Of a DNA stretch of 64,000 bases, positions 1 to 64,000 are shown piece after piece; within the stretch, counting starts at the first letter, position 1, and every line of letters starts with the position of its first letter. This stretch comes from Pedobacter sp. (GTDB taxonomy: Bacteria; Bacteroidota; Bacteroidia; Sphingobacteriales; Sphingobacteriaceae), in contig JAZQRH010000012.1 of assembly GCA_045629525.1 (NCBI GenBank), positions 24,023-88,022 of the forward strand, read 5' to 3'. Made by a program: the position numbers and the translations under genes. The notes under the pieces were generated by a model, which was not told the DNA's origin, ran no database searches, and saw only the letters and a list, made by a program, of their open reading frames with translations.

Positions 1-1954
1 TGTATTTGTTGTACTGCGCACTGAGCACCGTGGCATTAAATTGCGCATTCATCTTCTTTGCATCTAAGCCTTTACCTCTTACTTTAGCTTTTGCAGTCAC
101 CCTGCCCAATGTGGGCTGTTGCTTAAGTAGCCTGCCGACGTTAAAACTGTTTAAGGCTATATCAGCCGTATAACTTTCGGCACCTTTGGCACCGCTCATA
201 TTTGCAGCTACATTTGCGCTACCCATATCTGTAGCTACATTTAAATTCGTAGCAAAGCTCGTCATAGTACCTTTAAAAACACCTTTTGTATCAATAACAT
301 TAGGCAACTCAATGCTTGGTGGTATTGAGTTTTTTGGCACTAAACTGATGATGTCGCTCTTTGTAACATGGACTTTTTTGATGTTAAGATCTAAGTACGC
401 TTTATTAACATCAGTTACATTTTTTGCTCTGCCACTTATATCGATCGCTAAGTTTTTAAAGCCGCTTACTTGTAATTGCGGGACGTTTAGGTCGTTCAGT
501 GATCCGTTAAGTTGTGCATTTACTTTTAGTTTTTGATTTTCGTATGCCTTAGGCAGGGCATTACTAAAAAAAGAAGCGTCTTTTAAACCCACACTAGTAT
601 TTTTAAGTGCAAGCTTAATTTTAACCCTTTCGGGATGTTTAGTTAAATCGTCTATAGAACTATAAGTGATATCGGTGGCATTTTCAATATTGGTGTGCGG
701 TGTCTTCAAGATGAAATTAGAAAGTTTTATTTGCTTATCGCTGTAAATAGCATCTCCTTTAAGTGCATTCAGTTCAAATCCGCTCTTGTCCTTTAACGAT
801 CCGTTTTTAACATTTATCTTAATGCCTTCGTTGTTGAAAACCAGGTCGGTAGCACCTAGGTTTAGGCCAGTAACATCCAGATGGTTAAAGTCGATCCCTT
901 TGGCCAGAGGTTTTGCTGCTAAATTATCGTATTGCAAATGGTTATTTACCAAATCTACTTTCTTTAACAGTAAAGCTAACGACGATTTCTCCTGAATAAC
1001 GGTGTCTTTTACTTTATCTAAATCGTTGCTTGGAGATGGCTTATAGGCAAACTTGACGAACGAGTTGGCCAGCTCACCTTCATCTGTTTGATAGATGTTT
1101 TTGGTTAAATCTACCAGTAAGTTTTTGAAATTTAGCTTGTTGATATTTGCAATGACATTTGTGGTGGTCAACTGATCGTTGTAATTAACCTTCACATTCG
1201 AAAAATTGAAGCGGTTAAGCTCAATGGTTGGCAGTTTTCCTTGCTCTTTTTGCGCACTATCGACGCTGTTGTTTAGGTGTTGTACTAATTGTACAAGAGG
1301 CTTTTGTTGTAAATAACTTAAAGAAGTGTTTTTAACTTCAAAACGATCAATTACATAATGTTGATTGGGCAAATCAAAATCTTTAATATTAGTTTCTAAC
1401 TTACCTAGATGAAACTTTACATCATTTCCAGCCACATCGTCCCGATAGTTAATCCCGATATCCTCAAGCGAAATTTTTTCAACGGAGAATTTCAATGTAG
1501 AAGTAGTGTCTTTTTCTATCTCAGGTTCTGGTTTTTTTTGATCGCTCATAAAGGCATCAACCAAAAAAGAAAAATTGAAAGAAGTGTCAGGATTAATTCT
1601 GTTAATGTTTGCCCTGATGTTTTTCAGCTTCACCGAATTAATTTCTACAGTATTACTGAGTAATTTTAATAGACTAATATCAACCTGAAATTTCTCGGCG
1701 TAAAGTAAAGTGTCTTTTTTTAGATCTTCGAGATAGAGTTTATTCAAGACCACATCTTTGGGAAAAGCAATTTTGATACTCTCTAGACTTACCTCGGTAT
1801 TTGTTTTTTTCTTTAGATAGCCAATTGCCTGATCTTTAACCAAGTTTTGAACCGCAGGAATATTTAACGAAAATGCTAAAAGTATTACCAATAAAATAAG
1901 ACTGGCAATGATCCATAATATAATTTTAAGACTTTTTCTAAAAAACGTATTCAA
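1..1954 (-). CDS. tamB: Translocation/assembly module TamB / AsmA-like protein (5' part; runs off window start)
   Basis: Not in ORF track (no stop in window). Manual reading from TTG at 1954 gives MNTFFRKSLKIILWIIASLILLVILLAFSLNIPAVQNLVKDQAIGYLKKKTNTEVSLESIKIAFPKDVVLNKLYLEDLKKDTLLYAEK, the typical Bacteroidota TamB N-terminus (TM anchor, then P.VQ..DTLLY). Confidence 0.8.
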   Translation of the reverse strand, partial: MNTFFRKSLKIILWIIASLILLVILLAFSLNIPAVQNLVKDQAIGYLKKKTNTEVSLESIKIAFPKDVVLNKLYLEDLKKDTLLYAEKFQVDISLLKLLSNTVEINSVKLKNIRANINRINPDTSFNFSFLVDAFMSDQKKPEPEIEKDTTSTLKFSVEKISLEDIGINYRDDVAGNDVKFHLGKLETNIKDFDLPNQHYVIDRFEVKNTSLSYLQQKPLVQLVQHLNNSVDSAQKEQGKLPTIELNRFNFSNVKVNYNDQLTTTNVIANINKLNFKNLLVDLTKNIYQTDEGELANSFVKFAYKPSPSNDLDKVKDTVIQEKSSLALLLKKVDLVNNHLQYDNLAAKPLAKGIDFNHLDVTGLNLGATDLVFNNEGIKINVKNGSLKDKSGFELNALKGDAIYSDKQIKLSNFILKTPHTNIENATDITYSSIDDLTKHPERVKIKLALKNTSVGLKDASFFSNALPKAYENQKLKVNAQLNGSLNDLNVPQLQVSGFKNLAIDISGRAKNVTDVNKAYLDLNIKKVHVTKSDIISLVPKNSIPPSIELPNVIDTKGVFKGTMTSFATNLNVATDMGSANVAANMSGAKGAESYTADIALNSFNVGRLLKQQPTLGRVTAKAKVRGKGLDAKKMNAQFNATVLSAQYNKY

Positions 1955-2107
1955 GCGTATAGGTGGTTTGTGTTTGTATTCAATCGTTTATGTGCAATGT
2001 GCATATTGGTACACATTTTTAAACAAAATAGGTGGCTGAAAGTTTGTATGGTGAGAAACTTTTGTCGCAAGGCAATTTTTGTTATTTCAAATTAGTATGT
2101 TTAATTT

Positions 2108-2602
2108 ATGAATGTACTCAATTTTAGTATTACTTACGAAACTTATAACGATTTAACTGAGCTCTCGGAGGTGGATAAAAACCTTTGCCTGAGTGCGGCA
2201 GAGGCTTTAAAAACCTCTTATTCGCCTTATTCTAAATTTAGTGTAGGTACTGCAATTGCACTTAGTGATGGTGAAGTCGTTTTGGGAAGCAATCAAGAAA
2301 ACGTAGCGTATCCTTCCGGTCTGTGTGCAGAACGTGTTGCGCTATTTGCCATTGGCAGCCGTAAACCAGCCGCGGTAATTTCAACGATGGCTATCACAGC
2401 ACATACCGAAAATTTCGAAATTAAACACCCTGTTACATCTTGTGGAGCCTGTCTACAGGTAATGGCGGAATTTGAGCAAAAACAGAAAACGCCCATAGCC
2501 GTCATTTTCTATTGCTTAAACGGTCAAATTATTAAGGTGAATGGAGTAAAAAGCTTGCTTCCTTTTGTATTTGTGGAAGATAGATTAGCCAAAAGCATTT
2601 AA
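2108..2602 (+). CDS. cdd: Cytidine deaminase
   Basis: SYSPYSKFSVG, G.NQENVAYPSGLCAER and SCGAC zinc-deaminase motifs. Confidence 0.92.
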   Translation: MNVLNFSITYETYNDLTELSEVDKNLCLSAAEALKTSYSPYSKFSVGTAIALSDGEVVLGSNQENVAYPSGLCAERVALFAIGSRKPAAVISTMAITAHTENFEIKHPVTSCGACLQVMAEFEQKQKTPIAVIFYCLNGQIIKVNGVKSLLPFVFVEDRLAKSI

Positions 2603-2606
2603 AATA

Positions 2607-2638
2607 ATTAAACCTCTATAGTTTTATAGAGGTTTAAT
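2607..2638 (+). terminator. Perfect 14-bp hairpin after cdd (probable terminator)
   Basis: ATTAAACCTCTATA-gttt-TATAGAGGTTTAAT starting 5 nt after the cdd stop; no strong U-tract. Confidence 0.55.
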
Positions 2639-2848
2639 ATAGATAGAGGTAGGGTCTTCTCATCGCTGTGTTTAGCAATTTGCGTAGTTAACCTAATGAA
2701 AAGATGATGCCAAATGCCAACACAGCTCATTTTTAGTAAAATAGGTTTTGATTTAGATTCTTTATGTAGTGCTTTTTTCTCAGTTAATGGAAAATTTGAA
2801 ACGTTTTGATTTCAAACTTCATATATTTAAAACTTAAAAGTGTAAGCT

Positions 2849-4498
2849 ATGAAGTGTCTAGCGTATTGCGCCATATTAACTTTTTTTCTTTTTTGTTTTG
2901 GATGCAAATCCGATAAAATCGACTTGGTCATCTACAACGCAAAAATTTATACGGTAGATGATAAGTTTAGCATTGCAGAGGCCATTGCAATAAACGATGG
3001 GAAGATTGTTGCGATTGGTACTGATAATGAAATAAAGAAATTCAAAGCCGATAGTCTAGTAGACGCTGGGGGGAGAGCTGTTTACCCGGGCTTTATTGAT
3101 GCCCATGCTCATTTTTTTGGCTATGCAGAAAGTTTGAATAGTGCAAACCTCACCGATGCATATTCGTGGGATGAAGTGTTAAAAGTTGTGCAGGAATTTG
3201 CCAATACTAAAAAAGAAGGCTGGATATTGGGTAGAGGCTGGGATCAAAACGACTGGCCTTCTAAAGATTTTCCAACAAAGGAAAAACTTGATCAGCTATT
3301 TCCAGATCGTCCCGTTTTGCTTACCCGTATTGACGGACACGCCGCCATTGCTAATCAGAAAGCTTTGGATATTGCTGGTATTAAAAGCGCATTAAACTTA
3401 AAAGGCGGGGAATTAATTACGTTAAACGGCAAGCTTACAGGCGTATTAATTGATAATGCTATTGACCTAGTGGCTACAAAAGTACCAGCTTTAACAGGGG
3501 AGGAAATGACAAAACTCCTTTTGAAGGCGCAACAAGATTGTTTTTCTGTAGGTTTAACAACAATAGACGATTGCGGTTTGAGTTACATTGCCGTTCAAAA
3601 AGCTGAAGCGCTACATAAAAGTGGCGAGTTAAAAATGCGCTTGTACATCATGTTATCAGATAATGAAAAGAATTATAATTATTTAATAAAAAGAGGGGCG
3701 ATAAAAACAGATCGTTTGCACGTAAGAGGTTTTAAAGTATTTGCGGATGGTGCTTTGGGCTCTAGGGGAGCATGTTTATTGCACCCCTACAGTGATGAAC
3801 CCTCTAAAACTGGTTTTTTACTGAGTGACTTGGCACACTTTGAGAAGGTGGCTAAATTAATAGATAAGCATAATTTCCAAATGTGCACTCACGCCATAGG
3901 CGATTCGGCGAATAGAGCAATTTTGAAAATTTATAACAGAATTTTGCCAAAAGATAATGACAAACGCTGGCGTATAGAACATGCCCAAGTTGTTAATCAA
4001 AGTGATTTTAACCTTTTTGGTAGTGCTAATGTTGTGCCATCTGTGCAACCTACGCACGCCACTTCTGATATGTATTGGGCGAAAAATCGTTTAGGTGCTG
4101 AGCGAGTTAAGGGTGCTTATGCCTACAAGCAGTTGCTCGAACAAAATGGCTGGATTGCCTTAGGAACAGATTTTCCGGTTGAGCAGATTAATCCGATGTT
4201 AACCTATTATGCTGCAACTGCCAGAGAAGATAACAAAGGTTATCCAATTGGAGGTTTCCAAATGGAGAATGCGCTTACACCCGAAGAAACATTGCGGGGT
4301 ATGACCATTTGGGCTGCTACTGCTAACTTCGAAGAAAATGAAAAGGGAAGTCTAGAGCTTGGCAAATTAGCCGATTTAGTAATTATGGAAACCGACTTCC
4401 TCCATGCAAAGCCACAACAAATATTAGAGAATAAAGTATGGAGAACTTACGTTAATGGAGAAAAAGTTTTCGATCGTAGTCATCACAATAACAAATAA
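2849..4498 (+). CDS. YtcJ-like amidohydrolase (Amidohydro_3), probable lipoprotein
   Basis: PGFIDAHAH, GRGWDQNDW, FADGALGSRGA, HAIGD, RIEHAQ and GTDFPVE motifs; lipobox-like CFGC at the N-terminus. Confidence 0.9.
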   Translation: MKCLAYCAILTFFLFCFGCKSDKIDLVIYNAKIYTVDDKFSIAEAIAINDGKIVAIGTDNEIKKFKADSLVDAGGRAVYPGFIDAHAHFFGYAESLNSANLTDAYSWDEVLKVVQEFANTKKEGWILGRGWDQNDWPSKDFPTKEKLDQLFPDRPVLLTRIDGHAAIANQKALDIAGIKSALNLKGGELITLNGKLTGVLIDNAIDLVATKVPALTGEEMTKLLLKAQQDCFSVGLTTIDDCGLSYIAVQKAEALHKSGELKMRLYIMLSDNEKNYNYLIKRGAIKTDRLHVRGFKVFADGALGSRGACLLHPYSDEPSKTGFLLSDLAHFEKVAKLIDKHNFQMCTHAIGDSANRAILKIYNRILPKDNDKRWRIEHAQVVNQSDFNLFGSANVVPSVQPTHATSDMYWAKNRLGAERVKGAYAYKQLLEQNGWIALGTDFPVEQINPMLTYYAATAREDNKGYPIGGFQMENALTPEETLRGMTIWAATANFEENEKGSLELGKLADLVIMETDFLHAKPQQILENKVWRTYVNGEKVFDRSHHNNK

Positions 4499-4533
4499 AT
4501 AATCTTACGTTCTCTTCCAAAAGAGAAAAATAA

Positions 4534-6357
4534 ATGAAAATGAACAAAGGAAATATCAAAGGATTTTTCGTAGCCTGCTTAATTGCAGTTTTTAGCCTGT
4601 CGGCATGTGCGCAAGACCACAAAAAAAATCAAAATCGACTGCTTGCGATTGGCAAAGTAGTGGAAAATACGGTGTTGCTAAATAATCAAAACAACTTTAT
4701 TCCGATTACAGGGCTGAGTAGTAAAAAAATAGCTTCTGTTAATTTAGGTTTAAAAGACCAAATTGGCTTCGATAGTCTTCTCAATAAATATGCTCCGGTA
4801 ACAAGTGTGAACTCGTTAAAATATACGGACTCTGTCACCTTGAATGATTTAGAGGATGACCTAAAGTTTTTCAATGTTATAATTATTGCATTAGATGATA
4901 AAATGGCTGCGAATGGAAAAAATTTAAACTTCGTGACCAATTTAGCCAAGTCAAAACAAGTAGTTGTTGCCTTATTTGGTGATGGAGCAGCTTTAAAATC
5001 GTTCGACGCATTTAATGGTCCTTTGGTTTGGAGTTCGTCAAACAACGAAGAGACTGCTTTAGTAGTTCCTCAAATTATCTTTGGGGGCATTGCAGCCCAA
5101 CATTTCCTTACCAAAACCTATGGGGAGAAATATGCTATTGGCGCTGGCTACACCACACAAGTTATCCGTTTAAAATATACGGTTCCCGAAGATGCTGGTG
5201 TTAATAGCAATGATTTGAAAGAAATTGAGGATATCGTAAATGAAGGCATCGCAAAAAAAGCAGCTCCTGGCATGGTGGTACTTGTTGCCAAGGATGGGAA
5301 GGTAATTTATAACAAAGCATTTGGTTCGCACACTTACGAGAATGCGCAGGCTACAAAGGTTACAGATATTTTCGATTTGGCATCGGTTACTAAAACAACT
5401 GCAACCACGCCAGCGGTAATGCGTTTGGTAGAACAACAAAAATTGAAATTAGATACGAATGTTGGTTTTTACATAGCTAAAGCGCGTAATACTCCAATGA
5501 ATGGCATCAATGTACGTGAAGTTTTGCTGCATCAAGCAGGATTTATACCCTTTATTCCTTTCCATAACTTTGTGAGAGAAGGTGATTACAGTAGAGACTC
5601 TTCGGCAACGTATCCAACTAAAGTAGCTGATAACTACTATATCAAAAAAGGGTTTTTTAATGATTTTATGTGGCCAAGAATGTTAAATTCTCCAATAAAA
5701 ACCAGAGGGAAGTACGTTTACAGTGATATCAGTATGTATGTAATGCAAGACATCGTTGAGCATATCTCCGAAATGCCAGAAGATAAATATGTGCAGCAAA
5801 ATTTCTACGGGCCTTTAGGTATGCAAACTGCGGGGTATCTGCCAAGAAATCGCTTTCCAAAAAGTAGAATAGTTCCCACCGAAGATGATCAAGTATTTAG
5901 AAAGACCTTATTAGAAGGTTACGTACACGATCAAGGCGCAGCTCTGGCGGGCGGTGTTGCAGGTCATGCAGGTTTATTTGGTAACGCTAACGATTTGGCC
6001 ATCTATAATCAGATGTTATTGAATAAGGGTAGCTACGGCGGCGAACAATATTTTACGGCTGAAACGGTAGATTTATTTACTAAAAAACATACCGAAAATA
6101 GTCGAAGAGGCTTAGGTTTCGACAGATGGGATCCTGATTTAACGAAGAAATATCCATCAGAACTTGCTTCACCGCAAACTTTTGGGCATACCGGCTACAC
6201 CGGAATTGGCGTTTGGGTAGATCCTGCGAGAAACCTTGTCTACGTCTTCTTGTCAAATCGAGTCCATCCTGGCGTGAGCGAAATGCTAGGAAAACTTAAT
6301 ATTCGTCCACGTATCCAAGATGTGGTCAACAAAGCTATAGATAATGGAAAGAAATAA
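4534..6357 (+). CDS. Secreted serine hydrolase (beta-lactamase/AmiE family) with N-terminal GH3-C-like domain
   Basis: Signal peptide (LSAC/ACA-Q); FDLASVTK (SxxK), YVYSD, GHAGLF and FGHTGYTG motifs; N-terminal ~200 aa (VLLNN..FIP..) resembles the domain that follows GH3 in GH3/beta-lactamase fusions. Confidence 0.85.
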   Translation: MKMNKGNIKGFFVACLIAVFSLSACAQDHKKNQNRLLAIGKVVENTVLLNNQNNFIPITGLSSKKIASVNLGLKDQIGFDSLLNKYAPVTSVNSLKYTDSVTLNDLEDDLKFFNVIIIALDDKMAANGKNLNFVTNLAKSKQVVVALFGDGAALKSFDAFNGPLVWSSSNNEETALVVPQIIFGGIAAQHFLTKTYGEKYAIGAGYTTQVIRLKYTVPEDAGVNSNDLKEIEDIVNEGIAKKAAPGMVVLVAKDGKVIYNKAFGSHTYENAQATKVTDIFDLASVTKTTATTPAVMRLVEQQKLKLDTNVGFYIAKARNTPMNGINVREVLLHQAGFIPFIPFHNFVREGDYSRDSSATYPTKVADNYYIKKGFFNDFMWPRMLNSPIKTRGKYVYSDISMYVMQDIVEHISEMPEDKYVQQNFYGPLGMQTAGYLPRNRFPKSRIVPTEDDQVFRKTLLEGYVHDQGAALAGGVAGHAGLFGNANDLAIYNQMLLNKGSYGGEQYFTAETVDLFTKKHTENSRRGLGFDRWDPDLTKKYPSELASPQTFGHTGYTGIGVWVDPARNLVYVFLSNRVHPGVSEMLGKLNIRPRIQDVVNKAIDNGKK

Positions 6358-6364
6358 ATTTATA

Positions 6365-6754
6365 ATGTTTACACTAGCGCAAATTAATGCAGCTCATGCA
6401 AAGGTTAAATCGGGCGCCGATTTTCCAACTTATGTAAGAGACATGAAGACTCTCGGAGTTAAAAATTACACGGTGCAGGTGAGCGATGGTGCCACTGTTT
6501 ACATAGGTGCCGAAGGTTTTTTCATTTCATCTCCACCAAAGTACGCCGCATTAACGATCAACAAAATTTTGGATAAGCTGGGTTTTGAAGCTGACTTAAA
6601 ACTGCATCAAAATGGTGGTACAAACTATGTTCAATTTTGTGAGGACTGCGCAAAATCCGGTATAGCGGGCTGGGTAATGAGTTTGACAAAAAACACCTGC
6701 AGCTACTTTGATGAAAAAGGTACAACAATTTTAACCGAACTTATTCCTACTTAG
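6365..6754 (+). CDS. DUF1398 (YdfO-like) protein
   Basis: MFTLAQINAAHAKVKSGADFPTYVRDMKTLGV..Y.V.V.DG, HQNGGTNY..FC..CAKSGI; start set at ATG 6365 rather than the overlapping 6344. Confidence 0.8.
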   Translation: MFTLAQINAAHAKVKSGADFPTYVRDMKTLGVKNYTVQVSDGATVYIGAEGFFISSPPKYAALTINKILDKLGFEADLKLHQNGGTNYVQFCEDCAKSGIAGWVMSLTKNTCSYFDEKGTTILTELIPT

Positions 6755-6789
6755 ATATATGTATTAGCGGAAGATTTAAGTGTCTTCCG

Positions 6790-7365
6790 CTAATTTCCTT
6801 TGAGGAACGCTATCAATTTTTTCATTGCAATGGCTCTATGGCTAATTCTATTTTTTTCGGCCATGTCCATCTCCGCAAATGTAATATCGTAGCCATTGGG
6901 CTCAAATATGGGGTCATAGCCAAAACCATTTTCACCGCTCGATGTGGTGCGTATGGTTCCCTCAATAGTTCCTTCAAAAAGATGATTTTTGCCTTCTCTC
7001 ATTAGCGAAATTACCGTTCTAAATCGAGCCTTCCGGTTATTTTCACCTTCCATATTTTTTAACAAAAGTTGGAGATTAGTTGCGTCGTCTTTAATACCAC
7101 TATAGCGTGCCGAAAATATCCCAGGTGCGTTATTTAAGGCCTCTACTTCCAAACCACTGTCATCTGCAAAGCAATCTAATGCATAATTTTCGTAGACGTA
7201 TTTACTTTTCAGACTAGCATTTTCTGCAAAAGTATCTCCGGTTTCTGGAATATCTACCAAACACCCGATGTCTTTGAGGTTTAGAACTTCGTAAGTTCCA
7301 TCTAATATTTTTGCAACTTCTTCGGTTTTATGAGCGTTATTGGTTGCAAAGACTAATTTTTTCAT
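6790..7365 (-). CDS. rdgB: Non-canonical purine NTP pyrophosphatase (dITP/XTP)
   Basis: [34 protein letters not shown] and SHRA Ham1 motifs. Confidence 0.95.
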
Positions 7366-7371
7366 GTTGGC

Positions 7372-7977
7372 TTATAGATTTTTTAAAGTTCCCCATAACG
7401 CTTTTTTAGCAGGTATGTCTGTATCTAAATCATGCAGGTTGTGGGTAAATATGATCTTGGTTTCTTCAAAATTTCCGAGCTGATGTAGTGTTTGAAATGG
7501 TATGCCCAAATGCTCATTAGAAACACCGAAAGCAAAAACAGTTTTGCATTTAAAGAAGGCTTTAAAATGTTCAAATTTTGCAGAGCTATAAGCCGAATAG
7601 TTAACCAAGGCGAAATCGGCATTTTTTAAGTTAATAGATAGCACTAACTTTCTCAATAACTCTGTACCCTGCGGTGTGCTAACTGGATTTTCTTTATCGT
7701 TTACTAAAATTAAAATTGACTTTTCATTTTTCCCTAAGTACTTAAATTCTAAAGAAGCTTTGGGATAGTTTGCAGTCGGCTCTTCAAGTTTCGGCAATGT
7801 GGCAGTTTTTTCGGCGGCAATTGGCTCATTTTTTTGCGTTTCCTCTTTGCTAATGCCTTCTTTTAGAGGCTCAATTTTAGCCGAAGTTAAAGTCTGCGGG
7901 TCACCCACTAAATATATATCATCATTAAAAAATAAACGGAGCGCTTCGTCGTTATTAATAAGTTGGTTGCTATTCAT
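7372..7977 (-). CDS. Conserved hypothetical protein, possibly DNA polymerase III psi (HolD)-like
   Basis: Clean 201-aa ORF co-oriented with rdgB; short N-terminal motif, low-complexity linker, alpha/beta domain ending L..L......KKALW..L. Confidence 0.6.
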   Translation of the reverse strand: MNSNQLINNDEALRLFFNDDIYLVGDPQTLTSAKIEPLKEGISKEETQKNEPIAAEKTATLPKLEEPTANYPKASLEFKYLGKNEKSILILVNDKENPVSTPQGTELLRKLVLSINLKNADFALVNYSAYSSAKFEHFKAFFKCKTVFAFGVSNEHLGIPFQTLHQLGNFEETKIIFTHNLHDLDTDIPAKKALWGTLKNL

Positions 7978-8072
7978 TTTTTATGGAAAAATTTCTGTTA
8001 AAATTAGTTAAAAATCTTATTATAGCGCCTTAAATTGTTACTTTTATCCATTACTTAATAAACGCATCTTTT

Positions 8073-8654
8073 GTGAAAAAGGCCTGTTTTGTATTAGCTA
8101 TTGCATTATCTGGGGGTAATTTGTTTGCTCAAAACATTGCATCTATTAATGGAAATCCTATTAGTAGTGAAGAGTTTTTGTGGGTTTATCAGAAAAACAA
8201 TGGCAAAAATTCTGCTGTGAACTATAATGAGTTGGCTAACTATTTAAATTTGTATATCAATTTTAAATTGAAAGTGGCCGAAGCCAAATCTTTGGGATTA
8301 GATTTGGATAGTCTGTATAAGGAAGAAATTTCTGGATATGAGCAAGCACTGAAAGCTCAAAATAAAATTAGCGAAGGTAGCTCAGAATATCGCTACGTAA
8401 TGAACGAGTACAAAGAAGGCGTTTTGATGTTTAATGTGAGTGAGCAAAAGGTGTGGAATAAAATGCCTAATGACGATAAAGATTTTGCTGCTTTATTTGA
8501 TCAACCAAAGTACAAAGGGAAAGACTTTGAAGAGGTTAGAGGACAATTGGTTGCCGATTATCAACAAAGGATTGAGGCAGAATGGGTAAAGAATTTAAGA
8601 GCAAAATATAAAGTAAAAATTAACCAAGCGGAATTGAAGAAGTTAGCGAAGTAA
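8073..8654 (+). CDS. SurA-like chaperone lacking rotamase domains
   Basis: GTG start, signal peptide, IASINGNPISSEEF..Y.KNN..YL.LYINFKLKV.EA...GLD, and C-terminal FEEVRGQLVADYQ..IE..WVKNLRAKYKVKIN; no PPIase motif. Confidence 0.75.
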   Translation: MKKACFVLAIALSGGNLFAQNIASINGNPISSEEFLWVYQKNNGKNSAVNYNELANYLNLYINFKLKVAEAKSLGLDLDSLYKEEISGYEQALKAQNKISEGSSEYRYVMNEYKEGVLMFNVSEQKVWNKMPNDDKDFAALFDQPKYKGKDFEEVRGQLVADYQQRIEAEWVKNLRAKYKVKINQAELKKLAK

Positions 8655-8683
8655 TACAACAATCATTATTACACTAATAATTT

Positions 8684-8691
8684 TAACTTTG
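8684..8691 (+). promoter_or_regulatory. Bacteroidota sigma-A -7 element upstream of surA
   Basis: TAACTTTG matches TAnnTTTG, 29 nt before the ATG. Confidence 0.55.
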
Positions 8692-8720
8692 CAGAAAAAT
8701 ATTATAGAATAGTATAACGG

Positions 8721-10088
8721 ATGAAGAAATTTTTATCAATAGCAAGTGTACTTGTAGCCTTGTTTTTGAATGTTAACGCACAAAAAGCAAATTTAGATAA
8801 AGTTGTAGCAGTTGTTGGTAGCAACATCATCCTACTCTCTGATTTAAATCAACAATATGCAATTTACCTTAACCAAGGTAACCCTGCTGATGAAAACGCA
8901 AAATGTTATTTTTTGCAACAAATGTTGGTGCAAAAATTATTGAAACAGCAAGCAGAGATTGACTCTATTGTGGTAGAAGAAAACCAAGTGGACGAAGAGT
9001 TGGATAAACGTATGCGTTATCAAATTCAACGTATGGGCGGCCAAGAGCGCTTAGAACAATTCTTGCAAAAGTCCGTGCTGCAATATAAAGACGAAATGCG
9101 CCCGGATGTGAAGGAAGGGTTGATCGCCCAAAAAATGCAGCAAAAAATTACGGAAAATGTAGCGATCACCCCATTAGAGGTGAAAAAATATTTCGATAGC
9201 TATCCAAAAGATAGTTTGCCAGATATTGGTGCTGAAGTTGAAGTAGGTGAAATTGTGTTTAGCCCGAAATTAACCAAAGCCGAAAAGCAAAAATATTACG
9301 ATAAATTAGAGGCAATACGTTTACGTATAAAAAGTGGTGAAGATTTTGGTTTCTTAGCGAAAACTTACTCGGAAGATCCTGGTTCGGCATCGGAAGGTGG
9401 TGATTATGGTTTTATCGACAGACAAACCATGGTAAAAGAGTTTACCGCATGGGCGTTTAAATTAAAAGCAGGCGAAATGTCGCCCGTGTTTGAAACGGAA
9501 TACGGCTACCATATTTTGCAAGTGTTAGAGCGTAGAGGTGAACAATCTCACGTTCGTCACATATTGGTTCGTCCGCAAACTACGCTGCAAAGTTTAGAGC
9601 GTTCAAAAGGAAAAGCAGATAGCGTTTACAATGATTTAATTGCTAAAAAAATTCCGTTTGCTACGGCAGCTTCATTGTATTCTGACAACAAAGAAACGCA
9701 GTTTAATGGTGGTATGATGCTGTACGCTGACAACCAAACCGCAAGAACGACGTTTATGCCGGTAGAAAAATTAGACCCTGCGGTTTTCGTAGTGATTGAC
9801 ACGATGAAAGTGGGTAGTATTTCGCAACCTGTAGCTTTTAAAGATGACAGATCGGGCAAGGAAGGTTATAAAGTATTTTTCTTGAAGTCGAAAATTGCAC
9901 CTCATAAAGCCAGCTTAGAACAAGACTTTCCGAAATTTAAAGAACAAGCTCAGCGAGAGAAAGAATCAAAAATAATGAGCGAATGGTTTGAAAAACGTAA
10001 AGAAACTACTTATATTAGAATTGACGGTGAGTTTCAGACTTGTGATGAGTTGAAACTTTGGATAAAAAAAGATACTAATAGTAAATAG
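8721..10088 (+). CDS. surA: Periplasmic peptidyl-prolyl isomerase/chaperone SurA
   Basis: DKVVAVVG SurA N-domain; two rotamase domains (F..LAKTYSEDPGSASEGGDYG; HVRHILVRP..A.LYSD...NGG). Confidence 0.9.
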   Translation: MKKFLSIASVLVALFLNVNAQKANLDKVVAVVGSNIILLSDLNQQYAIYLNQGNPADENAKCYFLQQMLVQKLLKQQAEIDSIVVEENQVDEELDKRMRYQIQRMGGQERLEQFLQKSVLQYKDEMRPDVKEGLIAQKMQQKITENVAITPLEVKKYFDSYPKDSLPDIGAEVEVGEIVFSPKLTKAEKQKYYDKLEAIRLRIKSGEDFGFLAKTYSEDPGSASEGGDYGFIDRQTMVKEFTAWAFKLKAGEMSPVFETEYGYHILQVLERRGEQSHVRHILVRPQTTLQSLERSKGKADSVYNDLIAKKIPFATAASLYSDNKETQFNGGMMLYADNQTARTTFMPVEKLDPAVFVVIDTMKVGSISQPVAFKDDRSGKEGYKVFFLKSKIAPHKASLEQDFPKFKEQAQREKESKIMSEWFEKRKETTYIRIDGEFQTCDELKLWIKKDTNSK

Positions 10089-10091
10089 CCA

Positions 10092-11054
10092 ATGCAATTT
10101 AAGACTGAGGTAGAAGCTGTTGATGCCCTTCATCAATCATTTAAGAATATACAAGCCGAAATTGGCAAAGTTGTAGTTGGACAAGACGATATTATAAAAT
10201 CAGTGCTCATTGCTATTTTTAGCAATGGGCATTGTTTGCTTGTAGGGGTTCCTGGTTTGGCTAAAACCTTGTTGGTGCAAACAGTTGCCAGCGTTTTAGA
10301 TCTCAATTTCAATCGCGTTCAGTTTACGCCAGATTTAATGCCAAGTGATATTATTGGCGCTGAGATTTTAGGCGAAGACCGTCATTTTAAATTTATTAGA
10401 GGCCCAATATTCTCAAACATTATATTGGCTGATGAGATTAACCGTACGCCGCCAAAAACGCAAGCTGCATTGTTAGAGGCTATGCAAGAAAAGGCGGTTA
10501 CTGCTGCGGGGATTACTCACCTTTTGCCACAACCTTTTTTTGTGTTGGCCACGCAAAACCCGATAGAACAGGAAGGAACGTATCCTTTGCCAGAGGCACA
10601 GTTGGATAGGTTTATGTTTAATATTCAACTTAATTACCCAGCATTTGCTGATGAATTGACGATTGTTAAAAATACCACCAGCAATTACAAAGTTGATTTG
10701 AAAAAGATCATTTCTGGTGATGAAATTCAATACTTTCAAAAGCTTATTAGAAATATTCCCGTAACAGACAATGTGTTGGAATATGCGGTGAAGTTGGCTG
10801 CTAAAACACGCCCGAATACTGCATTAGCAACTCCAGAGATCAATAACTATGTTTCGTGGGGTGCAGGTCCAAGAGCCTCTCAATTTTTAGTGCTAGGTGC
10901 AAAATGTCATGCTGCAATTTCAGGTAAATATGCCCCCGATATTGAGGACGTGCAAGCGGTCGCTGAAGGAATTTTACGCCATAGAATTGTGCGTAACTAT
11001 CGTGCCGAAGCAGAGGGCTTAACCATTGAAAATATTATTAAAAACCTTTTTTAG
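10092..11054 (+). CDS. moxR: MoxR-family AAA+ ATPase
   Basis: GVPGLAKT Walker A, RVQFTPDLMPSDI, LADEINR, ATQNPIEQEGTYPLPEAQLDRF. Confidence 0.93.
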   Translation: MQFKTEVEAVDALHQSFKNIQAEIGKVVVGQDDIIKSVLIAIFSNGHCLLVGVPGLAKTLLVQTVASVLDLNFNRVQFTPDLMPSDIIGAEILGEDRHFKFIRGPIFSNIILADEINRTPPKTQAALLEAMQEKAVTAAGITHLLPQPFFVLATQNPIEQEGTYPLPEAQLDRFMFNIQLNYPAFADELTIVKNTTSNYKVDLKKIISGDEIQYFQKLIRNIPVTDNVLEYAVKLAAKTRPNTALATPEINNYVSWGAGPRASQFLVLGAKCHAAISGKYAPDIEDVQAVAEGILRHRIVRNYRAEAEGLTIENIIKNLF

Positions 11055-11056
11055 AA

Positions 11057-11557
11057 TTATTTGAGCATTTTCTCAAGTTCACCAATTTTCTTCAGTATCA
11101 AAGTTCTGTTTTTGCTCGCGGTCATCCACTTGGGTAGGCGGCTTGCTACGCTCTTGTTAAGGTTTTCTTGTCCATTGCGTTCTCTCAATTTGGCGTTAAT
11201 GTAGTCTTTTAAAAATTGTAGATGCTGTGTATTATATGCCCATAATGTATTTTCCTCCACGTTAATAGTTAGCCATAAGGGTAAATCAAAATAGGGATCG
11301 GTGCCGCCGCCAAGGCTGTAAAATCGAGCCTTAGTATTACTTTGGCTAATAATGGAGCTTGGTGTTTCCGAAAGGAGTTTGCTGTGACCACAATGAGTGC
11401 ACACGAGCTTTACCACAGTTTCCTCTATTTTTCCTTGTAATGATGATTGTGGTTTTACAAAAGCTTTTCTCGTGCAGCTTGGGCATTTTACTAATACATC
11501 AAATTGAATGAAATGATGTAGATGAGTTTGATAGCCCTCCGTGTTTCTTAAGTTCAT
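11057..11557 (-). CDS. Hypothetical zinc-ribbon protein
   Basis: CPSC and CTHC pairs; DPYFDLPLWL..LWAYN..HL..L..YI.AKLRER..SRLPKWM conserved-looking core; ATG at 11557 preferred over TTG at 11590. Confidence 0.7.
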   Translation of the reverse strand: MNLRNTEGYQTHLHHFIQFDVLVKCPSCTRKAFVKPQSSLQGKIEETVVKLVCTHCGHSKLLSETPSSIISQSNTKARFYSLGGGTDPYFDLPLWLTINVEENTLWAYNTQHLQFLKDYINAKLRERNGQENLNKSVASRLPKWMTASKNRTLILKKIGELEKMLK

Positions 11558-11636
11558 TTTGCGTTGGGATTGATACAGTTGTATTAGCAATTTAGTAAAA
11601 TTTTATTACTGATTTAAGCGGATGCCATTGTAATTT

Positions 11637-11700
11637 AAACCCGATAGGATGAATGCCCGCGGCCGCAATTTATTGGGCTGCGGCAGGAAGGAGAGCGGGG
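11637..11700. repeat. GC-rich palindromic REP-like element (copy 1)
   Basis: AAACCCGAT...AGCGGG ends enclosing an internal stem TGCC(C)GCGGCC(G)CAAT/ATTGGGCTGCGGCA; same ends as 36338-36381. Confidence 0.55.
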
Positions 11701-11853
11701 CAGATGTAGCTAGGATTTGATGCTGTTATTTTTCGGAGAAAAAAAGCTGGATTGTACTTTAGAACGGTATTTTTAACGTCATTGTTTAAAACTTCTGCGT
11801 AATAATTTGTTCTCAAATCTTATATTTACGCATCCCAAAATCCCTTTGAGCAC

Positions 11854-14724
11854 ATGAGTGAAGAATTAGACGGTTTTAACGAAACCAACTTGCCAGAAGA
11901 ACACGAAAATAAAAAGGCTGTAATACCTATTAATGGCCTGTACGAAAACTGGTTTCTTGATTATGCATCTTACGTAATTTTGGATAGGGCTGTGCCACAC
12001 ATTAACGATGGTTTTAAGCCTGTGCAGCGCCGCATTATGCACTCGCTAAAAGAAATGGATGATGGACGTTTTAATAAAGCGGCGAACGTTATTGGTAACA
12101 CCATGAAGTACCACCCGCATGGGGATGCCTCGATTGGGGATGCGATGGTGCAAATTGGACAAAAGGATTTATTGATTGATTGCCAAGGAAATTGGGGCGA
12201 CCCAATCACTGGCGATAGTGCTGCTGCACCCCGTTATATTGAGGCTCGCTTGTCGAAATTTGCAAACGAGGTTGTATTTAATGCGGATACCACGGTTTGG
12301 TCGCTAAGTTACGACGGTCGGAACAATGAACCACTAACTTTACCAGTTAAGTTTCCGTTGCTTTTAGCACAGGGAGCAGAAGGTATTGCAGTGGGTTTAG
12401 CAACCAAAATCATGCCCCACAACTTTAATGAGTTGTTAGACGCCTCGATAGAGGTGCTTAGAGGGGTTAGGCCGAATATCTTACCCGATTTCTTTACGGG
12501 AGGCATGGCCGATTTTACCAACTACAACGAAGGGCAGCGTGGTGGTAAAATTAGAGTTCGAGCTAAAATTACTGAGAAGGATAAGAAGACTTTAGTAATT
12601 ACTGAAGTTCCTTTCTCTACCACCACAGGTTCTTTAATTGATAGTATTTTGGCCGCCAATGATAAAGGCAAAATTAAAATCAAGAAAATTGAAGATAATA
12701 CTGCGGCAAATGTAGAAATTGTGGTGCATTTGGCGCCTGGCATTTCACCAGACGTAACCATTGATGCCCTTTATGCATTCACGGCGTGTGAGACTTCAAT
12801 ATCGCCAAATACTTGTATTATTAAGGATGATAAACCTCAGTTTTTAAGTGTTAATGATATTTTAGAGCAAAATACCAAGTTCACTAAATCCTTATTAAAA
12901 CAAGAGTTAGAAATTAGATTACACGAATTGCAAGAACGTATTTTCTTCAGTTCGTTATTAAAAATATTTATTCAACAAGGCATGTATAAAAACCCTGAAT
13001 ACGAAAATTCGGGCGATTTTGATACAGTGGTTACGGTATTGCACCGATTATTTGATCCATTTAAGCCTTTACTTTATCGAGAAATATTACCGGAAGATTT
13101 TAAGAAACTTATTGATAAGCCCATGAGTAGCATCACTCGTTTTGATGTGAAAAAAGCTGACGATCAGATGAAAGCATTGGAAGATGAGATTAAGGTGGTT
13201 AAAAATCACCTTCGTCATCTTACGGATTATACCATTGCTTGGTTTCAAAAAATTAAAGATAAATACGGAAAAGGTAGAGAGCGTAAAACGGAAATTAGGG
13301 TTTTTGATAAGGTAGAAGCTGCAAAAGTGGCTTTGGCTAACGTTAAACTCTATATGAACCGTGAAGATGGTTTTGTAGGTACTGCACTGCGTAAAGATGA
13401 ATTTGTTTGTGATTGCTCTGATATTGATGAAATTATTGTCTTTAGAGAAGACGGTAAGTTTATTGTAACCAAAGTTACCGACAAGATTTTTGTGGGCAAG
13501 CATATTATACATGCGCAAGTTTTCAAAAAGGGGGATGACCGTACCGTATACAACATGATTTATAAGGATGGAGCGAGCGGTATAAGTTACATCAAACGCT
13601 TCTCTGTTTTAGGCGTAACCCGAGATAAGGAATACGATTTAACGAAGGGTACAAAAGGCTCTAAGGTGTTGTATTTTACAGCAAATCCTAATGGAGAAGC
13701 CGAAATTATTACAGTACAATTGAAGCCGCATTCTAAGTTAAAAAAACTCGCCATAGATATCGACTTTGCAAATGTAGCCATTAAAGGCAGAGCATCCATG
13801 GGTAATATTGTGGTGAAGTTCCCGATTAAGAAAGTGCTTTTAAAAAGTAAGGGTGTTTCTACGCTTGCGGGGATCAAAATTTGGTACGACGATATTTTGA
13901 AACGCTTAAATGTTGATGGTAGAGGCAAGTATTTGGGAGAATTTGATGGCGACGATAAGATACTACAAGTGTATGCTAACGGAACTTATGAGCTCAGTAC
14001 TTTTGAACTCAATAATCACTTTGATGACGGCATTGTATTAATTCAAAAATTCAATCCAGAGCACGTATATGGTGTCGTGCACTACGATGGTAAGGCTAAA
14101 AATTACTTTGTAAAACGATTTATTTTTGAAACACAACCAATTGGCAAAGTTGTGAGCTTTATTAGTGAGGAAAATGGTTCTCGGATGATTTTTATTACTG
14201 GCAAGGCTGATGCACAGGTAAATGTAGATGTAGAGAAAGGCAAGTCGAAAACTCCTGAAACTTTGGAGCTAGACTTAGCAAGTTTGATTGATGTTAAGGG
14301 TTGGAAAGCCAATGGAAATCGCCTAACGGCACACGTAGTGAAAAAAGTAACTTTGCTTGATGCCGAACTAGAGATTGGCATACCTGAGCTTGTTGATTTA
14401 GACGAAACGGATGTTAATCAGGGAGGTGTTGATAATGATGCTGTGAATGAGATGGTAGTAGCTACGAGTATTGAAAGCGAATTTTCTGAAGATGTTGTGG
14501 AGGCGTCCGAAAGCAAAGAGGAGTTCGTTAAAGCTAAGCCTTCTTTTAAAACTACTGCAAAGCCCGCATCACCCGTAGCTTCTGATGCAGAAAAAATGGT
14601 CCCTAATAAGGAAGAAGCAAAGGGGGGCATAGAGCCCGCTGTTCAGAAAAAGAAAATATCATTTGAGATCACTAACCCCGGAGATATCAAGATAGATGAC
14701 AAAGGGCAGGGAAAGTTGTTTTAA
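11854..14724 (+). CDS. parC: DNA topoisomerase IV subunit A (GyrA/ParC family) with acidic C-terminal tail
   Basis: YASYVILDRAVP..DGFKPVQRR, KYHPHGD, AAAPRYIE (catalytic Tyr); Bacteroidota ParC-type N-terminus; no GyrA box seen. Confidence 0.88.
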   Translation: MSEELDGFNETNLPEEHENKKAVIPINGLYENWFLDYASYVILDRAVPHINDGFKPVQRRIMHSLKEMDDGRFNKAANVIGNTMKYHPHGDASIGDAMVQIGQKDLLIDCQGNWGDPITGDSAAAPRYIEARLSKFANEVVFNADTTVWSLSYDGRNNEPLTLPVKFPLLLAQGAEGIAVGLATKIMPHNFNELLDASIEVLRGVRPNILPDFFTGGMADFTNYNEGQRGGKIRVRAKITEKDKKTLVITEVPFSTTTGSLIDSILAANDKGKIKIKKIEDNTAANVEIVVHLAPGISPDVTIDALYAFTACETSISPNTCIIKDDKPQFLSVNDILEQNTKFTKSLLKQELEIRLHELQERIFFSSLLKIFIQQGMYKNPEYENSGDFDTVVTVLHRLFDPFKPLLYREILPEDFKKLIDKPMSSITRFDVKKADDQMKALEDEIKVVKNHLRHLTDYTIAWFQKIKDKYGKGRERKTEIRVFDKVEAAKVALANVKLYMNREDGFVGTALRKDEFVCDCSDIDEIIVFREDGKFIVTKVTDKIFVGKHIIHAQVFKKGDDRTVYNMIYKDGASGISYIKRFSVLGVTRDKEYDLTKGTKGSKVLYFTANPNGEAEIITVQLKPHSKLKKLAIDIDFANVAIKGRASMGNIVVKFPIKKVLLKSKGVSTLAGIKIWYDDILKRLNVDGRGKYLGEFDGDDKILQVYANGTYELSTFELNNHFDDGIVLIQKFNPEHVYGVVHYDGKAKNYFVKRFIFETQPIGKVVSFISEENGSRMIFITGKADAQVNVDVEKGKSKTPETLELDLASLIDVKGWKANGNRLTAHVVKKVTLLDAELEIGIPELVDLDETDVNQGGVDNDAVNEMVVATSIESEFSEDVVEASESKEEFVKAKPSFKTTAKPASPVASDAEKMVPNKEEAKGGIEPAVQKKKISFEITNPGDIKIDDKGQGKLF

Positions 14725-14729
14725 ATAGA

Positions 14730-14762
14730 AAATATGGAATACCATTTACGTATTCCATATTT
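14730..14762. terminator. Terminator hairpin between convergent parC and Trx-TPR gene
   Basis: AAATATGGAATAC-catttac-GTATTCCATATTT, 13-bp stem. Confidence 0.7.
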
Positions 14763-14846
14763 GTTATACTACATTGTTTACATGACATTATTAGGCAACC
14801 ACTGTTGCCAATGCTTATAGTAGGTGCAGTTGTTATCGTTATTTGA

Positions 14847-16304
14847 CTATAAGGTTTTGTTCTTCATTTTCTCTAGGTCTTTTTGCATATCCTCGTGCGG
14901 TGTTTTTTGAATTTTCGCTTTAGCTATCGCGTCTTTTTGTGTCTTAATGGCTTCCGTTTCGTATCCTAATCTATAAAGAAGATGGGCCAATGTATCGTAA
15001 TAAGCCGCTTTGGCACTCAGTTCAATGGATCGTCTGCTCCACAGTAAGGCCTTAGTTAAATAATTTACATTCGTAGTTCCTGTTTGATAAAACCCCCAAG
15101 CTGCGCTATTTAAAGTATTTGCATAGGCGTTATATTCGTAGCTATCTACTACAGCGTAGGTTTTTGTTTGGCTCACAGCTTCGGGATGTTGCTTTTTTAA
15201 CTGCTCCAATTCTGCATGGCTAACGTTTTTCTTTATATTCCCTTGGGTTTGATGTTTTTTTCGAATCTCATCGAACTGCGATTTTGTAACTACTTGAATG
15301 TTTCTATCTTCTTTATCGAATTTCTGTTCAGCAGACTCAATCCTTTGTTTTTCACTATACTTCTTTGTAGCCTCAGCATTTAGGGTCATATAATACCTGT
15401 CATAGTAGGGCACTGCTAGTTTAAGGTAACAAGATGTATCACCAACAGCCTTATAGTAGTTTATCATCTTGTTACTGTAGGCCCACTCACCATTTCTTGT
15501 ATCTTTACCATATACCGCCCTAGCGAAATAAGCTGCAAAGTATGCTTGTTTCGAATCTTTATATTTGATAGCATTTTTTAAAGTGTTTTCTATAATCTCT
15601 TGATTTATTGCAATCCTATCTTTTAAAGGCTCGTTATTATAAATACTATCGTAAATCTTTTTACTGTTCATCGCTAATTTATGCGCTTTACTATAAGCAT
15701 AGGGCGCACCTTTCAATATGTACAGTATAGTCTGATAATCGTTAAAATCTGCTGGCTCTAAATTTTTGGCAAATTCCTCTATTAATTCCGCATTGTCGGT
15801 TATGCCTTTCGCTTTTCGCGCTTCAATGTACCGCTTAAGTTTTTGGTTATTTAATTTATCCGATAGGTAACTATTTTCAAGATCATAAATACTCGAATCC
15901 TTGCTCTTAGATAAAGCTTGATCAATCATTCTAAAATATTTTTCTTTGAAAGTACTCGCTCCGCTTTCTGAATAAAACACCTCTTTAGTGGAGTGCATGA
16001 ATACAAATGCTGGAAGGTTCCGAATTTTATATAAGGATAGTATCGGTGCAATTGTTTTATCCGCTATAGTGGTCTCAAACACTAAAAACTCAGATTTAAA
16101 TTTTTTGATAACGTCGTTCTCCTGATGTGCGGATTTAATGTTGTGTTTGTGCTCTGCCGGAGGATAAACGATAACCAAGATTGGTTTTTTCTCTACTTCG
16201 GATTTTTTGATAGCACTTTCGAGTGAGGGGAACTCGGAAAGCTTCTGAGCTTTCAACTGGTGAAAGCAAACGATAAGCAGCATTGTAATTAATCGAGTTT
16301 TCAT
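14847..16304 (-). CDS. Secreted protein with thioredoxin-like N-domain (no CxxC) and C-terminal TPR
   Basis: Signal peptide; SLESAIKKSEVEKKPILV.. and PAFVFM Trx_7-like segment; LNSAAW.FY..KAL.WS.RSI..YYDTLAHLLYRLG..EA...Q TPR. Confidence 0.65.
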   Translation of the reverse strand: MKTRLITMLLIVCFHQLKAQKLSEFPSLESAIKKSEVEKKPILVIVYPPAEHKHNIKSAHQENDVIKKFKSEFLVFETTIADKTIAPILSLYKIRNLPAFVFMHSTKEVFYSESGASTFKEKYFRMIDQALSKSKDSSIYDLENSYLSDKLNNQKLKRYIEARKAKGITDNAELIEEFAKNLEPADFNDYQTILYILKGAPYAYSKAHKLAMNSKKIYDSIYNNEPLKDRIAINQEIIENTLKNAIKYKDSKQAYFAAYFARAVYGKDTRNGEWAYSNKMINYYKAVGDTSCYLKLAVPYYDRYYMTLNAEATKKYSEKQRIESAEQKFDKEDRNIQVVTKSQFDEIRKKHQTQGNIKKNVSHAELEQLKKQHPEAVSQTKTYAVVDSYEYNAYANTLNSAAWGFYQTGTTNVNYLTKALLWSRRSIELSAKAAYYDTLAHLLYRLGYETEAIKTQKDAIAKAKIQKTPHEDMQKDLEKMKNKTL

Positions 16305-16393
16305 AGTAGGTTTATTTAATGGAATAATGATGATCTAATTTAACAAAAAAAAGATGTCTACGCTTATTTCTGCAATACTCATTCACTTTATGT

Positions 16394-16401
16394 TATATTT
16401 G
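16394..16401 (+). promoter_or_regulatory. -7 promoter element driving the TPP riboswitch leader
   Basis: TATATTTG ending 6 nt upstream of the aptamer 5' end. Confidence 0.7.
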
Positions 16402-16407
16402 CACTAC

Positions 16408-16557
16408 TCAAAGGGGTGCTTACATTCTTATTGTAGGCTGAGATTACACCCAGTTTTTGAGTTAATAGTGAAATTTGAGTCTCCTGCGAATCGATTTGAA
16501 TTTTCACTTTTAACTTTAAAACGCACCTGATGCGGATAATACCGACGTAGGGAAGAG
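16408..16557 (+). promoter_or_regulatory. TPP (thiamine pyrophosphate) riboswitch aptamer with ~70-nt inserted helix
   Basis: GGGGTGC-P3(cttaca/tgtagg)-CTGAGA-ttac-ACCC ... ACCTGAT-gcgg-ATAAT-accg-ACGTAGGGA; all canonical TPP signature blocks are present. Confidence 0.93.
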
Positions 16558-16569
16558 GTTACCGATATG

Positions 16570-16602
16570 GCTGTTTCGCCCTGAAAGCAGTTTTCACTTT
16601 TT
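16570..16602 (+). terminator. Riboswitch expression-platform terminator
   Basis: GCTGTTTC-gccct-GAAAGCAG followed by TTTTCACTTTTT; the 5' arm could alternatively pair with AGGGAAGAG (16549-16557) as an antiterminator. Confidence 0.6.
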
Positions 16603-16631
16603 AACATCCCTTTGGGAATAATGAATTGAGA

Positions 16632-17261
16632 ATGGAAATTCAGGAAATACTGCGCATTTTTATGGAGCAGGTTAGATCTACGGGTTATTTAGAGTGGTTT
16701 GCAGTCAGCTTCGGCGTAGCAGAGGTGTTGTTAGCGAGACGTAATAATATTTTGCTCTATCCGGCTGGTATTGTGAGTATTGTTTTGGCTTTATACCTAA
16801 AGCTCACCTCAAAACTATATGCGGAAAGCTTACTTAGCATGTATTATTTGATAATGAGCGTTTACGGGTGGATGATTTGGTCTCAGCGAAAAAGAAACAA
16901 ACAAGCAGCATTACCTGTCAGTTGGACCACAAAAAGTGAACTTCAAATTGCGCTAACTATTTCCATCGGCGGATATTTTGTATTGTATGGCTTTTTGGTG
17001 CAGTTTACAAATTCAGATGTTCCGATCCTAGACGCTTTTGTATCGTCTACCGCTTGGGCTGGAATGTGGCTGTTGGCCCGCCGAAAAATCGAAAATTGGA
17101 TATTTCTGAACGTTTCTAATATTGTAGCCATCCCACTAATGTGGCATAAAGATTTTGTCATGTTTGCCTTCCTTACCATGTTCTTTTTTGTCGTTGCTAT
17201 TTTTGGTTATATCGATTGGAAGAAAATTTACAAATCACAACAACTTAACCCACTTAATTAA
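16632..17261 (+). CDS. pnuC: PnuC-family vitamin transporter, probably thiamine-specific (PnuT)
   Basis: Multi-TM protein with LEWFAV.FG....LLARR.NI..YP.GI, YGW.IW, DAF.S..A..GMWLLARRKIENW and FGYIDW; directly downstream of the TPP riboswitch. Confidence 0.88.
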   Translation: MEIQEILRIFMEQVRSTGYLEWFAVSFGVAEVLLARRNNILLYPAGIVSIVLALYLKLTSKLYAESLLSMYYLIMSVYGWMIWSQRKRNKQAALPVSWTTKSELQIALTISIGGYFVLYGFLVQFTNSDVPILDAFVSSTAWAGMWLLARRKIENWIFLNVSNIVAIPLMWHKDFVMFAFLTMFFFVVAIFGYIDWKKIYKSQQLNPLN

Positions 17262-18340
17262 TGAATACCCAAACAACTTGGCAACAGCGCATCTCTTCAT
17301 TAGCGGCTTCATCTGAGGAATTGGGCACTTTGCATCCCGACGTTTTGGAAATTGCTTATCAAGAGAATTGGTTTAAGCTATACGTTCCTGTCGCTTATGG
17401 TGGTCCAGGAAAAAAACTTCCAGAAATTTTAAGGATCGAAGAAGCGTTAGCCTATATTGATGGCAGTACTGCATGGACCGTCACTCTCTGTAGTGGTGCT
17501 GCATGGTTTGCCGGCTTTTTAGACCCTGCTCTTGTAACCGAAATATTTGTAGAGCGAGAGGTTTGTTTCGCAGGTAGTGGGTCCGTTGGAGGAACTGCTC
17601 AGCAAGTTGGCGAAGGTTACTTAATTAACGGTCACTGGAAGTATGCAAGTGGAGCGTTGCATGCAACCATCTTTACAGCTAACTGCATATTACAAAATGC
17701 ACAAGGGAAGGATTTTTTGGATGATGAAGGAAAACCTGTAGTGAAATCATTTATCCTAAAAAAGGACGAAGTAAATATTTTGCCAGGTTGGTCTTATTTT
17801 GGTTTGGTCGCTACAGGAAGTCACGCTTTCGAAGTTGAGAATTTGCTGGTACCCCAAAACCGCTCGTTCGAGATTAATTCTACGCCTAAAGTTGCTGATG
17901 AAGGTTTCGATTATCCTTTCTTGCAATTAGCAGAAACCACTTTGGCTGTAAACAGCTTAGGTATGGGCCAACGTTTCCTAGATTTAGTTCATAGCGCTTT
18001 TTACAGTCGATCTGGATTGCGACGATATAATGAAAACCAAACCGCTTTTTTCGAGTCAGAGTTTTTAAAGTGTAAGTCTGGTTTAATAACAGCAAAAGAT
18101 AATTTTTACCGTGCTTTTGATAATTCTTGGCAACAATTGCTGGAGAATGGTAGCATAAACGATGATCAATTACGGTTAGTAAGTAAAGCAAGTAGAGAAC
18201 TGGCGCATCAATCAAGAATTTCGGTTGATACCATGTATCCGTATGCTGGATTGGAGGCTGCAAAGAAAGAAACAGAACTTAATCGGGTTTGGCGAGACAT
18301 CCACACGGCGAGCCAGCACGCATTGTTAACTTTTAAGTAA
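17261..18340 (+). CDS. Acyl-CoA-dehydrogenase-fold flavin-dependent monooxygenase (HsaA/IacA-like, group D)
   Basis: LYVP..YGG, DGSTAW, GY.ING.WKYASG..HA, W...GL.ATGSH, and C-terminal RVWRDIHTASQH; TAATG overlap with pnuC. Confidence 0.85.
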   Translation: MNTQTTWQQRISSLAASSEELGTLHPDVLEIAYQENWFKLYVPVAYGGPGKKLPEILRIEEALAYIDGSTAWTVTLCSGAAWFAGFLDPALVTEIFVEREVCFAGSGSVGGTAQQVGEGYLINGHWKYASGALHATIFTANCILQNAQGKDFLDDEGKPVVKSFILKKDEVNILPGWSYFGLVATGSHAFEVENLLVPQNRSFEINSTPKVADEGFDYPFLQLAETTLAVNSLGMGQRFLDLVHSAFYSRSGLRRYNENQTAFFESEFLKCKSGLITAKDNFYRAFDNSWQQLLENGSINDDQLRLVSKASRELAHQSRISVDTMYPYAGLEAAKKETELNRVWRDIHTASQHALLTFK

Positions 18341-18375
18341 AAAAAAAGCCCTAATTTCTTAGGGCTTTTTTTTTT
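18339..18375. terminator. Bidirectional intrinsic terminator
   Basis: A9-GCCCTA-atttct-TAGGGC-T10 between convergent genes. Confidence 0.85.
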
Positions 18376-19426
18376 ATTGATACTGAATGTATATTGGTTT
18401 TGGTTTTAACTTAACCAATTCTTCTGGTGTCATTAAGCGATTAGGAGACTTCTTCAAATCGTTTTTATAAAATATTTTGAAGCCTGTAAATTGTACTGGT
18501 TCGCTATAAATAAAATGGCGATAAGTGCCTAACTTTAAATCCGGTTCACCCCAACCATCCATGTGCATTACCACTTGTACTTCTGGACGCAATTTGATGT
18601 TTTGTGAATTGCTTACCATTTTTCTTGTAAAACGATGGATCACAAAAACTTTTGGAGGCAAATTGTATTTCTTAACCAAGTTAGCAAGGTAACCAGAAAC
18701 GTAGTTAATTTCGCTGGCATCATAAGTGCCAATTTTTTTACCTGGCAATACGCCGCCTTTCATAGAGAACTCTGGGTCGATACCCAAATGAACATTAGGC
18801 AGTTTTAAATATTCTTCTAACAAGGGCAATTCTACTTGAATGGTACTTAGTGCTACTTGTATATCTAAAAATACAACCATGTTTTTACGCATTTTAGCAA
18901 TGTTCAATACAGAGTCGATATGTTTGAAAGGCATTCGGTTACGGTATTTACCGTCTTTACCAGGATCTCCAGCTGCAACAACTGCGATGTAATGCAACGC
19001 GGGTTGTACAGGCGTGCTTGGATCTGCTTTTTCCCAAGCCGCAACTTCTTTATCCAACATATTCAACATGGTTTTAGGCTCGTACTCGCCCAGTGCACCC
19101 ATCTTTTTGGAGTAAAGATTACCGTAATAGCACACAATTCTCTTGAATGGCAATATGGCGCCGTCTAACGGAATAGGCTGGTTTTTTACAGGCCACTTTC
19201 CAGTGGTATCTCCATTAGCATTTGCTTTGATAAGCTCATTATACTTGGCAGTATCAACAGGAGTCCTAAGATCTACCTCTTCTTCCTCTTGAGCTACTGA
19301 TGTACTGTCCGTAGTGTTTTTGGCTGCTTTCGGGTTTTTCTCGTTAGCACCGGTGGTGCAATAGGTAAATGTGCAAATGGTAGCTCCCGCCACCAAGATC
19401 ATGCTTGCGATCTTAGTTATTTTCAT
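18374..19426 (-). CDS. Conserved hypothetical exported (lipo)protein, possible TIM-barrel hydrolase fold
   Basis: ATG 19426 gives a signal peptide with Cys; conserved-looking core RIVCYYGN..MGALGEY, PALHYIA.VA, FLDIQV, HLGIDPEF, IHRF, MHMDGWG, TGFKIFYKND. Confidence 0.7.
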   Translation of the reverse strand: MKITKIASMILVAGATICTFTYCTTGANEKNPKAAKNTTDSTSVAQEEEEVDLRTPVDTAKYNELIKANANGDTTGKWPVKNQPIPLDGAILPFKRIVCYYGNLYSKKMGALGEYEPKTMLNMLDKEVAAWEKADPSTPVQPALHYIAVVAAGDPGKDGKYRNRMPFKHIDSVLNIAKMRKNMVVFLDIQVALSTIQVELPLLEEYLKLPNVHLGIDPEFSMKGGVLPGKKIGTYDASEINYVSGYLANLVKKYNLPPKVFVIHRFTRKMVSNSQNIKLRPEVQVVMHMDGWGEPDLKLGTYRHFIYSEPVQFTGFKIFYKNDLKKSPNRLMTPEELVKLKPKPIYIQYQ

Positions 19427-19609
19427 ATTGGATTTCTGGATTTCTAGCTTCAAAAGTAAGTCATTTGGTCTAACAAGCTCAATGAACTTATCAACATACA
19501 TACACTTGTAAACGTTTAATTTACCTTTATATCAGTGAGGTTAGATATAATTTTCGCATTCGAGATATAATATCTCTCTTGAGGTTGTCACTTTAAATAT
19601 TTTTTACGG

Positions 19610-20494
19610 TTAAGAGTCTGATCTAAACTTTCCGAATACACCCAAAGGCAATTTCACACCCGACGTCGCTTGTAAAAATAATTCTCCAGTTTCTAAATTC
19701 TTAACTTGAGGAAACGAGGTTCTAATTAAATTTTCGACAATTACTGATGAAAACCCCATCGAATAGGTGTTAAGGATTAAGAAGTGTTCTTCTGGATCTA
19801 ACAACTGTACAACATCTTGCATCATTTCCTGGATATGATCTTCCAATTTCCACTTTTCGCCATTTGGTCCATGGCCATAAGCCGGAGGATCCAAGATAAT
19901 ACCATTGTATTTTTTACCACGCTTTAATTCACGCTTTACAAATTTTAGCGCATCTTCAACCACCCAACGCACGTCTTTTAATTTAGATAACTCCTGATTT
20001 TCGTTAGCCCAATTGACTACTTGTTTTATCGAATCAACGTGCGTGGTATCGGCCCCTGCCGCTTTGGCAACTAAAGAAGCAGCACCTGTGTAGGCAAACA
20101 GGTTTAAAACCTTCGGTACTGGAGTTTTAAATTTTTTAATAGATGACGAAATATAATCCCAGTTTACGGCCTGCTCTGGGAATACCCCTACGTGTTTAAA
20201 AGACGTTAAGCCTAAACGTAAATTGATACTAATTTCATCATTTTGGTAATTTACGTTCCAACGGTCTGGTGCACTTTTATTGTACTTTACCCAATCGCCA
20301 CTTGTTGCAGAACGTCCTCTGAAAGAAATGTGAGTTTTTTTTCTCCATTCTTCTGGAGACAAAACTTTTTTCCAAACTGCCTGAGGTTCTGGTCTAGATA
20401 ATACTAAATTGCCGAAACGCTCTAATTTTTCGAAATCGCCGCAATCAATCAGTTCGTAGTCTTTCCAGTGCGTAGGGGTTAGCAGTTGTATCAT
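19610..20494 (-). CDS. Class I SAM-dependent methyltransferase (RlmI/YwbD-like, no PUA domain)
   Basis: DYELIDCG..EKLERFG, KHVGVFPEQ, VLNLFAYTG and ILDPPAYG motifs. Confidence 0.88.
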   Translation of the reverse strand: MIQLLTPTHWKDYELIDCGDFEKLERFGNLVLSRPEPQAVWKKVLSPEEWRKKTHISFRGRSATSGDWVKYNKSAPDRWNVNYQNDEISINLRLGLTSFKHVGVFPEQAVNWDYISSSIKKFKTPVPKVLNLFAYTGAASLVAKAAGADTTHVDSIKQVVNWANENQELSKLKDVRWVVEDALKFVKRELKRGKKYNGIILDPPAYGHGPNGEKWKLEDHIQEMMQDVVQLLDPEEHFLILNTYSMGFSSVIVENLIRTSFPQVKNLETGELFLQATSGVKLPLGVFGKFRSDS

Positions 20495-20619
20495 GTATAA
20501 TATGTTAATGGGTATTAGAAAACCATGGTGTTCTTGTTGTGCCTAATACTTATGCAAATAGCAAACAGTAGCCAATCAAATTGGCACTGGCGGTACAACA
20601 GATAGCAAATATATGAAAA

Positions 20620-21372
20620 TTAAAATTTGTCTTTGGCAGCTTTCATAAAGCGACTGGCAAACACGAAGTCGTTTAACTCTTCGATATCTGTTTTCGAAAT
20701 TTCTTTGTTAGATCCTTCCCAAAACTTTTTTCCTTGATGTAAAAACATAATGTAGTCACCAATACCCATTACCGAGTTCATATCGTGAGTCACGACTACC
20801 GTTGTGGTGTTGTATTCCTCTGTAATTTCTTTGATCAACTCATCGATAACAATTGATGTTCTTGGATCCAAACCTGAGTTGGGTTCATCCACAAAAAGGT
20901 ATTTAGGGTTCATGGCAATAGCCCGTGCAATACCTACACGTTTTTTCATCCCACCGGAAAGTTCTGCTGGAAATAATTTATTTTTCCCCTCAAGGTTTAC
21001 ACGGTCTAAACAGAAATTTACACGTTCTAGCTTTTCCTGGCGACTTTGATCGGTAAACATATTTAGTGGAAACATGATGTTTTCTTCTACCGTCATCGAA
21101 TCAAAAAGTGCAGAACCTTGAAACAGCATTCCAATTTCCTTCCTGATCTCAATCCTATCCTCGGTATTTAAAGAGGTAAAATCTCGTCCGTCATATTCTA
21201 CGTTACCTTGTTCTGGTTGGTGGAGACCGATCATGCACTTCAATAAGGTAGTTTTTCCAGAACCAGATCCGCCAATAATTAGATTGGTAATACCTGGCAT
21301 AAATTTGCCAGAAATTCCTTTTAAAACGTCGTTATCGCCAAACGACTTATGAATGTTTTTAATCTCGATCAT
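20620..21372 (-). CDS. mlaF: MlaF/Ttg2A-type ABC ATP-binding protein
   Basis: GGSGSGKT, FQGSALFDSMTVEEN, ELSGGMKKRV.IARA, DEPNSGLDP. Confidence 0.88.
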   Translation of the reverse strand: MIEIKNIHKSFGDNDVLKGISGKFMPGITNLIIGGSGSGKTTLLKCMIGLHQPEQGNVEYDGRDFTSLNTEDRIEIRKEIGMLFQGSALFDSMTVEENIMFPLNMFTDQSRQEKLERVNFCLDRVNLEGKNKLFPAELSGGMKKRVGIARAIAMNPKYLFVDEPNSGLDPRTSIVIDELIKEITEEYNTTTVVVTHDMNSVMGIGDYIMFLHQGKKFWEGSNKEISKTDIEELNDFVFASRFMKAAKDKF

Positions 21373-22103
21373 AACATCAATTGGGTTACAATATAATCAC
21401 AAGCCAAAATACTGATACAGCTCACAACAACAGCTCTGGTGCTAGCTTGCGCAACTTCTAATGCTCCGCCTTTAACATAAAAACCTTCGTAAGCCGGTAC
21501 AGATGTAATGATGAAACCAAAAACAAATGCTTTAACTAAAGCTACAGCTACAGTAAACGGATTAAAATCGGTAGTGATACCTTGTATATATTCTGCTGGA
21601 GAAACCGCCCCCGACAAAGTGCCACCTAAATATCCGCCAGTAATCGATAAAACCATGGAGATGATAACCAAGATAGGTACCATGGTAATTCCTGCTATAA
21701 TTTTTGGTAAGATTAAGTACCCTGGCGCATTAATACCCATAATTTCTAGCGCATCAATTTGTTCGGTCACACGCATGGTACCAATTTCCGAAGAAATTGC
21801 TGAACCGATTTTACCCGCCAATACAATAGCCGTTATAGTGGGACTTAACTCTAAAATAGAAGAGTCTCTGTTAACTGATCCAATTATGGTTTTAGGGATA
21901 AAATCGCTCACCAATTGGAAAGCAATTTGGAGTGTCATAACTGCACCAATAAAAGTGGAGATGATACTGATTAGTCCTAGGGAGCCAACACCAATAAAAT
22001 CCATCTGCTGGAAAATGGCTTTGAGGTATATTTTTAGTTTTTCAGGCCTCTTAAATGCTGCTTTAAGCAACAAGATATATCGACCAAAATTGGTAAAGTT
22101 CAT
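21369..22103 (-). CDS. mlaE: MlaE-type ABC permease
   Basis: ELSP..TAIVLAGKIGS..SEIGTMRVTEQIDALEIMG; ATGA overlap with mlaF. Confidence 0.9.
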   Translation of the reverse strand: MNFTNFGRYILLLKAAFKRPEKLKIYLKAIFQQMDFIGVGSLGLISIISTFIGAVMTLQIAFQLVSDFIPKTIIGSVNRDSSILELSPTITAIVLAGKIGSAISSEIGTMRVTEQIDALEIMGINAPGYLILPKIIAGITMVPILVIISMVLSITGGYLGGTLSGAVSPAEYIQGITTDFNPFTVAVALVKAFVFGFIITSVPAYEGFYVKGGALEVAQASTRAVVVSCISILACDYIVTQLML

Positions 22104-22238
22104 TTATAAACAATTTGTTTAATTTAACTCAATATTATACAAAGAAACGATAAAATTGTTCTGGCTCGGTGTATTTATTAAAAAAATATTATACTCTGAG
22201 TTTTTATTGGCTTTTTTGCAAAACAAATTAAGAGTAAC

Positions 22239-22928
22239 ATGAATGCTTTAATAACTGGTGCTACAAAGGGTATAGGGCGAGCAATCGCGATTGAATTGGC
22301 TAAAAATGGCTATAACATCGTGGCTTGTGCTAGAAATGAGGAAGATTTGTCAACCTTAAAAAAAGATTTGTTGCTTTTCGGGGTGGATGTTTTTACGTTT
22401 AAGGTGGAGTGCGCTATTAAAGCTGAACTTTTGAGTTTTCTGGAAAGTGCCCTAGCTGTTGCCAAAAATTTCGATGTGCTAGTTAACAACGTTGGGATGT
22501 ATATGCCCGGAAATTTATTGACAGAAGACGATGAAAATTTTGAACTTCAGCAATTGGTAAATACAAATGCTGCCTACTATCTCTCGAAAACAGTGGGCAG
22601 ATTGATGGTTGAGCGAAATAAAGGGCATATTTTCAACATCTGCTCGGTAGCCAGTAAAGCCCCAGTTGACCATGCCGGAAGTTATAGTGTAACAAAAGCG
22701 GCAATGCTCAGTCTTAATCATGTATTGAGAAAGGAATTAGCTCCTCATCAAGTTAAGGTGACGGCTTTTGTGCCAGGCTCTACATATACAGCATCATGGG
22801 AAGGAACTGAATTGGAACAATCCAAATTTGTGCAGCCAGAAGATATCGCAAAGCTTGTAAATGTAATCCTGAATTTAAGTGCGGGCGCTAACGTTGACGA
22901 AGTTGAGATAAGTCCGTTAAATTTTTAA
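22239..22928 (+). CDS. Short-chain dehydrogenase/reductase
   Basis: TGATKGIG, LVNNVG and YSVTK (YxxxK) motifs. Confidence 0.9.
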   Translation: MNALITGATKGIGRAIAIELAKNGYNIVACARNEEDLSTLKKDLLLFGVDVFTFKVECAIKAELLSFLESALAVAKNFDVLVNNVGMYMPGNLLTEDDENFELQQLVNTNAAYYLSKTVGRLMVERNKGHIFNICSVASKAPVDHAGSYSVTKAAMLSLNHVLRKELAPHQVKVTAFVPGSTYTASWEGTELEQSKFVQPEDIAKLVNVILNLSAGANVDEVEISPLNF

Positions 22929-22941
22929 TGAAAGGGAAAAA

Positions 22942-23604
22942 ATGGAAAAGAAATTATATAGAAACGAACACGACAAAGGTATAGCAGGTGTGGCTTCTGG
23001 CTTAGCCGATTATTTAGCAATAGATGTAACCATTGTTAGAGTACTATTTGTGTTAGCTGCCGTATTTTTAGGTGGAAGCGGTATCATTGCGTATGTTATT
23101 TTATGGATTGTTGCACCGGTAAATAACGATCCTTCTGTGCGCTTTAAGGCTTTCAATGACTATTATAATCAAAATCCAAAAGGCGGATCAATATTTAATT
23201 CTCCAGAGGCATTTAACAGTCCTAGTCACCAGACTGAACAAACGAAATGGAATACGCCGAATGCTGATGCATTTGGAACTTTCGACCAGAAATTCGTGCC
23301 AAAATCTAACAATACAGGCAGAACCATTGCCGGCGTTATTCTATTGCTATTAGGGGTATATTTTCTGCTAAGCGAGCTGAATATCTTCCCGTATTGGTTT
23401 AGCATTTGGAGTTTGTATAAACTCTGGCCGCTGGCAATTGTGGCTTTAGGCGTGAGCTTAATTATAAAGAATAAGCGTAAACACGAATGGGATGATTTTA
23501 AAAAACAAAACGAAGTGCCAAAGGCTACAGCAGAACAAGATCCCAACGTGGTGATTAAGACCGAAGACGAAAATGCTTCGGAAGACAAAACTCAATCGTA
23601 TTAG
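22942..23604 (+). CDS. pspC: PspC-domain protein with C-terminal LiaF-TM/DUF5668-like helices
   Basis: KKLYRN..DK.IAGVASGLADYL.ID.TIVRVLFV..YVILWI PspC signature; second hydrophobic block G..L.L.G..FLL..LWP. Confidence 0.85.
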   Translation: MEKKLYRNEHDKGIAGVASGLADYLAIDVTIVRVLFVLAAVFLGGSGIIAYVILWIVAPVNNDPSVRFKAFNDYYNQNPKGGSIFNSPEAFNSPSHQTEQTKWNTPNADAFGTFDQKFVPKSNNTGRTIAGVILLLLGVYFLLSELNIFPYWFSIWSLYKLWPLAIVALGVSLIIKNKRKHEWDDFKKQNEVPKATAEQDPNVVIKTEDENASEDKTQSY

Positions 23605-23623
23605 TAACCAAAAAGAATTAGAG

Positions 23624-24598
23624 ATGAAATTTGAGAGAATTATATGGGGCGTACTGCTGCTTTTTATAGGTGGCGTATTGCTGTTAGAGAATTTAGGTGT
23701 CATTCAGTTTTACTGGAGAAACGTATGGGGTTTTTGGCCAGTATTTTTAATCATCGCAGGTATCAATTTGTTGCTGAATAGAAATGGCTCGCAAACAGGT
23801 AGTATGATATCTTTATGTATTTTGGTAATAGCACTAGGGTTTTTATTTGTAAAGGGTCAACAGAAGCCGATAAATGGTGGTTTCTGGTCGGCTTGGAAAG
23901 ATAGAAAAATAGAACGCTTCCAAGACATTGAAGATGTTATTGAAGAGAATGAAGGCGTTGGAGGGATGCATTTTGCAGAAACTTATTTGCCTTCAGATTC
24001 TACAAAAAAAGCAGTTTTAAATATCTCTGGCGGTGGTGTGAGTTTTGATTTGGACAATTCAACCGACAGTTTATTTGAGGCTAACGTGGATCGTAAAAAA
24101 GGTTTATTTTCTTTAACTAAAAATTCTACTGATAGTGTTAATACACTAACTTTTAAAATGGGTGATAACAAAAAGGGGAAAAATAGTTGGAAATTTAACA
24201 GCGCAGGCAATAATGTTAAAATAAGCTTAAACCGTAATCCAGAATGGGCTCTAAATTTAAGTGTGGGTGCAGGTGAATTAGACTTTGATTTGAAAGATTA
24301 TAAAGTTAGAACCTTGAATTTTGATGGCGGCGCCGCCGATGTGAAACTCGTGATTGGCGATTCATTGCCTATAGCTGATGTTAACGTTAAAACTGGAGTG
24401 GCTAACGTCGAAATTAAAGTTCCTTCTGCTTCTGGATGTAGAATAAGCACCCATACCGGCTTAGCGGCAAAAGACTTTAAAGGTTTTACTAAAATTTCTG
24501 ACGGTATTTACGAAACACCTAATTACAAAAGTTCAAAAAACAAGGTGTTTATTAAGTTAGATGGAGGTTTATCTAATTTTGATGTAGATACCTATTAA
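23624..24598 (+). CDS. LiaF-like membrane protein (DUF5668 TMs plus toast-rack beta-domain)
   Basis: IIWGVLLLFIGGVLLLENLG..WPVFLII.G TM region; C-terminal repeats such as L.LSVGAGELDFDL..L.FDGGAADV.L. Confidence 0.75.
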   Translation: MKFERIIWGVLLLFIGGVLLLENLGVIQFYWRNVWGFWPVFLIIAGINLLLNRNGSQTGSMISLCILVIALGFLFVKGQQKPINGGFWSAWKDRKIERFQDIEDVIEENEGVGGMHFAETYLPSDSTKKAVLNISGGGVSFDLDNSTDSLFEANVDRKKGLFSLTKNSTDSVNTLTFKMGDNKKGKNSWKFNSAGNNVKISLNRNPEWALNLSVGAGELDFDLKDYKVRTLNFDGGAADVKLVIGDSLPIADVNVKTGVANVEIKVPSASGCRISTHTGLAAKDFKGFTKISDGIYETPNYKSSKNKVFIKLDGGLSNFDVDTY

Positions 24599-24612
24599 TT
24601 TTTTGTACCTTA

Positions 24613-25230
24613 ATGGTTCAAAATAATATTGATTTGTATACCATAATCGTTAACGGAAAACCCCAAGGACCCTACACCTTTACCGAATTAACGCAGCTTA
24701 ACATCACTCCGAGTACTTTTATTAAAAGGGCAGGGATGGATGATTATAAAGAAGCTCACGAGTTGGAAGAAATTCGTGAGCTTCTTGGTTTGGAGATCTT
24801 AAAGGTTAGCCCGCAGTACTACGCTTCGCTAGAACGTAGGTTTATGGCTAATCTCTTTGATTTATTTACCGTCTTTCTGCTTCACGCCTTAATTGTTTAC
24901 GTGCTGTTGCTATTTGTAAATCGTAGCGAAGGTCTATCCATAGTATTGTATGTATATCCATCGGCGGTTGTCACTTTCTATCTCTACAACATTGTAGCCG
25001 AGGCCTCAAAAATGCAAGGCACTTTCGGGAAAAAGCTTTTGGGTATTATGGTTTCAGATCTTAATGGCGACCGTATCTCTGTAAAAACATCCATCACTAG
25101 AAATTTTGGAAAATTAATTTGTAACCTCACCTTAGGTATAGGTTATTTAGTGGTCATTTTTAGTAAGCGAAACCAGGGGCTACACGACATGATGGCTGAT
25201 ACCTTGGTGATAAAAAGTCGATTATTCTAA
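24613..25230 (+). CDS. RDD family protein with N-terminal GYF_2 (DUF4339) domain
   Basis: Y....NGKPQGPYT..EL..(GYF_2); YASLERRFMANLFD, QGTFGKKLLGI.V and QGLHDMMADTLV (RDD). Confidence 0.85.
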   Translation: MVQNNIDLYTIIVNGKPQGPYTFTELTQLNITPSTFIKRAGMDDYKEAHELEEIRELLGLEILKVSPQYYASLERRFMANLFDLFTVFLLHALIVYVLLLFVNRSEGLSIVLYVYPSAVVTFYLYNIVAEASKMQGTFGKKLLGIMVSDLNGDRISVKTSITRNFGKLICNLTLGIGYLVVIFSKRNQGLHDMMADTLVIKSRLF

Positions 25231-25281
25231 ATATCGAACTAAATTTGACAAGCGTCTAATTCATCAATCTAACATTTCATG

Positions 25282-25289
25282 TATCTTTG
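25282..25289 (+). promoter_or_regulatory. -7 element immediately upstream of ispG (a second one lies at 25240-25247)
   Basis: TATCTTTG then 6 nt (tacacc) then ATG 25296; TAAATTTG further upstream. Confidence 0.55.
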
Positions 25290-25295
25290 TACACC

Positions 25296-27254
25296 ATGCA
25301 TAAAGAAGCAATTTTGTTAAATGGCGGTTATTGCAACAGCCTTACTCAGTATTCTAAGTTTATAACTCGTGAAGTAAAAATAGGCGATGTGCCCATGGGC
25401 GCTCATCATCCCATCCGGATACAGTCTATGACTACCACCGATACCATGGATACTTTCGGTACTGTTGAGCAAACAATTCGTATGGTAGAAAGCGGTTGCG
25501 AGTACGTTCGTATCACTGCTCCAAGCATTAAGGAAGCTGAGAATTTAGCAAATATTAAAAAAGAATTACGTTACAGAGGGTATAATGTTCCTTTAGTGGC
25601 TGATATTCATTTTACGCCAAATGCGGCCGAGGTTGCTGCTCGTATTGTAGAGAAAGTGCGTGTTAACCCAGGAAATTACGCCGATAAAAAGAAGTTCGAA
25701 AATATAGACTATACAGATGCCGAATATGAGGCGGAGCTGGAACGCATCTACTCCAAGTTTTCTCCCCTCGTAAATATTTGCAAAGAAAATGGCACTGCCA
25801 TGCGCATTGGCACCAATCACGGCTCTTTATCAGATCGTATCATGAGCCGCTACGGTGATACCCCAAAGGGGATGGTGGAGTCGGCAATGGAGTTTATCCG
25901 TATTTGCGAAGATTTGAATTTTTATAACCTGGTGATTTCCATGAAATCGAGTAATACGCAAGTAATGGTGCAGGCCTACCGCTTGTTAGTGCAAACTATG
26001 GTGGCCGAGGGGATGAACTATCCTTTGCATTTAGGGGTTACCGAAGCAGGAGATGGTGAAGATGGTCGAATTAAGTCTGCGGTGGGCATTGGCACTTTGC
26101 TAGCCGATGGTTTGGGTGATACGATTAGAGTTTCCCTCACAGAAGATCCAGAATTTGAAGCGCCTGTTGCTAAAGCTTTAGCGGCTCGCTTCGAAAAACA
26201 ACGCGGAAAAGAAGTGCCTGAAGATGATATGATGCGTTTGGTACAACGCCAAGCGTTAAGTCTATATCATCCATTTCAATATCAACGTAGGGCAAGTCAA
26301 GAAGCAAATAGCTTTGGTGGGCATCAAGTACCTCGTGTACTTATAGATCTTAGTCACCAAAATTTGAAAGATCCCGCAATTTTAGGCAAAGTAGGATATG
26401 ATTATTCTTTGATGTTGGATAAATACAATTTGTCTGACCAAGCCTGTGATATGGTTTACCTAGGTGATAATTTGCCCTCGTTTAATTTGCCTGGCGGATT
26501 GAAGCAGTTGTACAATGCTAATACTTGGAGCCAAGTTGCTCGTTTAGAAAATTGCTATCCGCTGTTTGATGGGGTAATGAACTATAAAAATGTGTCATCA
26601 ACTCATCAAAAGCTTAATTTTATAAAGATTTTAGCCGAAGATTTGGATGCCGAGCAGTTAAATGGGTTGCAAAATGTAGTTTTAGTTTTACATACCGAAG
26701 CCGAAAATGCAATGCAAATTTTGCGCTATGCTTTTATCCAATTGCTAGCAGCAGATATTAAATTGCCCGTAGTGGTTAAAAGCGATTATCCTAATGTTAA
26801 TTTGGAGGATTTTCAATTATACACCTCCACAGATCTGGGTGGCTTGCTTATTGATGGTTTTGGTGATGGCGTATGGATTTCATCAAACACGATAGATTTG
26901 GCAGATGTAAACTCTGTTTCTTTTGGTGTTTTGCAAGCTACACGTACGCGTATTTCTAAAACGGAATATATTTCGTGTCCTAGCTGCGGTCGTACCTTGT
27001 TCGATTTGCAAGAAACTACCCAAGCCATTCGTTCACGTACTTCGCATTTAAAGGGCATCAAAATTGGGATTATGGGTTGCATTGTTAACGGTCCCGGAGA
27101 AATGGCTGATGCGGACTACGGATATGTGGGTGCCGGCGTTGACAGAATTACGCTGTACAGAGGACAACAAGTGGTGAAAAAAAACGTGAAAACAGCTGAC
27201 GCCATTGATGAGTTAATTGGCATTATACGAGAAGACGGTAATTGGGTAGAGTAA
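25296..27254 (+). CDS. ispG: HMBPP synthase IspG/GcpE (long form with insertion domain)
   Basis: IRIQSMT, VADIHF, RVNPGN, RIGTNHGSL, HLGVTEAG, DTIRVSLT, CPSCGR and MGCIVNGPGE motifs. Confidence 0.96.
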   Translation: MHKEAILLNGGYCNSLTQYSKFITREVKIGDVPMGAHHPIRIQSMTTTDTMDTFGTVEQTIRMVESGCEYVRITAPSIKEAENLANIKKELRYRGYNVPLVADIHFTPNAAEVAARIVEKVRVNPGNYADKKKFENIDYTDAEYEAELERIYSKFSPLVNICKENGTAMRIGTNHGSLSDRIMSRYGDTPKGMVESAMEFIRICEDLNFYNLVISMKSSNTQVMVQAYRLLVQTMVAEGMNYPLHLGVTEAGDGEDGRIKSAVGIGTLLADGLGDTIRVSLTEDPEFEAPVAKALAARFEKQRGKEVPEDDMMRLVQRQALSLYHPFQYQRRASQEANSFGGHQVPRVLIDLSHQNLKDPAILGKVGYDYSLMLDKYNLSDQACDMVYLGDNLPSFNLPGGLKQLYNANTWSQVARLENCYPLFDGVMNYKNVSSTHQKLNFIKILAEDLDAEQLNGLQNVVLVLHTEAENAMQILRYAFIQLLAADIKLPVVVKSDYPNVNLEDFQLYTSTDLGGLLIDGFGDGVWISSNTIDLADVNSVSFGVLQATRTRISKTEYISCPSCGRTLFDLQETTQAIRSRTSHLKGIKIGIMGCIVNGPGEMADADYGYVGAGVDRITLYRGQQVVKKNVKTADAIDELIGIIREDGNWVE

Positions 27255-27291
27255 ATGATTTGCTCTGCAATCTGATGTAGTTCGCTTCTGC

Positions 27292-27714
27292 TTAGCTACC
27301 CCAGGCGGTTATCACTATGTTTCTACCGCCTCCGTAGTTGCGGTGTTCGCAAAGATATATGCCTTGCCAAGTGCCTAAATTCAAAGCTCCATTGGTGATT
27401 GGTATACTTACCGAACAACCCATTAACGACGATTTAATATGCGCCGGCATGTCATCGTCTCCTTCATAATCATGTTCGTAATCTGGGTCGCCTTCGGGCA
27501 CAGCTTTATTCATCCAAGTTTCAAAATCTAATCTCACCGTTGGGTCTGCATTTTCGTTAATGGTGAGAGATGCAGAGGTATGTTTGATAAACACTTGCAA
27601 CATACCTGTGCTAATGAATTTAATATCAGGGAGGGCATTAATAACTTCTTTTGTAATTAAGTGAAATCCTCTTGTTCTCTCTGGTAAACGTAACTCTGTT
27701 TGTAAAAACTGCAT
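27292..27714 (-). CDS. yjbQ: YjbQ/UPF0047 protein (secondary thiamine-phosphate synthase family)
   Basis: HTSASLTINENADP.V, DDMPAHIK and LGTWQGIYLCEH motifs. Confidence 0.92.
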   Translation of the reverse strand: MQFLQTELRLPERTRGFHLITKEVINALPDIKFISTGMLQVFIKHTSASLTINENADPTVRLDFETWMNKAVPEGDPDYEHDYEGDDDMPAHIKSSLMGCSVSIPITNGALNLGTWQGIYLCEHRNYGGGRNIVITAWGS

Positions 27715-27717
27715 GGA

Positions 27718-28548
27718 TTATAATTCTACTGCATTTAAAAATTTTAGACTTTTTTCGCAAACTTCAAAAAGCTGCGGGGGTAAACTGTCGCCAGGGTAGG
27801 GATGCACGGCACCATATACATGGTTTGCTCCTTCAATTTTCACTAACTTACATGAGGGGTTGGAGTTTGCTAATTTCTCTGCGGTTGAGTATGGAACGTT
27901 CACATCGTCATCACCTTGTATAATTAACCAAGGAATATTGATTTTTTTCGCTGCGGACAAAATATTGAGTAAATCCGCATTTTCTTCGAAATCTTCTAAT
28001 AAAGTAAGGTTTAATGGGAGCTTCTCTTTTGTTCTGGCGTTTATTACTTCAATACGACCAGTTTTTCGCCAATCTTTTTCTTGCTCTTTCTTCCATAAGG
28101 AATTGAAGGCCGCTATCGAACTCCAAGTAACAAGCCCTTTCACATACGGATTATTGGCTGCTTGCAAAATACTCAACCCTCCGCCACGGCTGTGACCGAT
28201 CAAGGAAACATCCTTTACACCTAAATAATTATTAGCGTGATTTATAATGATGTTTATATCAAACAATTCCTTGCTAAACGTATTCGAGGCAAAATCTTCA
28301 ATGTTGGTTACATCTCTAAAGTTTTTATAGGTAACTCCGCTATGTGAAACATTAAATTTTAAATAGCGAAATCCGTTTTGCGCAAAATACCTAGCCACAA
28401 GATGGTGAGCACCCCAATCTTTAAATCCTTTAAAGCCGTGTATAAAAACAATGACAGGTGTAAATGTGTTTTTATCGTCGTAAGTTAAATCGCCAAATAG
28501 CGGCTTATTGTTGGCGCCCATTAATGAGAATTGTTCCGTTTGTATCAT
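27718..28548 (-). CDS. Alpha/beta hydrolase
   Basis: HGFKGFKDWG, GHSRGG nucleophile motif, IQGDDD and GANH. Confidence 0.85.
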   Translation of the reverse strand: MIQTEQFSLMGANNKPLFGDLTYDDKNTFTPVIVFIHGFKGFKDWGAHHLVARYFAQNGFRYLKFNVSHSGVTYKNFRDVTNIEDFASNTFSKELFDINIIINHANNYLGVKDVSLIGHSRGGGLSILQAANNPYVKGLVTWSSIAAFNSLWKKEQEKDWRKTGRIEVINARTKEKLPLNLTLLEDFEENADLLNILSAAKKINIPWLIIQGDDDVNVPYSTAEKLANSNPSCKLVKIEGANHVYGAVHPYPGDSLPPQLFEVCEKSLKFLNAVEL

Positions 28549-28575
28549 GGTTAAAAAATCTGTATCAATAATAAC

Positions 28576-28609
28576 AAAAAAAGGCCTTTTTAGATTTTAA
28601 AAAGGCCTT
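28576..28609 (-). terminator. Terminator of the T9SS cargo gene
   Basis: AAGGCCTTTTTA/TAAAAAGGCCTT stem with an A7 tract on its left (U-tract on minus strand). Confidence 0.7.
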
Positions 28610-28627
28610 AGATATTTTAACGCATTA

Positions 28628-30595
28628 CTATTTTGTTATTTTGAGAACTTTCTCAACGTGTTTTCCAGTTATTTTTAATAAATACATTCCTGATTTTAAA
28701 TCCGAAACATCAATACTTTCTTTATCTGTTTCTTTAAAAGTAAGAGATTTAACTAATCTGCCATCTAAGTCATAAATCTTTAAAGTGTTGAAATTGTGTT
28801 CTTTACTCACGATGTTTATAACATTAACTACAGGATTTGGATAAACTTCAATATTAGCTTCGTTTAAATTAGCTATTCTTAATGATTTGGTTCCAAGATC
28901 GGTACGGTTCCCATCCAAATCATACTGTATTAGCTTGTAGTAGTTTATTCCAATAGTTGGATAGCTGTCTGTGATATGGTAAGTACTATTACTCCCTTTA
29001 GCGTTGACTTTGGTTAATTCGCTAAAATTTATCCCGTCCGTACTCTTTTGTAACTCGAAATGACTGTTGTTTTTCTCGATGGCTGTTTCCCAGGAAATTG
29101 AAGCTCTTTCATTTGTTTTTTTCACTGAGAAATTTACCAAATCAACCGGAAGTGTATGGTCAAAAGTGAAGTATTCGATGGCGCCTCCATTGCTAACAGT
29201 TGCATTTGCCAGATTAAGCTTACCAACAAATAAATTTCTTTGCGTTGGTGAAAAAGCAATAGATGAACCAAATTTTGCACCCTGACTCGGTTCATTAGAA
29301 ACTAAATGTTTAATATTAGCTGGTAATACGTCAGCTATTTCTATACCATTTTCTATTTTGGTTTTGTAAAAGTGTACAGCTCCAGCATTGGTTATTGAAT
29401 TTACGGTTGCTTCCGGATTTCCAACTGCAATGATGTTGCCATTTTTAACTATTGAGGTGCTAAATTTGCCATGACTAAAAGCTGGAGTAGAAAACGATTG
29501 AATTGAGCCTACCTCTTTACCACTATAGTTTTGTGGAGTTGTGTCATAATTATCTGGTGTTAATTCCCTTTTGAAACAGTGTACTCTATTGTTTTCTGGA
29601 TAATTGATAAAAAATGATGTTGGAGTTGTTATAATTCTACTACCAAATAGTGGGCTAGAGCCATTTTGTGCTGAGTACGATTGTATACCTTTCCATCTTC
29701 CTGTGCTGGCTAAATTATTGTTGTTGTCTACAGTTCTAAATCTTATTACATATCCTTTGCCACTACTAACAACTCTGGTTGATACGAATAAATCATCACC
29801 ATCAAAATGAATATTTTCTCCAAAGTAAGGCTCATTAGGAAAAGAATATACTAAATCATTTGAAGTGGGCGTAGAAAATGTTCCATCAGCATTTAATGTA
29901 TATATTAACACAAAGCCATAATTGGAGTAATCAGTAGTGTAAATGCTGTGTCGGTAGTAAACGTTTCCCGAAATTGCTATTTTATTTCCGTTAACAGCTA
30001 TTTTTTTTCCGAAGATTTTGGATAAAATCACAAGATTATCTTTTGCAAAGAAGCTGTCGTTTGGTATATTTATAACCCCTGTTGTACTAGAAAGAACATT
30101 GATAGGATCTGCGCTTAAACTCTGTGTAAACGCACTAGTAGAAAAGTAACTTATTTGGTTATTTTGCTGTGCAGCAGATAGTAAATATTCATGTTGCCCA
30201 TTTTTTATGATCGAAATGTCTCGTCCAGGAGCTTGTTTTTCGGAAAAGGCTGCGGATAAATCAGTATTATTAACATTAGGTAATGCTACTTGGGCCGATA
30301 GCGCTAATGTTTTGCTACTGTTATCAATATTTATTTTATTTAAAATGCCTAAATACTGAGTTCCCGAGGTACTGTAAGCATTCTTTATAGATGTATAAAG
30401 CGTATGGTCGGTAGCCAGCAATGTATTGCCAAATAAACCATCAGCTGTCAAATAGGCGCTGTTAGTTGTGGTAGTGTAAGTGTTGGTTGCTGCTGCATTC
30501 AGGGTGGCTCTATAGCTGAAATCTGGTGACGAAGTTTGAGCATAGGTTAGTGTGGCAGCATTAGAAAGTAAAAATAAGAGTAAAATTCTTTTCAT
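28628..30595 (-). CDS. T9SS type-A sorting-domain protein with FG-GAP-like repeats
   Basis: Signal peptide; repeated FG..I...G...(I/F)V(G/S) blades; TLPVDLVNF..W.T..E.NNSHF Ig-like module; C-terminal VYPNP..IYDLDG..SGMYLLKI. Confidence 0.85.
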   Translation of the reverse strand: MKRILLLFLLSNAATLTYAQTSSPDFSYRATLNAAATNTYTTTTNSAYLTADGLFGNTLLATDHTLYTSIKNAYSTSGTQYLGILNKINIDNSSKTLALSAQVALPNVNNTDLSAAFSEKQAPGRDISIIKNGQHEYLLSAAQQNNQISYFSTSAFTQSLSADPINVLSSTTGVINIPNDSFFAKDNLVILSKIFGKKIAVNGNKIAISGNVYYRHSIYTTDYSNYGFVLIYTLNADGTFSTPTSNDLVYSFPNEPYFGENIHFDGDDLFVSTRVVSSGKGYVIRFRTVDNNNNLASTGRWKGIQSYSAQNGSSPLFGSRIITTPTSFFINYPENNRVHCFKRELTPDNYDTTPQNYSGKEVGSIQSFSTPAFSHGKFSTSIVKNGNIIAVGNPEATVNSITNAGAVHFYKTKIENGIEIADVLPANIKHLVSNEPSQGAKFGSSIAFSPTQRNLFVGKLNLANATVSNGGAIEYFTFDHTLPVDLVNFSVKKTNERASISWETAIEKNNSHFELQKSTDGINFSELTKVNAKGSNSTYHITDSYPTIGINYYKLIQYDLDGNRTDLGTKSLRIANLNEANIEVYPNPVVNVINIVSKEHNFNTLKIYDLDGRLVKSLTFKETDKESIDVSDLKSGMYLLKITGKHVEKVLKITK

Positions 30596-30760
30596 ATTAT
30601 ATCGATTAGTTTCCTCAAATATTCAAAGATGAAAGGTTATAAAATAGGTGGAGTTTATGAACCTCCATAATTTTGCTATGAAACAGTATTTTAAGTTTAT
30701 GAGTATCCTATAATACGGTTTAAGAATTCAGGTAATTAATTGATTAAATGTAGCTTATTA

Positions 30761-30779
30761 GTTTAAAATCATTCTAAAT
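30761..30779. promoter_or_regulatory. Palindromic Fur-like box upstream of hemA
   Basis: GTTTAAAATCATTCTAAAT, an 8-1-8 inverted repeat with one mismatch (TTTAaAAT-n-ATTCTAAA). Confidence 0.5.
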
Positions 30780-30824
30780 TAACCTTATTTACAGCTTAAT
30801 GACAGACAAAATGCTTTGCGTTGT

Positions 30825-30832
30825 TACTTTTG
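30825..30832 (+). promoter_or_regulatory. -7 element of hemA promoter
   Basis: TACTTTTG, 27 nt before the TTG start. Confidence 0.6.
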
Positions 30833-30859
30833 TGGCACTAAAATTAAGGACTACCCATT

Positions 30860-32086
30860 TTGGAATATTTAAAAGTAATTGCTTTTACTCATAAACACAT
30901 AGACCTGAAAGCGCTAGGCAAACTGGTAATATGTGAGCAAACTTTGGATGATCGTTTACGTAACATCCAGCGTGAGTTAAATGTAAACGAAATATTCTAC
31001 GTTGGTACCTGCAACAGGGTAGAGTTCATATTTACTTCCGAAGAACAGTTAGATAAAGCATTCATCACTAAATTTTTAAGAGTACTTGATATGGGTTTAC
31101 CCGAAGAGTATATCGAGAATTTTGTGAACAATGTAACAAGTTTTGAAAAACTGGAAGCCTTCAATCACCTGTTGCGTACTTCTTGCTCTCTAGAGAGTTT
31201 GGTGGTTGGGGAGAAAGAGATTTTAGCTCAAATCCGTAAAGCTTATGATGCGTGTAAGGAAGCTGGTTTTACTGGCGATTATATGCGTATGATTATGGAT
31301 AGAGTGGTTAAAACAGCGAAAGAAGTTTATACGCATACCAATATTTCTAGAAATCCAGTTTCTGTGGTTTCGCTTGCCTACAGAAAGTTGCGTGAGTTAA
31401 ATATGTGTGGTAGCTCTCGGTTACTGATTATTGGTGCTGGAGAAACCAATCTCAATATTGCGCAATATTTAAAGAAACATACCTTTTCCAACTTTGCGGT
31501 GTTTAATAGAACTTTGGAGAAAGCAGAAGTGCTCGCTAAGGAATTAAATGGCAAAGCATATCCTTTAAGTGCATTATCGAGTTATAAGGAAGGTTTCGAT
31601 GTAATTATTACTTGTACTGGTTCAACAGAACCGGTAATTACCAAGGAGATTTACCAGTCGTTGTTAAATGGCCAAACCGATAAAAAGGTTATTGTAGACT
31701 TAGCCGTTCCTAACGATGTGGCTGCCGATGTTAGAGCAGAGTTTCCTTTGCACTACATAGAGGTAGAATCACTTAAAGAAGTAGCTCGTAAGAATATTCA
31801 AGAACGTTATGATGAGTTGGTAAACGCCGAGCACATTATTGACGAAAACATCAAAGATTTCGATTCGGTATTGCGTCAACGTAGAATTGAAATTGCGATG
31901 GGTGATGTGCCTAAGAAAATCAAAGAAATTAAGCAAACGGCTATTAACGGTGTGTTTGCCCAAGAAATTGAAGGCTTAGATGAACACTCTAGAGCGGTGT
32001 TGGAGCGTGTGATCAACTACATGGAAAAGAAATATATCAGCGTGCCCATGGTAATGGCTAAAGAAATTTTGGTCAAAAACAGCTAG
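30860..32086 (+). CDS. hemA: Glutamyl-tRNA reductase
   Basis: TCNRVE, SLESLVVGEKEILAQ, SVVSLA, IIGAGE and DLAVP.D motifs; TTG start. Confidence 0.96.
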   Translation: MEYLKVIAFTHKHIDLKALGKLVICEQTLDDRLRNIQRELNVNEIFYVGTCNRVEFIFTSEEQLDKAFITKFLRVLDMGLPEEYIENFVNNVTSFEKLEAFNHLLRTSCSLESLVVGEKEILAQIRKAYDACKEAGFTGDYMRMIMDRVVKTAKEVYTHTNISRNPVSVVSLAYRKLRELNMCGSSRLLIIGAGETNLNIAQYLKKHTFSNFAVFNRTLEKAEVLAKELNGKAYPLSALSSYKEGFDVIITCTGSTEPVITKEIYQSLLNGQTDKKVIVDLAVPNDVAADVRAEFPLHYIEVESLKEVARKNIQERYDELVNAEHIIDENIKDFDSVLRQRRIEIAMGDVPKKIKEIKQTAINGVFAQEIEGLDEHSRAVLERVINYMEKKYISVPMVMAKEILVKNS

Positions 32087-32200
32087 TCGCTTCCTTCTAC
32101 TCATTCAAAACATTTCTGACTATTGCCTTGTCTTTTTATAGTAATATTATAGATGGCGATATTTTTACGCTCCAATGCCTATATCCCTCATAAAAATTAA

Positions 32201-32208
32201 TAAATTTG
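32201..32208 (+). promoter_or_regulatory. -7 element upstream of hemC-D
   Basis: TAAATTTG, 22 nt before the GTG start. Confidence 0.5.
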
Positions 32209-32230
32209 CTAAAAAACTTACGTAAATAAA

Positions 32231-33808
32231 GTGAAGAAAGTAATTATTGGTACTCGTGGTAGTGATTTGGCGTTGTGGCAAGCAAACTACACCAAAGATA
32301 GATTAGCCAGCATTGGGATAGAGGCAGAACTAAAAATCATTAAAACGCAGGGCGATAAAATCCTGAACCTCAGGTTGGATAAGCTAGAAGGTAAGGGTTT
32401 TTTCACTAAGGAGTTAGAGGAAGAGTTGCTAGCTGGTACGATTGATATGGCCGTTCATTCTCATAAAGATTTACCAACAACCAATCCTCCTGGTTTAATC
32501 ATCGCTGCAGTACCAGAGCGTGAAGACTCTGCAGAATTGTTGTTAATACTGAAAGATTGCGTAGATGTAACTCAAAAATTGTCGCTTAAGAAGGGCGCAA
32601 TGGTGGGTACGTCTTCCAACAGACGTAAAGCACAACTTCTGGCTGCTCGCCCAGATTTAAATATAGAAGATTTACGAGGTAACGTACCTACACGTATCCA
32701 AAAACTACGCGACGAAAATTACGATGCCATTGTACTTGCAAAGGCAGGCGTTAGTCGTCTGGGCTTAGACCTCAGTGAATTTCACGTAGAGGTTGTAGAT
32801 ACTACAGAGTTAGTGCCAGCACCCGCTCAAGGAGCTTTAGCCATTCAAATTAGAGAAAGCGATACTGAGCTTTTTAACGAGCTTCAAAAAATACACAATC
32901 CGGCAATTGCCGAAGCTATTGCGGTAGAGCGTAAGGTGTTAAACCTGTTTGAAGGTGGCTGCCATATGCCTCTGGGTTGTTACTGCAAAAAGGAAAACGA
33001 TCAGTTCGAAGTTTGGACCTCGAAGGCTGAAAGCGATGAGCATTTTCCAGATCGTTTTTACATTAAATCGGCTACTTCCGCAGGCTTAGCTGAACAGATT
33101 GTTGCGAAGTTCAATACAGAAAGAAAATTCCCTGCGCAGGTTTTTATAACCAGAGAAGTAGGAGAGCATAGCTATTTCGGCAAAGCTTTAGCTAAACACA
33201 ATATGCAAATTGATGGACGTTCATTAATTCGAACTTTTCCTATCGTTACCGTTATAGATGATTTCTTCCTCAAAAATGCTGATTGGATTATGTTTAGCAG
33301 TAGAAATGCTGTTGAATACTTCTTCAAACTAAATCCGGTATTACCGAAAAAGGTAAAATTTGCTGTTGTAGGAAGAGGCTCTGAAGATTCCCTTCGCAAA
33401 GTTGGTCACTTGGCTGATTTTGTAGGTGAAGGAGGAGATATTCTAGAAGTTGCCGAAGAATTTGCGAAAATAGTAGCCGGAACAACTGTGGTATTTCCTA
33501 GGGCACAGGATTCTTTACTGACCATGCAGAAATTCTTAACGCCAGATACTAAAATTATAGACTTGCCTATCTACGAAACGGTTCAAGAAGAAAATGTAGC
33601 GGGTTCTTCTGCAGAGGTGCTTATCTTCACTAGCCCAAGCAACGTCGAGGCTTATTTTGTAGATAACTTGCTAGAATCAGGTCAAAAAGTTATAGCGATT
33701 GGAAGCTCTACAGGCAAAAAGTTTGATGATATGGGCGTGCCTTATGCATTGCCTTATTCGCCAGATGAGATTGGCTTGGCTGAAGCTGTTTTCGGCATCG
33801 AGTTATAA
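32231..33808 (+). CDS. hemC: Hydroxymethylbilane synthase / uroporphyrinogen-III synthase fusion (HemC-HemD)
   Basis: GTRGSDLALWQA, KGFFTKELE, AVHSHKD, GTSSNRR, RGNV.TR, LFEGGC; C-terminal HemD-like domain (FSSRNAV..F, AVVG.GS, FTSPSNV..Y, AIG.STG). Confidence 0.95.
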   Translation: MKKVIIGTRGSDLALWQANYTKDRLASIGIEAELKIIKTQGDKILNLRLDKLEGKGFFTKELEEELLAGTIDMAVHSHKDLPTTNPPGLIIAAVPEREDSAELLLILKDCVDVTQKLSLKKGAMVGTSSNRRKAQLLAARPDLNIEDLRGNVPTRIQKLRDENYDAIVLAKAGVSRLGLDLSEFHVEVVDTTELVPAPAQGALAIQIRESDTELFNELQKIHNPAIAEAIAVERKVLNLFEGGCHMPLGCYCKKENDQFEVWTSKAESDEHFPDRFYIKSATSAGLAEQIVAKFNTERKFPAQVFITREVGEHSYFGKALAKHNMQIDGRSLIRTFPIVTVIDDFFLKNADWIMFSSRNAVEYFFKLNPVLPKKVKFAVVGRGSEDSLRKVGHLADFVGEGGDILEVAEEFAKIVAGTTVVFPRAQDSLLTMQKFLTPDTKIIDLPIYETVQEENVAGSSAEVLIFTSPSNVEAYFVDNLLESGQKVIAIGSSTGKKFDDMGVPYALPYSPDEIGLAEAVFGIEL

Positions 33809-33944
33809 ATACCGTAATATGTAAAACTTAGGTAAAGTATCTACAAATGACAGTTTCCTAAGAATTTAGATAAATAAGATTTGCATTTTTGTAACGCTAA
33901 CAAGGTCGATTTAGATTGTGTTGGAGTTTCAATTTATACGCTGT

Positions 33945-34916
33945 ATGATGTTACATAGACCACGTAGGTTAAGAAAAAATCCTGTTGTAAGAGAGATGAT
34001 CGCAGAAACTAAACTATCGAAAGATATGTTTGTGTATCCTTATTTCGTAGTGCCAGGAAATAATATTACTCACGCTATTGATGCTATGCCTGGTATCAAC
34101 CATTTTTCAACCAATACTTTAATAAAAGATGTAGAGAAGGGTTTAAAATTAGGTGTAAATAAAATTATGCTTTTTGGCGTTGGCGATGAGAAAAGCGAAG
34201 ATGCGCACAGTGCATTCGATCCCAATTCTTTAGTGCCGGTTGCTGTACGCGAGTTGAAAAAGCAATTTGGTGATGATTTGTATGTAGTTACCGACGTTTG
34301 TGTTTGTTCATACACTAATCACGGTCATTGCGGCATTATGCATAACGATTATGTTCAAAATGATCTTACTGTTGATTTGATTGCAAAGATGGCTTTGACA
34401 CATGCCGAAGCAGGGGCCGATATGTTAGCGCCTTCAGATATGATGGATGGTCGGGTCCGCAACATGCGAGAAAAACTTGACGCAGCTCATTTTGAAAATG
34501 TTGCCATCATGAGTCACGCTACTAAATTTGCATCGGCGTATTACGGACCGTTTAGAGAAGCAGCTGATTGTGCACCAAATAAAGGCGATAGAAAGGCTTA
34601 CCAGATGGATTTTCGTAATCCGGAAGAAGCATTACGCGAAGCTTTGCTAGACCAAGAAGAAGGTGCTGATATTTTAATGGTTAAGCCTGGTTTGGCTTAT
34701 TTAGATATCATTGCCAAGTTAAAGCAAAATACAAATTTGCCTTTGGCAGTTTACAATGTATCTGGAGAATACTCTATGATAAAAGCTGCAGCAGAAAAAG
34801 GTTGGATTGACGAACAAAAAGTAGTGATGGAAACCATGTACGCTTTCGCAAGAGCTGGAGCAAGCGTTATTACTACCTACCACATTAGAGATATTGTAGA
34901 AAATAATTGGATGTAA
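33945..34916 (+). CDS. hemB: Porphobilinogen synthase (Zn-type)
   Basis: RPRRLR, DVCVCSYTNHGHCG, APSDMMDGRV, ASAYYGPFREA, MVKPG and YNVSGEY; start at ATG 33945 or 33948. Confidence 0.96.
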   Translation: MMLHRPRRLRKNPVVREMIAETKLSKDMFVYPYFVVPGNNITHAIDAMPGINHFSTNTLIKDVEKGLKLGVNKIMLFGVGDEKSEDAHSAFDPNSLVPVAVRELKKQFGDDLYVVTDVCVCSYTNHGHCGIMHNDYVQNDLTVDLIAKMALTHAEAGADMLAPSDMMDGRVRNMREKLDAAHFENVAIMSHATKFASAYYGPFREAADCAPNKGDRKAYQMDFRNPEEALREALLDQEEGADILMVKPGLAYLDIIAKLKQNTNLPLAVYNVSGEYSMIKAAAEKGWIDEQKVVMETMYAFARAGASVITTYHIRDIVENNWM

Positions 34917-35003
34917 AAGTAGTAGGTTATAAGTTTTACTTAACAAGTTGACTTCGCATTCCCTAAACGTAAAATCTATAACTTATTACCTATAATTTAA
35001 CAA

Positions 35004-36302
35004 ATGCAAGACATATCAAGAGCCAAGTCGGCCGAATTATACGAGAAATCGAAAACCTATTTTCCTGGAGGCGTAAACTCGCCAGTAAGGGCATTTAAGT
35101 CTGTTTACGGTACGCCATTGTTTATCGAAAAAGGAGATGGGCCCTATATTTGGGATGCCGATGGTAATAAATTTATCGACTTTTGTGCGAGCTGGGGCCC
35201 ACTAATTTTAGGGCACAACAACGCTAAAATTAGAGAGAAGGTTACAAAGGTAATGCAAAACGGAATGAGTTTCGGCGCACCAACGGCTTTAGAAAATGAA
35301 TTGGCCGAGCTCATCATCGAAAATAATCGTTTTGTAGATAAAATACGTTTCACCAGTTCTGGTACAGAAGCGGTGATGTCTGCTATACGTTTGGCCCGAG
35401 GCTTTACACGGCGCAATAAAATCATCAAGTTTGAAGGCTGTTACCACGGTCACAGCGATTCGCTTTTAGTGAAGGCGGGTTCTGGTTTGGTTACTTTCGG
35501 AGAAACCTCATCGGCGGGTGTGCCAAAAGCTTTTGCAGATGAAACCATAGTAATTGCTTTGAACGACAAAAATGCGGTGACTGAAGCGTTCTCACAATTT
35601 AAGGATGATGTTGCTGCGGTAATTATTGAGGGTATTCCTGCAAACAACGGCTTGCTTATTCAAGATAAAGATTACGTAGAATTTTTAAGTGCTAAATGTA
35701 AGGAAAATGGTGCGTTACTAATTTTCGACGAAGTAATTACCGGCTTTAGAGTAGGTTTTGAAGGTGCTGCCGCTTATTATGGCATTACACCTGATATTGT
35801 AACTTACGGAAAAATTATTGGCGGTGGTTTACCAGTAGGCATGTATGGTGCAAGTAACGCTATTATGGCGCACGTTTCGCCAGATGGTGGCGTTTATCAA
35901 GCAGGTACACTATCGGGTAATCCGGTGGCTATGGCCGCAGGTATTGCTGCGTTGAGTATTTTGAATACTCCAGGTTTTTATGAGAACTTAAACGCTACTA
36001 CAAAAGCGTTTGTAAACGATATTGAGGCTCATATTGCCGAGAAAAACTATCAACTAAAAATTTTTACTGTAGGTTCTATTTTTTGGTTCGCATTTACTGA
36101 TAAGGAAATAAAAACAGCCGAAGATATTGATCCGGCAAGTATGGATAAGTTTAAAGTAATGCACCGTGAATGTTTAAACAGAGGGGTTTATTTTGGCCCA
36201 TCGGGTTATGAAGTTGGCTTTATTAGTGCTGCCCATACACAAGCGGAGCTAAATAGGGCCAAGGAAGTTATTTTCGAAGCTTTGGCTGTAGTGTTTGCGT
36301 AA
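35004..36302 (+). CDS. hemL: Glutamate-1-semialdehyde 2,1-aminomutase
   Basis: PGGVNSPVR, SSGTEA.MSA.RLAR, GCYHGH, FDEVITGFR, GKIIGGGLP and AGTLSGNP. Confidence 0.97.
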   Translation: MQDISRAKSAELYEKSKTYFPGGVNSPVRAFKSVYGTPLFIEKGDGPYIWDADGNKFIDFCASWGPLILGHNNAKIREKVTKVMQNGMSFGAPTALENELAELIIENNRFVDKIRFTSSGTEAVMSAIRLARGFTRRNKIIKFEGCYHGHSDSLLVKAGSGLVTFGETSSAGVPKAFADETIVIALNDKNAVTEAFSQFKDDVAAVIIEGIPANNGLLIQDKDYVEFLSAKCKENGALLIFDEVITGFRVGFEGAAAYYGITPDIVTYGKIIGGGLPVGMYGASNAIMAHVSPDGGVYQAGTLSGNPVAMAAGIAALSILNTPGFYENLNATTKAFVNDIEAHIAEKNYQLKIFTVGSIFWFAFTDKEIKTAEDIDPASMDKFKVMHRECLNRGVYFGPSGYEVGFISAAHTQAELNRAKEVIFEALAVVFA

Positions 36303-36337
36303 AACGAAGTTTGTATTGTGTACAGGAGGAGTTTTTT

Positions 36338-36381
36338 AAACCCGATTGAAGTGAGCACGAAGTAAAACGGAAAGCGGGACT
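36338..36381. repeat. REP-like element (copy 2, short)
   Basis: AAACCCGATTGAAGTG...AAAACGGAAAGCGGGACT; shares CCCGAT/AGCGGG ends with 11637-11700. Confidence 0.5.
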
Positions 36382-36459
36382 GAAGATACCTAGTATTACA
36401 GGATTTTGTTTTTTCGAAAAAAAATAATGGTTAAATTAAGCCAAGCATATAGGTAAAGG

Positions 36460-37326
36460 ATGAAAAAGTCTATCATTATATTTTATATCTTGTTGTTTTA
36501 CGCCTTAGGCCAGTTGGTAAGCTGGGGTATTTTGGTGGTAAAAATTGATGAAGATAAATTGCCCATGATTATGGGTGAGGGCGCTGTTTTCCTTTTTCTA
36601 TTGGGTATTGGTGCTTATTTTATTCATGCCTCGATTAAAAAGGAAGGCAAGCTGCAGGAAAATCAGCAAAACTTCTTGATGTCGGTTACGCACGAGCTAA
36701 AATCGCCTTTGGCTGCTATCAAACTATCGTTGCAAACTATTGTTAGAAGAGAGTTGGATAAGGAACAGCGAGATGTTTTAATTAAAAACTCGCTGAAGGA
36801 TGTAGAGCGCTTGGATGATTTAGTAGAAAACATGTTGTTGGCCACCAAGATCGAAAGTAAGACTTATTCGTTTCCTAAAGAGGTGTTTGATTTTTCGGAT
36901 CTGGTTAATAAAGTGTCGGATAGATTGCAGGTGCACTCTTGTGGATGCGAACAAATTGTAACGACTAAAATCGAACCTAACATTAAAATTGAGGGCGATA
37001 AATTTGCATTATCTTCGGTAGTGAATAACTTGGTAGAAAACGCCATTAAATATTCGGGACCATGTGCCGAAATTACAGTAGAGCTCTGTCAAATTGACGG
37101 TAAACCTAAATTGGTGGTCTCTGACAAGGGTTTAGGCATTCCTGACGAGGAAAAGATGCATATTTTCGACAAATTTTATCGCGTGGGCGATGAAAACGTT
37201 CGAAAATCGAAAGGTACGGGACTTGGCTTGTTTATTGTTAAGGAAGTATTACAGAAACACGACGCTGATATTAGCGTGAAAGATAACGTACCACACGGTG
37301 CAATTTTTGAAGTAACATTTAGTTAG
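36460..37326 (+). CDS. Sensor histidine kinase with two closely spaced TMs and no extracytoplasmic domain
   Basis: H-box SVTHELKSPL, N-box NNLVENAIKY, DKGLGI, FDKFYR and GTGLGL. Confidence 0.93.
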   Translation: MKKSIIIFYILLFYALGQLVSWGILVVKIDEDKLPMIMGEGAVFLFLLGIGAYFIHASIKKEGKLQENQQNFLMSVTHELKSPLAAIKLSLQTIVRRELDKEQRDVLIKNSLKDVERLDDLVENMLLATKIESKTYSFPKEVFDFSDLVNKVSDRLQVHSCGCEQIVTTKIEPNIKIEGDKFALSSVVNNLVENAIKYSGPCAEITVELCQIDGKPKLVVSDKGLGIPDEEKMHIFDKFYRVGDENVRKSKGTGLGLFIVKEVLQKHDADISVKDNVPHGAIFEVTFS

Positions 37327-37329
37327 CAT

Positions 37330-38034
37330 ATGTCACAAAAACTAAGAATTTTGTTGGTTGAAGACGAGGATCACTTGTTAGATGCCATTAAGTTGAACCT
37401 CGAACTTGAGGGATATAAAGTACACGCCGTTAAAGATGGCAAAACAGCACTTAAAGTTTTCAAAGAAGAACGCTTTAATTTGATAATATTAGATGTAATG
37501 TTGCCAGAGATGGATGGTTTCCAGGTTTGCGAAACTATTCGTTTAGAGAATTCGGACGTGCCAATTTTATTTTTAACTGCTAAAAATACAAGCGAAGATA
37601 GAGTGATGGGGCTTAAAAAGGGAGCTGATGATTATTTGGTGAAACCTTTTAACCTAGAGGAACTTATTTTACGTGTTGGCATTTTGGTAAAACGTAGTTT
37701 AAAACCAGACGACTTGAAAGAGCTAAACTCTTACAAAATTGGTGATAAAACAATTTATTTCAACTCTTTTGAATTGAAACATGATGATGGCACTGTAGTA
37801 CCTTTAACCAAAAAGGAAACGATGTTGTTAAAGCTTCTAATTGAGCGTAAAAACGAAGCAGTTTCGCGTGAGCAAATTCTAGAAACGGTTTGGAATTATG
37901 ATGTTTATCCGTCTACAAGAACAATTGATAACTTTATTTTAACTTTCCGTAAATATTTCGAGCCTGATCAGAAAAATCCGGTTTACTTTCATTCAATTAG
38001 AGGGGTAGGTTATAAGTTTACAGACGTTAGCTAA
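37330..38034 (+). CDS. OmpR-family response regulator
   Basis: ILLVEDE, ILDVMLP, FLTAK, GADDYLVKPF; winged helix SREQIL..VW..RTIDNFI..SIRGVGY. Confidence 0.95.
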   Translation: MSQKLRILLVEDEDHLLDAIKLNLELEGYKVHAVKDGKTALKVFKEERFNLIILDVMLPEMDGFQVCETIRLENSDVPILFLTAKNTSEDRVMGLKKGADDYLVKPFNLEELILRVGILVKRSLKPDDLKELNSYKIGDKTIYFNSFELKHDDGTVVPLTKKETMLLKLLIERKNEAVSREQILETVWNYDVYPSTRTIDNFILTFRKYFEPDQKNPVYFHSIRGVGYKFTDVS

Positions 38035-38555
38035 TGTATAATAAGGTAGCTAGATATTGCTATATAACCTTGCTTATATTAGCTACGGGATGTTTTGTAT
38101 GGGCAAAGGAGTACGAAATCGCGGTGATCTCATTCTTCCTTTTGAGTTTGGTGATTTGGAGCCATTTTAAGCACAGTTCTGTTTTAGAAGCCTCCAAACA
38201 TTTTAAAAACTCAAACTACGAAAAAGCCGAAAAATTTTTGAACGAAGTTGATAAACCCGAACTGCTTGCAAAAAACAGAAGAGGGTTTTACGAGTTTATG
38301 AGGGCTAACATTGCACTAAAACGCGAAGATTTTGAAACCGCTGAACATCATTTTCAATTATCCAGTAGATATCCGTTAGGTGGACCAAATGATAAAGCCT
38401 ATGTATTGATTCATTTGGCTAATTTAGCACTCCGAAAAAAGGATGGAACCAGAGCTTTGGCATACGTAGAGAAAGCGAAGGAGTTAACAACATCAAGTAA
38501 AGCAAAAGAAATTATTAAAGTTATAGAGAAACAAGCCAAACCTTTGGCAAATTAA
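38034..38555 (+). CDS. Membrane-anchored TPR-like protein
   Basis: Two N-terminal TMs followed by helical TPR-like repeats (A...F..NYEKA..L; ANIAL...DF..AE.HF); TAATG coupling to the regulator. Confidence 0.75.
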   Translation: MYNKVARYCYITLLILATGCFVWAKEYEIAVISFFLLSLVIWSHFKHSSVLEASKHFKNSNYEKAEKFLNEVDKPELLAKNRRGFYEFMRANIALKREDFETAEHHFQLSSRYPLGGPNDKAYVLIHLANLALRKKDGTRALAYVEKAKELTTSSKAKEIIKVIEKQAKPLAN

Positions 38556-38558
38556 GAC

Positions 38559-39584
38559 ATGGAGAACAATTTATTTTTAGACGCAGCATTTTCTAAACAA
38601 ACAGAACGTCCACCGGTATGGATGATGAGACAGGCGGGGCGCTTTATGCCGCAGTACTGGGAAATTAAAAACAAGTATTCTTTCCTAGAAATGTGCAAAA
38701 CACCAGAAATTGCCGCGGATGTAACCATGTTGCCTGTAGATTTGTTAGGTATAGATGCCGCTATTTTATTCTCCGATATTTTAGTAACTGGAGAGGCTAT
38801 GGGTGGTGACTTGAGCTTTACACAGGGCGTTGGTCCTAAGTTTGCAAATCCGGTGCGCAACGAGGCAGATATTGATGATTTGGCTACAGATTGTTTGGAC
38901 CGTTTGCAGTATGTTGCAGATGCGATTAAGGTTATTCAGCAACGTTTAAATGGTAAAATTCCTTTAATTGGTTTTGCGGGTGCGCCTTTCACTGTAATGA
39001 GTTATCTGGTAGAAGGTGGTTCTTCTAAAGATTTTAAGTTAACCAAGCTGCTAATTCATAATCACCCTGCATTAGCGCACAAGTTGTTGTCAAAGATTGC
39101 AAAGGTAACTATCGATTATTTAAATCTTCAAATTGACGCTGGCGTGAATGCTTTGCAATTGTTTGATAGTTGGGCATTGGCTTTATCATGGGATGATTAT
39201 CAGGAATTCTCGCACAGATACAATGCAGAAATCATTGCTGGTTTAAATAGGACTAATATTCCGGTAATTTCTTTCTGTAAAGGTAGTTCAGTTTTTGCAC
39301 CAATTATGGCTACCGCTAAGCCAGATGTTGTTTCTATTGACTGGAATGCTGATTTATTAAACATTAAACAAGTTTTACCAGCAGGAATTGCTGTTCAAGG
39401 TAATTTAGATCCACATATTTTGTATGCAGATAAACCAGTAATCAAAGCACATATTCACAAGTTGTTTGAGCGCATGCGTGGCGAAAATGGCTTTATCTTC
39501 AACTTAGGTCATGGTATTATGCCAGATATTCCTTTCGACAATGTGAAATACGCCATTGATGTGGTAAAAGAATTTAAGTATTAA
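38559..39584 (+). CDS. hemE: Uroporphyrinogen decarboxylase
   Basis: PVWMMRQAGR, DAAILFSDIL, GFAGAPFT, FDSW, QGNLDP and FNLGHG. Confidence 0.97.
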   Translation: MENNLFLDAAFSKQTERPPVWMMRQAGRFMPQYWEIKNKYSFLEMCKTPEIAADVTMLPVDLLGIDAAILFSDILVTGEAMGGDLSFTQGVGPKFANPVRNEADIDDLATDCLDRLQYVADAIKVIQQRLNGKIPLIGFAGAPFTVMSYLVEGGSSKDFKLTKLLIHNHPALAHKLLSKIAKVTIDYLNLQIDAGVNALQLFDSWALALSWDDYQEFSHRYNAEIIAGLNRTNIPVISFCKGSSVFAPIMATAKPDVVSIDWNADLLNIKQVLPAGIAVQGNLDPHILYADKPVIKAHIHKLFERMRGENGFIFNLGHGIMPDIPFDNVKYAIDVVKEFKY

Positions 39585-39592
39585 CTATCTTT

Positions 39593-39616
39593 AATCCCCG
39601 ATAAGGGGATTTTTTT
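39593..39616 (+). terminator. Intrinsic terminator-like hairpin abutting the hemJ start codon
   Basis: AATCCCC-gataa-GGGGATT followed by TTTTT and then ATG at 39617. Confidence 0.6.
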
Positions 39617-40165
39617 ATGGAAGCATATTATCAGTATATATTAGCCGTACACATCGTTTTTATGGTAAGCTGGATGGCCGGTTTATTTTATAGCGTTCGT
39701 TTATTTATTTATCATACCGAAGCCGAAACTAAAACTGAGCCAGAGCGTAGCATTTTAAAGAGAGAGTACGCAAAAATTACCGCTCGTTTGTGGAGTATCA
39801 TCACTACACCTGCCATGATCTTAACCGTTGCAGCTGGCTGTTTAATGGTTGCCACTAGACCTTGGCTGTTGCAAATGCCTTGGTTTCATGTTAAATTAGG
39901 TTTCGTTGTGGCTCTATTGGCCTATCATTTCATTTGTCAAAGCATTATGAAGAAGTTGCGAAATGGAATTTTCAAAAACACTTCTACGCAATTACGTCTT
40001 TGGAATGAGGTAGCTACAGTTATTTTGGTGGCTATTGTATTTACGGTAATTTTAAAAACAGCTATCGATTGGTTGTACGGACTGATCGGATTATTAGTGT
40101 TTTCGGGAGTAATTATGTTTGCAGTAAAACTTTATAAGCGCTATCGCGAAAAAAATAATCTTTAA
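39617..40165 (+). CDS. hemJ: Protoporphyrinogen IX oxidase HemJ (CopD/UPF0093 family)
   Basis: A.HI.FMVSWMAGLFY..RLFIYH, I.TPAM, W.HVKL..V and NEV motifs. Confidence 0.92.
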   Translation: MEAYYQYILAVHIVFMVSWMAGLFYSVRLFIYHTEAETKTEPERSILKREYAKITARLWSIITTPAMILTVAAGCLMVATRPWLLQMPWFHVKLGFVVALLAYHFICQSIMKKLRNGIFKNTSTQLRLWNEVATVILVAIVFTVILKTAIDWLYGLIGLLVFSGVIMFAVKLYKRYREKNNL

Positions 40166-40180
40166 GTTGTGAAATGTCTT

Positions 40181-40188
40181 TACATTTG
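40181..40188 (+). promoter_or_regulatory. -7 element upstream of the outer-membrane protein gene
   Basis: TACATTTG, 38 nt before ATG 40227. Confidence 0.5.
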
Positions 40189-40226
40189 AAGAACAGCTGC
40201 CAAATATATAAGCCTTGCCATATTTG

Positions 40227-41363
40227 ATGAGAAGAAACTTTATTTTTCTGATATTATTTTTTGCCCTAATAATTGATGCGAAAGCACAGCTGGATAACGA
40301 CTATTTATTTCAAAAAATTCGACCAGCGGATAGTTTAACTAAACACGTGCAATTTGATATTGCCAGCTTCAACTATGTTAGAAATTATGAGTACACCAAC
40401 TGGTTTCATGACGGTTATACGCTTTATGGCACGCAACTAGAGCCAACTTTAACCTACTATGCACATCCAAACTTATCGATTACTGCGGGTGCAAATTTGC
40501 GTAAGGATTTTGGAGACCACCTTGGTATACGGGATAGTAAATTGTTGTTTAACATTAAGTACAGTAAAGAAGATTTAACCTTAGTATTTGGAAGCTTAGA
40601 GGGTAATATTCAACATCGTTATATCGAACCCATCTACAATTTTGAACGCAAAATTACCACGCCAATTGAGTATGGTACGCAGTTAATTATAGATAAAGAG
40701 GATTTTGACTTGGATGCCTGGATTGCTTGGCAGAAGATGATTTACAAGGGCGACGCCGCTAAAGAGGAAATTATTGGCGGCATGCATGGCGATGCGGTAT
40801 TTCTTGAAAATGATAGCTGGAGATTGTCTATTCCTGCGCAAATGTTAATGTATCACCAAGGGGGGCAAATAGACGTGCTGAACAATATCGGCGTAAGTAC
40901 TTTGTTTAATGGTGCCGTTGGTTTTGATTTAAGCAAGAACATTGGCGGTGCAGTTAAAAAAGTTTATACCAAAAATTATATGGTAGGATACAAGGACATG
41001 TCGCCTACAAAATTGCGACCTTATAATGGTGGATTTGGCGTATGGCTAAATGCCGGTTTAGATACAAAATGGGGCAACCTATCTGCATCTTACTGGAAGG
41101 CTAATCAGTTTATAACCATTAAAGGAATGCCTTTATATCAGTCGATCTCAGAAAATGTAAACCATATCGGTTATCAAGAAGATAAACGTAATTTATTGAT
41201 GCTGCGTTATCAATATCTGAGACAGTTGTTGCCGAACTTGTACCTCGACGTAAGGTTTGAGCCGCATTTCGACTTACACAAAGCCGACAAGCAATTACAA
41301 TTTAATCACTCGTTTTTCCTTACTTACAAAGAAAGCTTTAAGTTATTTAAGGTGAAAAAATAG
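40227..41363 (+). CDS. Hypothetical outer-membrane beta-barrel protein
   Basis: Signal peptide (AKA-Q), alternating aromatic beta-strand pattern, aromatic-rich C-terminal strand (FNHSFFLTY). Confidence 0.7.
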   Translation: MRRNFIFLILFFALIIDAKAQLDNDYLFQKIRPADSLTKHVQFDIASFNYVRNYEYTNWFHDGYTLYGTQLEPTLTYYAHPNLSITAGANLRKDFGDHLGIRDSKLLFNIKYSKEDLTLVFGSLEGNIQHRYIEPIYNFERKITTPIEYGTQLIIDKEDFDLDAWIAWQKMIYKGDAAKEEIIGGMHGDAVFLENDSWRLSIPAQMLMYHQGGQIDVLNNIGVSTLFNGAVGFDLSKNIGGAVKKVYTKNYMVGYKDMSPTKLRPYNGGFGVWLNAGLDTKWGNLSASYWKANQFITIKGMPLYQSISENVNHIGYQEDKRNLLMLRYQYLRQLLPNLYLDVRFEPHFDLHKADKQLQFNHSFFLTYKESFKLFKVKK

Positions 41364-41367
41364 TCCG

Positions 41368-42450
41368 CTACAATTTCGCTACGCCTATTTTTTCTGCCAA
41401 CGCGTTCAAATCATTAACCACAACATCAATGAGTGGAATACCTGCATTTTTACGTTCTTGTTCAAAGTTGTATTCAGGCTCTCCAGGGATAATTACATTT
41501 TGATCTGGGTTTACGGTTTTTGCGTTTTTAAAACGTTCTATCCAGTTATCCAGATGATCTTTGAACTCTTCAGTAGGGCGGAAGCCATCTACACGCATAG
41601 CGCCTAAAAAGTGCCCAATGCCTTCACCAACTGGATTCGGATCGGGCTCTAGAAAGGCCACGAATGGTGGCACCCATGGTCCATAATTTGCACCTGATAA
41701 AACAGCCGACAAAATATCAACTGTTGCTCCTAAACCGTAACCCTTGTGGCTACCGTGTTCTTTGTCACTGCCAAGCGGCAGTAACGAACCGCCAGTTTTT
41801 AACTCGTTGGGGTTATTAGAAGCCTTACCGTCTTTGGTTTGCACCCACCCCTCCGGAATTTCTTTTTCTGCTCTTTGCGCTATTTCTAACTTGCCATTAG
41901 CTGCCGCTGCAGTAGCCATATCCACAATTACTGGTGGATATTTTCCCGCCGGAAATGCATAACACATTGGGTTGGTACCTAACAATCGCTCGTTGGCGTA
42001 GGTTGGTGCAACCAATGGACTCGCATTGGTCATACTCACGCCGATCATGTCTTTTTCTACGGCCATTAAGGCATGGTAGCCCGCAATTCCGAAATGATTT
42101 GAGTTTTTTACGGAAACCCATCCGCTACCATATTTTTCTGCTTTTTCAATAGCAATCTTCATGGCGAATGGCGCTACCACCAAGCCCAAGCCTGCATCGC
42201 CATCAACAGTTGCGGTGGTGGGTGTTTCGTGCACTATCCTAATATCTGGCTTGGCATTTATTCTTTTTTTCTCCCAAAGGCGATAGTAGCCGCTTAAACG
42301 AGCAACACCATGCGAATCAATCCCACGTAGGTCAGATCTAATCAAAACATCAGTAGCTAAATTTGCATGTTCATCAGAACACCCCATCTTTTTAAAAACC
42401 GAAAAAGTAAAGGCGCTAAGTTTCTCTTCTGTAAACGTGATAAAGTTCAT
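41368..42450 (-). CDS. Type-2 malate/L-lactate dehydrogenase family (Ldh_2) oxidoreductase
   Basis: DLRGIDSHG..RL..Y, NSNHFG.AG.H, GTNP..AFP, DMAT, LLPLG..GSHKGYGL and IPGE. Confidence 0.92.
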   Translation of the reverse strand: MNFITFTEEKLSAFTFSVFKKMGCSDEHANLATDVLIRSDLRGIDSHGVARLSGYYRLWEKKRINAKPDIRIVHETPTTATVDGDAGLGLVVAPFAMKIAIEKAEKYGSGWVSVKNSNHFGIAGYHALMAVEKDMIGVSMTNASPLVAPTYANERLLGTNPMCYAFPAGKYPPVIVDMATAAAANGKLEIAQRAEKEIPEGWVQTKDGKASNNPNELKTGGSLLPLGSDKEHGSHKGYGLGATVDILSAVLSGANYGPWVPPFVAFLEPDPNPVGEGIGHFLGAMRVDGFRPTEEFKDHLDNWIERFKNAKTVNPDQNVIIPGEPEYNFEQERKNAGIPLIDVVVNDLNALAEKIGVAKL

Positions 42451-42488
42451 GACGTAATGTTAAGAATTGATAAGGTGTTTTAAATTAT

Positions 42489-44075
42489 TTATGCTAAAAT
42501 AAGGGTGAATTCTCCACCTAATGGTTGAAAATTTTCGATAAGCGAGGAGATAAAGTCGTCGCCATAATTTACATACATGGGGGCTAAATTCGTAACTCTT
42601 TCTTGTAAAGTACCACCAGGAAATAATCTGTTTTTTAAGTGTTCGATTTGAACAAGAGATACTTCGTGATTGCGTTTTTCGGCTCGGTAAAACTTCTTCT
42701 CCAAGTTCCGCAACAGTTTTTCGGTTTTTGTTAGTGCACCGTTTGTAGAAGCTTCTAGTGTCTTATCGATTTTGAAAGCATTCAGTTTTACCTTGTCAAA
42801 AATAGATTTAATATTGGCGATCTCGTCGGTTAGATGAGTTTCTGCTGTACTGTTATTCGCAATCCATTGATCTTGAAGCATCTGCGTAGATAAGAACATA
42901 TCTTCGAAAGAAAATCCTAATTTATTAAGGTTAATAAAACTACGTTGATCAATCACCAAAGCGGAGTTTCTAAGTAAAAGTACCGGGAAGCTTACCTTAT
43001 AATGGTCGAAATTTGCCTTTAATTGCATCCAATACGAAACTTCCGCACCACCACCGATATAGGCGATGTTAGGCAAGATAATTTCTTGGTAAAGCGGGCG
43101 CATAATTACATTCGGGCTAAACCTATCCGGATGTTGCCGAATTTCGTTGACTAACTCCTCTTCAGAGAAACGAAGTTCGGTGTGGTTAACGGCAAATACT
43201 TCGCCATCTTTTATAATTCGTTCACGAATATTATCCTTTAAGTAAAAGAAATTAATTTCTCTACCATTTACCTGCGATTTGTAGCCATTCTCTTCCAACA
43301 TTGTACTCGTCTGCTCGGTAAGTTTGGCACTATGTTGCGCTGTAATATCACTTTGGACATAAGGAGCAAATAAGGTTTTTAAGGATTTATCGTCGGCATT
43401 GATAATCACTAAGCCATACTGTTCAAATAAGCTGTTTACTAAAACCCTAGTGGCATCGGCTAAATTATCGTTTTCTAAATAGGCTTTCTCCACCAATTTA
43501 GCTAACTTTTTGCCGTTTTTACTGATCCCTAAATATCCTTTGTATGCCTGTACTGCTGCAGCAACAGTTTTGGTATTTAGACGCCCAGTAGCGCCATTAG
43601 TTTGTTGTATCCAGCTAATGTTTTTCTCATCAACGTTTACATGGTTAATCTCCTCAAAATCGTGATCTTCTGTAGCCATCCAATAGATAGGCACGAAGTT
43701 TTTTTCTGGGTAAGCAATTTTTAATTCGATAGCCAGATTAATGGTCGTTACAATCTTATAGATAAAATACAGAGGGCCGGTAAAGAGATTAAGTTGGTGT
43801 CCAGTGGTTACCGTGAAGGTGTTTTCTTGCGCTAGTAAATCAATATTTGAGGCAACAGCTTTATGTGTATTGATATAGCTGTATTGATCTTTTAAGGCTT
43901 GAACTAAAATCTTTCTATCACCTACAAAATTATGATTATCGATAGCTTGTTTCAAACCATTTAAATCGGGTCTGTAGCTGTAGAAAGATTTTAGAAACTC
44001 CTGATCATTTACATAGTCTAAAACCAGTTTAGAAAAGGAGTGAGTATCTTGATATGAGATGTATTTAGCCTTCAT
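42489..44075 (-). CDS. bshC: Bacillithiol biosynthesis cysteine ligase BshC
   Basis: TVTTGHQLNLFTGPLY.IYK, YWMATEDHDFEEI, FSPNV..RPLYQE, YIGGGAE..YW and LQER motifs. Confidence 0.95.
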   Translation of the reverse strand: MKAKYISYQDTHSFSKLVLDYVNDQEFLKSFYSYRPDLNGLKQAIDNHNFVGDRKILVQALKDQYSYINTHKAVASNIDLLAQENTFTVTTGHQLNLFTGPLYFIYKIVTTINLAIELKIAYPEKNFVPIYWMATEDHDFEEINHVNVDEKNISWIQQTNGATGRLNTKTVAAAVQAYKGYLGISKNGKKLAKLVEKAYLENDNLADATRVLVNSLFEQYGLVIINADDKSLKTLFAPYVQSDITAQHSAKLTEQTSTMLEENGYKSQVNGREINFFYLKDNIRERIIKDGEVFAVNHTELRFSEEELVNEIRQHPDRFSPNVIMRPLYQEIILPNIAYIGGGAEVSYWMQLKANFDHYKVSFPVLLLRNSALVIDQRSFINLNKLGFSFEDMFLSTQMLQDQWIANNSTAETHLTDEIANIKSIFDKVKLNAFKIDKTLEASTNGALTKTEKLLRNLEKKFYRAEKRNHEVSLVQIEHLKNRLFPGGTLQERVTNLAPMYVNYGDDFISSLIENFQPLGGEFTLILA

Positions 44076-44124
44076 GTTTTACGAATTTAAGTGAATTTGT
44101 TCAACATATTAAAGGCTGGTAAGG

Positions 44125-45456
44125 TTATTTTACAATTTGTCCATAAAGGTCGAAATCTTCGGCTCTGTCTACTTTTACGTTTACAAAGCTACCAACAGCA
44201 GCATAACCTGAGTTAGCATCAATTAATACTTCGTTGTCCACTTCTGGGCTATCGAACTCAGTACGTCCAATAAAAAAGTCGCCTTCTTTTCTATCGACTA
44301 ATACTTTGTAGGTTTTACCAACTTTTTCCTGATTAATGTCGTAAGATATGCCCTGTTGTAATTCCATGATCGCATCAACGCGTTCTTGTTTTACTTCTTC
44401 AGGTACATCATCCACTAAATCGTAAGCATGTGTTTTTTCCTCGTGAGAATAAGTAAAACAACCTAAGCGATCAAAACGAGTATCTTCTACCCATTGATAC
44501 ATTTCTTCGAAATCTTGTTGTGTTTCGCCTGGATAACCACAAATTAGTGTAGTACGCATAGCGATATTTGGCACTTTCGCTCTAATTTCGTTTACAATAT
44601 CAATGGTTTTTTGTTTAGTGATACCACGACGCATTGATTTTAGCATGCTATCCGTGATATGTTGCAAAGGCATATCTAAGTACTTGCAGATGTTTTCACG
44701 TTCGTTCATGGCATCTAAAATTTCCATTGGAAAACCAGAAGGGTAGGCGTATTGTAACCTGATCCACTCTATGCCTTTTACATCAGAAAGTCTACGGAGC
44801 AATTCATCTAAATTGCGTTTGCCGTATAAATCTAAACCGTAATAGGTTAAATCTTGTGCAATTAAAATTAACTCTTTAGTACCGTTAGCCGCTAAAATTT
44901 TTGCTTCGTTTACCAACTCGTTCATATCTCTAGAAACGTGTTTACCACGCATCAACGGAATGGCACAAAAAGAACATGGACGGTTACAACCTTCCGCAAT
45001 TTTGAAGTAAGCAAAGTGCGATGGCGTGGTCAACAAACGTTCGCCAATCAGCTCATGTTTATAATTTGCGCCAAGGGTTTGCAGTAAGTTCTGCAAATCA
45101 TTGGTGCCAAAAAAAGCATCAACGTTTGTGATTTCAGCTTCTAGATCTGGCTTATAGCGCTCGGAAAGGCAACCAGTAACAATTACTTTTCCAACTCGCC
45201 CTTGTTCCTTTAACTCGCTATATTGTAAAATGGTATCTATCGATTCTTGCTTAGCATTGTCAATAAAACCACAGGTATTAATTACTACAATATCATCTTT
45301 CCCTAACTTATTCGATTCATGCTCAACTTTAAGATTGTTGCCTTTTAATTGTCCCATGAGCACTTCACTGTCGTAAGTGTTTTTAGAACAACCTAGGGTA
45401 ATTACGTTAATCTTTGGCTGAACCAACTTTGTAGTATTTTTGTTTTTTGTAATCAT
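44125..45456 (-). CDS. rimO: Ribosomal protein S12 methylthiotransferase
   Basis: TLGCSKN..DSE, NTCGFI, KIAEGCNRPCSFC radical-SAM motif; C-terminal TRAM domain. Confidence 0.95.
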   Translation of the reverse strand: MITKNKNTTKLVQPKINVITLGCSKNTYDSEVLMGQLKGNNLKVEHESNKLGKDDIVVINTCGFIDNAKQESIDTILQYSELKEQGRVGKVIVTGCLSERYKPDLEAEITNVDAFFGTNDLQNLLQTLGANYKHELIGERLLTTPSHFAYFKIAEGCNRPCSFCAIPLMRGKHVSRDMNELVNEAKILAANGTKELILIAQDLTYYGLDLYGKRNLDELLRRLSDVKGIEWIRLQYAYPSGFPMEILDAMNERENICKYLDMPLQHITDSMLKSMRRGITKQKTIDIVNEIRAKVPNIAMRTTLICGYPGETQQDFEEMYQWVEDTRFDRLGCFTYSHEEKTHAYDLVDDVPEEVKQERVDAIMELQQGISYDINQEKVGKTYKVLVDRKEGDFFIGRTEFDSPEVDNEVLIDANSGYAAVGSFVNVKVDRAEDFDLYGQIVK

Positions 45457-45459
45457 TTG

Positions 45460-46422
45460 TTATTTGAACAGAGAGTTCACGAATTCCTTTTTATCGAACA
45501 ACTGTAAGTCGTCCATACTTTCTCCAACACCTATATATTTTACAGGAATTTTAAATTGATCAGAGATGCCAATCACCACGCCACCTTTAGCAGTACCATC
45601 TAATTTTGTGATGGCTAAAGCGTTTACGTCAGTAGCTTCGGTAAATTGCTTACATTGCTCAAAAGCGTTTTGGCCAGTAGAGCCATCTAATACGAGTAAA
45701 ATTTCATGAGGTGCATTAGGTACCACCTTTTGCATAACATTTTTAATTTTACCTAGCTCATTCATTAATCCTACTTTGTTATGCAAACGCCCCGCAGTGT
45801 CAATAATCACCACATCTTCTTTATTGGCAACGGCCGATTGGAGTGTGTCGAATGCTACCGAAGCTGGGTCTGAACCCATTGCTTGCGCTACTACCCGTAC
45901 ACCCACACGCTCGCCCCAAAGTTTAATTTGGTCTACAGCAGCGGCTCGGAAAGTATCGGCCGCACCAAGTACAACATTTAAACCTTCTTTTCGCAGTTTG
46001 TGCGCCAGTTTTCCAATGGTTGTAGTTTTACCAACGCCATTTACACCCACCACCATAATTACATAAGGTTTATGGTCGCCGTATTCAAAATTTCTAAAAT
46101 CATTGCTATTGTTCTCCGCTAATAAAAGTTGAATTTCTTCTTTTAATAGTTGATTAAGTTCTGAAGTTGAAAGGTATTTGTCTTTGGCAACACGCTCCTG
46201 AATTCTGTCGATGATTTTTAAGGTAGTGGTAACACCCACATCAGAAGTGACTAGCACTTCTTCTAAGTTATCTAAAACATCATCATCAATCGTAGATTTT
46301 CCAGCTACAGCTTTAGTTAATTTGCTAAAGAAACCCTCTTTGGTTTTTTCTAAGCCTTTGTCTAACGCTTCCTGAGCTTCAGGTGCGGTTTCTTTCTTTT
46401 TAAAAAAATCGAATAAACCCAT
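45460..46422 (-). CDS. ftsY: SRP receptor FtsY
   Basis: GVNGVGKTTTIGKLA, DTFRAAA, DTAGRLH and TKLDGTAKGG. Confidence 0.97.
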   Translation of the reverse strand: MGLFDFFKKKETAPEAQEALDKGLEKTKEGFFSKLTKAVAGKSTIDDDVLDNLEEVLVTSDVGVTTTLKIIDRIQERVAKDKYLSTSELNQLLKEEIQLLLAENNSNDFRNFEYGDHKPYVIMVVGVNGVGKTTTIGKLAHKLRKEGLNVVLGAADTFRAAAVDQIKLWGERVGVRVVAQAMGSDPASVAFDTLQSAVANKEDVVIIDTAGRLHNKVGLMNELGKIKNVMQKVVPNAPHEILLVLDGSTGQNAFEQCKQFTEATDVNALAITKLDGTAKGGVVIGISDQFKIPVKYIGVGESMDDLQLFDKKEFVNSLFK

Positions 46423-46492
46423 ATTTCATCTATTAATTATTGCTTTTTAAGGCTGATGAGAACTTTCCCAGAATAAATTGGGATCGGTTTTT

Positions 46493-46528
46493 AAAATAAA
46501 AAAAGCCCTTCCGTTAGTACGGAACGGC
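46493..46528 (-). terminator. Terminator after the r-protein genes (upstream of ftsY)
   Basis: GCCCTTCCGT/ACGGAACGGC stem with an A-tract on its left. Confidence 0.6.
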
Positions 46529-46551
46529 TCTTAAGCTATTCTTAAATATTG

Positions 46552-46716
46552 TTATTTGCTGTTTGCAGCAGCAATAGCATCTTTTACGTGATCGTTGTGA
46601 ACGATAGCTTCTTTAAATGAATAAGCACCAGTTTTTGGAGACTTAACCATCGTAATTACTTTTGAATATTCTTTGCCTGTACCTGTTTTAAGGGTTGCAA
46701 CTACTTTTTTTGCCAT
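46552..46716 (-). CDS. DUF4295 protein = Bacteroidota-specific ribosomal protein bL38 (54 aa; missing from ORF track)
   Basis: Manual translation MAKKVVATLKTGTGKEYSKVITMVKSPKTGAYSFKEAIVHNDHVKDAIAAANSK; located after rpmG as in the Bacteroidota rpmB-rpmG operon. Confidence 0.9.
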   Translation of the reverse strand: MAKKVVATLKTGTGKEYSKVITMVKSPKTGAYSFKEAIVHNDHVKDAIAAANSK

Positions 46717-46794
46717 GTTTGTATAAATTTAACGACTGACTGATGATTTTTTACTTGAATTCACATCCAACAACCCAATCAATCTACCTTCAAC

Positions 46795-46977
46795 TTATTT
46801 TATCTCTTTGTGTACGGTTACTTTCTTTAAAACCGGGTTGTATTTTTTCAACTCTAAACGCTCTGTAGTGTTTTTACGGTTTTTTGTAGAGATATATCTA
46901 GACATACCAGGCATACCACTAGTTTTATGCTCTGTGCACTCTAAAATAACTTGTACTCTGTTACCTTTTTTTGCCAT
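46795..46977 (-). CDS. rpmG: 50S ribosomal protein L33
   Basis: [35 protein letters not shown]. Confidence 0.97.
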
Positions 46978-47016
46978 TTCTTTATTCTTTTTATACCGAT
47001 TAGGTAATTCCTTCTA

Positions 47017-47250
47017 TTACAAATATCCTTTTTTCATGAAACGATTGATCGCTTCAGTAACACCAATTTTATTGATAGTTTTGATAGCCGAAGTAGATAC
47101 TTTTAGCGTAATCCAACGATCTTCTTCAGGGATATAAAATTTCTGAAGTTGTAGGTTTGGATAAAACTTACGTTTAGTTTTAACGTTTGAGTGAGAAACG
47201 TTATGTCCCTTCATCGCAGTTTTTCCAGTTAAATCACAAATTCTTGACAT
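47017..47250 (-). CDS. rpmB: 50S ribosomal protein L28
   Basis: [10 protein letters not shown]....[18 protein letters not shown]. Confidence 0.97.
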
Positions 47251-47625
47251 GACTTTATTTTGTTATTTGTTATTCGTCGCTTAATTCTTTTTAAGAGCCT
47301 GCAAATATCTGAAAAAAAAATCAAAACATCAAGAGTAGTTGTAGAAATATTTTGAGATATTTTATCTGTCAATATTCTAAACAATACTGAGCTTATTTTT
47401 CTTCTGCAGCTTGCTTGCTTGGCAAAGGTATATAAAATTAGCCATTTAAAAGCCATAATACCACGATTTTAATTCTGTTTTGATTTACTATAAATCTTAA
47501 AGAAATGTGTGTGTATAAGTTGAATTTATATATATATTCTTGGTAACATTGATGCAACTAGGATTCAAAAATCATATTTATTTGCTTAAATTAGCCTCAA
47601 CTTAAACAATAACCGATTATAAAAT

Positions 47626-49518
47626 ATGATGCAAATCACGTCTTTTGAGCAGTATGAAGAAAGCTATAAAAAAAGTGTAGAGAACCCAGAACAATTTTGG
47701 GGAGAGATTGCTCAAAACTTTCAATGGCGTAAACCATGGTACAAAGTTTTATCATGGAATTTCGAAGAGCCTTCGATAAAATGGTTTGAAGGCGCTAAAT
47801 TGAATATCACAGAAAACTGCTTAGATAGGCATTTAGTGCATAATGCTGATAAGCCAGCAATTATTTGGGAGCCAAATAACCCAGACGAGGATACCGTAAC
47901 CTTAACCTATAAAATGCTGCACGAACGTGTTTGTCGTTTCGCTAATGTTTTAAAACGTAACGGAGCAAAAAAAGGCGATCGTATTTGTATATATATGCCG
48001 ATGGTACCTGAACTGGCTGTAGCTGTACTTGCGTGTGCCCGTATTGGAGCTGTTCATTCGGTAATATTTGGCGGGTTTTCTGCTAAATCTATTGCCGATC
48101 GAATTAACGACTCTGCCTGTAAATTAGTGGTAACGGCTGATGGTGTTTATCGTGGTGCTAAGCCCATTCCTTTGAAAGACGTCATTGACGATGCTTTAAT
48201 CGGATGTCCAACGGTTGAACGTGTTATCGTGCTCACACACGTACGTACGCCCGTAAGTATGTTAAAAGGTCGCGATGTATGGTGGGAAGATGAAGTAAAG
48301 CATGTTAACGCAGTTTGTGAGGCTGAAGAAATGGATGCAGAAGATTTGCTGTTTATTCTGTACACTTCGGGCTCCACAGGCAAACCTAAGGGCGTAGTAC
48401 ATACGTGTGGCGGTTATATGGTTTATGCGGGGTATACCTTTTCAAATGTATTCAATTACCAACCAGACGAGGTTTATTTTTGTACGGCAGATATCGGTTG
48501 GATTACCGGACATTCCTACATTGTATACGGCCCACTCTCTCAAGGTGCTACCTCGTTAATGTTCGAGGGCGTACCCACTTATCCAACGCCATCACGTTTT
48601 TGGGATATTGTAGAAAAACACAAAGTGAACATTTTATATACGGCGCCAACGGCAATCAGGTCACTGATGGGCTTTGGCGAAGAGCCGTTAGTGGGTAAGG
48701 ATTTAAGTTCTATCCGTGTATTAGGCTCGGTAGGTGAGCCGATAAATGAGGAAGCTTGGCATTGGTTCGATGAAAAAATAGGAGGCGGGAAGGCTCCGAT
48801 TGTTGATACTTGGTGGCAAACAGAAACCGGAGGGATCATGATCTCGCCCATTGCAACGGTTACCAAAACCAAACCTAGCTTTGCAACCTTGCCTTTACCA
48901 GGTATCCAACCCGTTTTAGTTGATGAGAATGGAGTAGAAATAGAAGGAAATGGCGTAGGTGGAAACCTCTGCATCAAGTTTCCTTGGCCTGGCATGTTAC
49001 GTACTACTTATGGAGATCATGAGCGTTGTCGCCAAACCTATTTTTCGACATACCCAGGCATGTATTTTACTGGCGATGGTTGTTTAAGAGATGAAGACGG
49101 CTATTATAGAATAACCGGTAGGGTAGATGACGTATTAAATGTATCAGGACATCGTATTGGTACTGCTGAGGTAGAAAATGCCATCAATATGCATGCGGGT
49201 GTGGTAGAAAGTGCTGTGGTGGGCTACCCTCATGATGTTAAGGGACAAGGTATTTATGCCTTCATTATTTATCCAAACCATCATCAAGATGCAGATTTAA
49301 CCAAGAAAGATATTTTGCAAACAGTTACCCGAGTGATTGGTGCTATCGCAAAACCTGATAAGATTTTATTTGTTTCAGGTTTGCCGAAAACCAGATCTGG
49401 TAAAATTATGAGGCGTATTTTAAGGAAAATTGCCGAGGGCGATGTTTCTAACTTAGGAGACACTTCTACTTTGTTAGATCCGACTGTAGTAGACGAAATT
49501 ATCGCGGCAATTAAATAG
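47626..49518 (+). CDS. acs: Acetyl-CoA synthetase
   Basis: YTSGSTGKPKG, DTWWQTETG, YFTGDG, GRVDDV.NVSGHR and PKTRSGKIMRR. Confidence 0.97.
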   Translation: MMQITSFEQYEESYKKSVENPEQFWGEIAQNFQWRKPWYKVLSWNFEEPSIKWFEGAKLNITENCLDRHLVHNADKPAIIWEPNNPDEDTVTLTYKMLHERVCRFANVLKRNGAKKGDRICIYMPMVPELAVAVLACARIGAVHSVIFGGFSAKSIADRINDSACKLVVTADGVYRGAKPIPLKDVIDDALIGCPTVERVIVLTHVRTPVSMLKGRDVWWEDEVKHVNAVCEAEEMDAEDLLFILYTSGSTGKPKGVVHTCGGYMVYAGYTFSNVFNYQPDEVYFCTADIGWITGHSYIVYGPLSQGATSLMFEGVPTYPTPSRFWDIVEKHKVNILYTAPTAIRSLMGFGEEPLVGKDLSSIRVLGSVGEPINEEAWHWFDEKIGGGKAPIVDTWWQTETGGIMISPIATVTKTKPSFATLPLPGIQPVLVDENGVEIEGNGVGGNLCIKFPWPGMLRTTYGDHERCRQTYFSTYPGMYFTGDGCLRDEDGYYRITGRVDDVLNVSGHRIGTAEVENAINMHAGVVESAVVGYPHDVKGQGIYAFIIYPNHHQDADLTKKDILQTVTRVIGAIAKPDKILFVSGLPKTRSGKIMRRILRKIAEGDVSNLGDTSTLLDPTVVDEIIAAIK

Positions 49519-49532
49519 TAATCCCCAAATGG

Positions 49533-49568
49533 AAAGGGTCAGTATAATTACTATACTGACCCTTTTTT
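49533..49568. terminator. Terminator between convergent acs and large exported protein gene
   Basis: AAAGGGTCAGTATA/TATACTGACCCTTT 14-bp stem plus T-tract. Confidence 0.85.
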
Positions 49569-49589
49569 ATGAAGGCAAATAATCTCAGG

Positions 49590-51956
49590 TTATTTTCTTT
49601 TAACCTCGAAAAATTTCTCTCCGTAAACTACATGTTTATCTGTTAAACCTTGTACCACCACTCTAAATTTCCCCATAATATCGGTAGTGTAAAAGTCAAC
49701 GCTTACTTCTTTTTCTTTGTTTATGCGTAAGCCGTAATCCCAAAATATAGTGCTTAAGTAAGCTGGCTCTTGTGGGTCTTTGTAACTATCCACATAAAAT
49801 TCCTTATGCAAGTGTATGCCCTCGGTTTTGAAATAGATGTTTTCGTCAGTAATATTACAGCCTGGATAAGCTCTATTAATACCGTTAATTCTGTAAATTT
49901 TACCCGGAATGGGTTGTGTAATGTTGGGATCACCATAATGGTTAACGCAATTGAATACATTGAACGGACACACAAAATCTCCACAAGCATTTCTTCCTCT
50001 AAGTCCTTTCCCTGAGGTATTCTTTCCCGAAATTGTCACCTCTTGTAGCCGAATAGATTTTTCACTCGATTTTACGAACAAATCTGCATTGTTTTCTAAA
50101 GGTGCTGGGATCTCTCTTTGAGTAGCGTTCGGATTTAATGCTAATTGTTTAGTTGTAGTTAAAAGTTGGTTGTCTACACCAAACTTAAGAGACGCTTCTT
50201 CTCCTTTGGTTAAGAAGAAAAACAGTTTTTTTCCTGCAGTTGTGAAAAGTTCGCGAGTGTTGTAATCAAAAATACCTTGTTCGTCGGTAGTTACTAGCTG
50301 AATCCTGTCGTTCCCCATGGCACCAATAGAAACGGATTTCTTTGGCGGCTTGTTGGCTTTTGTTAATCGACCAATAATTTGTAGGTTGCTGAGGTGTTGA
50401 ACGGTGTCAGTTGGCTTAATGTTAGTAAAGTCACTCCAAGTATATCTTCTCCATCCTTTCACCAAAAGGAGTTGTTCCAAATAGTTTTGGTTATCAATTA
50501 CGCTGCCTTTCTCGTTATTCGGGAAATTGGCAAGTATGTTGCTTAAAAAAGTATAACTTTCTATGTCGGTCATTTTACTCGGCTCAATTCTCGCATCTTG
50601 TACCACCGCTACAGAAACTAATCCTTCATTACCTCCGCTCGCCAGTTTAAGTTTCAAATTAACTTTCTCTCTGAGGCCATAGGAAGCTTTATCTGTTGCT
50701 ATATTTATTTTTTCAGCGTTATCGTAATGCGCAAAGAATACACGTTCCGCTAAAGGTCGTTCTTCAGCATCGGTAATGGTAATACTTGCCAAACCTTTAG
50801 GTAATTCAGCCAAGGGGATTTTGAAAGTGCGCAGGCCAGGTTGTAGCGTCAGTTTAGTGTACAAAAAGCCAGTGCTGTAGTTGTGAATGCGCAAGTTTAC
50901 CTCTTGAGCTGCCTTTGCTCTGATATTTATGGCTAGTGTATCTTTTGCGATCGCTTTTGGGATGTTTAACACCAAACCTGTTGCTTTAGCTTTCGGAAGC
51001 GCAAAAACAGTATCTTTCAAGTTTGTTCCTTTAACTTTGAAAGTATATGTAGCGCCATCCTCAACAAAAAACTTAAATGAGCCTAAGCCATATGTATTTG
51101 TTGAAATGGCTGAGTCTACAGGCACATCATTTTTTAACAGGTAAGCTTTGGTGGCAATTGCGGTGTGCTGATGATTTCGAACCTCTAAACCTACGTTATT
51201 GATGATGCCCGTGACTAAATTCCCACCTTCTGGATAAAATTTAACCGAAGGAGTGCCTTTTGGTTGTGGGACAGACATGTTTAGAGATGTGCTTTCTTTT
51301 TCGTTGTTTAACGTTACATAAACTCTAGGATCTGCTAGACTGGCACCCGCGGGAAGTGAAAGAATGGCTTGTCCTGAATTATCTGTTTTTACTACGTTCT
51401 TGATATTGCCGTATCTGTAGGTAACGTCTAATGGTTTAGGTAAAAATCTGTTATCGGCGGTGGTGGCTATTACCAACACTTTAGTACCTTTTGCGTTGTT
51501 TTCCAATATTTTCAAGCTAGCTTTAAAAGCGGGTTCTAATACCGATTTAACACTTATGTTTTGCGTGAAAGTAACTTCGGGTTTGCCGTTAATCTGGAAA
51601 TCAGTGATGGCTTGCAATCTGTATTGCCCTGGCTGTATCGAATCCGGTAGGATTAAGCTGCCATATGAGAAACCACTTTGCATTACAAAACGATCTTCGA
51701 GCAGCGTTTCATTGTTGCTGTTATTAATTAACGCCACCGACATTAGTTTGTGTCGATTAATATTCGACGAACTAATTAAATAACCGGTAAACCAAATCGT
51801 CTCATTACTGGAATACACGTTTTTATCGAAATGTACAAATAGGTTGGTGGTATTTTTTGCCTTCGCATACAATACGAATCGATCGGTTAACGGATCCTGT
51901 GCCAAAACATTTAGCGCAACAATGCCTAAAATAAATGAAAATAGTAGTTTATTCAT
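49590..51956 (-). CDS. Large exported protein of the Bacteroidota MG2/macroglobulin-like hypothetical family
   Basis: Signal peptide; LFVHFDK.VY...ETIWFTGY, F.PEGG.LV, LAERVFF, I.TDK.SY..REKV, LLL.KGWRRY.W, and C-terminal TIFW..V.FYTTDI.GKFRVVVQG. Confidence 0.7.
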   Translation of the reverse strand: MNKLLFSFILGIVALNVLAQDPLTDRFVLYAKAKNTTNLFVHFDKNVYSSNETIWFTGYLISSSNINRHKLMSVALINNSNNETLLEDRFVMQSGFSYGSLILPDSIQPGQYRLQAITDFQINGKPEVTFTQNISVKSVLEPAFKASLKILENNAKGTKVLVIATTADNRFLPKPLDVTYRYGNIKNVVKTDNSGQAILSLPAGASLADPRVYVTLNNEKESTSLNMSVPQPKGTPSVKFYPEGGNLVTGIINNVGLEVRNHQHTAIATKAYLLKNDVPVDSAISTNTYGLGSFKFFVEDGATYTFKVKGTNLKDTVFALPKAKATGLVLNIPKAIAKDTLAINIRAKAAQEVNLRIHNYSTGFLYTKLTLQPGLRTFKIPLAELPKGLASITITDAEERPLAERVFFAHYDNAEKINIATDKASYGLREKVNLKLKLASGGNEGLVSVAVVQDARIEPSKMTDIESYTFLSNILANFPNNEKGSVIDNQNYLEQLLLVKGWRRYTWSDFTNIKPTDTVQHLSNLQIIGRLTKANKPPKKSVSIGAMGNDRIQLVTTDEQGIFDYNTRELFTTAGKKLFFFLTKGEEASLKFGVDNQLLTTTKQLALNPNATQREIPAPLENNADLFVKSSEKSIRLQEVTISGKNTSGKGLRGRNACGDFVCPFNVFNCVNHYGDPNITQPIPGKIYRINGINRAYPGCNITDENIYFKTEGIHLHKEFYVDSYKDPQEPAYLSTIFWDYGLRINKEKEVSVDFYTTDIMGKFRVVVQGLTDKHVVYGEKFFEVKRK

Positions 51957-52110
51957 GAGTTTGGTTCCAAGTATTATAACATATAGACTGTTACAATCGC
52001 TTAAAGGGTTACAAGCAGTCTGTATTTTTTTAAAACTAAATGGAATAGTTGGAAAAAGCTAATTAGAGGATACTGTTTTATAAGATTAATAAATGACAGC
52101 TTGCAAGTAT

Positions 52111-52137
52111 AAAAAAAAAGACCCGTAATGGGTCTTT
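52111..52137 (-). terminator. Terminator after M16 peptidase
   Basis: AAAGACCC-gtaat-GGGTCTTT with an A9 tract. Confidence 0.75.
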
Positions 52138-52158
52138 CTCAAAATATATTTAGCGGTT

Positions 52159-55098
52159 TTAATAGCCAAAAATTTCTTCTAAACTTAAGTTGGTCACTTC
52201 TCCAAACTTAGCCATATCCTCTTGTTTCACTTTTTTATCAGAAGCAACAATTAGATACGTGTAAGGCTTACTAGCTAATTTTTCTTGATGAAATTTGTTA
52301 ATATCGTCTAAGGTTAGATTTTTCGCTTCCTTGTATACATCAATTCTAGAGTCATAATCGTAACCTAGCTTTCTATCAGCAAAGTAATTATAGAAGATCC
52401 TGTCTTTCACTATCCTTTCGGAATCGTAATTGCTAATGATGTTGTTTTTAGCCACTTCAAATCCTTTTTCGCTTTTAGGCAAGACGTTGAGCAATTCATT
52501 CATTGCTGCCACTGCATCATTCATTTTGTCAGCCTGGCTACCCACATAAGCTATTACACTGTACTGCTTGCTATCCTTATCAGGTGACACATAGCTGGCA
52601 AAAGTACTGTAAGCTAATGCCTTAGATTCTCTAATAGTTTGAAAAACAACCGAGCCCATCCCAGCGCCAAAATAATTATTAAAGCCCTCTATCAGAGCGC
52701 TCTCTTTTTTATTATAAAGTCCGGTATTTCTCAACCAACGTATTTCCGATTGTACCATATCGTAGTTGGCGAAATACACCTTGTTGCTATCTTGCGTTGC
52801 ATATTTGTAATCTACAATAGGTGCCGCTGGGGTAAATTCTTTCGGAAGGCGGTGGTATTTCTGTACATTCGCGGTAAAGTCACCTATATCTTGAGGACCA
52901 AAGTAGGTAATCACGTGTTCGTAATTAGATAAGTTTTTAATTAAGGCAATTAGGTCTTCTGCTTTAATGTTTTTGATGTCTTCATTGCTTAACACATTGT
53001 TAAATGGATTCACTTTGCCGTACTGCGCATAAGACGTTAGGCCGTTCATGATACTACCTTTGTTCAATTTTGCATTTTCACGGCCTTTTAAAATGGAGCT
53101 TTTCAATTCTGCCAAGGCCTTCTCATTAACCACTACGTTCGAGAAAATATGCTCGACCAATGAAGTAGCTTGATCAAAGTTCTCCTGTAAGCCGCTAATA
53201 CTTAAGGTGGTGGTTTCGCTGCCAACGTTTAAGGTGTAGGTACAAGCAATGTTATAAAATTGTTTGCTTAATTCTTCCGTACTGTACTTATCTGTCCCTA
53301 AAAAGGTTAAATAGCTTGCGGCGTAAGGCAAAAGTTTATAATTGTTACTTCCTAAATCTTTAAATCTATAAGTCATTCTGAAGATAGGATTTTCGGTGTT
53401 TTTGATACTTAACACTTCTGCAATCCCAGCTTTTCCGAAGGTGATATCTTTTTTATAATCTAAGAATTTTGGGGTTAGTGGTTTTACTGGGGATTCGATG
53501 ATGTTCTTTGCGAATGGAGAAGTTGATCCAGCATTTGGATTAATTGGAGTGATGGTTGGTTTCTCTACTTTCACCACATTTTTGTCTTCTCCTTTTCTTT
53601 TGTAACCCACTATGTAGTTGTCATTGAAGAAATTTTTTGCGAAGGCAACAACTTGCGCTTTTGTTACTTTTGCTAACTCATCATTTTCGTTCAACTCCCT
53701 ATCCCAACCGGTTCCTCTATTCATTACAAAGACATTAGAAAGATATTCAACTCTGTTAAAGTTTTCATCAAATGTTTGTAAAAAGCTTAATTTCTTATTC
53801 GCAACAATAGCTTTAATCAAGGTGTCATCAAATTTTCCTTGTTTAAGTAATGCTATCTGTTCAAGAAGAAGTTTTTCTACATCTTCTAAGCTTTGTCCCT
53901 GTTTTGGTTGGCCAGACAAAATGAAAACACCATAATCTTTCATCTGTCTTACGTAGGCTGCACCACGCAAAAGCTTTTGTTGCTTATTGATGTTGATATC
54001 GATCAAGCCGGCTTTTCCATTACTCAAAATACTGCTTATTAATGATAGCAGTAAAGCATCTTTACTGTTTTCGGCAAATCCGCGATAGTAGATGTTAAGC
54101 GACTCGGCATTCGGGCCTAAAACCTCCACTTTTTGAGTTTTAGTTAAAGCCTTTTCTGGTGCAGGTTGATAAACAGTAAGCGGTTTGTTTACCATAAAAC
54201 CAAAAGCTTTGTCTATCTTCTTTATCATTTCATCAGGATTCAGATCGCCTGCCAAAATTAATGCCATATTGTTTGGCACATAATATTTGTTGTAGTAATT
54301 TCTAATTTCTACTAGTGATGGATTTTTAAGGTGTTCAATCTCTCCAATAGTGGTTTGCTGTCCGTAATTATGGGTTGGAAACAACAACTTCATCATTGCT
54401 TCATCCAGCTTTCCACCATCGTTATCTAAACTTCTATTTTTTTCTTCGTATACCGCCTCTAGTTCTGTATGGAAAATACGGAATATTGGATTGCGAAAAC
54501 GTTCTGCTTGTATGGCTAAGAATTTGTCGGTAGCATTTGATGGGAAATCTTCCTTATAAACGGTTTCCTCATACCAAGTGTGTGCATTTGTACTGTTACT
54601 CCCAATACTTTGCATCATTTTGTCGTACTCGTTGGCAATAGAGTGATTGGAAGCTTCTCCTGAAACCTTATCAATTTCTTTGTAAATTTCCTTACGCTGA
54701 GCAGGGTCGGTAGTTTTATTGTACTTCTCGTAAAGCGCATCAATTTTTGCCAGCAAAGGTTTTTCCATCTCCCAATTTTGCGTGCCAAATTTATCTGTGC
54801 CTTTAAATAAAACGTGCTCCAAGTAGTGGGCCAAACCTGTAGCGTGTTTAGGGTCGGTATTACTTCCCGCTCTAACGGTCATTCTATACTCCACCTTAGG
54901 TTCCTTGGTATTAGGAGAGAGTATTACAGTTAATCCATTTTTCAACGTGTAAAATCTGGATTTTGATGGATCGTTATTTACATACTTGTACGTATAGCCT
55001 CCCGAAGTAGCAGTTTTCCATTGGTAAGTTGGAGTTTGCGCCACTAAAATCGAACTCGCAAATAGCAGGCAAGTCAGAAAAAATAATTTTGTTTTCAT
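52159..55098 (-). CDS. M16 (pitrilysin/insulinase) zinc peptidase, exported
   Basis: TGLAHYLEH (inverted HxxEH), NAHT..E.T.Y, V.EE; tandem M16 domains; start at ATG 55098 supported by a -7 element at 55120-55127. Confidence 0.93.
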   Translation of the reverse strand: MKTKLFFLTCLLFASSILVAQTPTYQWKTATSGGYTYKYVNNDPSKSRFYTLKNGLTVILSPNTKEPKVEYRMTVRAGSNTDPKHATGLAHYLEHVLFKGTDKFGTQNWEMEKPLLAKIDALYEKYNKTTDPAQRKEIYKEIDKVSGEASNHSIANEYDKMMQSIGSNSTNAHTWYEETVYKEDFPSNATDKFLAIQAERFRNPIFRIFHTELEAVYEEKNRSLDNDGGKLDEAMMKLLFPTHNYGQQTTIGEIEHLKNPSLVEIRNYYNKYYVPNNMALILAGDLNPDEMIKKIDKAFGFMVNKPLTVYQPAPEKALTKTQKVEVLGPNAESLNIYYRGFAENSKDALLLSLISSILSNGKAGLIDININKQQKLLRGAAYVRQMKDYGVFILSGQPKQGQSLEDVEKLLLEQIALLKQGKFDDTLIKAIVANKKLSFLQTFDENFNRVEYLSNVFVMNRGTGWDRELNENDELAKVTKAQVVAFAKNFFNDNYIVGYKRKGEDKNVVKVEKPTITPINPNAGSTSPFAKNIIESPVKPLTPKFLDYKKDITFGKAGIAEVLSIKNTENPIFRMTYRFKDLGSNNYKLLPYAASYLTFLGTDKYSTEELSKQFYNIACTYTLNVGSETTTLSISGLQENFDQATSLVEHIFSNVVVNEKALAELKSSILKGRENAKLNKGSIMNGLTSYAQYGKVNPFNNVLSNEDIKNIKAEDLIALIKNLSNYEHVITYFGPQDIGDFTANVQKYHRLPKEFTPAAPIVDYKYATQDSNKVYFANYDMVQSEIRWLRNTGLYNKKESALIEGFNNYFGAGMGSVVFQTIRESKALAYSTFASYVSPDKDSKQYSVIAYVGSQADKMNDAVAAMNELLNVLPKSEKGFEVAKNNIISNYDSERIVKDRIFYNYFADRKLGYDYDSRIDVYKEAKNLTLDDINKFHQEKLASKPYTYLIVASDKKVKQEDMAKFGEVTNLSLEEIFGY

Positions 55099-55119
55099 AA
55101 AATAATGAGTTATATATTT

Positions 55120-55127
55120 CAAATATA
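55120..55127 (-). promoter_or_regulatory. -7 element of M16 peptidase promoter
   Basis: TATATTTG on the minus strand, 21 nt upstream of ATG 55098. Confidence 0.6.
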
Positions 55128-55210
55128 CATAGTTAGATGTATTAAAACTATAGTCGCCAGTAATTAAGTCAATACTTGAGTACTACTATAATTTCTCGTA
55201 TTTTTATACC

Positions 55211-56038
55211 ATGAAACAACAGCAAAAGCCAACTATCTTAGTCGTTAACGACGACGGAATTACTGCTCCAGGAATTAAAGCTTTAATTGAGGTAATGCAA
55301 GAACTAGGAGATGTTACTGTAGTGGCACCCGATGGACCACAATCTGGTATGGGGCATGCCATTACCATCGGTAAGCCGCTGCGCTTCGACAAGGTGCAGC
55401 TCTATCCAAATGTAGAGATGTACAAATGTTCGGGTACTCCGGTTGATTGTGTTAAATTAGCCGTAAACAAGGTTTTTAAAGGCAAAAAACCTGATTTATG
55501 TGTTTCAGGCATTAACCACGGTTTAAATAACTCTATCAATGTGATTTATTCGGGTACCATGTCGGCTGCCGTTGAAGGCGCTATTGAGAAAATTCCTTCT
55601 ATCGGGTTCTCTTTAGATGATTTTTCGCACGATGCTGATTTCTCACATTGCAAGAAATTCATCAAGCAAATAGCACTTCAGGTATTGGCAAACGGTTTGC
55701 CAGAGGCGACTTTGTTAAACGTTAATTTTCCTAAAGGAGATGGAATTAAGGGTATTAAGATTTGCAGACAAGCTAACGCTAAATGGGCGGAAGAGTTTGA
55801 TGAGCGCAAAGATCCATACAGCAGACCGTATTATTGGTTAACTGGCGTATTTGAAAATCATGATAATGGTCACGATACCGATGTTTGGGCCTTGGAAAAT
55901 GGTTATGCCTCTATCGTTCCTGTTCAGTTTGATTTGACTGCACACCACGCCATACAACTTTTAAATTCTTGGAACTTTGATGGGGCGAAACCGGAAGCCG
56001 GAAAAGCGATTGCAGCAGACGGAACAAACTTAGGATAG
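55211..56038 (+). CDS. surE: 5'/3'-nucleotidase SurE
   Basis: ILVVNDDGI.APGI, QSGMGHAIT, GTPVDCV, SGINHG.N and YSGT..AA.EG. Confidence 0.96.
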   Translation: MKQQQKPTILVVNDDGITAPGIKALIEVMQELGDVTVVAPDGPQSGMGHAITIGKPLRFDKVQLYPNVEMYKCSGTPVDCVKLAVNKVFKGKKPDLCVSGINHGLNNSINVIYSGTMSAAVEGAIEKIPSIGFSLDDFSHDADFSHCKKFIKQIALQVLANGLPEATLLNVNFPKGDGIKGIKICRQANAKWAEEFDERKDPYSRPYYWLTGVFENHDNGHDTDVWALENGYASIVPVQFDLTAHHAIQLLNSWNFDGAKPEAGKAIAADGTNLG

Positions 56039-56041
56039 TAC

Positions 56042-56320
56042 ATGGCGCCTTTTTCTAAGATCGAAGATCGAATGTTGTATGGATTGGCTATTGGGTTAAT
56101 CACACCAGGGGTATTGGGACTGCTAGCTTGGTATATTATGCATAACGTTGCCGCATTAAAAGAAGCAGACTTGTTGCTTATTGCCTGTGTGGCTGCTAAT
56201 TTTCTTTGGGTAAAGTACTTCTTTAAAATCAGCAAAGAGAATATCGGAAGAGGAATTGTAAGTGCAACTTTTTTATACGCTTTTTCTTTTTTCTTTTACA
56301 AAGTGATGCAGGAAATTTAA
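56042..56320 (+). CDS. Small membrane protein (three TMs)
   Basis: 92-aa hydrophobic ORF tightly packed between surE and lpxB. Confidence 0.7.
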   Translation: MAPFSKIEDRMLYGLAIGLITPGVLGLLAWYIMHNVAALKEADLLLIACVAANFLWVKYFFKISKENIGRGIVSATFLYAFSFFFYKVMQEI

Positions 56321-56336
56321 ACCAAATTAATTTTAG

Positions 56337-57440
56337 ATGAAGTTTTATTTAGTAGCAGGCGAAGCATCAGGCGATTTACACGGTGCCAATTTAATGAAGG
56401 CGCTAAAATCCAAAAGCCCAGACCTCGATTTTAGGTATTTTGGTGGCGATAAAATGCAGGCCGAGGGTGGAACTTTGGTTAAACACTATGCCGATATGGC
56501 ATTTATGGGTTTTACCGAAGTAGTGATGAATTTGCGCACAATTTTCAAAAATATGTCGGCATGCAAGGCTGATATATTAGCTTTTAAACCCGATGCTTTG
56601 ATTTTGATTGATTTTCCGGGTTTTAACATGAAGATTGCAGAATTTGCGAAAAAAAACGGGATTAAGGTTTTTTACTATATTTCTCCTAAAGTTTGGGCAT
56701 GGAACCAAAAGCGGGTGCTTAAAATCAAGAAGGTTGTAGATCACATGTTTTGCATTTTACCTTTTGAAGTCTCTTTTTATAAAGAATGGGGTATGGATGT
56801 AGACTATATCGGAAACCCACTGTTAGACGCTGTAGCCGCATACGCTCCAAATCCGGATTTTAGAGCTACACTGGGCTTAAGTTCGCAAAAAATCATCGCC
56901 CTTTTACCTGGAAGTAGAAAGCAAGAAATAGAAAGATTGCTTCCTGAAATGTTAAAGGTTCTCCCGTTTTTTGCTGATTATCAATTTGTAATTGCTGCGG
57001 CACCTACTTTTTCGGAAGGGTTTTACCATCAGTTTACTGCAGGAAGAAATATCCCATTGGTGTTTAACGCCACCTACGATTTGTTGAATGTTGCTCATAC
57101 CGCTGTGGTTGCCTCTGGCACTGCCACGTTAGAGACGGCATTGTTCAAAGTGCCGCAAGTAGTGGTTTATAAAGGCGGTGCAATATCTATCACTATTGCC
57201 AAACTACTCGTTAAAATTCGTTTTATTTCGCTGGTAAACCTCATTGTAAACAGAAAGGTTGTTACCGAATTGATTCAGGAAGATTGTAATTCGAATAACA
57301 TTACTCAGGAGCTCGCTGCGATCAATGCAGGCGAGGGCCGAGAAAACATGCTCAGAGATTATAACGAACTGTTAAAAATAATGGGCGAGCCCGGAGCTTC
57401 CAATTTTGCAGCTAACTTGATGCTTAAATACGTAAAGTGA
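56337..57440 (+). CDS. lpxB: Lipid-A-disaccharide synthase
   Basis: AGEASGDLHG, IDFPGFN, YYISPKVWAW, LPFE, LLPGSRKQE and SGTATLE. Confidence 0.96.
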   Translation: MKFYLVAGEASGDLHGANLMKALKSKSPDLDFRYFGGDKMQAEGGTLVKHYADMAFMGFTEVVMNLRTIFKNMSACKADILAFKPDALILIDFPGFNMKIAEFAKKNGIKVFYYISPKVWAWNQKRVLKIKKVVDHMFCILPFEVSFYKEWGMDVDYIGNPLLDAVAAYAPNPDFRATLGLSSQKIIALLPGSRKQEIERLLPEMLKVLPFFADYQFVIAAAPTFSEGFYHQFTAGRNIPLVFNATYDLLNVAHTAVVASGTATLETALFKVPQVVVYKGGAISITIAKLLVKIRFISLVNLIVNRKVVTELIQEDCNSNNITQELAAINAGEGRENMLRDYNELLKIMGEPGASNFAANLMLKYVK

Positions 57441-57552
57441 TATACCTAAGTGTAGGTATTGTTAGCCTGCTTAAGCTTAATTATTTTTGTCGCACTAGAA
57501 TAAGTTCAAAAAGTAATTTTTATTATTTTACTTAGGCTATGTTATTGTGTTT

Positions 57553-57580
57553 GGGAAGACTGGATGGTCTTCCCTTTTTT
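57553..57580 (+). terminator. Terminator after lpxB
   Basis: GGGAAGAC-tggatg-GTCTTCCC-TTTTTT. Confidence 0.8.
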
Positions 57581-57629
57581 ATTTTATACTTGCAGAATAA
57601 TTAAAAATAGCTATTTTTGAAAACCATTA

Positions 57630-57703
57630 GGGGGATTAGCTCATTTGGCTAGAGCGCTTCGCTGGCAGTGAAGAGGTGATCGGTTCGAATCCGATATTCT
57701 CCA
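57630..57703 (+). tRNA. tRNA-Ala(GGC)
   Basis: Acceptor GGGGGAT/ATTCTCC with G3:U70 Ala identity pair; anticodon arm CTTCG-cTGGCag-TGAAG; T-loop GGTTCGAATCC; CCA not encoded. Confidence 0.96.
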
Positions 57704-57707
57704 CAAT

Positions 57708-57740
57708 AAAAAAGCAACCGAAAAGGTTGCTTTTTTTGTT
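57708..57740. terminator. Bidirectional terminator between tRNA-Ala and desaturase
   Basis: AAAAAAGCAACC-gaaaa-GGTTGCTTTTTTT. Confidence 0.85.
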
Positions 57741-57771
57741 TGATAAACTTTTTTGTGTTTGGTTCAATGGG

Positions 57772-58788
57772 CTAGGCTTTTGTACAGTGCTTTGCGTAAA
57801 AATGCTTTTTAAAATCCTTGTACTGCTTGATTGCGCCTATTTTGTGCATCATTTTTATATAGTACCAAGCTAAGTCAATTTGGTGAGGCTTAAAGCCACT
57901 TCTCGCACTTTTAGGGTACAAATGATGATTGTTGTGCCATTCTCCAGCTACAAATCCTGGCCAAAGTTGATTGATTGAATTATCCTTGAGGTTATAGTCA
58001 ACGCCATTTCGCTTCTTATCTTCTCCCTTACCATGTCCTTCATAGTTGAAAGTACGAACACCAATACCCCAAAATCCAGCAGCGCCAAACAAAGTACATG
58101 CCAATGCATGTCCACCCATTAAGTAAAATGCAGCATACCAGAATGCCCAGTTTCCCAACCAAGCTAAAATTGCTCCTTTTGGATTTACATACGAGCCCCA
58201 TCTTAAATATTGAGTGTAGGTGTTTGATTTAACACCAGTATGTTCCATTAATTTTTGCACCCGAATAAACTCTGCCTCACTCAGGTTTTTTGCTATAGGT
58301 TGATGATTGACATCCGCTAGGAAGCAATACAAGAATCCAGCTTGCGCATTATAAGGGTCGCCCGGTTTATCTGAAAGTGAGTGGTGCACATGGTGAGAGA
58401 TCACGTAAATTTCTTCAGGGATCACATTTATGGTTAAATTTTGTGTAAAAAAACGCCAAAATTTATTGCTAAACGTGTAGGCTCCATGAGTACAATAGCG
58501 ATGGTGCCAAATGGTTCCATGTGTACCCATTATAATCATGCTGTACACGAAAGCTGCAGCAACGGTCCACCACTCTAAGTAATAAATAATGAAAATAAAG
58601 AAAAAGGGTATTAAACATAGGATTTTAACCCAGCTAAAAAGAGGTAGCCAGTTTCGTTTATCCTTAATGATATTTAACCGTGAAAAAAATTCTTTTAAGA
58701 TTTGAGTGCTGGTAGGTTTAATGAGGTTACTGTTTTCATCCTTCCACCCATACGCAGGCGGTTGCAGGACTTTTTCGAAGAAGTGCAT
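57772..58788 (-). CDS. Membrane fatty acid desaturase (delta-9-like)
   Basis: Three His boxes: HHRYCTH, HHVHH and WHNNHH; TM segments. Confidence 0.9.
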   Translation of the reverse strand: MHFFEKVLQPPAYGWKDENSNLIKPTSTQILKEFFSRLNIIKDKRNWLPLFSWVKILCLIPFFFIFIIYYLEWWTVAAAFVYSMIIMGTHGTIWHHRYCTHGAYTFSNKFWRFFTQNLTINVIPEEIYVISHHVHHSLSDKPGDPYNAQAGFLYCFLADVNHQPIAKNLSEAEFIRVQKLMEHTGVKSNTYTQYLRWGSYVNPKGAILAWLGNWAFWYAAFYLMGGHALACTLFGAAGFWGIGVRTFNYEGHGKGEDKKRNGVDYNLKDNSINQLWPGFVAGEWHNNHHLYPKSARSGFKPHQIDLAWYYIKMMHKIGAIKQYKDFKKHFYAKHCTKA

Positions 58789-59109
58789 TAATTCAGAAAT
58801 GTTGGTTTAGTTAAATTTAGATGTGCCACGAAATTTAATGCAAGATAGGAAATAAAACACAAGGCGCCGAGAAATGTAGTGCAAAAGCATTTCTGGTCTT
58901 TTGGTTCAAATCCAAGGTCTTTGTTAATTAAGGTGTTAGCATAGTTTTCATGAAAGTTGCTTTAGTGGCGGACAGATTTCGGAAAAATTGTTAAGCTTTT
59001 TATTTGTAAGAAGCTTTGATCTTTTCTTTGGAAATGTTTAAAAATATTGCATTTTGCTAATTTAATCTTGAACTTTATTTACTTCATATAGCTATATTAG
59101 AGGACACCA

Positions 59110-59691
59110 ATGAGTAGCCTAAAATTTACGTTTAGTAGTTTTCGAGAAGGAAATTACAGTGCATTTAGCTATATAATGGCCAAGCATATTCATGCGCTTA
59201 CTTTTCATGCTTATAAGTATTGTAAAAGTAAAGAGGTTGCAGAGGAAATTGTAGCAGATAGCTTTACGAAACTTTGGGAACGGAGAGAAAATTTCGAAAG
59301 CGAATTAAATGTAAAGGCATTTCTCTACTTGACTACGCGAAATGCATGTTTAGATTACTTAAAATCTCAATTAGCAGCGAAAAGTAAGCTGTATTTACCA
59401 TTAGAAGACAATTTGCTACATGATGCAGTGGACCCACTCACGCACTTGATTCACGCCGAATTAATAAAAGAGCTCCATGAGGAAATTAAGAATTTACCGC
59501 AACGCCAGGCTCAAGTGTTTACCATGAGCTATCTTGAGGGAGCCAGTTCTACTGAGATTTGTGAAAAGCTAAATATTACTCCCAACGCTTTTTACATAGC
59601 GAAAAAGAAAGCAACAGACGCGATTAAGAAGGTTTTTTCAGAAGAAATGCTATTGATTCTCATCGCTATTGGTCGCTTTTTTCAGCCTTAA
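59110..59691 (+). CDS. ECF sigma factor (Bacteroidota expansion family)
   Basis: AEEIVADSF.KLW, FLYLTTRNACLDYL and LP.RQAQVF.MSYLEG.S..EI...L.I. Confidence 0.92.
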   Translation: MSSLKFTFSSFREGNYSAFSYIMAKHIHALTFHAYKYCKSKEVAEEIVADSFTKLWERRENFESELNVKAFLYLTTRNACLDYLKSQLAAKSKLYLPLEDNLLHDAVDPLTHLIHAELIKELHEEIKNLPQRQAQVFTMSYLEGASSTEICEKLNITPNAFYIAKKKATDAIKKVFSEEMLLILIAIGRFFQP

Positions 59692-59758
59692 TAAAAAATG
59701 TCTTTTTTTTTTGGAAAGATTTACTCTTGAATATCGTTTCTATTAAAAAAATAAACGT

Positions 59759-60964
59759 GTGAAAGACTTTTCAAGAATTATTTATCTTTTTAAAAGAGAA
59801 ATTAACAACACTATTACTTCGTCAGAACTTGAGGAGTTGTTGCTTTGGGCAAAGGAAAGTGCAGATAACCAAAAATTATTCGACCACCTTATGGAGAGAA
59901 ATAATCTGTTGGGTGATATTCGACTATATCAAGAACTTTGGAATGAGGAAGAAACAAATGACAGGACAAAGCGCATTTTAGCAACAGTAAAAAGTAGCGT
60001 TCAGCCTTCTTCATTAAAGTTAAGACCTTGGCTACTATATGCGGCTGCGGTACTGGTCATTGGTTTTGTTGCAGTGTACTGGAATTCGAGCAGAAATTTG
60101 ATGGAGCAATCTCCCTTGGTTAGCCAAGAAGATGTTTTGCCTGGAGGCAATCGAGCGATTTTAAAATTATCTGGAAATAGAGTAGTAAGGCTAAATGAAG
60201 ATCAGTCGGGGATTACAATGGGCGCTCATATTACCTACCTAGACGGGACGGCGATTATCGAAAACTCTAATGTACCAGAGACGATAACTTTGGAGACGCC
60301 TTCGGGAGGAAATTATCAGGTTGTACTGCCAGACGGTTCTAAAGTTTGGTTGAATGCTAATAGTTCTATTTCTTATCCTTCGGTATTTCCATCCAATGAG
60401 CGTGAAGTTCAACTAAATGGAGAGGCATATTTTGAAATAAAATCAAAACTTGCTAATGGAAGAAAAATACCTTTCACTGTAAAAACTAAAGAGCAGTTAA
60501 TTTGGGTAACGGGCACGGAGTTTAATGTTAATGCCTACGCCGAGGGAGAGCATACAAAAACTACTTTAATTCAGGGTGCGGTTACGGTTGAAAATACAAG
60601 ATCGAAATATAGAAAAGTAATTTCGCCTACCGAGCAGGCTATTAATAACGGCAACGGTATCAACGTTGCGCCGGTGGAGATAAATAATGTTCTAGCATGG
60701 AAAAAAGGTCAATTCTCATTTGACAACAAATCATTTGAGGAAATTATCAAAGAGATGGCACGATGGTATAACCTTAAGGTGGAGTACATCGGCGGCATCC
60801 CAAATGACAGGTTTATGGGCAACGCCTACAAAACCGACAAACTTAAAACCGTTTTGAATTTCCTTGAAAACAGTACTATCGGATATCAGATAAGAACGTA
60901 TAAGACTGGGCAAACTAAACTTATTATTAAAAACAAATCATCAGAAAGGAGGAAAGAAAAATAA
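59759..60964 (+). CDS. FecR-family anti-sigma factor
   Basis: TM, then PGGNRAIL, TP.GG.YQVVLPDGSKVWLNANSSISYP, V.L.GEAYFE, V.GTEFNVNAY and LAWK.G.F.F. Confidence 0.93.
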   Translation: MKDFSRIIYLFKREINNTITSSELEELLLWAKESADNQKLFDHLMERNNLLGDIRLYQELWNEEETNDRTKRILATVKSSVQPSSLKLRPWLLYAAAVLVIGFVAVYWNSSRNLMEQSPLVSQEDVLPGGNRAILKLSGNRVVRLNEDQSGITMGAHITYLDGTAIIENSNVPETITLETPSGGNYQVVLPDGSKVWLNANSSISYPSVFPSNEREVQLNGEAYFEIKSKLANGRKIPFTVKTKEQLIWVTGTEFNVNAYAEGEHTKTTLIQGAVTVENTRSKYRKVISPTEQAINNGNGINVAPVEINNVLAWKKGQFSFDNKSFEEIIKEMARWYNLKVEYIGGIPNDRFMGNAYKTDKLKTVLNFLENSTIGYQIRTYKTGQTKLIIKNKSSERRKEK

Positions 60965-61067
60965 AAATTTTAAAATAAATGCGAGAAGAGCATTGGAAAA
61001 ACTGTATCGACTAAATTCAGTTGATGCAGTAGAATCACTATAATATTTACAACAACCAAAACCGATA

Positions 61068-64000
61068 ATGAAGAAAAATTATTTACCAAGCTTCTTAAAG
61101 TTACTCGTGGTGTTTTTAATATCGAGTTCACTTTATGCAAGTGCAGCTGGCTATTCACAAACCATTACTTTAAAAGCGCATAACTTGTCTCTTATTAAAG
61201 CGTTAGATGCAATTAGACAACAAACCGATTATGCAGTATACGTTAACTTAAGCTACCTTTCGGAGGCGAAACCAGTAACATTAAATGCTACCAACATGCC
61301 GTTAGAAGAGTATTTGAATAAAGTGTTGTCCAATCAACCTTTAAAGGCGATTATTGAGGACAAGACAATTATCCTTTCAAAGAAAAATCCGACCGATTTT
61401 AACGTCGAGCGTGCTGTTGAGACTGCTCGTCCAATTGCTCAAATAACAGTAACCGGACAAGTAACTTCACTAGAAGACGGTAATCCAGTAACTGCAAGTA
61501 TTTCTATAAAGGGAACAACAAAAGGCGTTTCTACAGATTTAGAGGGGAATTATAAATTAACTGGTGTAAAACCTGATGATGTTCTTATTTTTTCCTCTGT
61601 AGGGTACGAAAACAAAGAAATTAGTGTTGGAGGGCGTAGCCAAATTAGCGTTAAAATGGCGCTTCAGCTCGAGACCTTAAACCAAGTGATGGTAGTTGCC
61701 TACGGTACAGCTAAGAAAAGCACGTTTACCGGTTCGGCAGCGGTTATTGGAGAAGAAACCTTCAAAAACAGACCATCTACAGAGATTTCACAAGCGCTAA
61801 CTGGCTCAACACCAGGCTTGCAAATAGGTACATCTAATGGTCAGCCAGGTTCTGAGCCGACGATAAGAATTCGTGGTATTGGTTCTTTCAATGCAAGTAA
61901 CGATCCATTAATCATTTTAGATGGAGTGCCTTATGATAATGCTTTGAGTAGTATCAACCCAAATGATATTGAGAGTGTTACTGTGTTGAAAGATGCATCT
62001 TCGGCAGCTCTATATGGTTCAAGAGGTGCTAATGGTGTTTTATTAATTAACACAAAAAAGGGCAAAGCTGGAAAACCTAAAGTAGATGCAAAATATAATT
62101 TCGGCTTAACTTCTCGTCAAAGTTCTGATTATGAGCGCTTAAATGACCGAGATTATATGGAGTTGTATTGGGAAGCTACCCGTAACTCTTATGTGTTAAA
62201 CGGACAAGATGTTGCTAGTGCAAACGCACAAGCTGGGTCAGCTTTATTAGCTGGTTTAGGATACAATCCTTATTTAATGCCCGCTTCAACCTTGTTTGAT
62301 AGCAACGGAAAATTAAACCCGGCTGCGGTAAACCATTGGGCAGAAGATACCGATTGGTATGGCGGGATTACAAGAACTGGTCGTAGACATGATGCCAATT
62401 TCTCTATTAGTGGAGGTGGCGAAAAGGGCGATTACTACACCTCTTTAGGTTATGTACAAGAAGAAGGTTTTATCAAAGGTTCTGTTTATGACAGACTTTC
62501 AGCAAAGGGAAATGTAAATTCGCAAATTACAAAGTGGTTAAAAATTGGTTCAAATTTAACTTACGCTTATGCTAAGTCTAATGGAGAACAATCTGAAACC
62601 AGTGGTGCTATTTCCAATCCGTTTAGAGCAACCCGTTATTTAGGAAATATTTTTCCAATCCATTTGCACGATCCAAATACTGGAGAATATATTTTAGATG
62701 TTAATGGGGATAAGATCCCAGATTTTGGAAGTGGCTGGACTTCTAACGATGGTACTATAGTGATCGGTGGTCGTGATGGTTTTGCAGGAAGTAATCATCC
62801 ATTTGAAGTAAACAATACTTACAGAGGAGGATTACGCCACACAGTTAACCTAAAAGGATACGCTGATGTAACCTTAGCTAAGGGATTAAAATTCACTGCT
62901 AATGGATCTTTAGGTGCCAACGTTTTTCGTAGTTGGAGTGGTGATTTTATATATCCTCAAAAAGGAAATGCTGGTGCAGCTACACAAAATACATCAAATA
63001 CCACTACTTGGAACTTTCAACAATTACTAACTTATGCTAAGGATTTTGGTAAGCATCATTTTGATGTTTTAGCAGGCCATGAAAGCTACAAATTTCAATA
63101 TTGGTATATGTCAACTTCCATGAAAACTCAAACTATTGCTGGCAATAATTATGAGTATGCCAATTTTAACGAAATTAATGCAAACCCAAATTCCTACACC
63201 CATAATCTTAGAATAGAAGGTTATTTATCTAGGTTAAATTACGATTATAATGAGAAATATTTCGCTTCTGCCTCTTATAGAAAGGATGCTTCATCAAGAT
63301 TTAGTCCCAGTACAAGATGGGGTGATTTTTGGTCGGCAGGTGCTGGATGGGCTATCGATAAAGAATCATTTATGGATAACATTAAGTTTGTAAATCAGTT
63401 AAAATTAAGAGTTTCTTATGGTGTTGTTGGTAATGATGGTTTAGACAACTATTATCCTTGGAGAGCTACCTATGCACCAAGTAATAATGGTGAGCCCGGA
63501 TACGTTCAAGCAAGTTTAGGAAATAGAGCATTAACTTGGGAAACATCAAAAAACTTTGATGCAGGTATTGATTTTGCCCTACTAAAAAATAGATTGACAG
63601 GTACTGTTGAGGTTTTCAATAGACAATCAAGCGATTTATTGTTTAATGTTCCGCAACCAATTTCATCTGGTATTGGAAGTATTGTTCAAAATGCTGGAAC
63701 CATGTATAATAAAGGTATCGAGTTAAGTTTAGATGGGAAAATTCTTAAATCCAACGATTGGTCCATCAGTTTAAATGCAAACTCAACCTTCTTAAAGAAC
63801 AAACTTACATCTTTACCAGTCGATCCGTATAGTTCCTCAATTTACAAAATTCAAGCAGGCCATTCGAGATATGATTATTGGTTAAGAGAGTGGTATGGCG
63901 TAAACCCTGCAACTGGTTTTAACTTATACCGAGCAGATTTAGATCAGTTTACTTTTACACCCGCTGAAATTGTAGAAATTGATGGGGTATCTTATACCGA
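61068..64000 (+). CDS. susC: SusC/RagA TonB-dependent transporter with N-terminal STN signalling domain (3' truncated)
   Basis: Manual translation from ATG 61068: MKKNYLPSFLKLLVVFLISSSLYASAAGYSQTITLK...; VVAYGTAKK..FTGS, IRIRGIGS and LKDASSAALYGSRGANGVLLINTKKG signature. Confidence 0.95.
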   Translation, partial: MKKNYLPSFLKLLVVFLISSSLYASAAGYSQTITLKAHNLSLIKALDAIRQQTDYAVYVNLSYLSEAKPVTLNATNMPLEEYLNKVLSNQPLKAIIEDKTIILSKKNPTDFNVERAVETARPIAQITVTGQVTSLEDGNPVTASISIKGTTKGVSTDLEGNYKLTGVKPDDVLIFSSVGYENKEISVGGRSQISVKMALQLETLNQVMVVAYGTAKKSTFTGSAAVIGEETFKNRPSTEISQALTGSTPGLQIGTSNGQPGSEPTIRIRGIGSFNASNDPLIILDGVPYDNALSSINPNDIESVTVLKDASSAALYGSRGANGVLLINTKKGKAGKPKVDAKYNFGLTSRQSSDYERLNDRDYMELYWEATRNSYVLNGQDVASANAQAGSALLAGLGYNPYLMPASTLFDSNGKLNPAAVNHWAEDTDWYGGITRTGRRHDANFSISGGGEKGDYYTSLGYVQEEGFIKGSVYDRLSAKGNVNSQITKWLKIGSNLTYAYAKSNGEQSETSGAISNPFRATRYLGNIFPIHLHDPNTGEYILDVNGDKIPDFGSGWTSNDGTIVIGGRDGFAGSNHPFEVNNTYRGGLRHTVNLKGYADVTLAKGLKFTANGSLGANVFRSWSGDFIYPQKGNAGAATQNTSNTTTWNFQQLLTYAKDFGKHHFDVLAGHESYKFQYWYMSTSMKTQTIAGNNYEYANFNEINANPNSYTHNLRIEGYLSRLNYDYNEKYFASASYRKDASSRFSPSTRWGDFWSAGAGWAIDKESFMDNIKFVNQLKLRVSYGVVGNDGLDNYYPWRATYAPSNNGEPGYVQASLGNRALTWETSKNFDAGIDFALLKNRLTGTVEVFNRQSSDLLFNVPQPISSGIGSIVQNAGTMYNKGIELSLDGKILKSNDWSISLNANSTFLKNKLTSLPVDPYSSSIYKIQAGHSRYDYWLREWYGVNPATGFNLYRADLDQFTFTPAEIVEIDGVSYT

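What the first reader, a model, noticed from the sequence alone, without database searches (positions are those of the whole stretch)
14380..14724. ParC ends in an acidic disordered tether capped by a beta-clamp-like motif (QGKLF)
After the pinwheel domain ParC has about 110 low-complexity residues rich in E, D, A, S and P, and it ends ...DDKGQGKLF* (14707-14721). Q-x-x-L-F at a flexible C-terminus is the layout of DnaN clamp-binding motifs (consensus QL[S/D]LF). Inference: topoisomerase IV may be tethered directly to sliding clamps behind the fork to remove precatenanes. I do not know this recruitment route from model organisms. G at position 2 is a departure from consensus.
Basis: inference. 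Interest (0 to 1): 0.65.

Follow-up and report, generated by a model that had tools for sequence, protein, structure and literature searches.

The report
Topoisomerase IV tail with clamp-binding motif
The DNA-untangling enzyme subunit ParC of this Pedobacter-like bacterium ends in a floppy tail tipped with a short peptide (QGKLF) that is kept in nearly all Bacteroidota and matches the peptide replication proteins use to grip the sliding clamp, so untangling may be tied to freshly copied DNA, but binding has not been tested.

Summary
ORF 11854-14724 (+) encodes a 956-aa Bacteroidota-type topoisomerase IV subunit A (NCBIfam NF009397, 1406.7 bits). Residues 841-956 are predicted disordered, and the protein ends ...DDKGQGKLF*.

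- 119 of 120 close homologues end in Q-x-x-[LIMF]-F. QLGLF is the commonest ending.
- In 80 species across Bacteroidota, 78 carry Q-x-x-φ-[FL] or a hexapeptide variant in the last 14 residues. Shuffling gives 2.0.
- The preceding linker varies from 14 to 206 residues and diverges in sequence.
- Q, L at position 4 and F at position 5 are the fixed positions. These are the positions critical for β-clamp binding in known clamp-binding motifs (QL[S/D]LF, or QxxLF).
- Fibrobacteria-like and Calditrichota-like relatives have the motif too. Short relatives of about 650 aa mostly lack it.

No paper in the searched library links bacterial Topo IV to the clamp. Binding could not be modelled or measured here, so the mechanism remains an inference (about 0.6). 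A second, patchier motif (ISFEITNP) lies 10 residues upstream of Q952 and has no known partner.

The parts
11854..14724 (+). parC: Bacteroidota-type topoisomerase IV subunit A, 956 aa plus stop codon
   Evidence: ORF list and translation. NF009397 scores 1406.7 bits against a cut-off of 780. 120 homologues at 72-85% identity are named 'DNA gyrase/topoisomerase IV subunit A' or 'topoisomerase-4 subunit A' and come mostly from Pedobacter.
11986..13236 (+). DNA breakage-reunion domain (residues 45-461), including the invariant R127-Y128 of the catalytic-tyrosine motif
   Evidence: PF00521, E = 5.5e-105. PDB sequence hits to GyrA/ParC cover residues 30-372. R127 and Y128 are invariant in the 101-sequence alignment.
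13291..14373 (+). Beta-rich C-terminal domain (about residues 480-840), GyrA/ParC-CTD-like, without a GyrA box
   Evidence: AF2 pLDDT is about 90 and the domain is all-beta. Foldseek aligns 916-947 columns to full-length ParC/GyrA: 9a68_A, 6rkw_A. No [QK][RK][RK]GG[RK]G pattern is present.
14374..14721 (+). Disordered C-terminal tail (residues 841-956), net charge -11, divergent in sequence and length among relatives
   Evidence: pLDDT is below 50 with no secondary structure. The top-residue fraction in columns 841-920 is 0.33-0.40, against about 0.9 in the body. Tail length is 14-206 aa across the 101 sequences of alignment A2 (80 species plus 21 close homologues).
14647..14721 (+). Conserved 25-residue terminal module KKKISFEITNPGDIKIDDKGQGKLF (residues 932-956)
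   Evidence: The top-residue fraction is 0.86 for the last 16 residues. The module is shared by Pedobacter, Mucilaginibacter and Pseudopedobacter. Compared with L001, 11 codons differ synonymously and 6 non-synonymously over 22 codons.
14656..14679 (+). Second short motif ('motif A'), ISFEITNP (residues 935-942), partner unknown
   Evidence: [IVLM]-x-[FW]-[ED]-φ lies upstream of the Q motif in 13 of 80 species, against 0.7 expected. [FLW]E[IV][TKQIS][NR] occurs in 10 of 80, against 0.1 expected. It is found in Sphingobacteriales, Cytophagales (IPFEIKNLP), Bacteroidales (IPFEIQRPG) and Odoribacter (VEFEVTNP).
14707..14721 (+). Clamp-binding-motif-like pentapeptide QGKLF at the C-terminus (residues 952-956)
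   Evidence: Sequence. 119 of 120 close homologues end in Q..[LIMF]F. 78 of 80 Bacteroidota species carry the motif, with Q in 78 of 78, L at +3 in 71 of 78 and F at +4 in 59 of 78. Shuffle controls.
14730..14762 (.). 13-pair hairpin between the convergent parC and ORF 14847-16304; the scan scored it as a terminator on the minus strand
   Evidence: Terminator-like site; shuffles give a mean of 0.2 such sites.

Best explanation
The last five residues of ParC (QGKLF, residues 952-956) are a functional short linear motif of the beta-sliding-clamp-binding kind (QL[S/D]LF, or QxxLF). It sits on a disordered tail that begins where the C-terminal DNA-binding domain ends.

Shown here:
- The motif exists and lies in a region predicted to be disordered.
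- It is under strong purifying selection across Bacteroidota and in Fibrobacteria-like and Calditrichota-like relatives, while the linker drifts in sequence and length.
- The positions that are fixed (Q1, L4, F5) are those needed for clamp binding in known clients.

Inferred:
- The motif inserts into the hydrophobic cleft of DnaN.
- Each ParC2ParE2 enzyme would then carry two such anchors and be concentrated on DNA-loaded clamps, which mark newly replicated DNA behind the fork.
- There it would remove precatenanes and catenanes.
- This would stand in for the MukB and SeqA routes that recruit Topo IV in E. coli.

G at position 2 in this genome suggests a weaker-than-consensus binder. The upstream ISFEITNP motif may add a second contact, with the clamp or with another partner.
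For: - Close relatives: 119 of 120 homologues (72-85% identity) end in Q..[LIMF]F. The endings are QLGLF 47, QLGFF 29, QGSLF 13, QTKLF 12 and QSLLF 7.
- Column conservation: about 0.9 in the body, 0.33-0.40 in linker residues 841-920, and 0.86 in the last 16 residues.
- One genome per species: 78 of 80 Bacteroidota species have the motif in the last 14 residues. The remaining two have QPSLF or QASLF slightly further upstream.
- Shuffle controls: loose motif 78 observed against a mean of 2.0 (maximum 8 in 1000 shuffles); strict motif 46 observed against 0.03.
- Position tallies: Q 78/78; +1 is M 21, L 19, I 16; +2 is T/S/E/G/K; +3 is L 71/78; +4 is F 59/78; the rest are hexapeptide forms such as QITLEF and QMSLEF.
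- Published rule: consensus QL[S/D]LF or QxxLF, with positions 1, 4 and 5 critical. B. subtilis DnaE uses QMGLF (PMC12309361).
- Accessibility: the tail has pLDDT below 50 and does not dock on the ParC body.
- Position tolerance: the motif is followed by 1-15 extra residues in 23 of 80 species, as expected for a clamp-binding motif that works internally or terminally.
- Level of selection: synonymous codon changes dominate in the module, so selection acts on the protein.
- Wider relatives: Fibrobacteria-like ParC proteins end in QLSLL, QLSFL or QMSLL, and Calditrichota-like ones in Q.DLF.
Against: - No binding data exist, and no complex model could be made. The structure tool folds single unmodified chains only.
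- DnaN of this genome could not be fetched because genome search was shut.
- No bona fide clamp client from Bacteroidota was available for comparing motif flavour, and GyrA was not available as a paralogue control.
- This genome's QGKLF lacks the hydrophobic residue at position 2 that contributes to binding in model peptides.
- A second conserved motif upstream, and the acidic run just before Q, show that more than a plain pentapeptide is under selection. This could point to a different or additional partner.
- QxxLF-like peptides are short and can arise for other reasons.
- No literature supports a bacterial Topo IV-clamp contact.
Confidence: 0.6

Rival explanations
1. The conserved end, with or without the ISFEITNP motif, docks on a partner other than DnaN. 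Candidates are ParE, SMC-ScpAB (by analogy with MukB-ParC in E. coli), or a Bacteroidota-specific regulator. The resemblance to a clamp-binding motif would then be coincidental.
For: - A second motif upstream is enriched: 13 of 80 species against 0.7 expected.
- The two motifs can swap order. Cyclobacteriaceae-like ParC proteins have QASLF upstream and end in GETIELEL.
- An acidic run and a G precede Q in most species.
- E. coli Topo IV is known to use protein partners (MukB, SeqA), not the clamp.
Against: - The fixed positions (Q1, L4, F5) and the allowed variation (M/L/I at position 2, free position 3, hexapeptide forms ending in x-F) coincide with clamp-binding-motif rules at every constrained position.
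- The commonest Pedobacter form, QLGLF, is to my knowledge identical to the C-terminal clamp motif of E. coli Pol II.
- AF2 does not dock the tail on ParC itself.
Confidence: 0.22
2. The tail is mainly an autoregulatory acidic element like the C-terminal tail of E. coli GyrA. It would mimic DNA and tune DNA binding by the C-terminal domain. The terminal hydrophobic residues would anchor it back onto ParC.
For: The tail is acidic overall, with a net charge of -11 to -14 here and a median of -15 across the 101 sequences of alignment A2. It begins directly after the DNA-binding C-terminal domain.
Against: - The acidic linker is not the conserved part. Chitinophagales tails are 14-16 aa with net charge 0 to -4, and two species have +1.
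- The conserved element is the Q-x-x-L-F tip.
- AF2 places the tail nowhere on the body, with pLDDT below 50.
- This reading does not explain the invariant Q.
Confidence: 0.1
3. The end is recognised through its free C-terminus. It would be either an SSB-tip-like hub peptide (acidic run plus hydrophobic-F-COOH) or a C-terminal degron for a cytoplasmic protease.
For: Acidic residues precede a hydrophobic C-terminal Phe. Some relatives even contain DDIPF upstream, in IPFEI-type motif A.
Against: - In 23 of 80 species the motif is followed by extra residues (QLNLFGDEEI, QMKLFKEDDDA, QPSLFDAIEEDNNNAEEN), so a free carboxylate on the Phe is not required.
- Q is invariant, and there is no Pro at the -2 position from the end, unlike SSB tips.
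- The DDIPF instances are internal.
Confidence: 0.05
4. Chance or annotation artefact: the ending has no function.
For: A five-residue pattern in a single genome is weak on its own. By a rough composition estimate made here, not computed, a genome of about 4000 proteins would hold one or two C-terminal Q..[LIMF]F by chance.
Against: Phylum-wide conservation against shuffled and diverging background. Synonymous substitutions within the module. A hairpin directly after the stop codon.
Confidence: 0.01

Closest known systems
Beta-clamp clients with a terminal clamp-binding motif (consensus QL[S/D]LF or QxxLF: B. subtilis PolC C-terminal QLSLF, B. subtilis DnaE QMGLF, E. coli Hda-type QLSLPL; from memory also E. 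coli Pol II QLGLF, Pol IV QLVLGL and DnaE QVELEF)
   Same: A Q-x-x-L-F peptide at the end of a flexible segment. The same positions are fixed (1, 4, 5). The same pentapeptide and hexapeptide variants occur, and terminal or near-terminal placement is tolerated.
   Different: The carrier is a type IIA topoisomerase, which is absent from published lists of bacterial clamp partners (PMC9690074). Binding is untested. This genome has G at position 2. An acidic run, a G before Q and a second motif upstream are co-conserved.
E. coli Topo IV recruitment by MukB (which binds the ParC C-terminal domain) and by SeqA
   Same: Protein-protein contacts place the decatenase on newly replicated or origin-proximal DNA (PMC11253446).
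   Different: Those contacts involve the folded ParC domain and gamma-proteobacterial partners. Here the candidate handle is a linear motif on a disordered tail, and the proposed hub is the universal sliding clamp.
E. coli topoisomerase III at the fork, via SSB and the DnaX complex
   Same: A decatenating topoisomerase is held near the replisome by replisome components to remove precatenanes (PMC7140829).
   Different: It is a type IA enzyme, its partners are different (SSB, clamp loader), and no clamp-binding motif is involved.
Eukaryotic PCNA partners Topo II-alpha and Topo I
   Same: A sliding clamp is listed as a partner of a type II topoisomerase (table in PMC9690074).
   Different: A different clamp (PCNA) and a different motif class (PIP box). 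There is no homology of the tails.
Acidic C-terminal tail of E. coli GyrA
   Same: A disordered acidic extension directly after the beta-pinwheel domain of a type IIA A subunit.
   Different: To my knowledge the GyrA tail has no conserved Q-x-x-L-F tip and acts in cis on DNA wrapping. Here the tip is conserved and the acidity is not.

Membership tests
Bacteroidota-type topoisomerase IV subunit A (NCBIfam NF009397 / PRK12758) | Whole-protein score above the curated cut-off | tested here: met
   1406.7 bits against a cut-off of 780; profile positions 6-830 of 870 are matched.
Bacteroidota-type topoisomerase IV subunit A (NCBIfam NF009397 / PRK12758) | Type IIA breakage-reunion domain with the catalytic R-Y | tested here: met
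   PF00521 covers residues 45-461, E = 5.5e-105. R127 and Y128 are invariant in 101 sequences.
Bacteroidota-type topoisomerase IV subunit A (NCBIfam NF009397 / PRK12758) | ParC-like rather than GyrA-like C-terminal domain (no GyrA box) | tested here: met
   No [QK][RK][RK]GG[RK]G pattern. The all-beta CTD aligns to full-length ParC/GyrA structures. Decatenase activity itself was not tested.
Beta-sliding-clamp-binding motif (CBM) clients | Peptide matching QL[S/D]LF or QxxLF | tested here: met
   QGKLF at residues 952-956 fits QxxLF but departs from QL[S/D]LF at positions 2 and 3. Orthologues mostly have QLGLF, QMSLF or QITLF.
Beta-sliding-clamp-binding motif (CBM) clients | Conservation of positions 1, 4 and 5 among orthologues while the flanks vary | tested here: met
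   Q 78/78, L 71/78 and F 59/78, plus x-F hexapeptide forms. The linker varies from 14 to 206 aa and diverges in sequence.
Beta-sliding-clamp-binding motif (CBM) clients | Motif lies in an exposed, flexible segment | tested here: met
   AF2 gives pLDDT below 50 and no secondary structure for residues 841-956. This is a prediction only.
Beta-sliding-clamp-binding motif (CBM) clients | Physical binding to the hydrophobic cleft of DnaN | not testable with these tools
   The structure tool folds single unmodified chains.
Beta-sliding-clamp-binding motif (CBM) clients | Function or localisation depends on the motif | not testable with these tools
   This needs genetics and imaging.
SSB C-terminal-tip-like hub peptides (acidic run plus I-P-F-COOH) | Recognition of the free C-terminal Phe carboxylate, with a Pro-Phe end | tested here: not met
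   No Pro precedes the terminal Phe, and Q is invariant. In 23 of 80 species residues follow the motif.
GyrA-type acidic autoregulatory tail | Acidity of the tail is the conserved property | tested here: not met
   Net charge ranges from +1 to -40. Chitinophagales tails are 14-16 aa and nearly neutral, yet keep the Q motif.

The most novel reading that the evidence does not exclude
Across the Fibrobacterota-Calditrichota-Bacteroidota group, topoisomerase IV is a direct client of the replication sliding clamp. Two clamp-binding tips per ParC2ParE2 enzyme, in some lineages reinforced by a second upstream motif, would hitch the decatenase to clamps left on nascent DNA. Unlinking of sister duplexes would then be physically coupled to replication. 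This route is absent from E. coli and B. subtilis textbooks. It would replace the MukB/SeqA logic in a whole major branch of bacteria.
Probability: 0.5. Interest if true: 0.75.

Novelty: new member of a known kind. Interest (0 to 1): 0.6.

Why it matters
How bacteria outside the gamma-proteobacteria bring Topo IV to freshly replicated DNA is poorly understood. The known recruiters, MukB and SeqA, are restricted in distribution.

A clamp-binding tip on ParC conserved across a phylum would give a simple and general answer for Bacteroidota, which include major gut and environmental bacteria. It would add a type II topoisomerase to the bacterial clamp 'tool-belt'. It would also mean that clamp-cleft inhibitors might disturb chromosome unlinking as well as synthesis.

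The hypothesis is cheap to test, with peptide binding assays and a five-residue truncation.

Earlier notes of this scan report clamp-like motifs on Topo IV in other lineages: Clostridia ParC N-termini, and a mini-protein in Burkholderiales parE-parC operons. I did not check these here. If they hold, the link would have arisen repeatedly.

Tried and rejected
No in-genome comparison of motif flavour was possible, and no GyrA paralogue control.
- Prediction of a peptide-DnaN complex: not possible. The structure tool takes one unmodified chain, so only ParC alone was folded.
- Gene neighbourhood: no parE, dnaN or other replication gene lies next to parC. The neighbours are a SurA-like PPIase, a MoxR ATPase, an NMN transporter and an acyl-CoA dehydrogenase-like protein. 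Ten further ORFs, from 25287 to the window's end, are metabolic or envelope genes. Context therefore gives no help.
- Tandem DNA repeats as the origin of the tail, as noted for another Bacteroidota genome: none here.
- Pfam and PDB sequence search for the C-terminal domain: no hit beyond residue 461 or 372 respectively. Only the fold comparison covers it.
- The 50%-identity representative library gave many fragments and frameshifted junk. I used it only as a lead and replaced it with the one-genome-per-species scan.
- SSB-tip, degron, acidic autoregulatory-tail and chance readings were considered and ranked low, for the reasons given under the rival explanations.
- Nine literature searches found no report of a bacterial Topo IV-clamp contact. 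The library lacks most subscription journals, so absence is not proof.
Full report
**1. What is there**

The window holds a single long ORF at 11854-14724 on the + strand (956 aa). It ends ...KKKISFEITNPGDIKIDDKGQGKLF followed by TAA. A 13-pair hairpin at 14730-14762 sits between this gene and the convergent ORF 14847-16304.

Pfam finds the type IIA breakage-reunion domain at residues 45-461 (PF00521, E = 5.5e-105). NCBIfam places the protein in NF009397/PRK12758, 'DNA gyrase/topoisomerase IV subunit A', at 1406.7 bits against a cut-off of 780. The closest database proteins are 72-85% identical and come mostly from Pedobacter and other Sphingobacteriaceae. Their sources name them topoisomerase IV subunit A. 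There is no GyrA box. I accept the ParC assignment; decatenase activity was of course not tested.

**2. Anatomy of the protein**

AlphaFold2 was run on a 101-sequence alignment. It gives a confident body for residues 39-840 (mostly pLDDT above 85) with an all-beta C-terminal half. Residues 841-956 have pLDDT below 50 and no secondary structure, and the tail does not pack against the body.

Foldseek against the PDB aligns 916-947 columns to full-length ParC and GyrA models (9a68_A, 6rkw_A). The C-terminal half is therefore GyrA/ParC-CTD-like, although neither Pfam nor PDB sequence search recognises it.

The tail has 25 acidic and 14 basic residues among 116, a net charge of -11. Its first two thirds are acidic. 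Its last third is lysine-rich and mixed. It is not made of tandem DNA repeats.

**3. The conservation test**

Among the 120 closest homologues, 119 end in Q-x-x-[LIMF]-F: QLGLF 47, QLGFF 29, QGSLF 13, QTKLF 12, QSLLF 7 and QGKLF 2. In their alignment the commonest residue accounts for about 0.9 of each column in the body. It accounts for only 0.33-0.40 in linker residues 841-920, and 0.86 in the last 16 residues.

*Across the phylum.* A scan of one genome per species returned 80 loci across Sphingobacteriales, Flavobacteriales, Bacteroidales, Cytophagales, Chitinophagales and Marinilabiliales. I read each ParC ORF to its stop codon.
- 78 of 80 carry Q..[LIMFV][FLW] or Q..[LIMFV].[FLWM] within the last 14 residues, and 57 of these end exactly at the C-terminus.
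- The two exceptions have QPSLF or QASLF a little further upstream.
- Shuffling the last 60 residues of each protein gives 2.0 loose matches on average (maximum 8 in 1000 trials). It gives 0.03 strict terminal matches, against 46 observed.

*Which positions are fixed.* Aligned on Q, the tallies are as follows:

| Position | Residues |
|---|---|
| Q | 78/78 |
| +1 | M 21, L 19, I 16 |
| +2 | T, S, E, G, K |
| +3 | L 71/78 |
| +4 | F 59/78; the remainder are hexapeptide forms such as QITLEF, QMSLEF, QINFDF |
| upstream | D/E-rich, often with G just before Q |

*Linker and codons.* Measured on alignment A2 (80 species plus 21 close homologues), the region after the folded domain ranges from 14 to 206 residues, with a median of 57. 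Its net charge runs from +1 to -40. Chitinophagales have 14-16-residue, almost neutral tails that still end in QPELF, QTELF or QASLF. Between the window and Pedobacter sp. Hv1, the last 22 codons differ at 17 codons, 11 of them synonymously. Selection therefore acts on the peptide, not on a DNA element.

*Beyond Bacteroidota.* A search seeded with a Fibrobacteria MAG protein found its nearest relatives ending in QLSLL, QLSFL or QMSLL. A Calditrichota-like group ends in Q-x-D-L-F plus 1-4 residues. Overall, 70 of 77 long hits carry the motif. Only 2 of 42 short relatives (636-706 aa), which lack most of the C-terminal domain, do so.

**4. What the motif looks like**

A recent experimental paper states that the commonest bacterial clamp-binding motif is QL[S/D]LF, 'or more generally QxxLF'. 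It states that mutations at positions 1, 4 and 5 weaken or abolish binding. It also reports that B. subtilis DnaE uses QMGLF and PolC a C-terminal QLSLF (PMC12309361).

The ParC ends follow the same rule position by position. From memory, QLGLF is also the C-terminal clamp motif of E. coli Pol II, and QVELEF-type hexapeptides occur at the end of E. coli DnaE.

In 23 of 80 species the motif is followed by a few residues (QLNLFGDEEI, QMKLFKEDDDA). This fits a clamp-binding motif, which works internally or terminally. It argues against readers of a free C-terminus, such as SSB-tip binders or C-degron proteases.

The window's own QGKLF has G at position 2. This is a feature of a small Pedobacter subclade (QGSLF, QGKLF) and probably means a weaker binder.

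**5. Most likely mechanism**

My best reading, at about 0.6, is that the tip binds the hydrophobic cleft of DnaN. Each ParC2ParE2 enzyme would carry two such anchors on flexible leashes. DnaN rings remain on newly synthesised DNA behind the fork (established knowledge from model organisms). The enzyme would therefore be enriched where precatenanes form.

The existence, accessibility and conservation of the motif are shown. Binding, and everything downstream of binding, is inferred.

**6. Rival readings**

- *Another partner.* The tip may bind ParE, SMC-ScpAB or an unknown regulator. The main support is that more than the pentapeptide is conserved. In Sphingobacteriaceae a 25-residue module is kept. 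Its upstream part (ISFEITNP here) recurs as IPFEIKNLP, IPFEIQRPG, VEFEVTNP or MEWDL in scattered orders: 13 of 80 species against 0.7 expected. In a Cyclobacteriaceae-like group the order is swapped, with QASLF upstream and GETIELEL at the very end. These alternating hydrophobic-acidic hexapeptides resemble Q-less versions of the hexapeptide clamp motif. A bivalent clamp tail is therefore possible, but I could not test it.
- *Acidic autoregulatory tail, as in E. coli GyrA.* This is unlikely to be the main point, because acidity is not conserved while the tip is.
- *Chance.* Excluded.

**7. Comparison with what is known**

Nine full-text searches found no paper linking bacterial Topo IV or ParC to the sliding clamp.
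- Reviews of E. coli and B. subtilis replication name MukB and SeqA as Topo IV partners.
- A review on type IA topoisomerases places E. coli Topo III at the fork through SSB and the DnaX complex.
- A review of clamp partners lists no bacterial topoisomerase, though it lists PCNA-Topo II-alpha in eukaryotes.
- A structural interactome study reports DnaN-PolA but nothing for ParC.

The library omits most subscription journals, so this is absence of evidence only.

Earlier notes of this scan had already seen a conserved Q-motif at Bacteroidota ParC ends in another genome (e1-2130543). My 80-species count independently agrees with that. The notes also report clamp-like motifs on Clostridia ParC N-termini and on a mini-protein inside Burkholderiales parE-parC operons. 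I did not check those.

**8. Limits**

Genome search was shut. I could not retrieve this organism's DnaN or GyrA, or its accepted clamp clients. I could not model a complex. The gene neighbourhood is uninformative.

**9. Verdict**

The interpretation passes the one test that could be run and remains a well-founded, untested hypothesis. It is a new candidate client of a known kind of docking motif, conserved across a phylum, and cheap to test experimentally.

Noticed in passing
window 14656-14679 (residues 935-942, ISFEITNP): A second short motif lies 10 residues upstream of Q952, the start of the terminal Q motif. Related forms (IPFEIKNLP, IPFEIQRPG, VEFEVTNP, MEWDL, GDTIEFDF) occur patchily in several Bacteroidota orders: 13 of 80 species against 0.7 expected. 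Its partner is unknown. It resembles a Q-less hexapeptide clamp motif.
   Followed up: partly
L011:1501-4251 (Cyclobacteriaceae MAG); also P0373 and P0384: In this group the two tail motifs are in swapped order: QASLF or QPSLF lies upstream, and the protein ends in GETIELEL, GDTIELEL or GDTVEW. This suggests two independent linear motifs.
   Followed up: no
P0277-P0334 (hits, 636-706 aa): A large group of shorter relatives of this ParC family end soon after the first part of the C-terminal domain, in basic tails (..VKKVERKTKLP..). They mostly lack the Q motif (2 of 42 have it). Their taxonomy was not established.
   Followed up: no
L048, L056, L057, L060, L067, L072, L075, L079 (Chitinophagales): These ParC tails are only 14-16 residues long, so the Q-x-E-L-F tip sits almost directly on the folded domain. 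A long leash is therefore not required.
   Followed up: partly
window 7372-7977 (-): A 201-aa ORF with no Pfam family. Its N-terminus (..ALRLFFNDDIYLV) is followed by an E/K/P/T-rich linker.
   Followed up: no
window 14847-16304 (-): A 485-aa ORF convergent with parC. It has a hydrophobic N-terminus that looks like a signal peptide and no Pfam hit.
   Followed up: no
window 32231-33808 (+): A single ORF combines porphobilinogen deaminase (HemC) and uroporphyrinogen-III synthase (HemD) domains. It lies directly after a glutamyl-tRNA reductase gene.
   Followed up: no
window 11854-11967 (residues 1-38): The N-terminal 38 residues of ParC are also predicted disordered, and the first 20 are poorly conserved. 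No clamp-like motif is present there.
   Followed up: partly

Follow-up and report, generated by a model that had tools for sequence, protein, structure and literature searches.

Why should a flavoenzyme with the fold of acyl-CoA dehydrogenases (ACADs) be encoded together with a PnuT channel behind a TPP-type riboswitch? The question is raised by a compact unit of Pedobacter sp., which was analysed within a 64,000-nucleotide stretch of DNA, termed here the window. The transcript, which starts from a single promoter and opens with one TPP-type aptamer, encodes the PnuT channel and the closely coupled flavoenzyme, and the locus comprises the following features.

16394..16401, + strand: -7 promoter box TAtaTTTG of the Bacteroidota type, read directly from the sequence
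~16405..16560, + strand: TPP-type riboswitch aptamer, class A (P1, P2/P3 with CUGAGA, P4/P5)
16452..16524, + strand: 73-nt hairpin inside the P2-P4 junction of the aptamer, resulting in a four-way junction
16571..16604, + strand: leader hairpin CUGUUUCGCCCUGAAAGCAG and U-rich tract, a weak candidate terminator
16632..17261, + strand: pnuT, encoding a PnuC-family facilitator of 209 aa from the ATG at 16632
17261..18340, + strand: gene for an ACAD-fold flavin-dependent monooxygenase-like protein of 359 aa
18339..18374, strand not set: bidirectional intrinsic terminator (A-tract, GCCCUAA/UUAGGGC hairpin, T-tract)
18374-19501, - strand: convergent ORF, from the ORF list

The -7 promoter, aptamer, pnuC-family gene, TAATG-coupled enzyme gene and 3' terminator described in the initial annotation are all found at these coordinates, and the self-contained unit it proposed is a single operon led by a TPP aptamer. 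The promoter box displays the same spacing upstream of the aptamer in orthologous leaders; a sigma-70 scan, which does not cover the Bacteroidota -7 promoter type, returned nothing useful near the unit. The ATG of the enzyme gene and the stop codon of pnuT share one base (TAATG, 17259-17263). At the opposite end, the 3' terminator is strong (fold of -20.5 kcal/mol, z-score of -4.9) and common to the enzyme gene and the convergent gene, and it was not picked up by the pattern scan for terminators because pairing of the A- and T-tracts masks the hairpin. The expected co-transcription of aptamer, pnuT and enzyme gene is seen in one Pedobacter relative, L032, where RNA-seq contigs 6014-8200 and 6016-8225 span all three, start 17-32 nt downstream of the -7 box of that locus and are preceded by a fall of the RNA depth to zero immediately upstream of the unit. 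A search for RNA runs covering the window itself retrieved DNA metagenomes only, and none was found for a Mucilaginibacter-type locus.

The aptamer comprises the two conserved halves of the TPP class. The pyrimidine-sensor half is formed by GGGGTGC (16413-16419), CTGAGA (16438-16443) and ACCC (16448-16451), and the pyrophosphate-sensor half by ACCTGATGCGGATAATACCGACGTAGGGAAGAGG (16525-16558), within which P4/P5 and the internal loop (CCUGAU..GGAUAAU..CGUAGGGA) are aligned by Rfam with high posterior probability. In comparison with RF00059, the core nucleotides of both sensor helices are all present. The element nevertheless lies below the Rfam threshold: a local scan of the window gave 35.3 bits (E 2e-5, with the 3' half alone aligned) against a gathering threshold of 54.3 bits, at which no TPP match was returned in the window or in nine related loci. 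The orthologous leader of L109, which has no junction insertion, scores 59.7 bits and thus exceeds the threshold, and the comparison indicates that the window aptamer is sub-threshold because the 73-nt hairpin interrupts P2-P4. This insert (fold of -21.9 kcal/mol) starts after the 3' strand of P2 and ends before P4, in contrast with the optional hairpin site of Rfam, which is located between CUGAGA and ACCC. At the same P2-P4 site, 111 distinct inserts of 18-99 nt were identified (median z-score of -4.5, 94% below -2), and their sequences are unrelated despite stable folding. Both conserved halves were found again in 113 related leaders, and P5 displays compensatory changes across loci (CG/UA and GC/AU exchanges). 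The junction-hairpin aptamers are a subclass of TPP aptamer missed by Rfam, and from its sequence the window element is predicted to be a TPP-type aptamer that binds TPP. The operon may have been overlooked for this reason, since the junction hairpin drops the aptamers below the Rfam threshold and standard annotation leaves "PnuC plus acyl-CoA dehydrogenase".

The leader terminator proposed downstream of the aptamer is weak and uncertain. The hairpin and the U-rich tract exist, and the hairpin sequence is kept in Pedobacter leaders, but its fold is marginal, the pattern scan missed the element at 16571-16604 and RNAalifold predicted no leader terminator on 20 orthologous leaders. The loop of this hairpin, CGCCC(U/C), as read from the sequence, is complementary to GGGGUG of the aptamer. 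A long-range pairing near the start codon, CUCAAAGGGG/CCCUUUGGG, appeared in the window fold and was dropped, as it is not conserved in other leaders.

The first gene of the operon begins at TTG 16626 in the ORF list, but homolog alignments favour ATG 16632; its stop codon occupies 17259-17261. The product displays the PF04973 fold (E 7e-49, residues 21-200) and the ~200 aa length of the PnuC/PnuT family, scores 75.5 bits with TIGR01528 (cut-off of 42.45) and matches the PnuC structure 4QTN with an E-value of 1e-6. In 126 loci, the gene directly ahead of that for the enzyme encodes a homolog of 44-79% identity. By context, with the TPP aptamer upstream in all 73 pnuT-containing loci of the genome set described below and a TonB receptor as in OMthi-pnuT of Bacteroides, thiamine may be the substrate of this putative PnuT, and not nicotinamide riboside.

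The second gene encodes the protein that makes the locus unusual. Its domains comprise PF08028 at the C-terminus and a weak PF02771 at the N-terminus, with no match to the ACAD middle domain, and none of the NCBIfam equivalog cut-offs is reached: HsaA, the best match, scores 89.9 (cut-off of 450), HpaH-C2 50.5 (650) and SfnB 29.6 (430.9). Structural similarity search with Foldseek, using an AlphaFold2 model (pLDDT of 83.8, pTM of 0.84), placed Rv3094c (TM 0.85), XiaF, HsaA and C2-HpaH in the lead with TM scores of 0.80-0.85, and the top 20 matches are all one of these four or a putative Rhodococcus hydroxylase (2or0). Structures of true ACADs follow after these, with lower TM scores (0.68-0.77) and higher rmsd. 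By alignment, residues W80, G113, F136, S138 and W174 of Rv3094c correspond to W72, G105, Y128, S130 and W177 of the enzyme, and L179, S184, T347 and H351 to L182, S187, T349 and H353; these mapped flavin-site residues are mostly invariant within the enzyme family. Near its C-terminus, the enzyme carries a motif that lines up with the segment around the catalytic His of Rv3094c and C2-HpaH. Small residues (G107, V109, L221, A224 and A354) replace pocket and gate aromatics, and the substrate pocket looks wider. Domain fusions among longer homologs gave no functional clue. Domain matches, Foldseek ranking and conserved flavin-site residues thus agree with the ACAD-fold monooxygenase class proposed originally, and support an enzyme of the flavin monooxygenase type and not a true acyl-CoA dehydrogenase. 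It had also been noted that no flavin reductase is encoded nearby, and this holds: none was found within ~12 kb in the window, at the syntenic locus or among 40 co-directional downstream neighbours in other loci, and an FMN_red gene is situated 850 nt from the enzyme gene only in L084 and L085.

Is the pairing of the two genes more than a local accident? Loci were searched with an alignment of 14 sequences, and as the genome scan gave mostly Pedobacter, the sample was broadened by scanning metagenomes, starting from a family member of 42% identity. The enzyme family extends over at least 566 species-level genomes. In the genome set, pnuT adjoins the enzyme gene in 73 of the 79 loci, all 73 with a TPP-type aptamer; in the metagenome set, whose enzymes are 41-50% identical to that of the window, pnuT is adjacent in 53 of 62, and the aptamer is visible in 41 of these 53 within the upstream DNA covered. 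The pnuT/aptamer context is present in 12 of 26 enzyme clusters cut at ~55% identity. Orthologs are therefore associated with TPP riboswitches and pnuT, as the initial annotation anticipated, and the architecture of aptamer, pnuT and enzyme gene recurs in more than 110 independent loci, which is more than chance. Counted from stop to start, the median gap between pnuT and the enzyme gene is 4 nt, with an overlap in 37 of 135 pairs. An old association, the pairing has been retained both in Sphingobacteriaceae and in bacteria related to Chitinophaga. Conservation of riboswitch and gene order, the Chitinophaga-type loci without transporter described below and the transcripts of L032 together strongly support the link of the enzyme to thiamine.

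The neighbours of the pair extend this picture. At least 22 loci carry a TonB receptor upstream of the pair, and a PF01663 phosphodiesterase, the sole recurrent downstream partner, follows in 18 of 40 neighbours. In many relatives the operon is thus an extended one, comprising aptamer, TonB-dependent receptor, pnuT, enzyme and nucleotide pyrophosphatase/phosphodiesterase; the Pedobacter loci have no TonB receptor in the operon. Neither a thiamine pyrophosphokinase nor a thi gene was found in cis in any locus examined, and no pyrophosphokinase occurs among the 40 downstream neighbours. Pattern search identified no aptamer in L153 and L156, two loci with pnuT and enzyme gene and more than 5 kb of upstream DNA. 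Several enzyme subclades have neither pnuT nor aptamer and are found in unrelated surroundings, with neighbours such as an ECF sigma/FecR/TonB transducer, a small EamA protein, or M20 peptidase, PTPS or TGT.

We consider it about an even chance (probability of roughly 0.5) that the unit is a TPP-riboswitch-controlled thiamine-scavenging operon in which the enzyme acts on a thiamine-related molecule. Ample TPP would bind the aptamer and lower expression, and scarce TPP would leave the operon expressed. Where present, the receptor and the phosphodiesterase would bring dephosphorylated thiamine-type molecules to the periplasm, and PnuT would equilibrate such molecules across the inner membrane. 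In the least certain steps, the enzyme would be supplied with reduced flavin (FMN or FAD) by a reductase whose gene lies elsewhere, and may oxygenate an oxidised, degraded or analogous form of thiamine, entering with or instead of thiamine, to a product that is usable or tolerable by the cell. Because Pnu channels are equilibrative, the same conversion could also sustain the inward gradient, amounting to metabolic trapping. Pnu channels require a cytoplasmic trap, as for PnuC/NadR and PnuT. We infer the salvage role and the substrate, and the ties of the enzyme to thiamine uptake, by riboswitch, gene order, near-overlap of the reading frames and transcripts, make it a strong candidate in the search for an uncharacterised step in thiamine scavenging. 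Thiamine salvage and repair are far less mapped than synthesis, and the family offers a specific enzyme to test as the catalyst of a missing reaction in Bacteroidota that are common in soil and on plants.

A variant of the aptamer offers a further perspective on the substrate. In Chitinophaga terrae, C. silvatica and one related contig, a TPP-like aptamer immediately precedes the enzyme gene and no transporter gene is present. Together, six Pedobacter-type and three Chitinophaga-type loci carry a variant aptamer before the enzyme gene, in which a continuous helix takes the place of the pyrophosphate-binding internal loop. The covariation test of the variant is weak, with nine mostly invariant sequences, and minimum-energy folds of the variant leaders favour neither an ON nor an OFF switch. 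No paper was found on the pairing of pnuT with a flavoenzyme or on the variant aptamer. A bolder reading, which we put forward tentatively as a rather improbable one, joins these observations: the flavoenzyme would perform a novel oxygenation of an environmental thiamine vitamer or breakdown product and act as the cytoplasmic trap for PnuT, and the variant aptamer would sense that unphosphorylated compound in place of TPP. If true, this would represent a new ligand specificity inside the TPP riboswitch fold. An aptamer without the pyrophosphate pocket could also provide a second, RNA-based route to the candidate small molecule.

The association data underlying thiamine scavenging would also accommodate an enzyme that protects and does not salvage, by destroying toxic thiamine analogues that enter via PnuT under TPP starvation. 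Such analogues would include bacimethrin-type pyrimidines and oxythiamine-like or thiazolone forms. The closest solved relative, Rv3094c, acts on a xenobiotic thioamide (PMC9904262), the pocket-less aptamer of the lone Chitinophaga gene could sense an unphosphorylated analogue, and glyoxalase-family and Ada-like neighbours occur in some loci. However, no toxin-related gene is consistently linked, the folds of the variant aptamer favour neither switch direction, and the presence of the enzyme in an uptake operon of hundreds of species suggests a routine and not an occasional substrate, so that we regard antivitamin defence as unlikely. The Chitinophaga-type loci, three cases of aptamer and enzyme without transporter, would also be consistent with the enzyme being a TPP-independent substitute or bypass for a TPP-dependent reaction, turned on at low TPP and leaving thiamine compounds untouched. 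Riboswitch-controlled cofactor-independent isozymes exist, as B12 riboswitches turn on B12-independent enzymes, and this precedent favours such a role, as do the subclades outside the thiamine context, which show that the fold works in other settings. Cofactor sparing is nonetheless quite improbable: the enzyme gene overlaps or almost abuts pnuT in most loci, its place between an upstream receptor and a downstream phosphodiesterase points to an imported molecule, and no case is known to us in which a monooxygenase of the ACAD fold stands in for a TPP enzyme.

Homologs are listed as "indole-3-acetate monooxygenase" or "HsaA" in some databases, and with HsaA as the best NCBIfam match the gene might be a passenger that came to lie after pnuT by chance and encodes an ordinary hydroxylase of the aromatic, indole or steroid type (HsaA, IacA, C2-HpaH-like). 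This is already disfavoured and very unlikely, as the HsaA score remains far from its cut-off (89.9 against 450 bits), the pairing persists to ~41% identity over 12 clusters and two bacterial families, the intergenic distance is minimal with co-transcription in L032, and the aptamer stays with the enzyme gene where pnuT is missing. The database name "acyl-CoA dehydrogenase family protein" and the weak PF02771 match would instead suggest that the enzyme is a genuine acyl-CoA dehydrogenase with a CoA thioester as substrate. We give this hardly any credence, since the C-terminal domain is PF08028 and not the classical ACAD domain, no middle domain is matched, monooxygenases come first structurally while ACADs have lower TM scores and higher rmsd, and the C-terminal motif falls on the segment around the catalytic His in both Rv3094c and C2-HpaH.

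The thiamine-scavenging reading can be placed beside several known systems. The enzyme is predicted to share the fold of the group D two-component monooxygenases (Rv3094c, XiaF, HsaA, C2-HpaH and DszC; TM 0.80-0.85), and retains their flavin-contacting residues and C-terminal His, but is shorter (359 aa) and only 17-24% identical. Rv3094c, its closest solved relative, oxygenates a xenobiotic thioamide (PMC9904262); unlike the Rv3093c-Rv3094c pair, the present enzyme has no adjacent reductase gene. The initial annotation held that the known thiamine salvage set includes no group-D monooxygenase, which omits one precedent, the orphan oarX-fmnO genes behind TPP riboswitches, where fmnO encodes a predicted FMN monooxygenase (PMC11223231). 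The TPP-riboswitch orphans oarX and fmnO are long-standing puzzles, and this unsolved pair is the nearest precedent for the pairing of pnuT with a flavoenzyme. In both cases the candidate enzymes are tied to thiamine solely by riboswitch and gene clustering. The pair was proposed to salvage or detoxify thiamine derivatives, but five oxidised thiamine derivatives revealed no phenotype for it (PMC11223231), and orphan associations of this kind may therefore resist a simple salvage reading. It was reported in Firmicutes, Actinobacteria and Proteobacteria only, with fmnO always accompanied by the reductase oarX (PMC11223231), whereas the present unit belongs to Bacteroidota and has a transporter as the partner; FmnO was compared by description only. 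No short-chain reductase adjoins the enzyme gene in any locus, and the closest adh_short gene of the window, at 22239-22928, is separated from it by four minus-strand genes.

The closest parallel in gene order is OMthi-pnuT-tnr3 of gut Bacteroides, which combines a TPP riboswitch, a TonB-dependent receptor, PnuT and the pyrophosphokinase Tnr3 (PMC5613172); for these bacteria, the initial annotation was right to name a TonB receptor and a pyrophosphokinase as the usual company of PnuT. In B. thetaiotaomicron, transcripts of the riboswitch-linked transporters barely respond to thiamine (PMC5613172). Both systems are found in Bacteroidota and present a TPP riboswitch, a receptor and PnuT followed by one cytoplasmic enzyme. 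In contrast with OMthi-pnuT-tnr3, the Pedobacter loci have no receptor, many relatives of the unit add a PF01663 phosphodiesterase, and the present aptamer carries the extra P2-P4 hairpin. The ACAD-fold flavoenzyme fills the cytoplasmic slot occupied there by thiamine pyrophosphokinase. The arrangement also resembles PnuC-NadR and PnuT-TPK, in which a Pnu-family facilitator is encoded beside a cytoplasmic enzyme that modifies the permeant, a modification that we infer for the present enzyme. The known Pnu traps are kinases, and an oxygenase in this role would be new.

The promoter, aptamer, PnuC-family gene, TAATG-coupled enzyme gene and 3′ terminator described in the initial annotation were all found in the window at 16394-18375, in the following arrangement.

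16394-16401, + strand: Bacteroidota-type -7 box (TAtaTTTG), from sequence
~16405-16560, + strand: TPP-type aptamer, from a partial RF00059 match and reading by eye
16571-16604, + strand: weak leader hairpin with a U-rich tract, from sequence
16632 (likely ATG) to the stop at 17259-17261, + strand: PnuC-family gene
17261-18340, + strand: enzyme gene of 359 codons, its ATG sharing one base with the pnuT stop (TAATG)
18339-18374: 3′ terminator (A-tract, hairpin, T-tract), common to the operon and the convergent gene

The 3′ terminator folds at -20.5 kcal/mol (z -4.9) and escaped a pattern scan for terminators, apparently because the A and T runs at its flanks pair with each other. Genes on the minus strand flank the unit (14847-16304 and 18374-19501) and encode proteins of 485 and 375 residues without a Pfam or NCBIfam match; synteny of the latter is kept in Nubsella (locus L001) and Pedobacter sp. 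MW01-1-1 (L168). Elsewhere in the window, a 655-residue GcpE/IspG (25287-27254) is matched in two stretches, indicating a form with an inserted domain, and a tRNA (57630-57703) is the sole Rfam match at the gathering threshold.

No RNA-seq run was found to contain the window; transcript data came from four runs covering L032, an orthologous locus on a contig labelled Pedobacter sp. Leaf176. RNA-derived contigs start at 6014-6029, where the aptamer begins, just 3′ of the -7 box (5990-5997), and depth directly upstream is zero. They continue unbroken across pnuT and enter the enzyme gene, which two contigs traverse to reach 8200-8225. The contigs are not strand-resolved and may include DNA carry-over, but in each of the four runs their boundaries coincide with the predicted unit. 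The operon unity originally claimed is supported by RNA from a relative's locus.

The first gene encodes a PnuC-family facilitator (PF04973, E 7e-49; TIGR01528 over its cut-off; PnuC structure 4QTN, E 1e-6), putatively named PnuT on the basis of context. The enzyme matches PF08028 and, weakly, PF02771, and reached none of the curated NCBIfam equivalogs, the best being HsaA with 89.9 bits against a required 450. By sequence, the solved proteins nearest to it are Rv3094c (E 8.5e-23), HsaA, XiaF and C2-HpaH, and these monooxygenase components were also the best structural matches (TM 0.80-0.85) of its AlphaFold2 model (pLDDT 83.8, pTM 0.84), whereas true acyl-CoA dehydrogenases gave TM 0.68-0.77. 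Rv3094c, a flavin-dependent ethionamide sulfoxygenase co-transcribed with a reductase, groups among the two-component monooxygenases (PMC9904262). Transfer of its published residues through a HMMER alignment revealed that the flavin contacts W72, G105, Y128, S130, W177, L182, S187, T349 and H353 are retained in the window enzyme. At the pocket and gate, W115, P117, F218, F221 and F352 of Rv3094c are replaced by G107, V109, L221, A224 and A354, respectively; this exchange of aromatics for small residues suggests a roomier substrate site.

A scan of the whole window at the Rfam gathering threshold did not report a TPP riboswitch, and a local scan with RF00059 aligned only the 3′ half of the aptamer (35.3 bits, E 2e-5, with the cut-off at 54.3). 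Direct reading of the sequence showed a complete 5′ half (GGGGTGC, P3, CTGAGA and ACCC at 16413-16451). The two halves are separated by a 73-nt hairpin (16452-16524, -21.9 kcal/mol) located 3′ of the P2 3′ strand, within the junction leading to P4, whereas the optional hairpin of the Rfam TPP model lies between CUGAGA and ACCC. Both halves were found in 113 related leaders with junctions of 4-99 nt. The junction hairpin, carried by the window and by loci L003-L071 and L087-L165, is hypervariable (18-99 nt) and is typical for the operon rather than a peculiarity of the window. The 111 distinct inserts of at least 18 nt are unrelated in sequence and fold far more stably than shuffles (median z -4.5, 94% below -2), and compensatory exchanges (CG/UA and GC/AU) occur in P5. 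Eight orthologous leaders lack an insert or have a short one of 4-38 nt; of these, the insert-free L109 alone passed the Rfam threshold (59.7 bits). Taken together, these observations led us to accept the window aptamer, despite its score, as a genuine TPP-type aptamer of a four-way-junction subclass overlooked by standard annotation. Since even short inserts push such aptamers under the gathering score, riboswitches of this kind probably go unannotated in Bacteroidota genomes.

The leader terminator of the initial annotation fared less well: its hairpin sequence, CUGUUUCGCCC(C/U)..CAG followed by a U-rich tract, is conserved, but a stable terminator was supported neither by the pattern scan nor by RNAalifold on 20 leaders. 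As read by eye, the hairpin loop is complementary to the GGGGUG of the aptamer, an arrangement that would be compatible with antitermination. A small hairpin 15-25 nt 5′ of the pnuT start codon (16608-16616 in the window, with equivalents in 20 leaders) keeps its pairing while its sequence varies (CCCUUUGGG, GCCUUUGGC, GUCGAGAGAC, CUGUUUAACAG) and may be a component of the expression platform.

The enzyme family comprises 221 clusters at 50% identity (representative search, E <=1e-30), and relatives are encoded in at least 566 species genomes. The proposed association of orthologs with TPP riboswitches and pnuT held in two sets of loci. In the best 80 genome loci, mostly Pedobacter, 79 had sufficient upstream DNA and 73 of these carry pnuT directly upstream; all 73 have a TPP-type aptamer, which is of class A (the class of the window aptamer) in 69 and of a variant class in four. 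To avoid simple synteny, the metagenome scan used an alignment headed by a family member that shares 42% identity with the window enzyme, and the enzymes recovered are 41-50% identical to it, except that of the Pedobacter-type locus L148 (63%). There, pnuT is adjacent in 53 of 62 loci with sufficient upstream DNA. An aptamer is visible in the available DNA at 41 of these 53; at about eight the DNA stops within or just short of an upstream TonB-receptor gene, two are unresolved, and L153 and L156 lack an aptamer within a flank of more than 5 kb. Clustered at ~55% identity, 12 of 26 clusters display the pnuT and aptamer context, and exact look-ups add Ferruginibacter and Mucilaginibacter to Pedobacter, Nubsella, Pelobium and Pseudopedobacter as genera with such loci. 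The pnuT stop and enzyme start are a median of 4 nt apart, with overlap in 37 of 135 pairs. One 90%-identity protein cluster (cluster 6, around L137) mixes 204-residue PnuC and 364-residue enzyme proteins, which may reflect a fused or read-through gene call within the collection. NCBI labels the homologous protein P0088 (68% identity to the window enzyme) as Agrobacterium tumefaciens; judging from its relatives, it may come from a mislabelled contig or from Pedobacter contamination.

At many loci the order is aptamer, TonB-dependent receptor, pnuT and enzyme. The 40 co-directional downstream neighbours include no pyrophosphokinase, thi gene or flavin reductase; the sole recurrent one (18 of 40) encodes a PF01663 phosphodiesterase/nucleotide pyrophosphatase, which could release thiamine from thiamine phosphates on the outer side of the inner membrane. 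This extended operon, from aptamer to PF01663 gene, is found at:

L099, 2930-5323 and 8239-9891
L115, 2944-5334 and 7170-8858
about 20 more loci

A variant aptamer, located exclusively upstream of pnuT-enzyme pairs or of the enzyme gene alone, precedes the pair at six Pedobacter-type loci. At three others, the same variant, a compact TPP-like aptamer, ends 11-13 nt 5′ of the enzyme start with no pnuT.

Variant before pnuT-enzyme: L063, 6176-6262; L064, 6195-6282; L067; L068; L148, 4128-4215; L169, 3246-3334
Transporter-free: L072, 6880-6960 (Chitinophaga terrae); L083, 4908-4990 (C. silvatica); L166, 603-685 (related contig)

At these three Chitinophaga-type loci the link between aptamer and enzyme is independent of the transporter. 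The variant has the same pyrimidine-sensor half, and its P4/P5 reads CCU(N)GACCGG-AUAAUG-CCGGUU-AGG, in which the pyrophosphate-binding internal loop, the part that in thiM carries G60, C77 and G78 (numbering of the 2GDI structure), gives way to an uninterrupted helix bearing a single-base bulge. Its Rfam scores (56.1, 42.8 and 39.2 bits) fall on both sides of the threshold, and covariation, in a small sample, is confined to P1 of the Chitinophaga sequences.

Some subclades of the family have neither pnuT nor aptamer. In Chitinophaga sp. 30R24 and two Flavobacterium species the enzyme gene adjoins a set encoding an ECF sigma factor, a FecR anti-sigma factor and a large TonB transducer, which also lies divergently beside aptamer-bearing Chitinophaga loci.

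ECF sigma/FecR/TonB-transducer set by the enzyme gene: L072, 122-5507; L073, 1354-6832; L083, 1-4629; L075, 8172-13313
EamA-enzyme loci on Chitinophaga-type contigs: L084, 4539-7497; L085, 4495-7501

An aldo-keto reductase gene lies downstream in L072, L073 and L083 (the three full-length Chitinophaga genome loci), and an Ada-like AraC/MGMT gene occurs in L072 and L083. In L084 and L085, which have no aptamer, a 138-residue single-domain EamA membrane protein replaces pnuT before the enzyme, and an FMN_red/flavodoxin-like reductase is encoded 850 nt downstream, past a divergent 213-residue gene. Other such loci have unrelated neighbours.

An aptamer-led, co-transcribed unit of channel and flavoenzyme has been kept over deep divergence among uptake genes. 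The link between operon and thiamine is strongly supported, and the salvage chemistry of the enzyme is unproven. In the proposed mechanism, TPP would repress the operon and PnuT would admit thiamine-type molecules; the enzyme would draw reduced flavin from a reductase whose gene lies elsewhere and oxygenate a thiamine-related compound arriving by the PnuT route. In other Pnu channels a cytoplasmic trap maintains the inward gradient and, by analogy, oxygenation might both render the compound usable or harmless and sustain such a gradient.

Among other roles for the enzyme, defence against antivitamins is the most credible, followed by a TPP-sparing bypass. The data weigh strongly against a passenger hydroxylase and against a true acyl-CoA dehydrogenase, the least credible of the four, to which the model is structurally less similar than to monooxygenase components. 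We read the operon as one for TPP-regulated thiamine uptake in which the enzyme partner is new. The association is striking in its breadth and tightness, and it narrows a vague gap in thiamine salvage down to a gene that can be tested.

The literature searched holds no description of the pairing of pnuT with an ACAD-fold enzyme, of the junction-insertion subclass or of the variant aptamer, which does not in itself prove novelty. Among orphan redox enzymes encoded behind TPP riboswitches, the closest precedent is oarX-fmnO, reported in Firmicutes, Actinobacteria and Proteobacteria only, whose function is unsolved despite genetic tests with five oxidised derivatives (PMC11223231). In gut Bacteroides, a TPP riboswitch leads OMthi, pnuT and tnr3, mostly in one operon (PMC5613172); the unit in the window follows the same logic and differs in its cytoplasmic enzyme.

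Follow-up and report, generated by a model that had tools for sequence, protein, structure and literature searches.

What does a long helix do in the junction of a TPP riboswitch, and how is it accommodated by an aptamer whose ligand-binding core is unchanged? This question is raised by a stretch of 64,000 nucleotides of Pedobacter sp. DNA (the window), in which positions 16407-16557 of the + strand make up a complete TPP aptamer located 5' of a PnuC-family (PnuT-type) transporter gene. The pnuT-type thiamine transporter gene (16632-17261, + strand) encodes a product of 209 amino acids from the ATG at 16632 and was assigned to the PnuC family (PF04973, E = 7e-49); the 209-aa product is also present in the protein collection. 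The gene starts 75 nt past the end of the aptamer, and the same layout was found in 80 related loci. As expected for a member of RF00059, the aptamer occupies the 5' leader of a gene concerned with thiamine synthesis or transport, and the window shares both this thiamine-transporter context and a terminator-like platform with canonical TPP riboswitches (the THI element).

The sequences on either side of the aptamer suggested how the leader is organised. Upstream, TATATTTG (16394-16401, + strand) reads as a candidate promoter box which fits TAnnTTTG, the Bacteroidetes -7 consensus, and a motif of the same type is also found just 5' of the aptamer in relatives; the leader is likely to start a few nucleotides 3' of TATATTTG. 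Downstream, fold and conservation identified the hairpin GGCUGUUUCGCCCUGAAAGCAG followed by UUUUCACUUUUU (16569-16602, + strand) as a putative intrinsic terminator that would serve as expression platform. This hairpin folds weakly (-6.7 kcal/mol, with a z-score that is not significant), and a consensus terminator scan made no call at the conserved hairpin and U-run (16569-16602). CTGTTTCGCCC..GCAG followed by a T-run was present in 58 of 71 leaders, and the hairpin with its U-run is a probable intrinsic terminator. A small hairpin, CCC-UUU-GGG (16608-16616, + strand), lies between the U-run and the start codon, where relatives have GCCnnnGGC or GUCGAAAGAC. The minimum-energy fold of the full leader also displayed a long-range pairing between CUCAAAGGGGU (16407-16417) and AUCCCUUUGGG (16606-16616), which was rejected as not conserved; it was found in the window and in L201, a 94% identical relative, and distant relatives have other small hairpins there.

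All parts of a TPP aptamer were recognised in the window (+ strand). Folding placed the P1 5' strand CUC at 16407-16409, followed by an A-rich J1/2, AAA (16410-16412), and ACTCAAA was found immediately 5' of GGGG in 60 of the 71 leaders matching the full pattern. Sequence and fold then define the pyrimidine-sensor arm (16413-16451), which opens with the P2 5' strand GGGGUG and contains the P3 hairpin (approximately 16418-16438), CUGAGA (16438-16443) and, ending at 16451, UUAC-ACCC, of which ACCC (16448-16451) is the P2 3' strand. The expected elements of this arm (P2 GGGG/ACCC, P3 and the CUGAGA lone-pair triloop) all formed in the minimum-energy fold. Its layout is that of canonical aptamers devoid of P3a such as E. 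coli thiM, which reads CUGAGAAAUACCC. The order in the window is as follows: GGGGTGC..CTGAGATTACACCC is followed by 73 nt and then, from 16525, by ACCTGATGCGGATAATACCGACGTAGGGAA. The pyrophosphate-sensor arm ACCUGAU..GGAUAAUACC..CGUAGGGAA, completed by the P1 3' strand GAG (16555-16557), spans 16525-16557 according to the RF00059 alignment and the fold, and this 3' half reads ACCUGAUGCGGAUAAUACCGACGUAGGGAA-GAG. Its elements (ACCUGAU, GG(A/U)UAAU(A/G)CC and CGUAGGGAA in P4/P5) were all found, 16525-16554 being aligned with a posterior probability near 1. The window aptamer thus resembles canonical RF00059 members in having GGGGUGC, CUGAGA, ACCC, ACCUGAU, GGAUAAUACC and CGUAGGGAA, and it keeps the P1-P5 order of canonical TPP riboswitches (E. 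coli thiM, PDB 2GDI; Arabidopsis THIC, 3D2G). It differs from the canonical aptamer in its J1/2 (AAA), in a P1 of only about 3 bp and, above all, in a J2/4 of 73 nt instead of approximately 5 nt, which adds a fourth helix at the junction.

An earlier note made from the sequence had described a long insert between ACCC and ACCUGAU, and its length was confirmed as exactly 73 nt (16452-16524). Folded alone, the 73 nt gave a single hairpin with 27 bp and no branches (-21.9 kcal/mol, z = -4.9), a value equalled by none of 200 dinucleotide shuffles. The extra helix itself, indicated by both fold and covariation, is a 70-nt hairpin with an 11-nt apical loop (16453-16522, + strand). The blocks GTTTT/AAAAC, GAGTTAA/TTAACTT and AGTGAAA/TTTCACT on which the hairpin had been predicted were all part of the computed fold, together with 8 further apical pairs; the hairpin was borne out, and the stem of about 22 bp given for it was a slight underestimate. 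The description of the stem as AU-rich holds for the window genome, where the hairpin is AU-rich and contains mismatches, but not for most relatives, whose stems contain GC pairs and have energies of -20 to -33 kcal/mol. In the whole-aptamer fold, the hairpin coexisted with P1, P2/P3 and P4/P5, and the ligand-binding blocks were intact as proposed, every ligand-contact block being present. The insert had no second copy, either elsewhere in the 64-kb window or among 200 loci, and no other Rfam family matched it.

A scan with the transporter protein, in which each species was represented by a single genome, yielded 80 loci (L001-L080), which without exception belong to Pedobacter or to close Sphingobacteriaceae. 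An insert of 39-93 nt (median 82 nt) was present between ACCC and ACCUGAU in 76 of 81 pnuT leaders (the window and 75 of the 80 loci), and 56 of these 76, the window included, were 79-85 nt long. At the same site, L020, L026 and L069 (Pseudopedobacter, Pelobium) have hairpins of 5-7 bp with unrelated sequences (AAUGUC/GACAUU, GACGA/UCGUC, AAACUG/CAGUUU); L045 and L076, alone among the 81 leaders, have the canonical GUAGA junction and no helix. The J2/4 site is therefore occupied in 79 of 81 related leaders. Single-hairpin folds were obtained for 75 of the 76 inserts (mean z = -3.5, with z < -2 in 64 of 76), and many pairs of inserts had an identity of about 0.55, the level of shuffled sequences.

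RNAalifold analysis of MAFFT whole-insert alignments was unusable because the AAGG/CCUU repeats permit many registers, and it was replaced by an anchored basal-helix test. The flanks anchor the register, so the basal helix could be tested without a fitted alignment, insert position i being paired with position i+1 from the 3' end. In this register, 84-99% of the 68 distinct sequences were paired at positions 3-9, and all slid registers were much lower. In the 64-row alignment A1, 81.9% of the cells of the basal nine pairs were paired as compared to 61.1 +/- 1.4 in shuffles (0/500 reaching the observed value), the covariation score was 0.632 versus 0.224 in shuffled sequences (0/500) and 0.09-0.27 in slid registers, and double changes were found at all nine basal pairs. 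Pairs 1 and 2 of the helix are U-A in almost every sequence, which may reflect a specific contact at the junction. An insert that is strain-specific and lacks covariation, the case that would have spoken against the earlier note, does not describe these leaders, since the insert is found in 76 of 81 and the covariation expected among pnuT orthologs was strong in the basal helix. In agreement with the idea of a structural subclass, the same site is used in 76 of these 81 leaders with strong covariation, and shorter helices were found in further Bacteroidota as well as in Treponema.

Where the helix leaves the junction can be proposed by comparison with known structures. The TPP three-way junction is a k-junction, in which P2 is the C helix, P4 the NC helix and P1 the third helix, placed on the non-bulged strand and coaxial with P2; J2/4 corresponds to the k-turn loop L1, L1.1, L2 and L3, followed by G1b, 1-2 bulged nucleotides and A2b, where A2b is the A of ACCUGAU and L3 points into solvent (work of the Lilley laboratory; Wang et al. 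2014, PMC4005666; Li et al. 2023, PMC10573300). In the Pedobacter set, the flanks read ACC-C-A-U-[helix]-U-G-N-ACCUGAU. Insert position 1 is A and the second position from the 3' end is G in 55 of the 68 distinct sequences, position 2 and the third from the end are U.U in 47 of them and G-C in the clade of the window, and the lower-strand GGGAA is conserved. Positions fitting the sheared pairs of a k-junction (G1b.A1n and A2b.G2n) are thus conserved, with a short P1 and AAA between P1 and P2. The sequence reveals the loop, G1b, a single bulged nucleotide and A2b, in the layout of the Arabidopsis k-junction. By comparison with the Arabidopsis C-U-U-U-G-A-A, we infer a position between L2 and L3 for the helix, and the k-turn loop would then be ordered C(L1) A(L1.1) U/G(L2) [helix] U/C(L3) G(1b) N(bulge) A(2b). 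In the window (+ strand), C16451 would be L1 and A16452, from flank conservation mapped according to PMC4005666, L1.1; the helix would run from G16453 to C16522, its outer G-C pair taking the places of L2 and L3, and the conserved G-N before ACCUGAU would provide G16523 as 1b and C16524 as the single bulged nucleotide between 1b and 2b, with A16525 as 2b. Because L3 normally faces solvent and P1 stacks coaxially on P2, the helix could exit without touching the TPP pocket, and this placement would account simply for the tolerance of a helix at this site and for the unaltered ligand blocks. A helix at L2/L3 would turn the three-way junction into a four-way junction, a geometry deduced from the sequence. 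Whereas in the k-junctions described so far the non-bulged strand alone carries an extra helix, the bulged strand would carry a whole helix in the window, at L2/L3. We know of no structure of a k-turn elaborated on both strands.

The insert has a direct impact on the detection of the riboswitch. With relaxed settings, the RF00059 covariance model aligned only the 3' half of the window aptamer, because the model cannot bridge the insert, and the resulting score of 35.3 bits is below the gathering threshold of 54.3. None of 40 insert-bearing related loci reached this threshold, and with relaxed thresholds the insert-bearing Pedobacter loci scored 33-46 bits. The insert-less L045 and L076 were above it (61.7 and 58.2 bits), indicating that the insert, and not the core, is responsible for the sub-threshold scores.

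J2/4 hairpins were also found outside Pedobacter pnuT leaders. A metagenome scan with the pattern CTGAGA-N3-9-ACCC-N14-44-ACCTGATNNGGNTAATNCC returned at least 120 stretches, with 80 loci among the matches listed. Among the matches listed, about 45 of 81 were true J2/4 hairpins of 4-15 bp, the remaining ones being false matches of the pattern to an ACCC within a P3a stem. Most of the hairpin class among these listed matches had CUGAGAU(U/C)AUACCC, flanks A-U-(U)..(A)-U-G-C and an A-rich J1/2, and it preceded PnuC-family, ThiC and ThiT/YuaJ genes as well as TonB-dependent receptors with the Bacteroidota carboxypeptidase-regulatory domain. A second group in the same listed matches, with flanks GCA[helix]CA, preceded genes for thiamine ABC substrate-binding proteins (ThiB), and the named relatives of these ThiB-type proteins are all Treponema. 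The metagenomic short-hairpin aptamers scored 37.5-52.9 bits, the J2/4 hairpin being threaded into the P3a slot with non-canonical pairs. In this sample, P3a and the J2/4 helix appear to be alternatives, the hairpin class having GGGGUG and no P3a. One locus, L143, has two tandem aptamers, each with a J2/4 hairpin. No TPP aptamers were found in the viral contigs scanned. Judging from these sequences, an optional J2/4 helix is common and occurs in at least two phyla (Bacteroidota and Spirochaetota), the Pedobacter pnuT helix being its length extreme. P3a is the only optional stem listed by Barrick & Breaker 2007 (PMC2258182), and the J2/4 helix is mentioned neither in the k-junction papers, with their analysis of more than 11,000 Rfam sequences, nor in McCown 2017 or the Bacteroides TPP papers. 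Rodionov et al. 2002 (JBC) aside, no description of it was found in the literature, only work on P3a and on the k-junction. The possibility that J2/4 hairpins are a common catalogued variant was therefore half right: they are common, but no paper cataloguing them was found.

The helix has evolved in a very different way from the core around it. The majority of hairpins (type A) are built from short units with an AAGG-like 5' arm and a CCUU-like 3' arm, with a marked arm asymmetry (G:C = 801:155 in the 5' arm and 213:892 in the 3' arm); the window and its nearest relatives carry an A/U-shifted version of type A. Four species (L022, L033, L056 and L058) have a type B hairpin without arm asymmetry. 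TTGATWATTGGAR is common to the four type B hairpins and absent from the other 196 loci. Type B hairpins are 68-77% identical to one another and their pnuT genes 74-78%; the nearest pnuT relatives of each type B locus (82-90% identical) carry type A, with hairpin identity at baseline. Between two Pedobacter nototheniae strains, leader identity is 96% and 90% on the two sides of a helix that has been wholly replaced (88 versus 81 nt), exactly between ACCCAUU and AUGCACC. On the PnuT tree, long helices are found in both major clades and shortening is nested, L034 (49 nt) being sister to L027 (91 nt) and L018 and L019 (39 nt) standing beside L017 (82 nt). The insert-less L045 and L076 form one nested clade (support 99/93), a placement indicating that this Pedobacter clade has lost the helix, which at least one lineage does without. 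Of all relatives, L201 (PnuT 94% identical) is closest to the window; the two leaders match except in the apical half of the hairpin, and the hairpin of L201 still folds (-22 kcal/mol, z = -4.1). In a related metagenome strain, the stretch from P3 to the hairpin was replaced by 103 other letters; the locus was found in DNA metagenome contigs, which displayed strain variation only, and in no RNA run. The coefficient of variation of length was 0.11 for the insert versus 0.25 for P3, and length differences between inserts increased as identity dropped. The length of about 80 nt found in Pedobacter would have arisen from drift and from expansion of the AAGG/CCUU repeat units, with only hairpin-ness and a loose length being kept.

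Whether the arms of the hairpin pair with other parts of the leader was assessed in 52 loci. Complementarity of the arms to the 5' leader, the post-aptamer segment and the terminator did not exceed that of shuffles (mean z -0.1 to -0.6), and the duplex of one arm with the other had z = -4.1. The arms have no conserved complementarity elsewhere, and the hairpin is therefore a self-contained peripheral helix. The account that we favour, and hold to be probable, is that of a TPP riboswitch controlling a PnuT-type transporter, with a lineage-conserved, self-contained J2/4 helix that is architectural or tolerated.

Several other readings were weighed against this account. The view that the hairpin is the known optional P3a stem, mis-located, draws on a real likeness, P3a being likewise a peripheral hairpin of variable sequence, optional in that only some members have it, and lying outside the ligand pocket (PMC2258182), and the Rfam model itself threads J2/4 hairpins into the P3a slot. 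However, P3a lies inside the loop closed by P2, between CUGAGA and the P2 3' strand ACCC (PMC2258182; Rfam consensus line), and the J2/4 helix comes after ACCC. In the window, CUGAGAUUACACCC precedes the hairpin and no C-rich strand 3' of it is able to pair with GGGG; the Rfam alignments, when forced, are marked with non-canonical pairs and stay below threshold, and the true P3a cases of the metagenome scan look different (CUGAGAGGAAGU-ACCC-AAACUUC-GACCC). We give this view almost no credence. Very little weight can be given to the insert being part of the expression platform, with one arm pairing alternatively with the terminator, the U-tract or the start region. TTTTCACTTTTAAC in the 3' arm (16503-16514) does resemble TTTTCACTTTTTAAC in the U-tract (16591-16604), and the 11-mer GAGGTTTAAGC is found both at the base of the 5' arm and in the post-aptamer segment of L003, L006 and L011. 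The U-tract and terminator (TTTTCAATTATTTTTT) are nevertheless conserved where the arms are GC-rich and unrelated, and the arm duplex energies of the 52 loci are no better than those of shuffles. Pairing of an arm with the terminator or U-tract was rejected, the platform of CUGUUUCGCCCUGAAAGCAG and UUUUCAAUUAUUUUUU being kept whatever the arm sequence and the duplex z being near 0; the resemblance between 3' arm and U-tract is best read as a coincidence of AU-richness. The second sensing module or thermosensor proposed in the earlier note would suit an AU-rich hairpin with mismatches in a genus of which many members are cold-adapted, but it is highly improbable here: an RNA thermometer masks the ribosome-binding or start region, and this hairpin, self-paired and about 110 nt 5' of the start codon, neither contains nor masks it. 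Most relatives have the GC-containing stems described above, no conserved motif or ligand-like internal loop was found, the insert has no Rfam match and its arms have no conserved partner in the expression platform.

The exchange of whole hairpins raises the question of a mobile palindromic element (MITE/REP-like), from which the hairpin could descend, or which it could still be, and which the riboswitch would tolerate; type B might then be a second, replacing element. Type B hairpins share TTGATWATTGGAR when their nearest pnuT relatives carry unrelated type A, and the helix alone was replaced in Pedobacter nototheniae, precisely between ACCCATT and ATGCACC, but recombination via the highly conserved aptamer flanks explains such swaps equally well. 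The window insert is single-copy in the 64-kb window and 200 loci, the type B motif has no copies outside its four homologous sites, apart from the stem itself neither terminal inverted repeats nor target duplications are present, and unrelated short hairpins occupy the site in two phyla. Type B copies are as diverged as their host genes, so their spread was not recent. Where a MITE or REP would be sporadically present and absent among close relatives, the content of this site is exchanged but its occupancy is not (79/81). A mobile origin is thus very unlikely, and of the captured palindromic element suggested beforehand only the cassette-like replacement was seen, the insert having no second copy among the sequences covered (the window and 200 loci), a vertically inherited position and no terminal repeats. 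It is possible, if still unlikely, that the long helix is a functional module: a protein platform, an RNase III-type substrate, or a ruler-like arm that tunes mRNA stability or the response to TPP by way of a tertiary or intermolecular contact of its tip or internal loops. Double-strand-specific proteins could be accommodated by a stem of about 27-33 bp interrupted by small, regular internal loops, the length of 79-85 nt is kept in 56 of the 76 species although their inserts are hardly more alike than random sequences, the non-homologous type A and type B hairpins are of similar length, and a shortened hairpin remains a hairpin (L034 versus L027). Against this, no sequence or internal-loop motif is common to type A, type B and the AU-rich form of the window, lengths range from 22 to 93 nt with complete loss inside one family, and the difference in length grows with falling identity, as drift would give. 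A bolder version, to which we attach an equally low probability, would see here a four-way-junction TPP class with a k-junction elaborated on both strands, widespread in Bacteroidota, present also in Spirochaetota, and systematically missed or mis-threaded by RF00059, in which the Pedobacter arm of about 80 nt is selected for its length and kept through the exchange of whole cassettes via the conserved flanks; if true, the selected Pedobacter arm could serve, for instance, as a handle for a protein or an RNase, or to tune folding or kinetics.

We therefore return to the self-contained J2/4 helix as the favoured account. Its position, conservation, covariation, self-containment and wide occurrence, and the failure of Rfam to detect it, are observations; its role is most likely architectural, as a junction brace or folding aid, or that of a tolerated expansion segment. 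The helix would stand outside the switching decision, TPP acting via the aptamer and the downstream terminator-like hairpin. It would be kept as a helix by selection, free to drift, expand and shrink, and whole helices would be exchanged between lineages through the conserved aptamer flanks. The shorter J2/4 hairpins before PnuC, TonB-receptor, ThiC, ThiT and ThiB genes count as an indication that length is not essential. The partial conservation of length in the 76 inserts counts against the favoured account, as does the suggestion of a specific junction contact in the near-constant U-A pairs at the base of the helix, and the like length (81-88 nt) of unrelated type A and type B hairpins hints at selection beyond mere tolerance. 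In a crude test, the P1 duplex energy did not differ between the hairpin class and the P3a class; P1 is no weaker in hairpin-bearing aptamers, and there is therefore no evidence that the helix compensates for P1. By analogy, the helix may be compared to the long variable arm of class II tRNAs and to rRNA expansion segments, extra helices of variable length and sequence which evolve fast around a fixed core, and which, as proposed for the J2/4 helix, leave a junction where it faces solvent. The tRNA variable arm is a synthetase identity element, a role with no known counterpart among partners of the J2/4 helix.

Collectively, the data presented indicated that the helix does not change what the riboswitch senses, predicted to be TPP; the core is that of a known TPP riboswitch, and the J2/4 helix appears undescribed in the literature found. 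The locus is a natural setting in which the tolerance of the TPP k-junction can be tested, and a helix at L2/L3 would be a structurally undescribed junction type. The J2/4 site is also a naturally validated permissive point at which scaffolds or reporter aptamers could be grafted onto TPP aptamers. With a fixed core and a fast-evolving, sometimes swapped helix of preserved length, this family provides a clean case in which selection on shape versus sequence can be studied. Every insert-bearing pnuT riboswitch sampled scored below the RF00059 threshold, and thiamine regulons are therefore under-called in Pedobacter; they probably are in many other Bacteroidota too, where the hairpin would be mislabelled as P3a whenever the model does align.

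Inserts from the pnuT loci related to the window (L001-L080) showed that the common J2/4 hairpin, made of AAGG/CCUU units (type A), has a strong arm asymmetry: the G:C count was 801:155 in the 5' arms and 213:892 in the 3' arms (e.g. L048:1309-1400). AAGG-like and CCUU-like units make up these arms and recur approximately every 7-9 nt. The asymmetry of type A arms may stem from slippage of the repeats, or from selection that disfavours folding within an arm. No G:C arm asymmetry was found in the type B hairpins, which have the motif TTGATWATTGGAR in common and occur in four species dispersed across the PnuT tree (L022, L033, L056 and L058). Comparison of two strains of Pedobacter nototheniae (L022:1240-1500 versus L032:1250-1500) indicated that the J2/4 helix alone was swapped for an unrelated hairpin of similar length. 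This helix-only swap and the distribution of type B suggest either that hairpins recombine in a cassette-like manner or that the polymorphism is old.

Analysis of the window's leader revealed an 11-bp complementarity between CUCAAAGGGGU (16407-16417), which corresponds to P1, J1/2 and the 5' strand of P2, and AUCCCUUUGGG (16606-16616), located just upstream of the start codon. The two segments are paired in the minimum-energy fold of the full leader, and their complementarity is also present in the closest relative, L201 (PnuT 94% identical). This pairing was absent from more distant relatives, where a small unrelated hairpin occupies the AUCCCUUUGGG site. The 5' strand of P2 (GGGGUG) is also complementary to CGCCC(C), the conserved loop (16577-16582 in the window) of a terminator-like hairpin found in the window and its relatives; judging from this complementarity, an anti-terminator contact in the ligand-free state is possible.

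In the window's sister clade (L001-L012, ~1405-1425), GAGG, the expected P1 3' strand, follows GGGA only after 6-10 A/U-rich nucleotides (e.g. UUUAAUAA), which leaves P1 with no more than a loose tether to the junction in these aptamers. Three loci (L003, L006 and L011) contain the 11-mer GAGGTTTAAGC twice, at the base of the 5' arm of the hairpin (~1305-1320) and directly after the aptamer (~1425-1440), the second copy corresponding to the P1 3' strand region. This duplication was not general among the loci. Downstream of the aptamer, pnuT is followed in the window by an acyl-CoA-dehydrogenase-like gene (17261-18340; PF08028, PF02771) whose start it overlaps, and the same gene pair was found in L201 and L202.

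J2/4 hairpins were also found in other contexts. In the metagenome locus L143 (1526-1793), a gene for a putative outer-membrane protein is preceded by two TPP aptamers in tandem, each with a J2/4 hairpin (22 and 36 nt). Treponema-type thiB leaders (L089, L094, L118, L121, L138, L146 and L160) have hairpin flanks reading GCA[helix]CA. By analogy with the E. coli TPP aptamer (C-G-U-A1b-UC-A2b), their helix may lie in the bulge between k-turn positions 1b and 2b, not between L2 and L3, in which case it would represent a second, independent insertion point.
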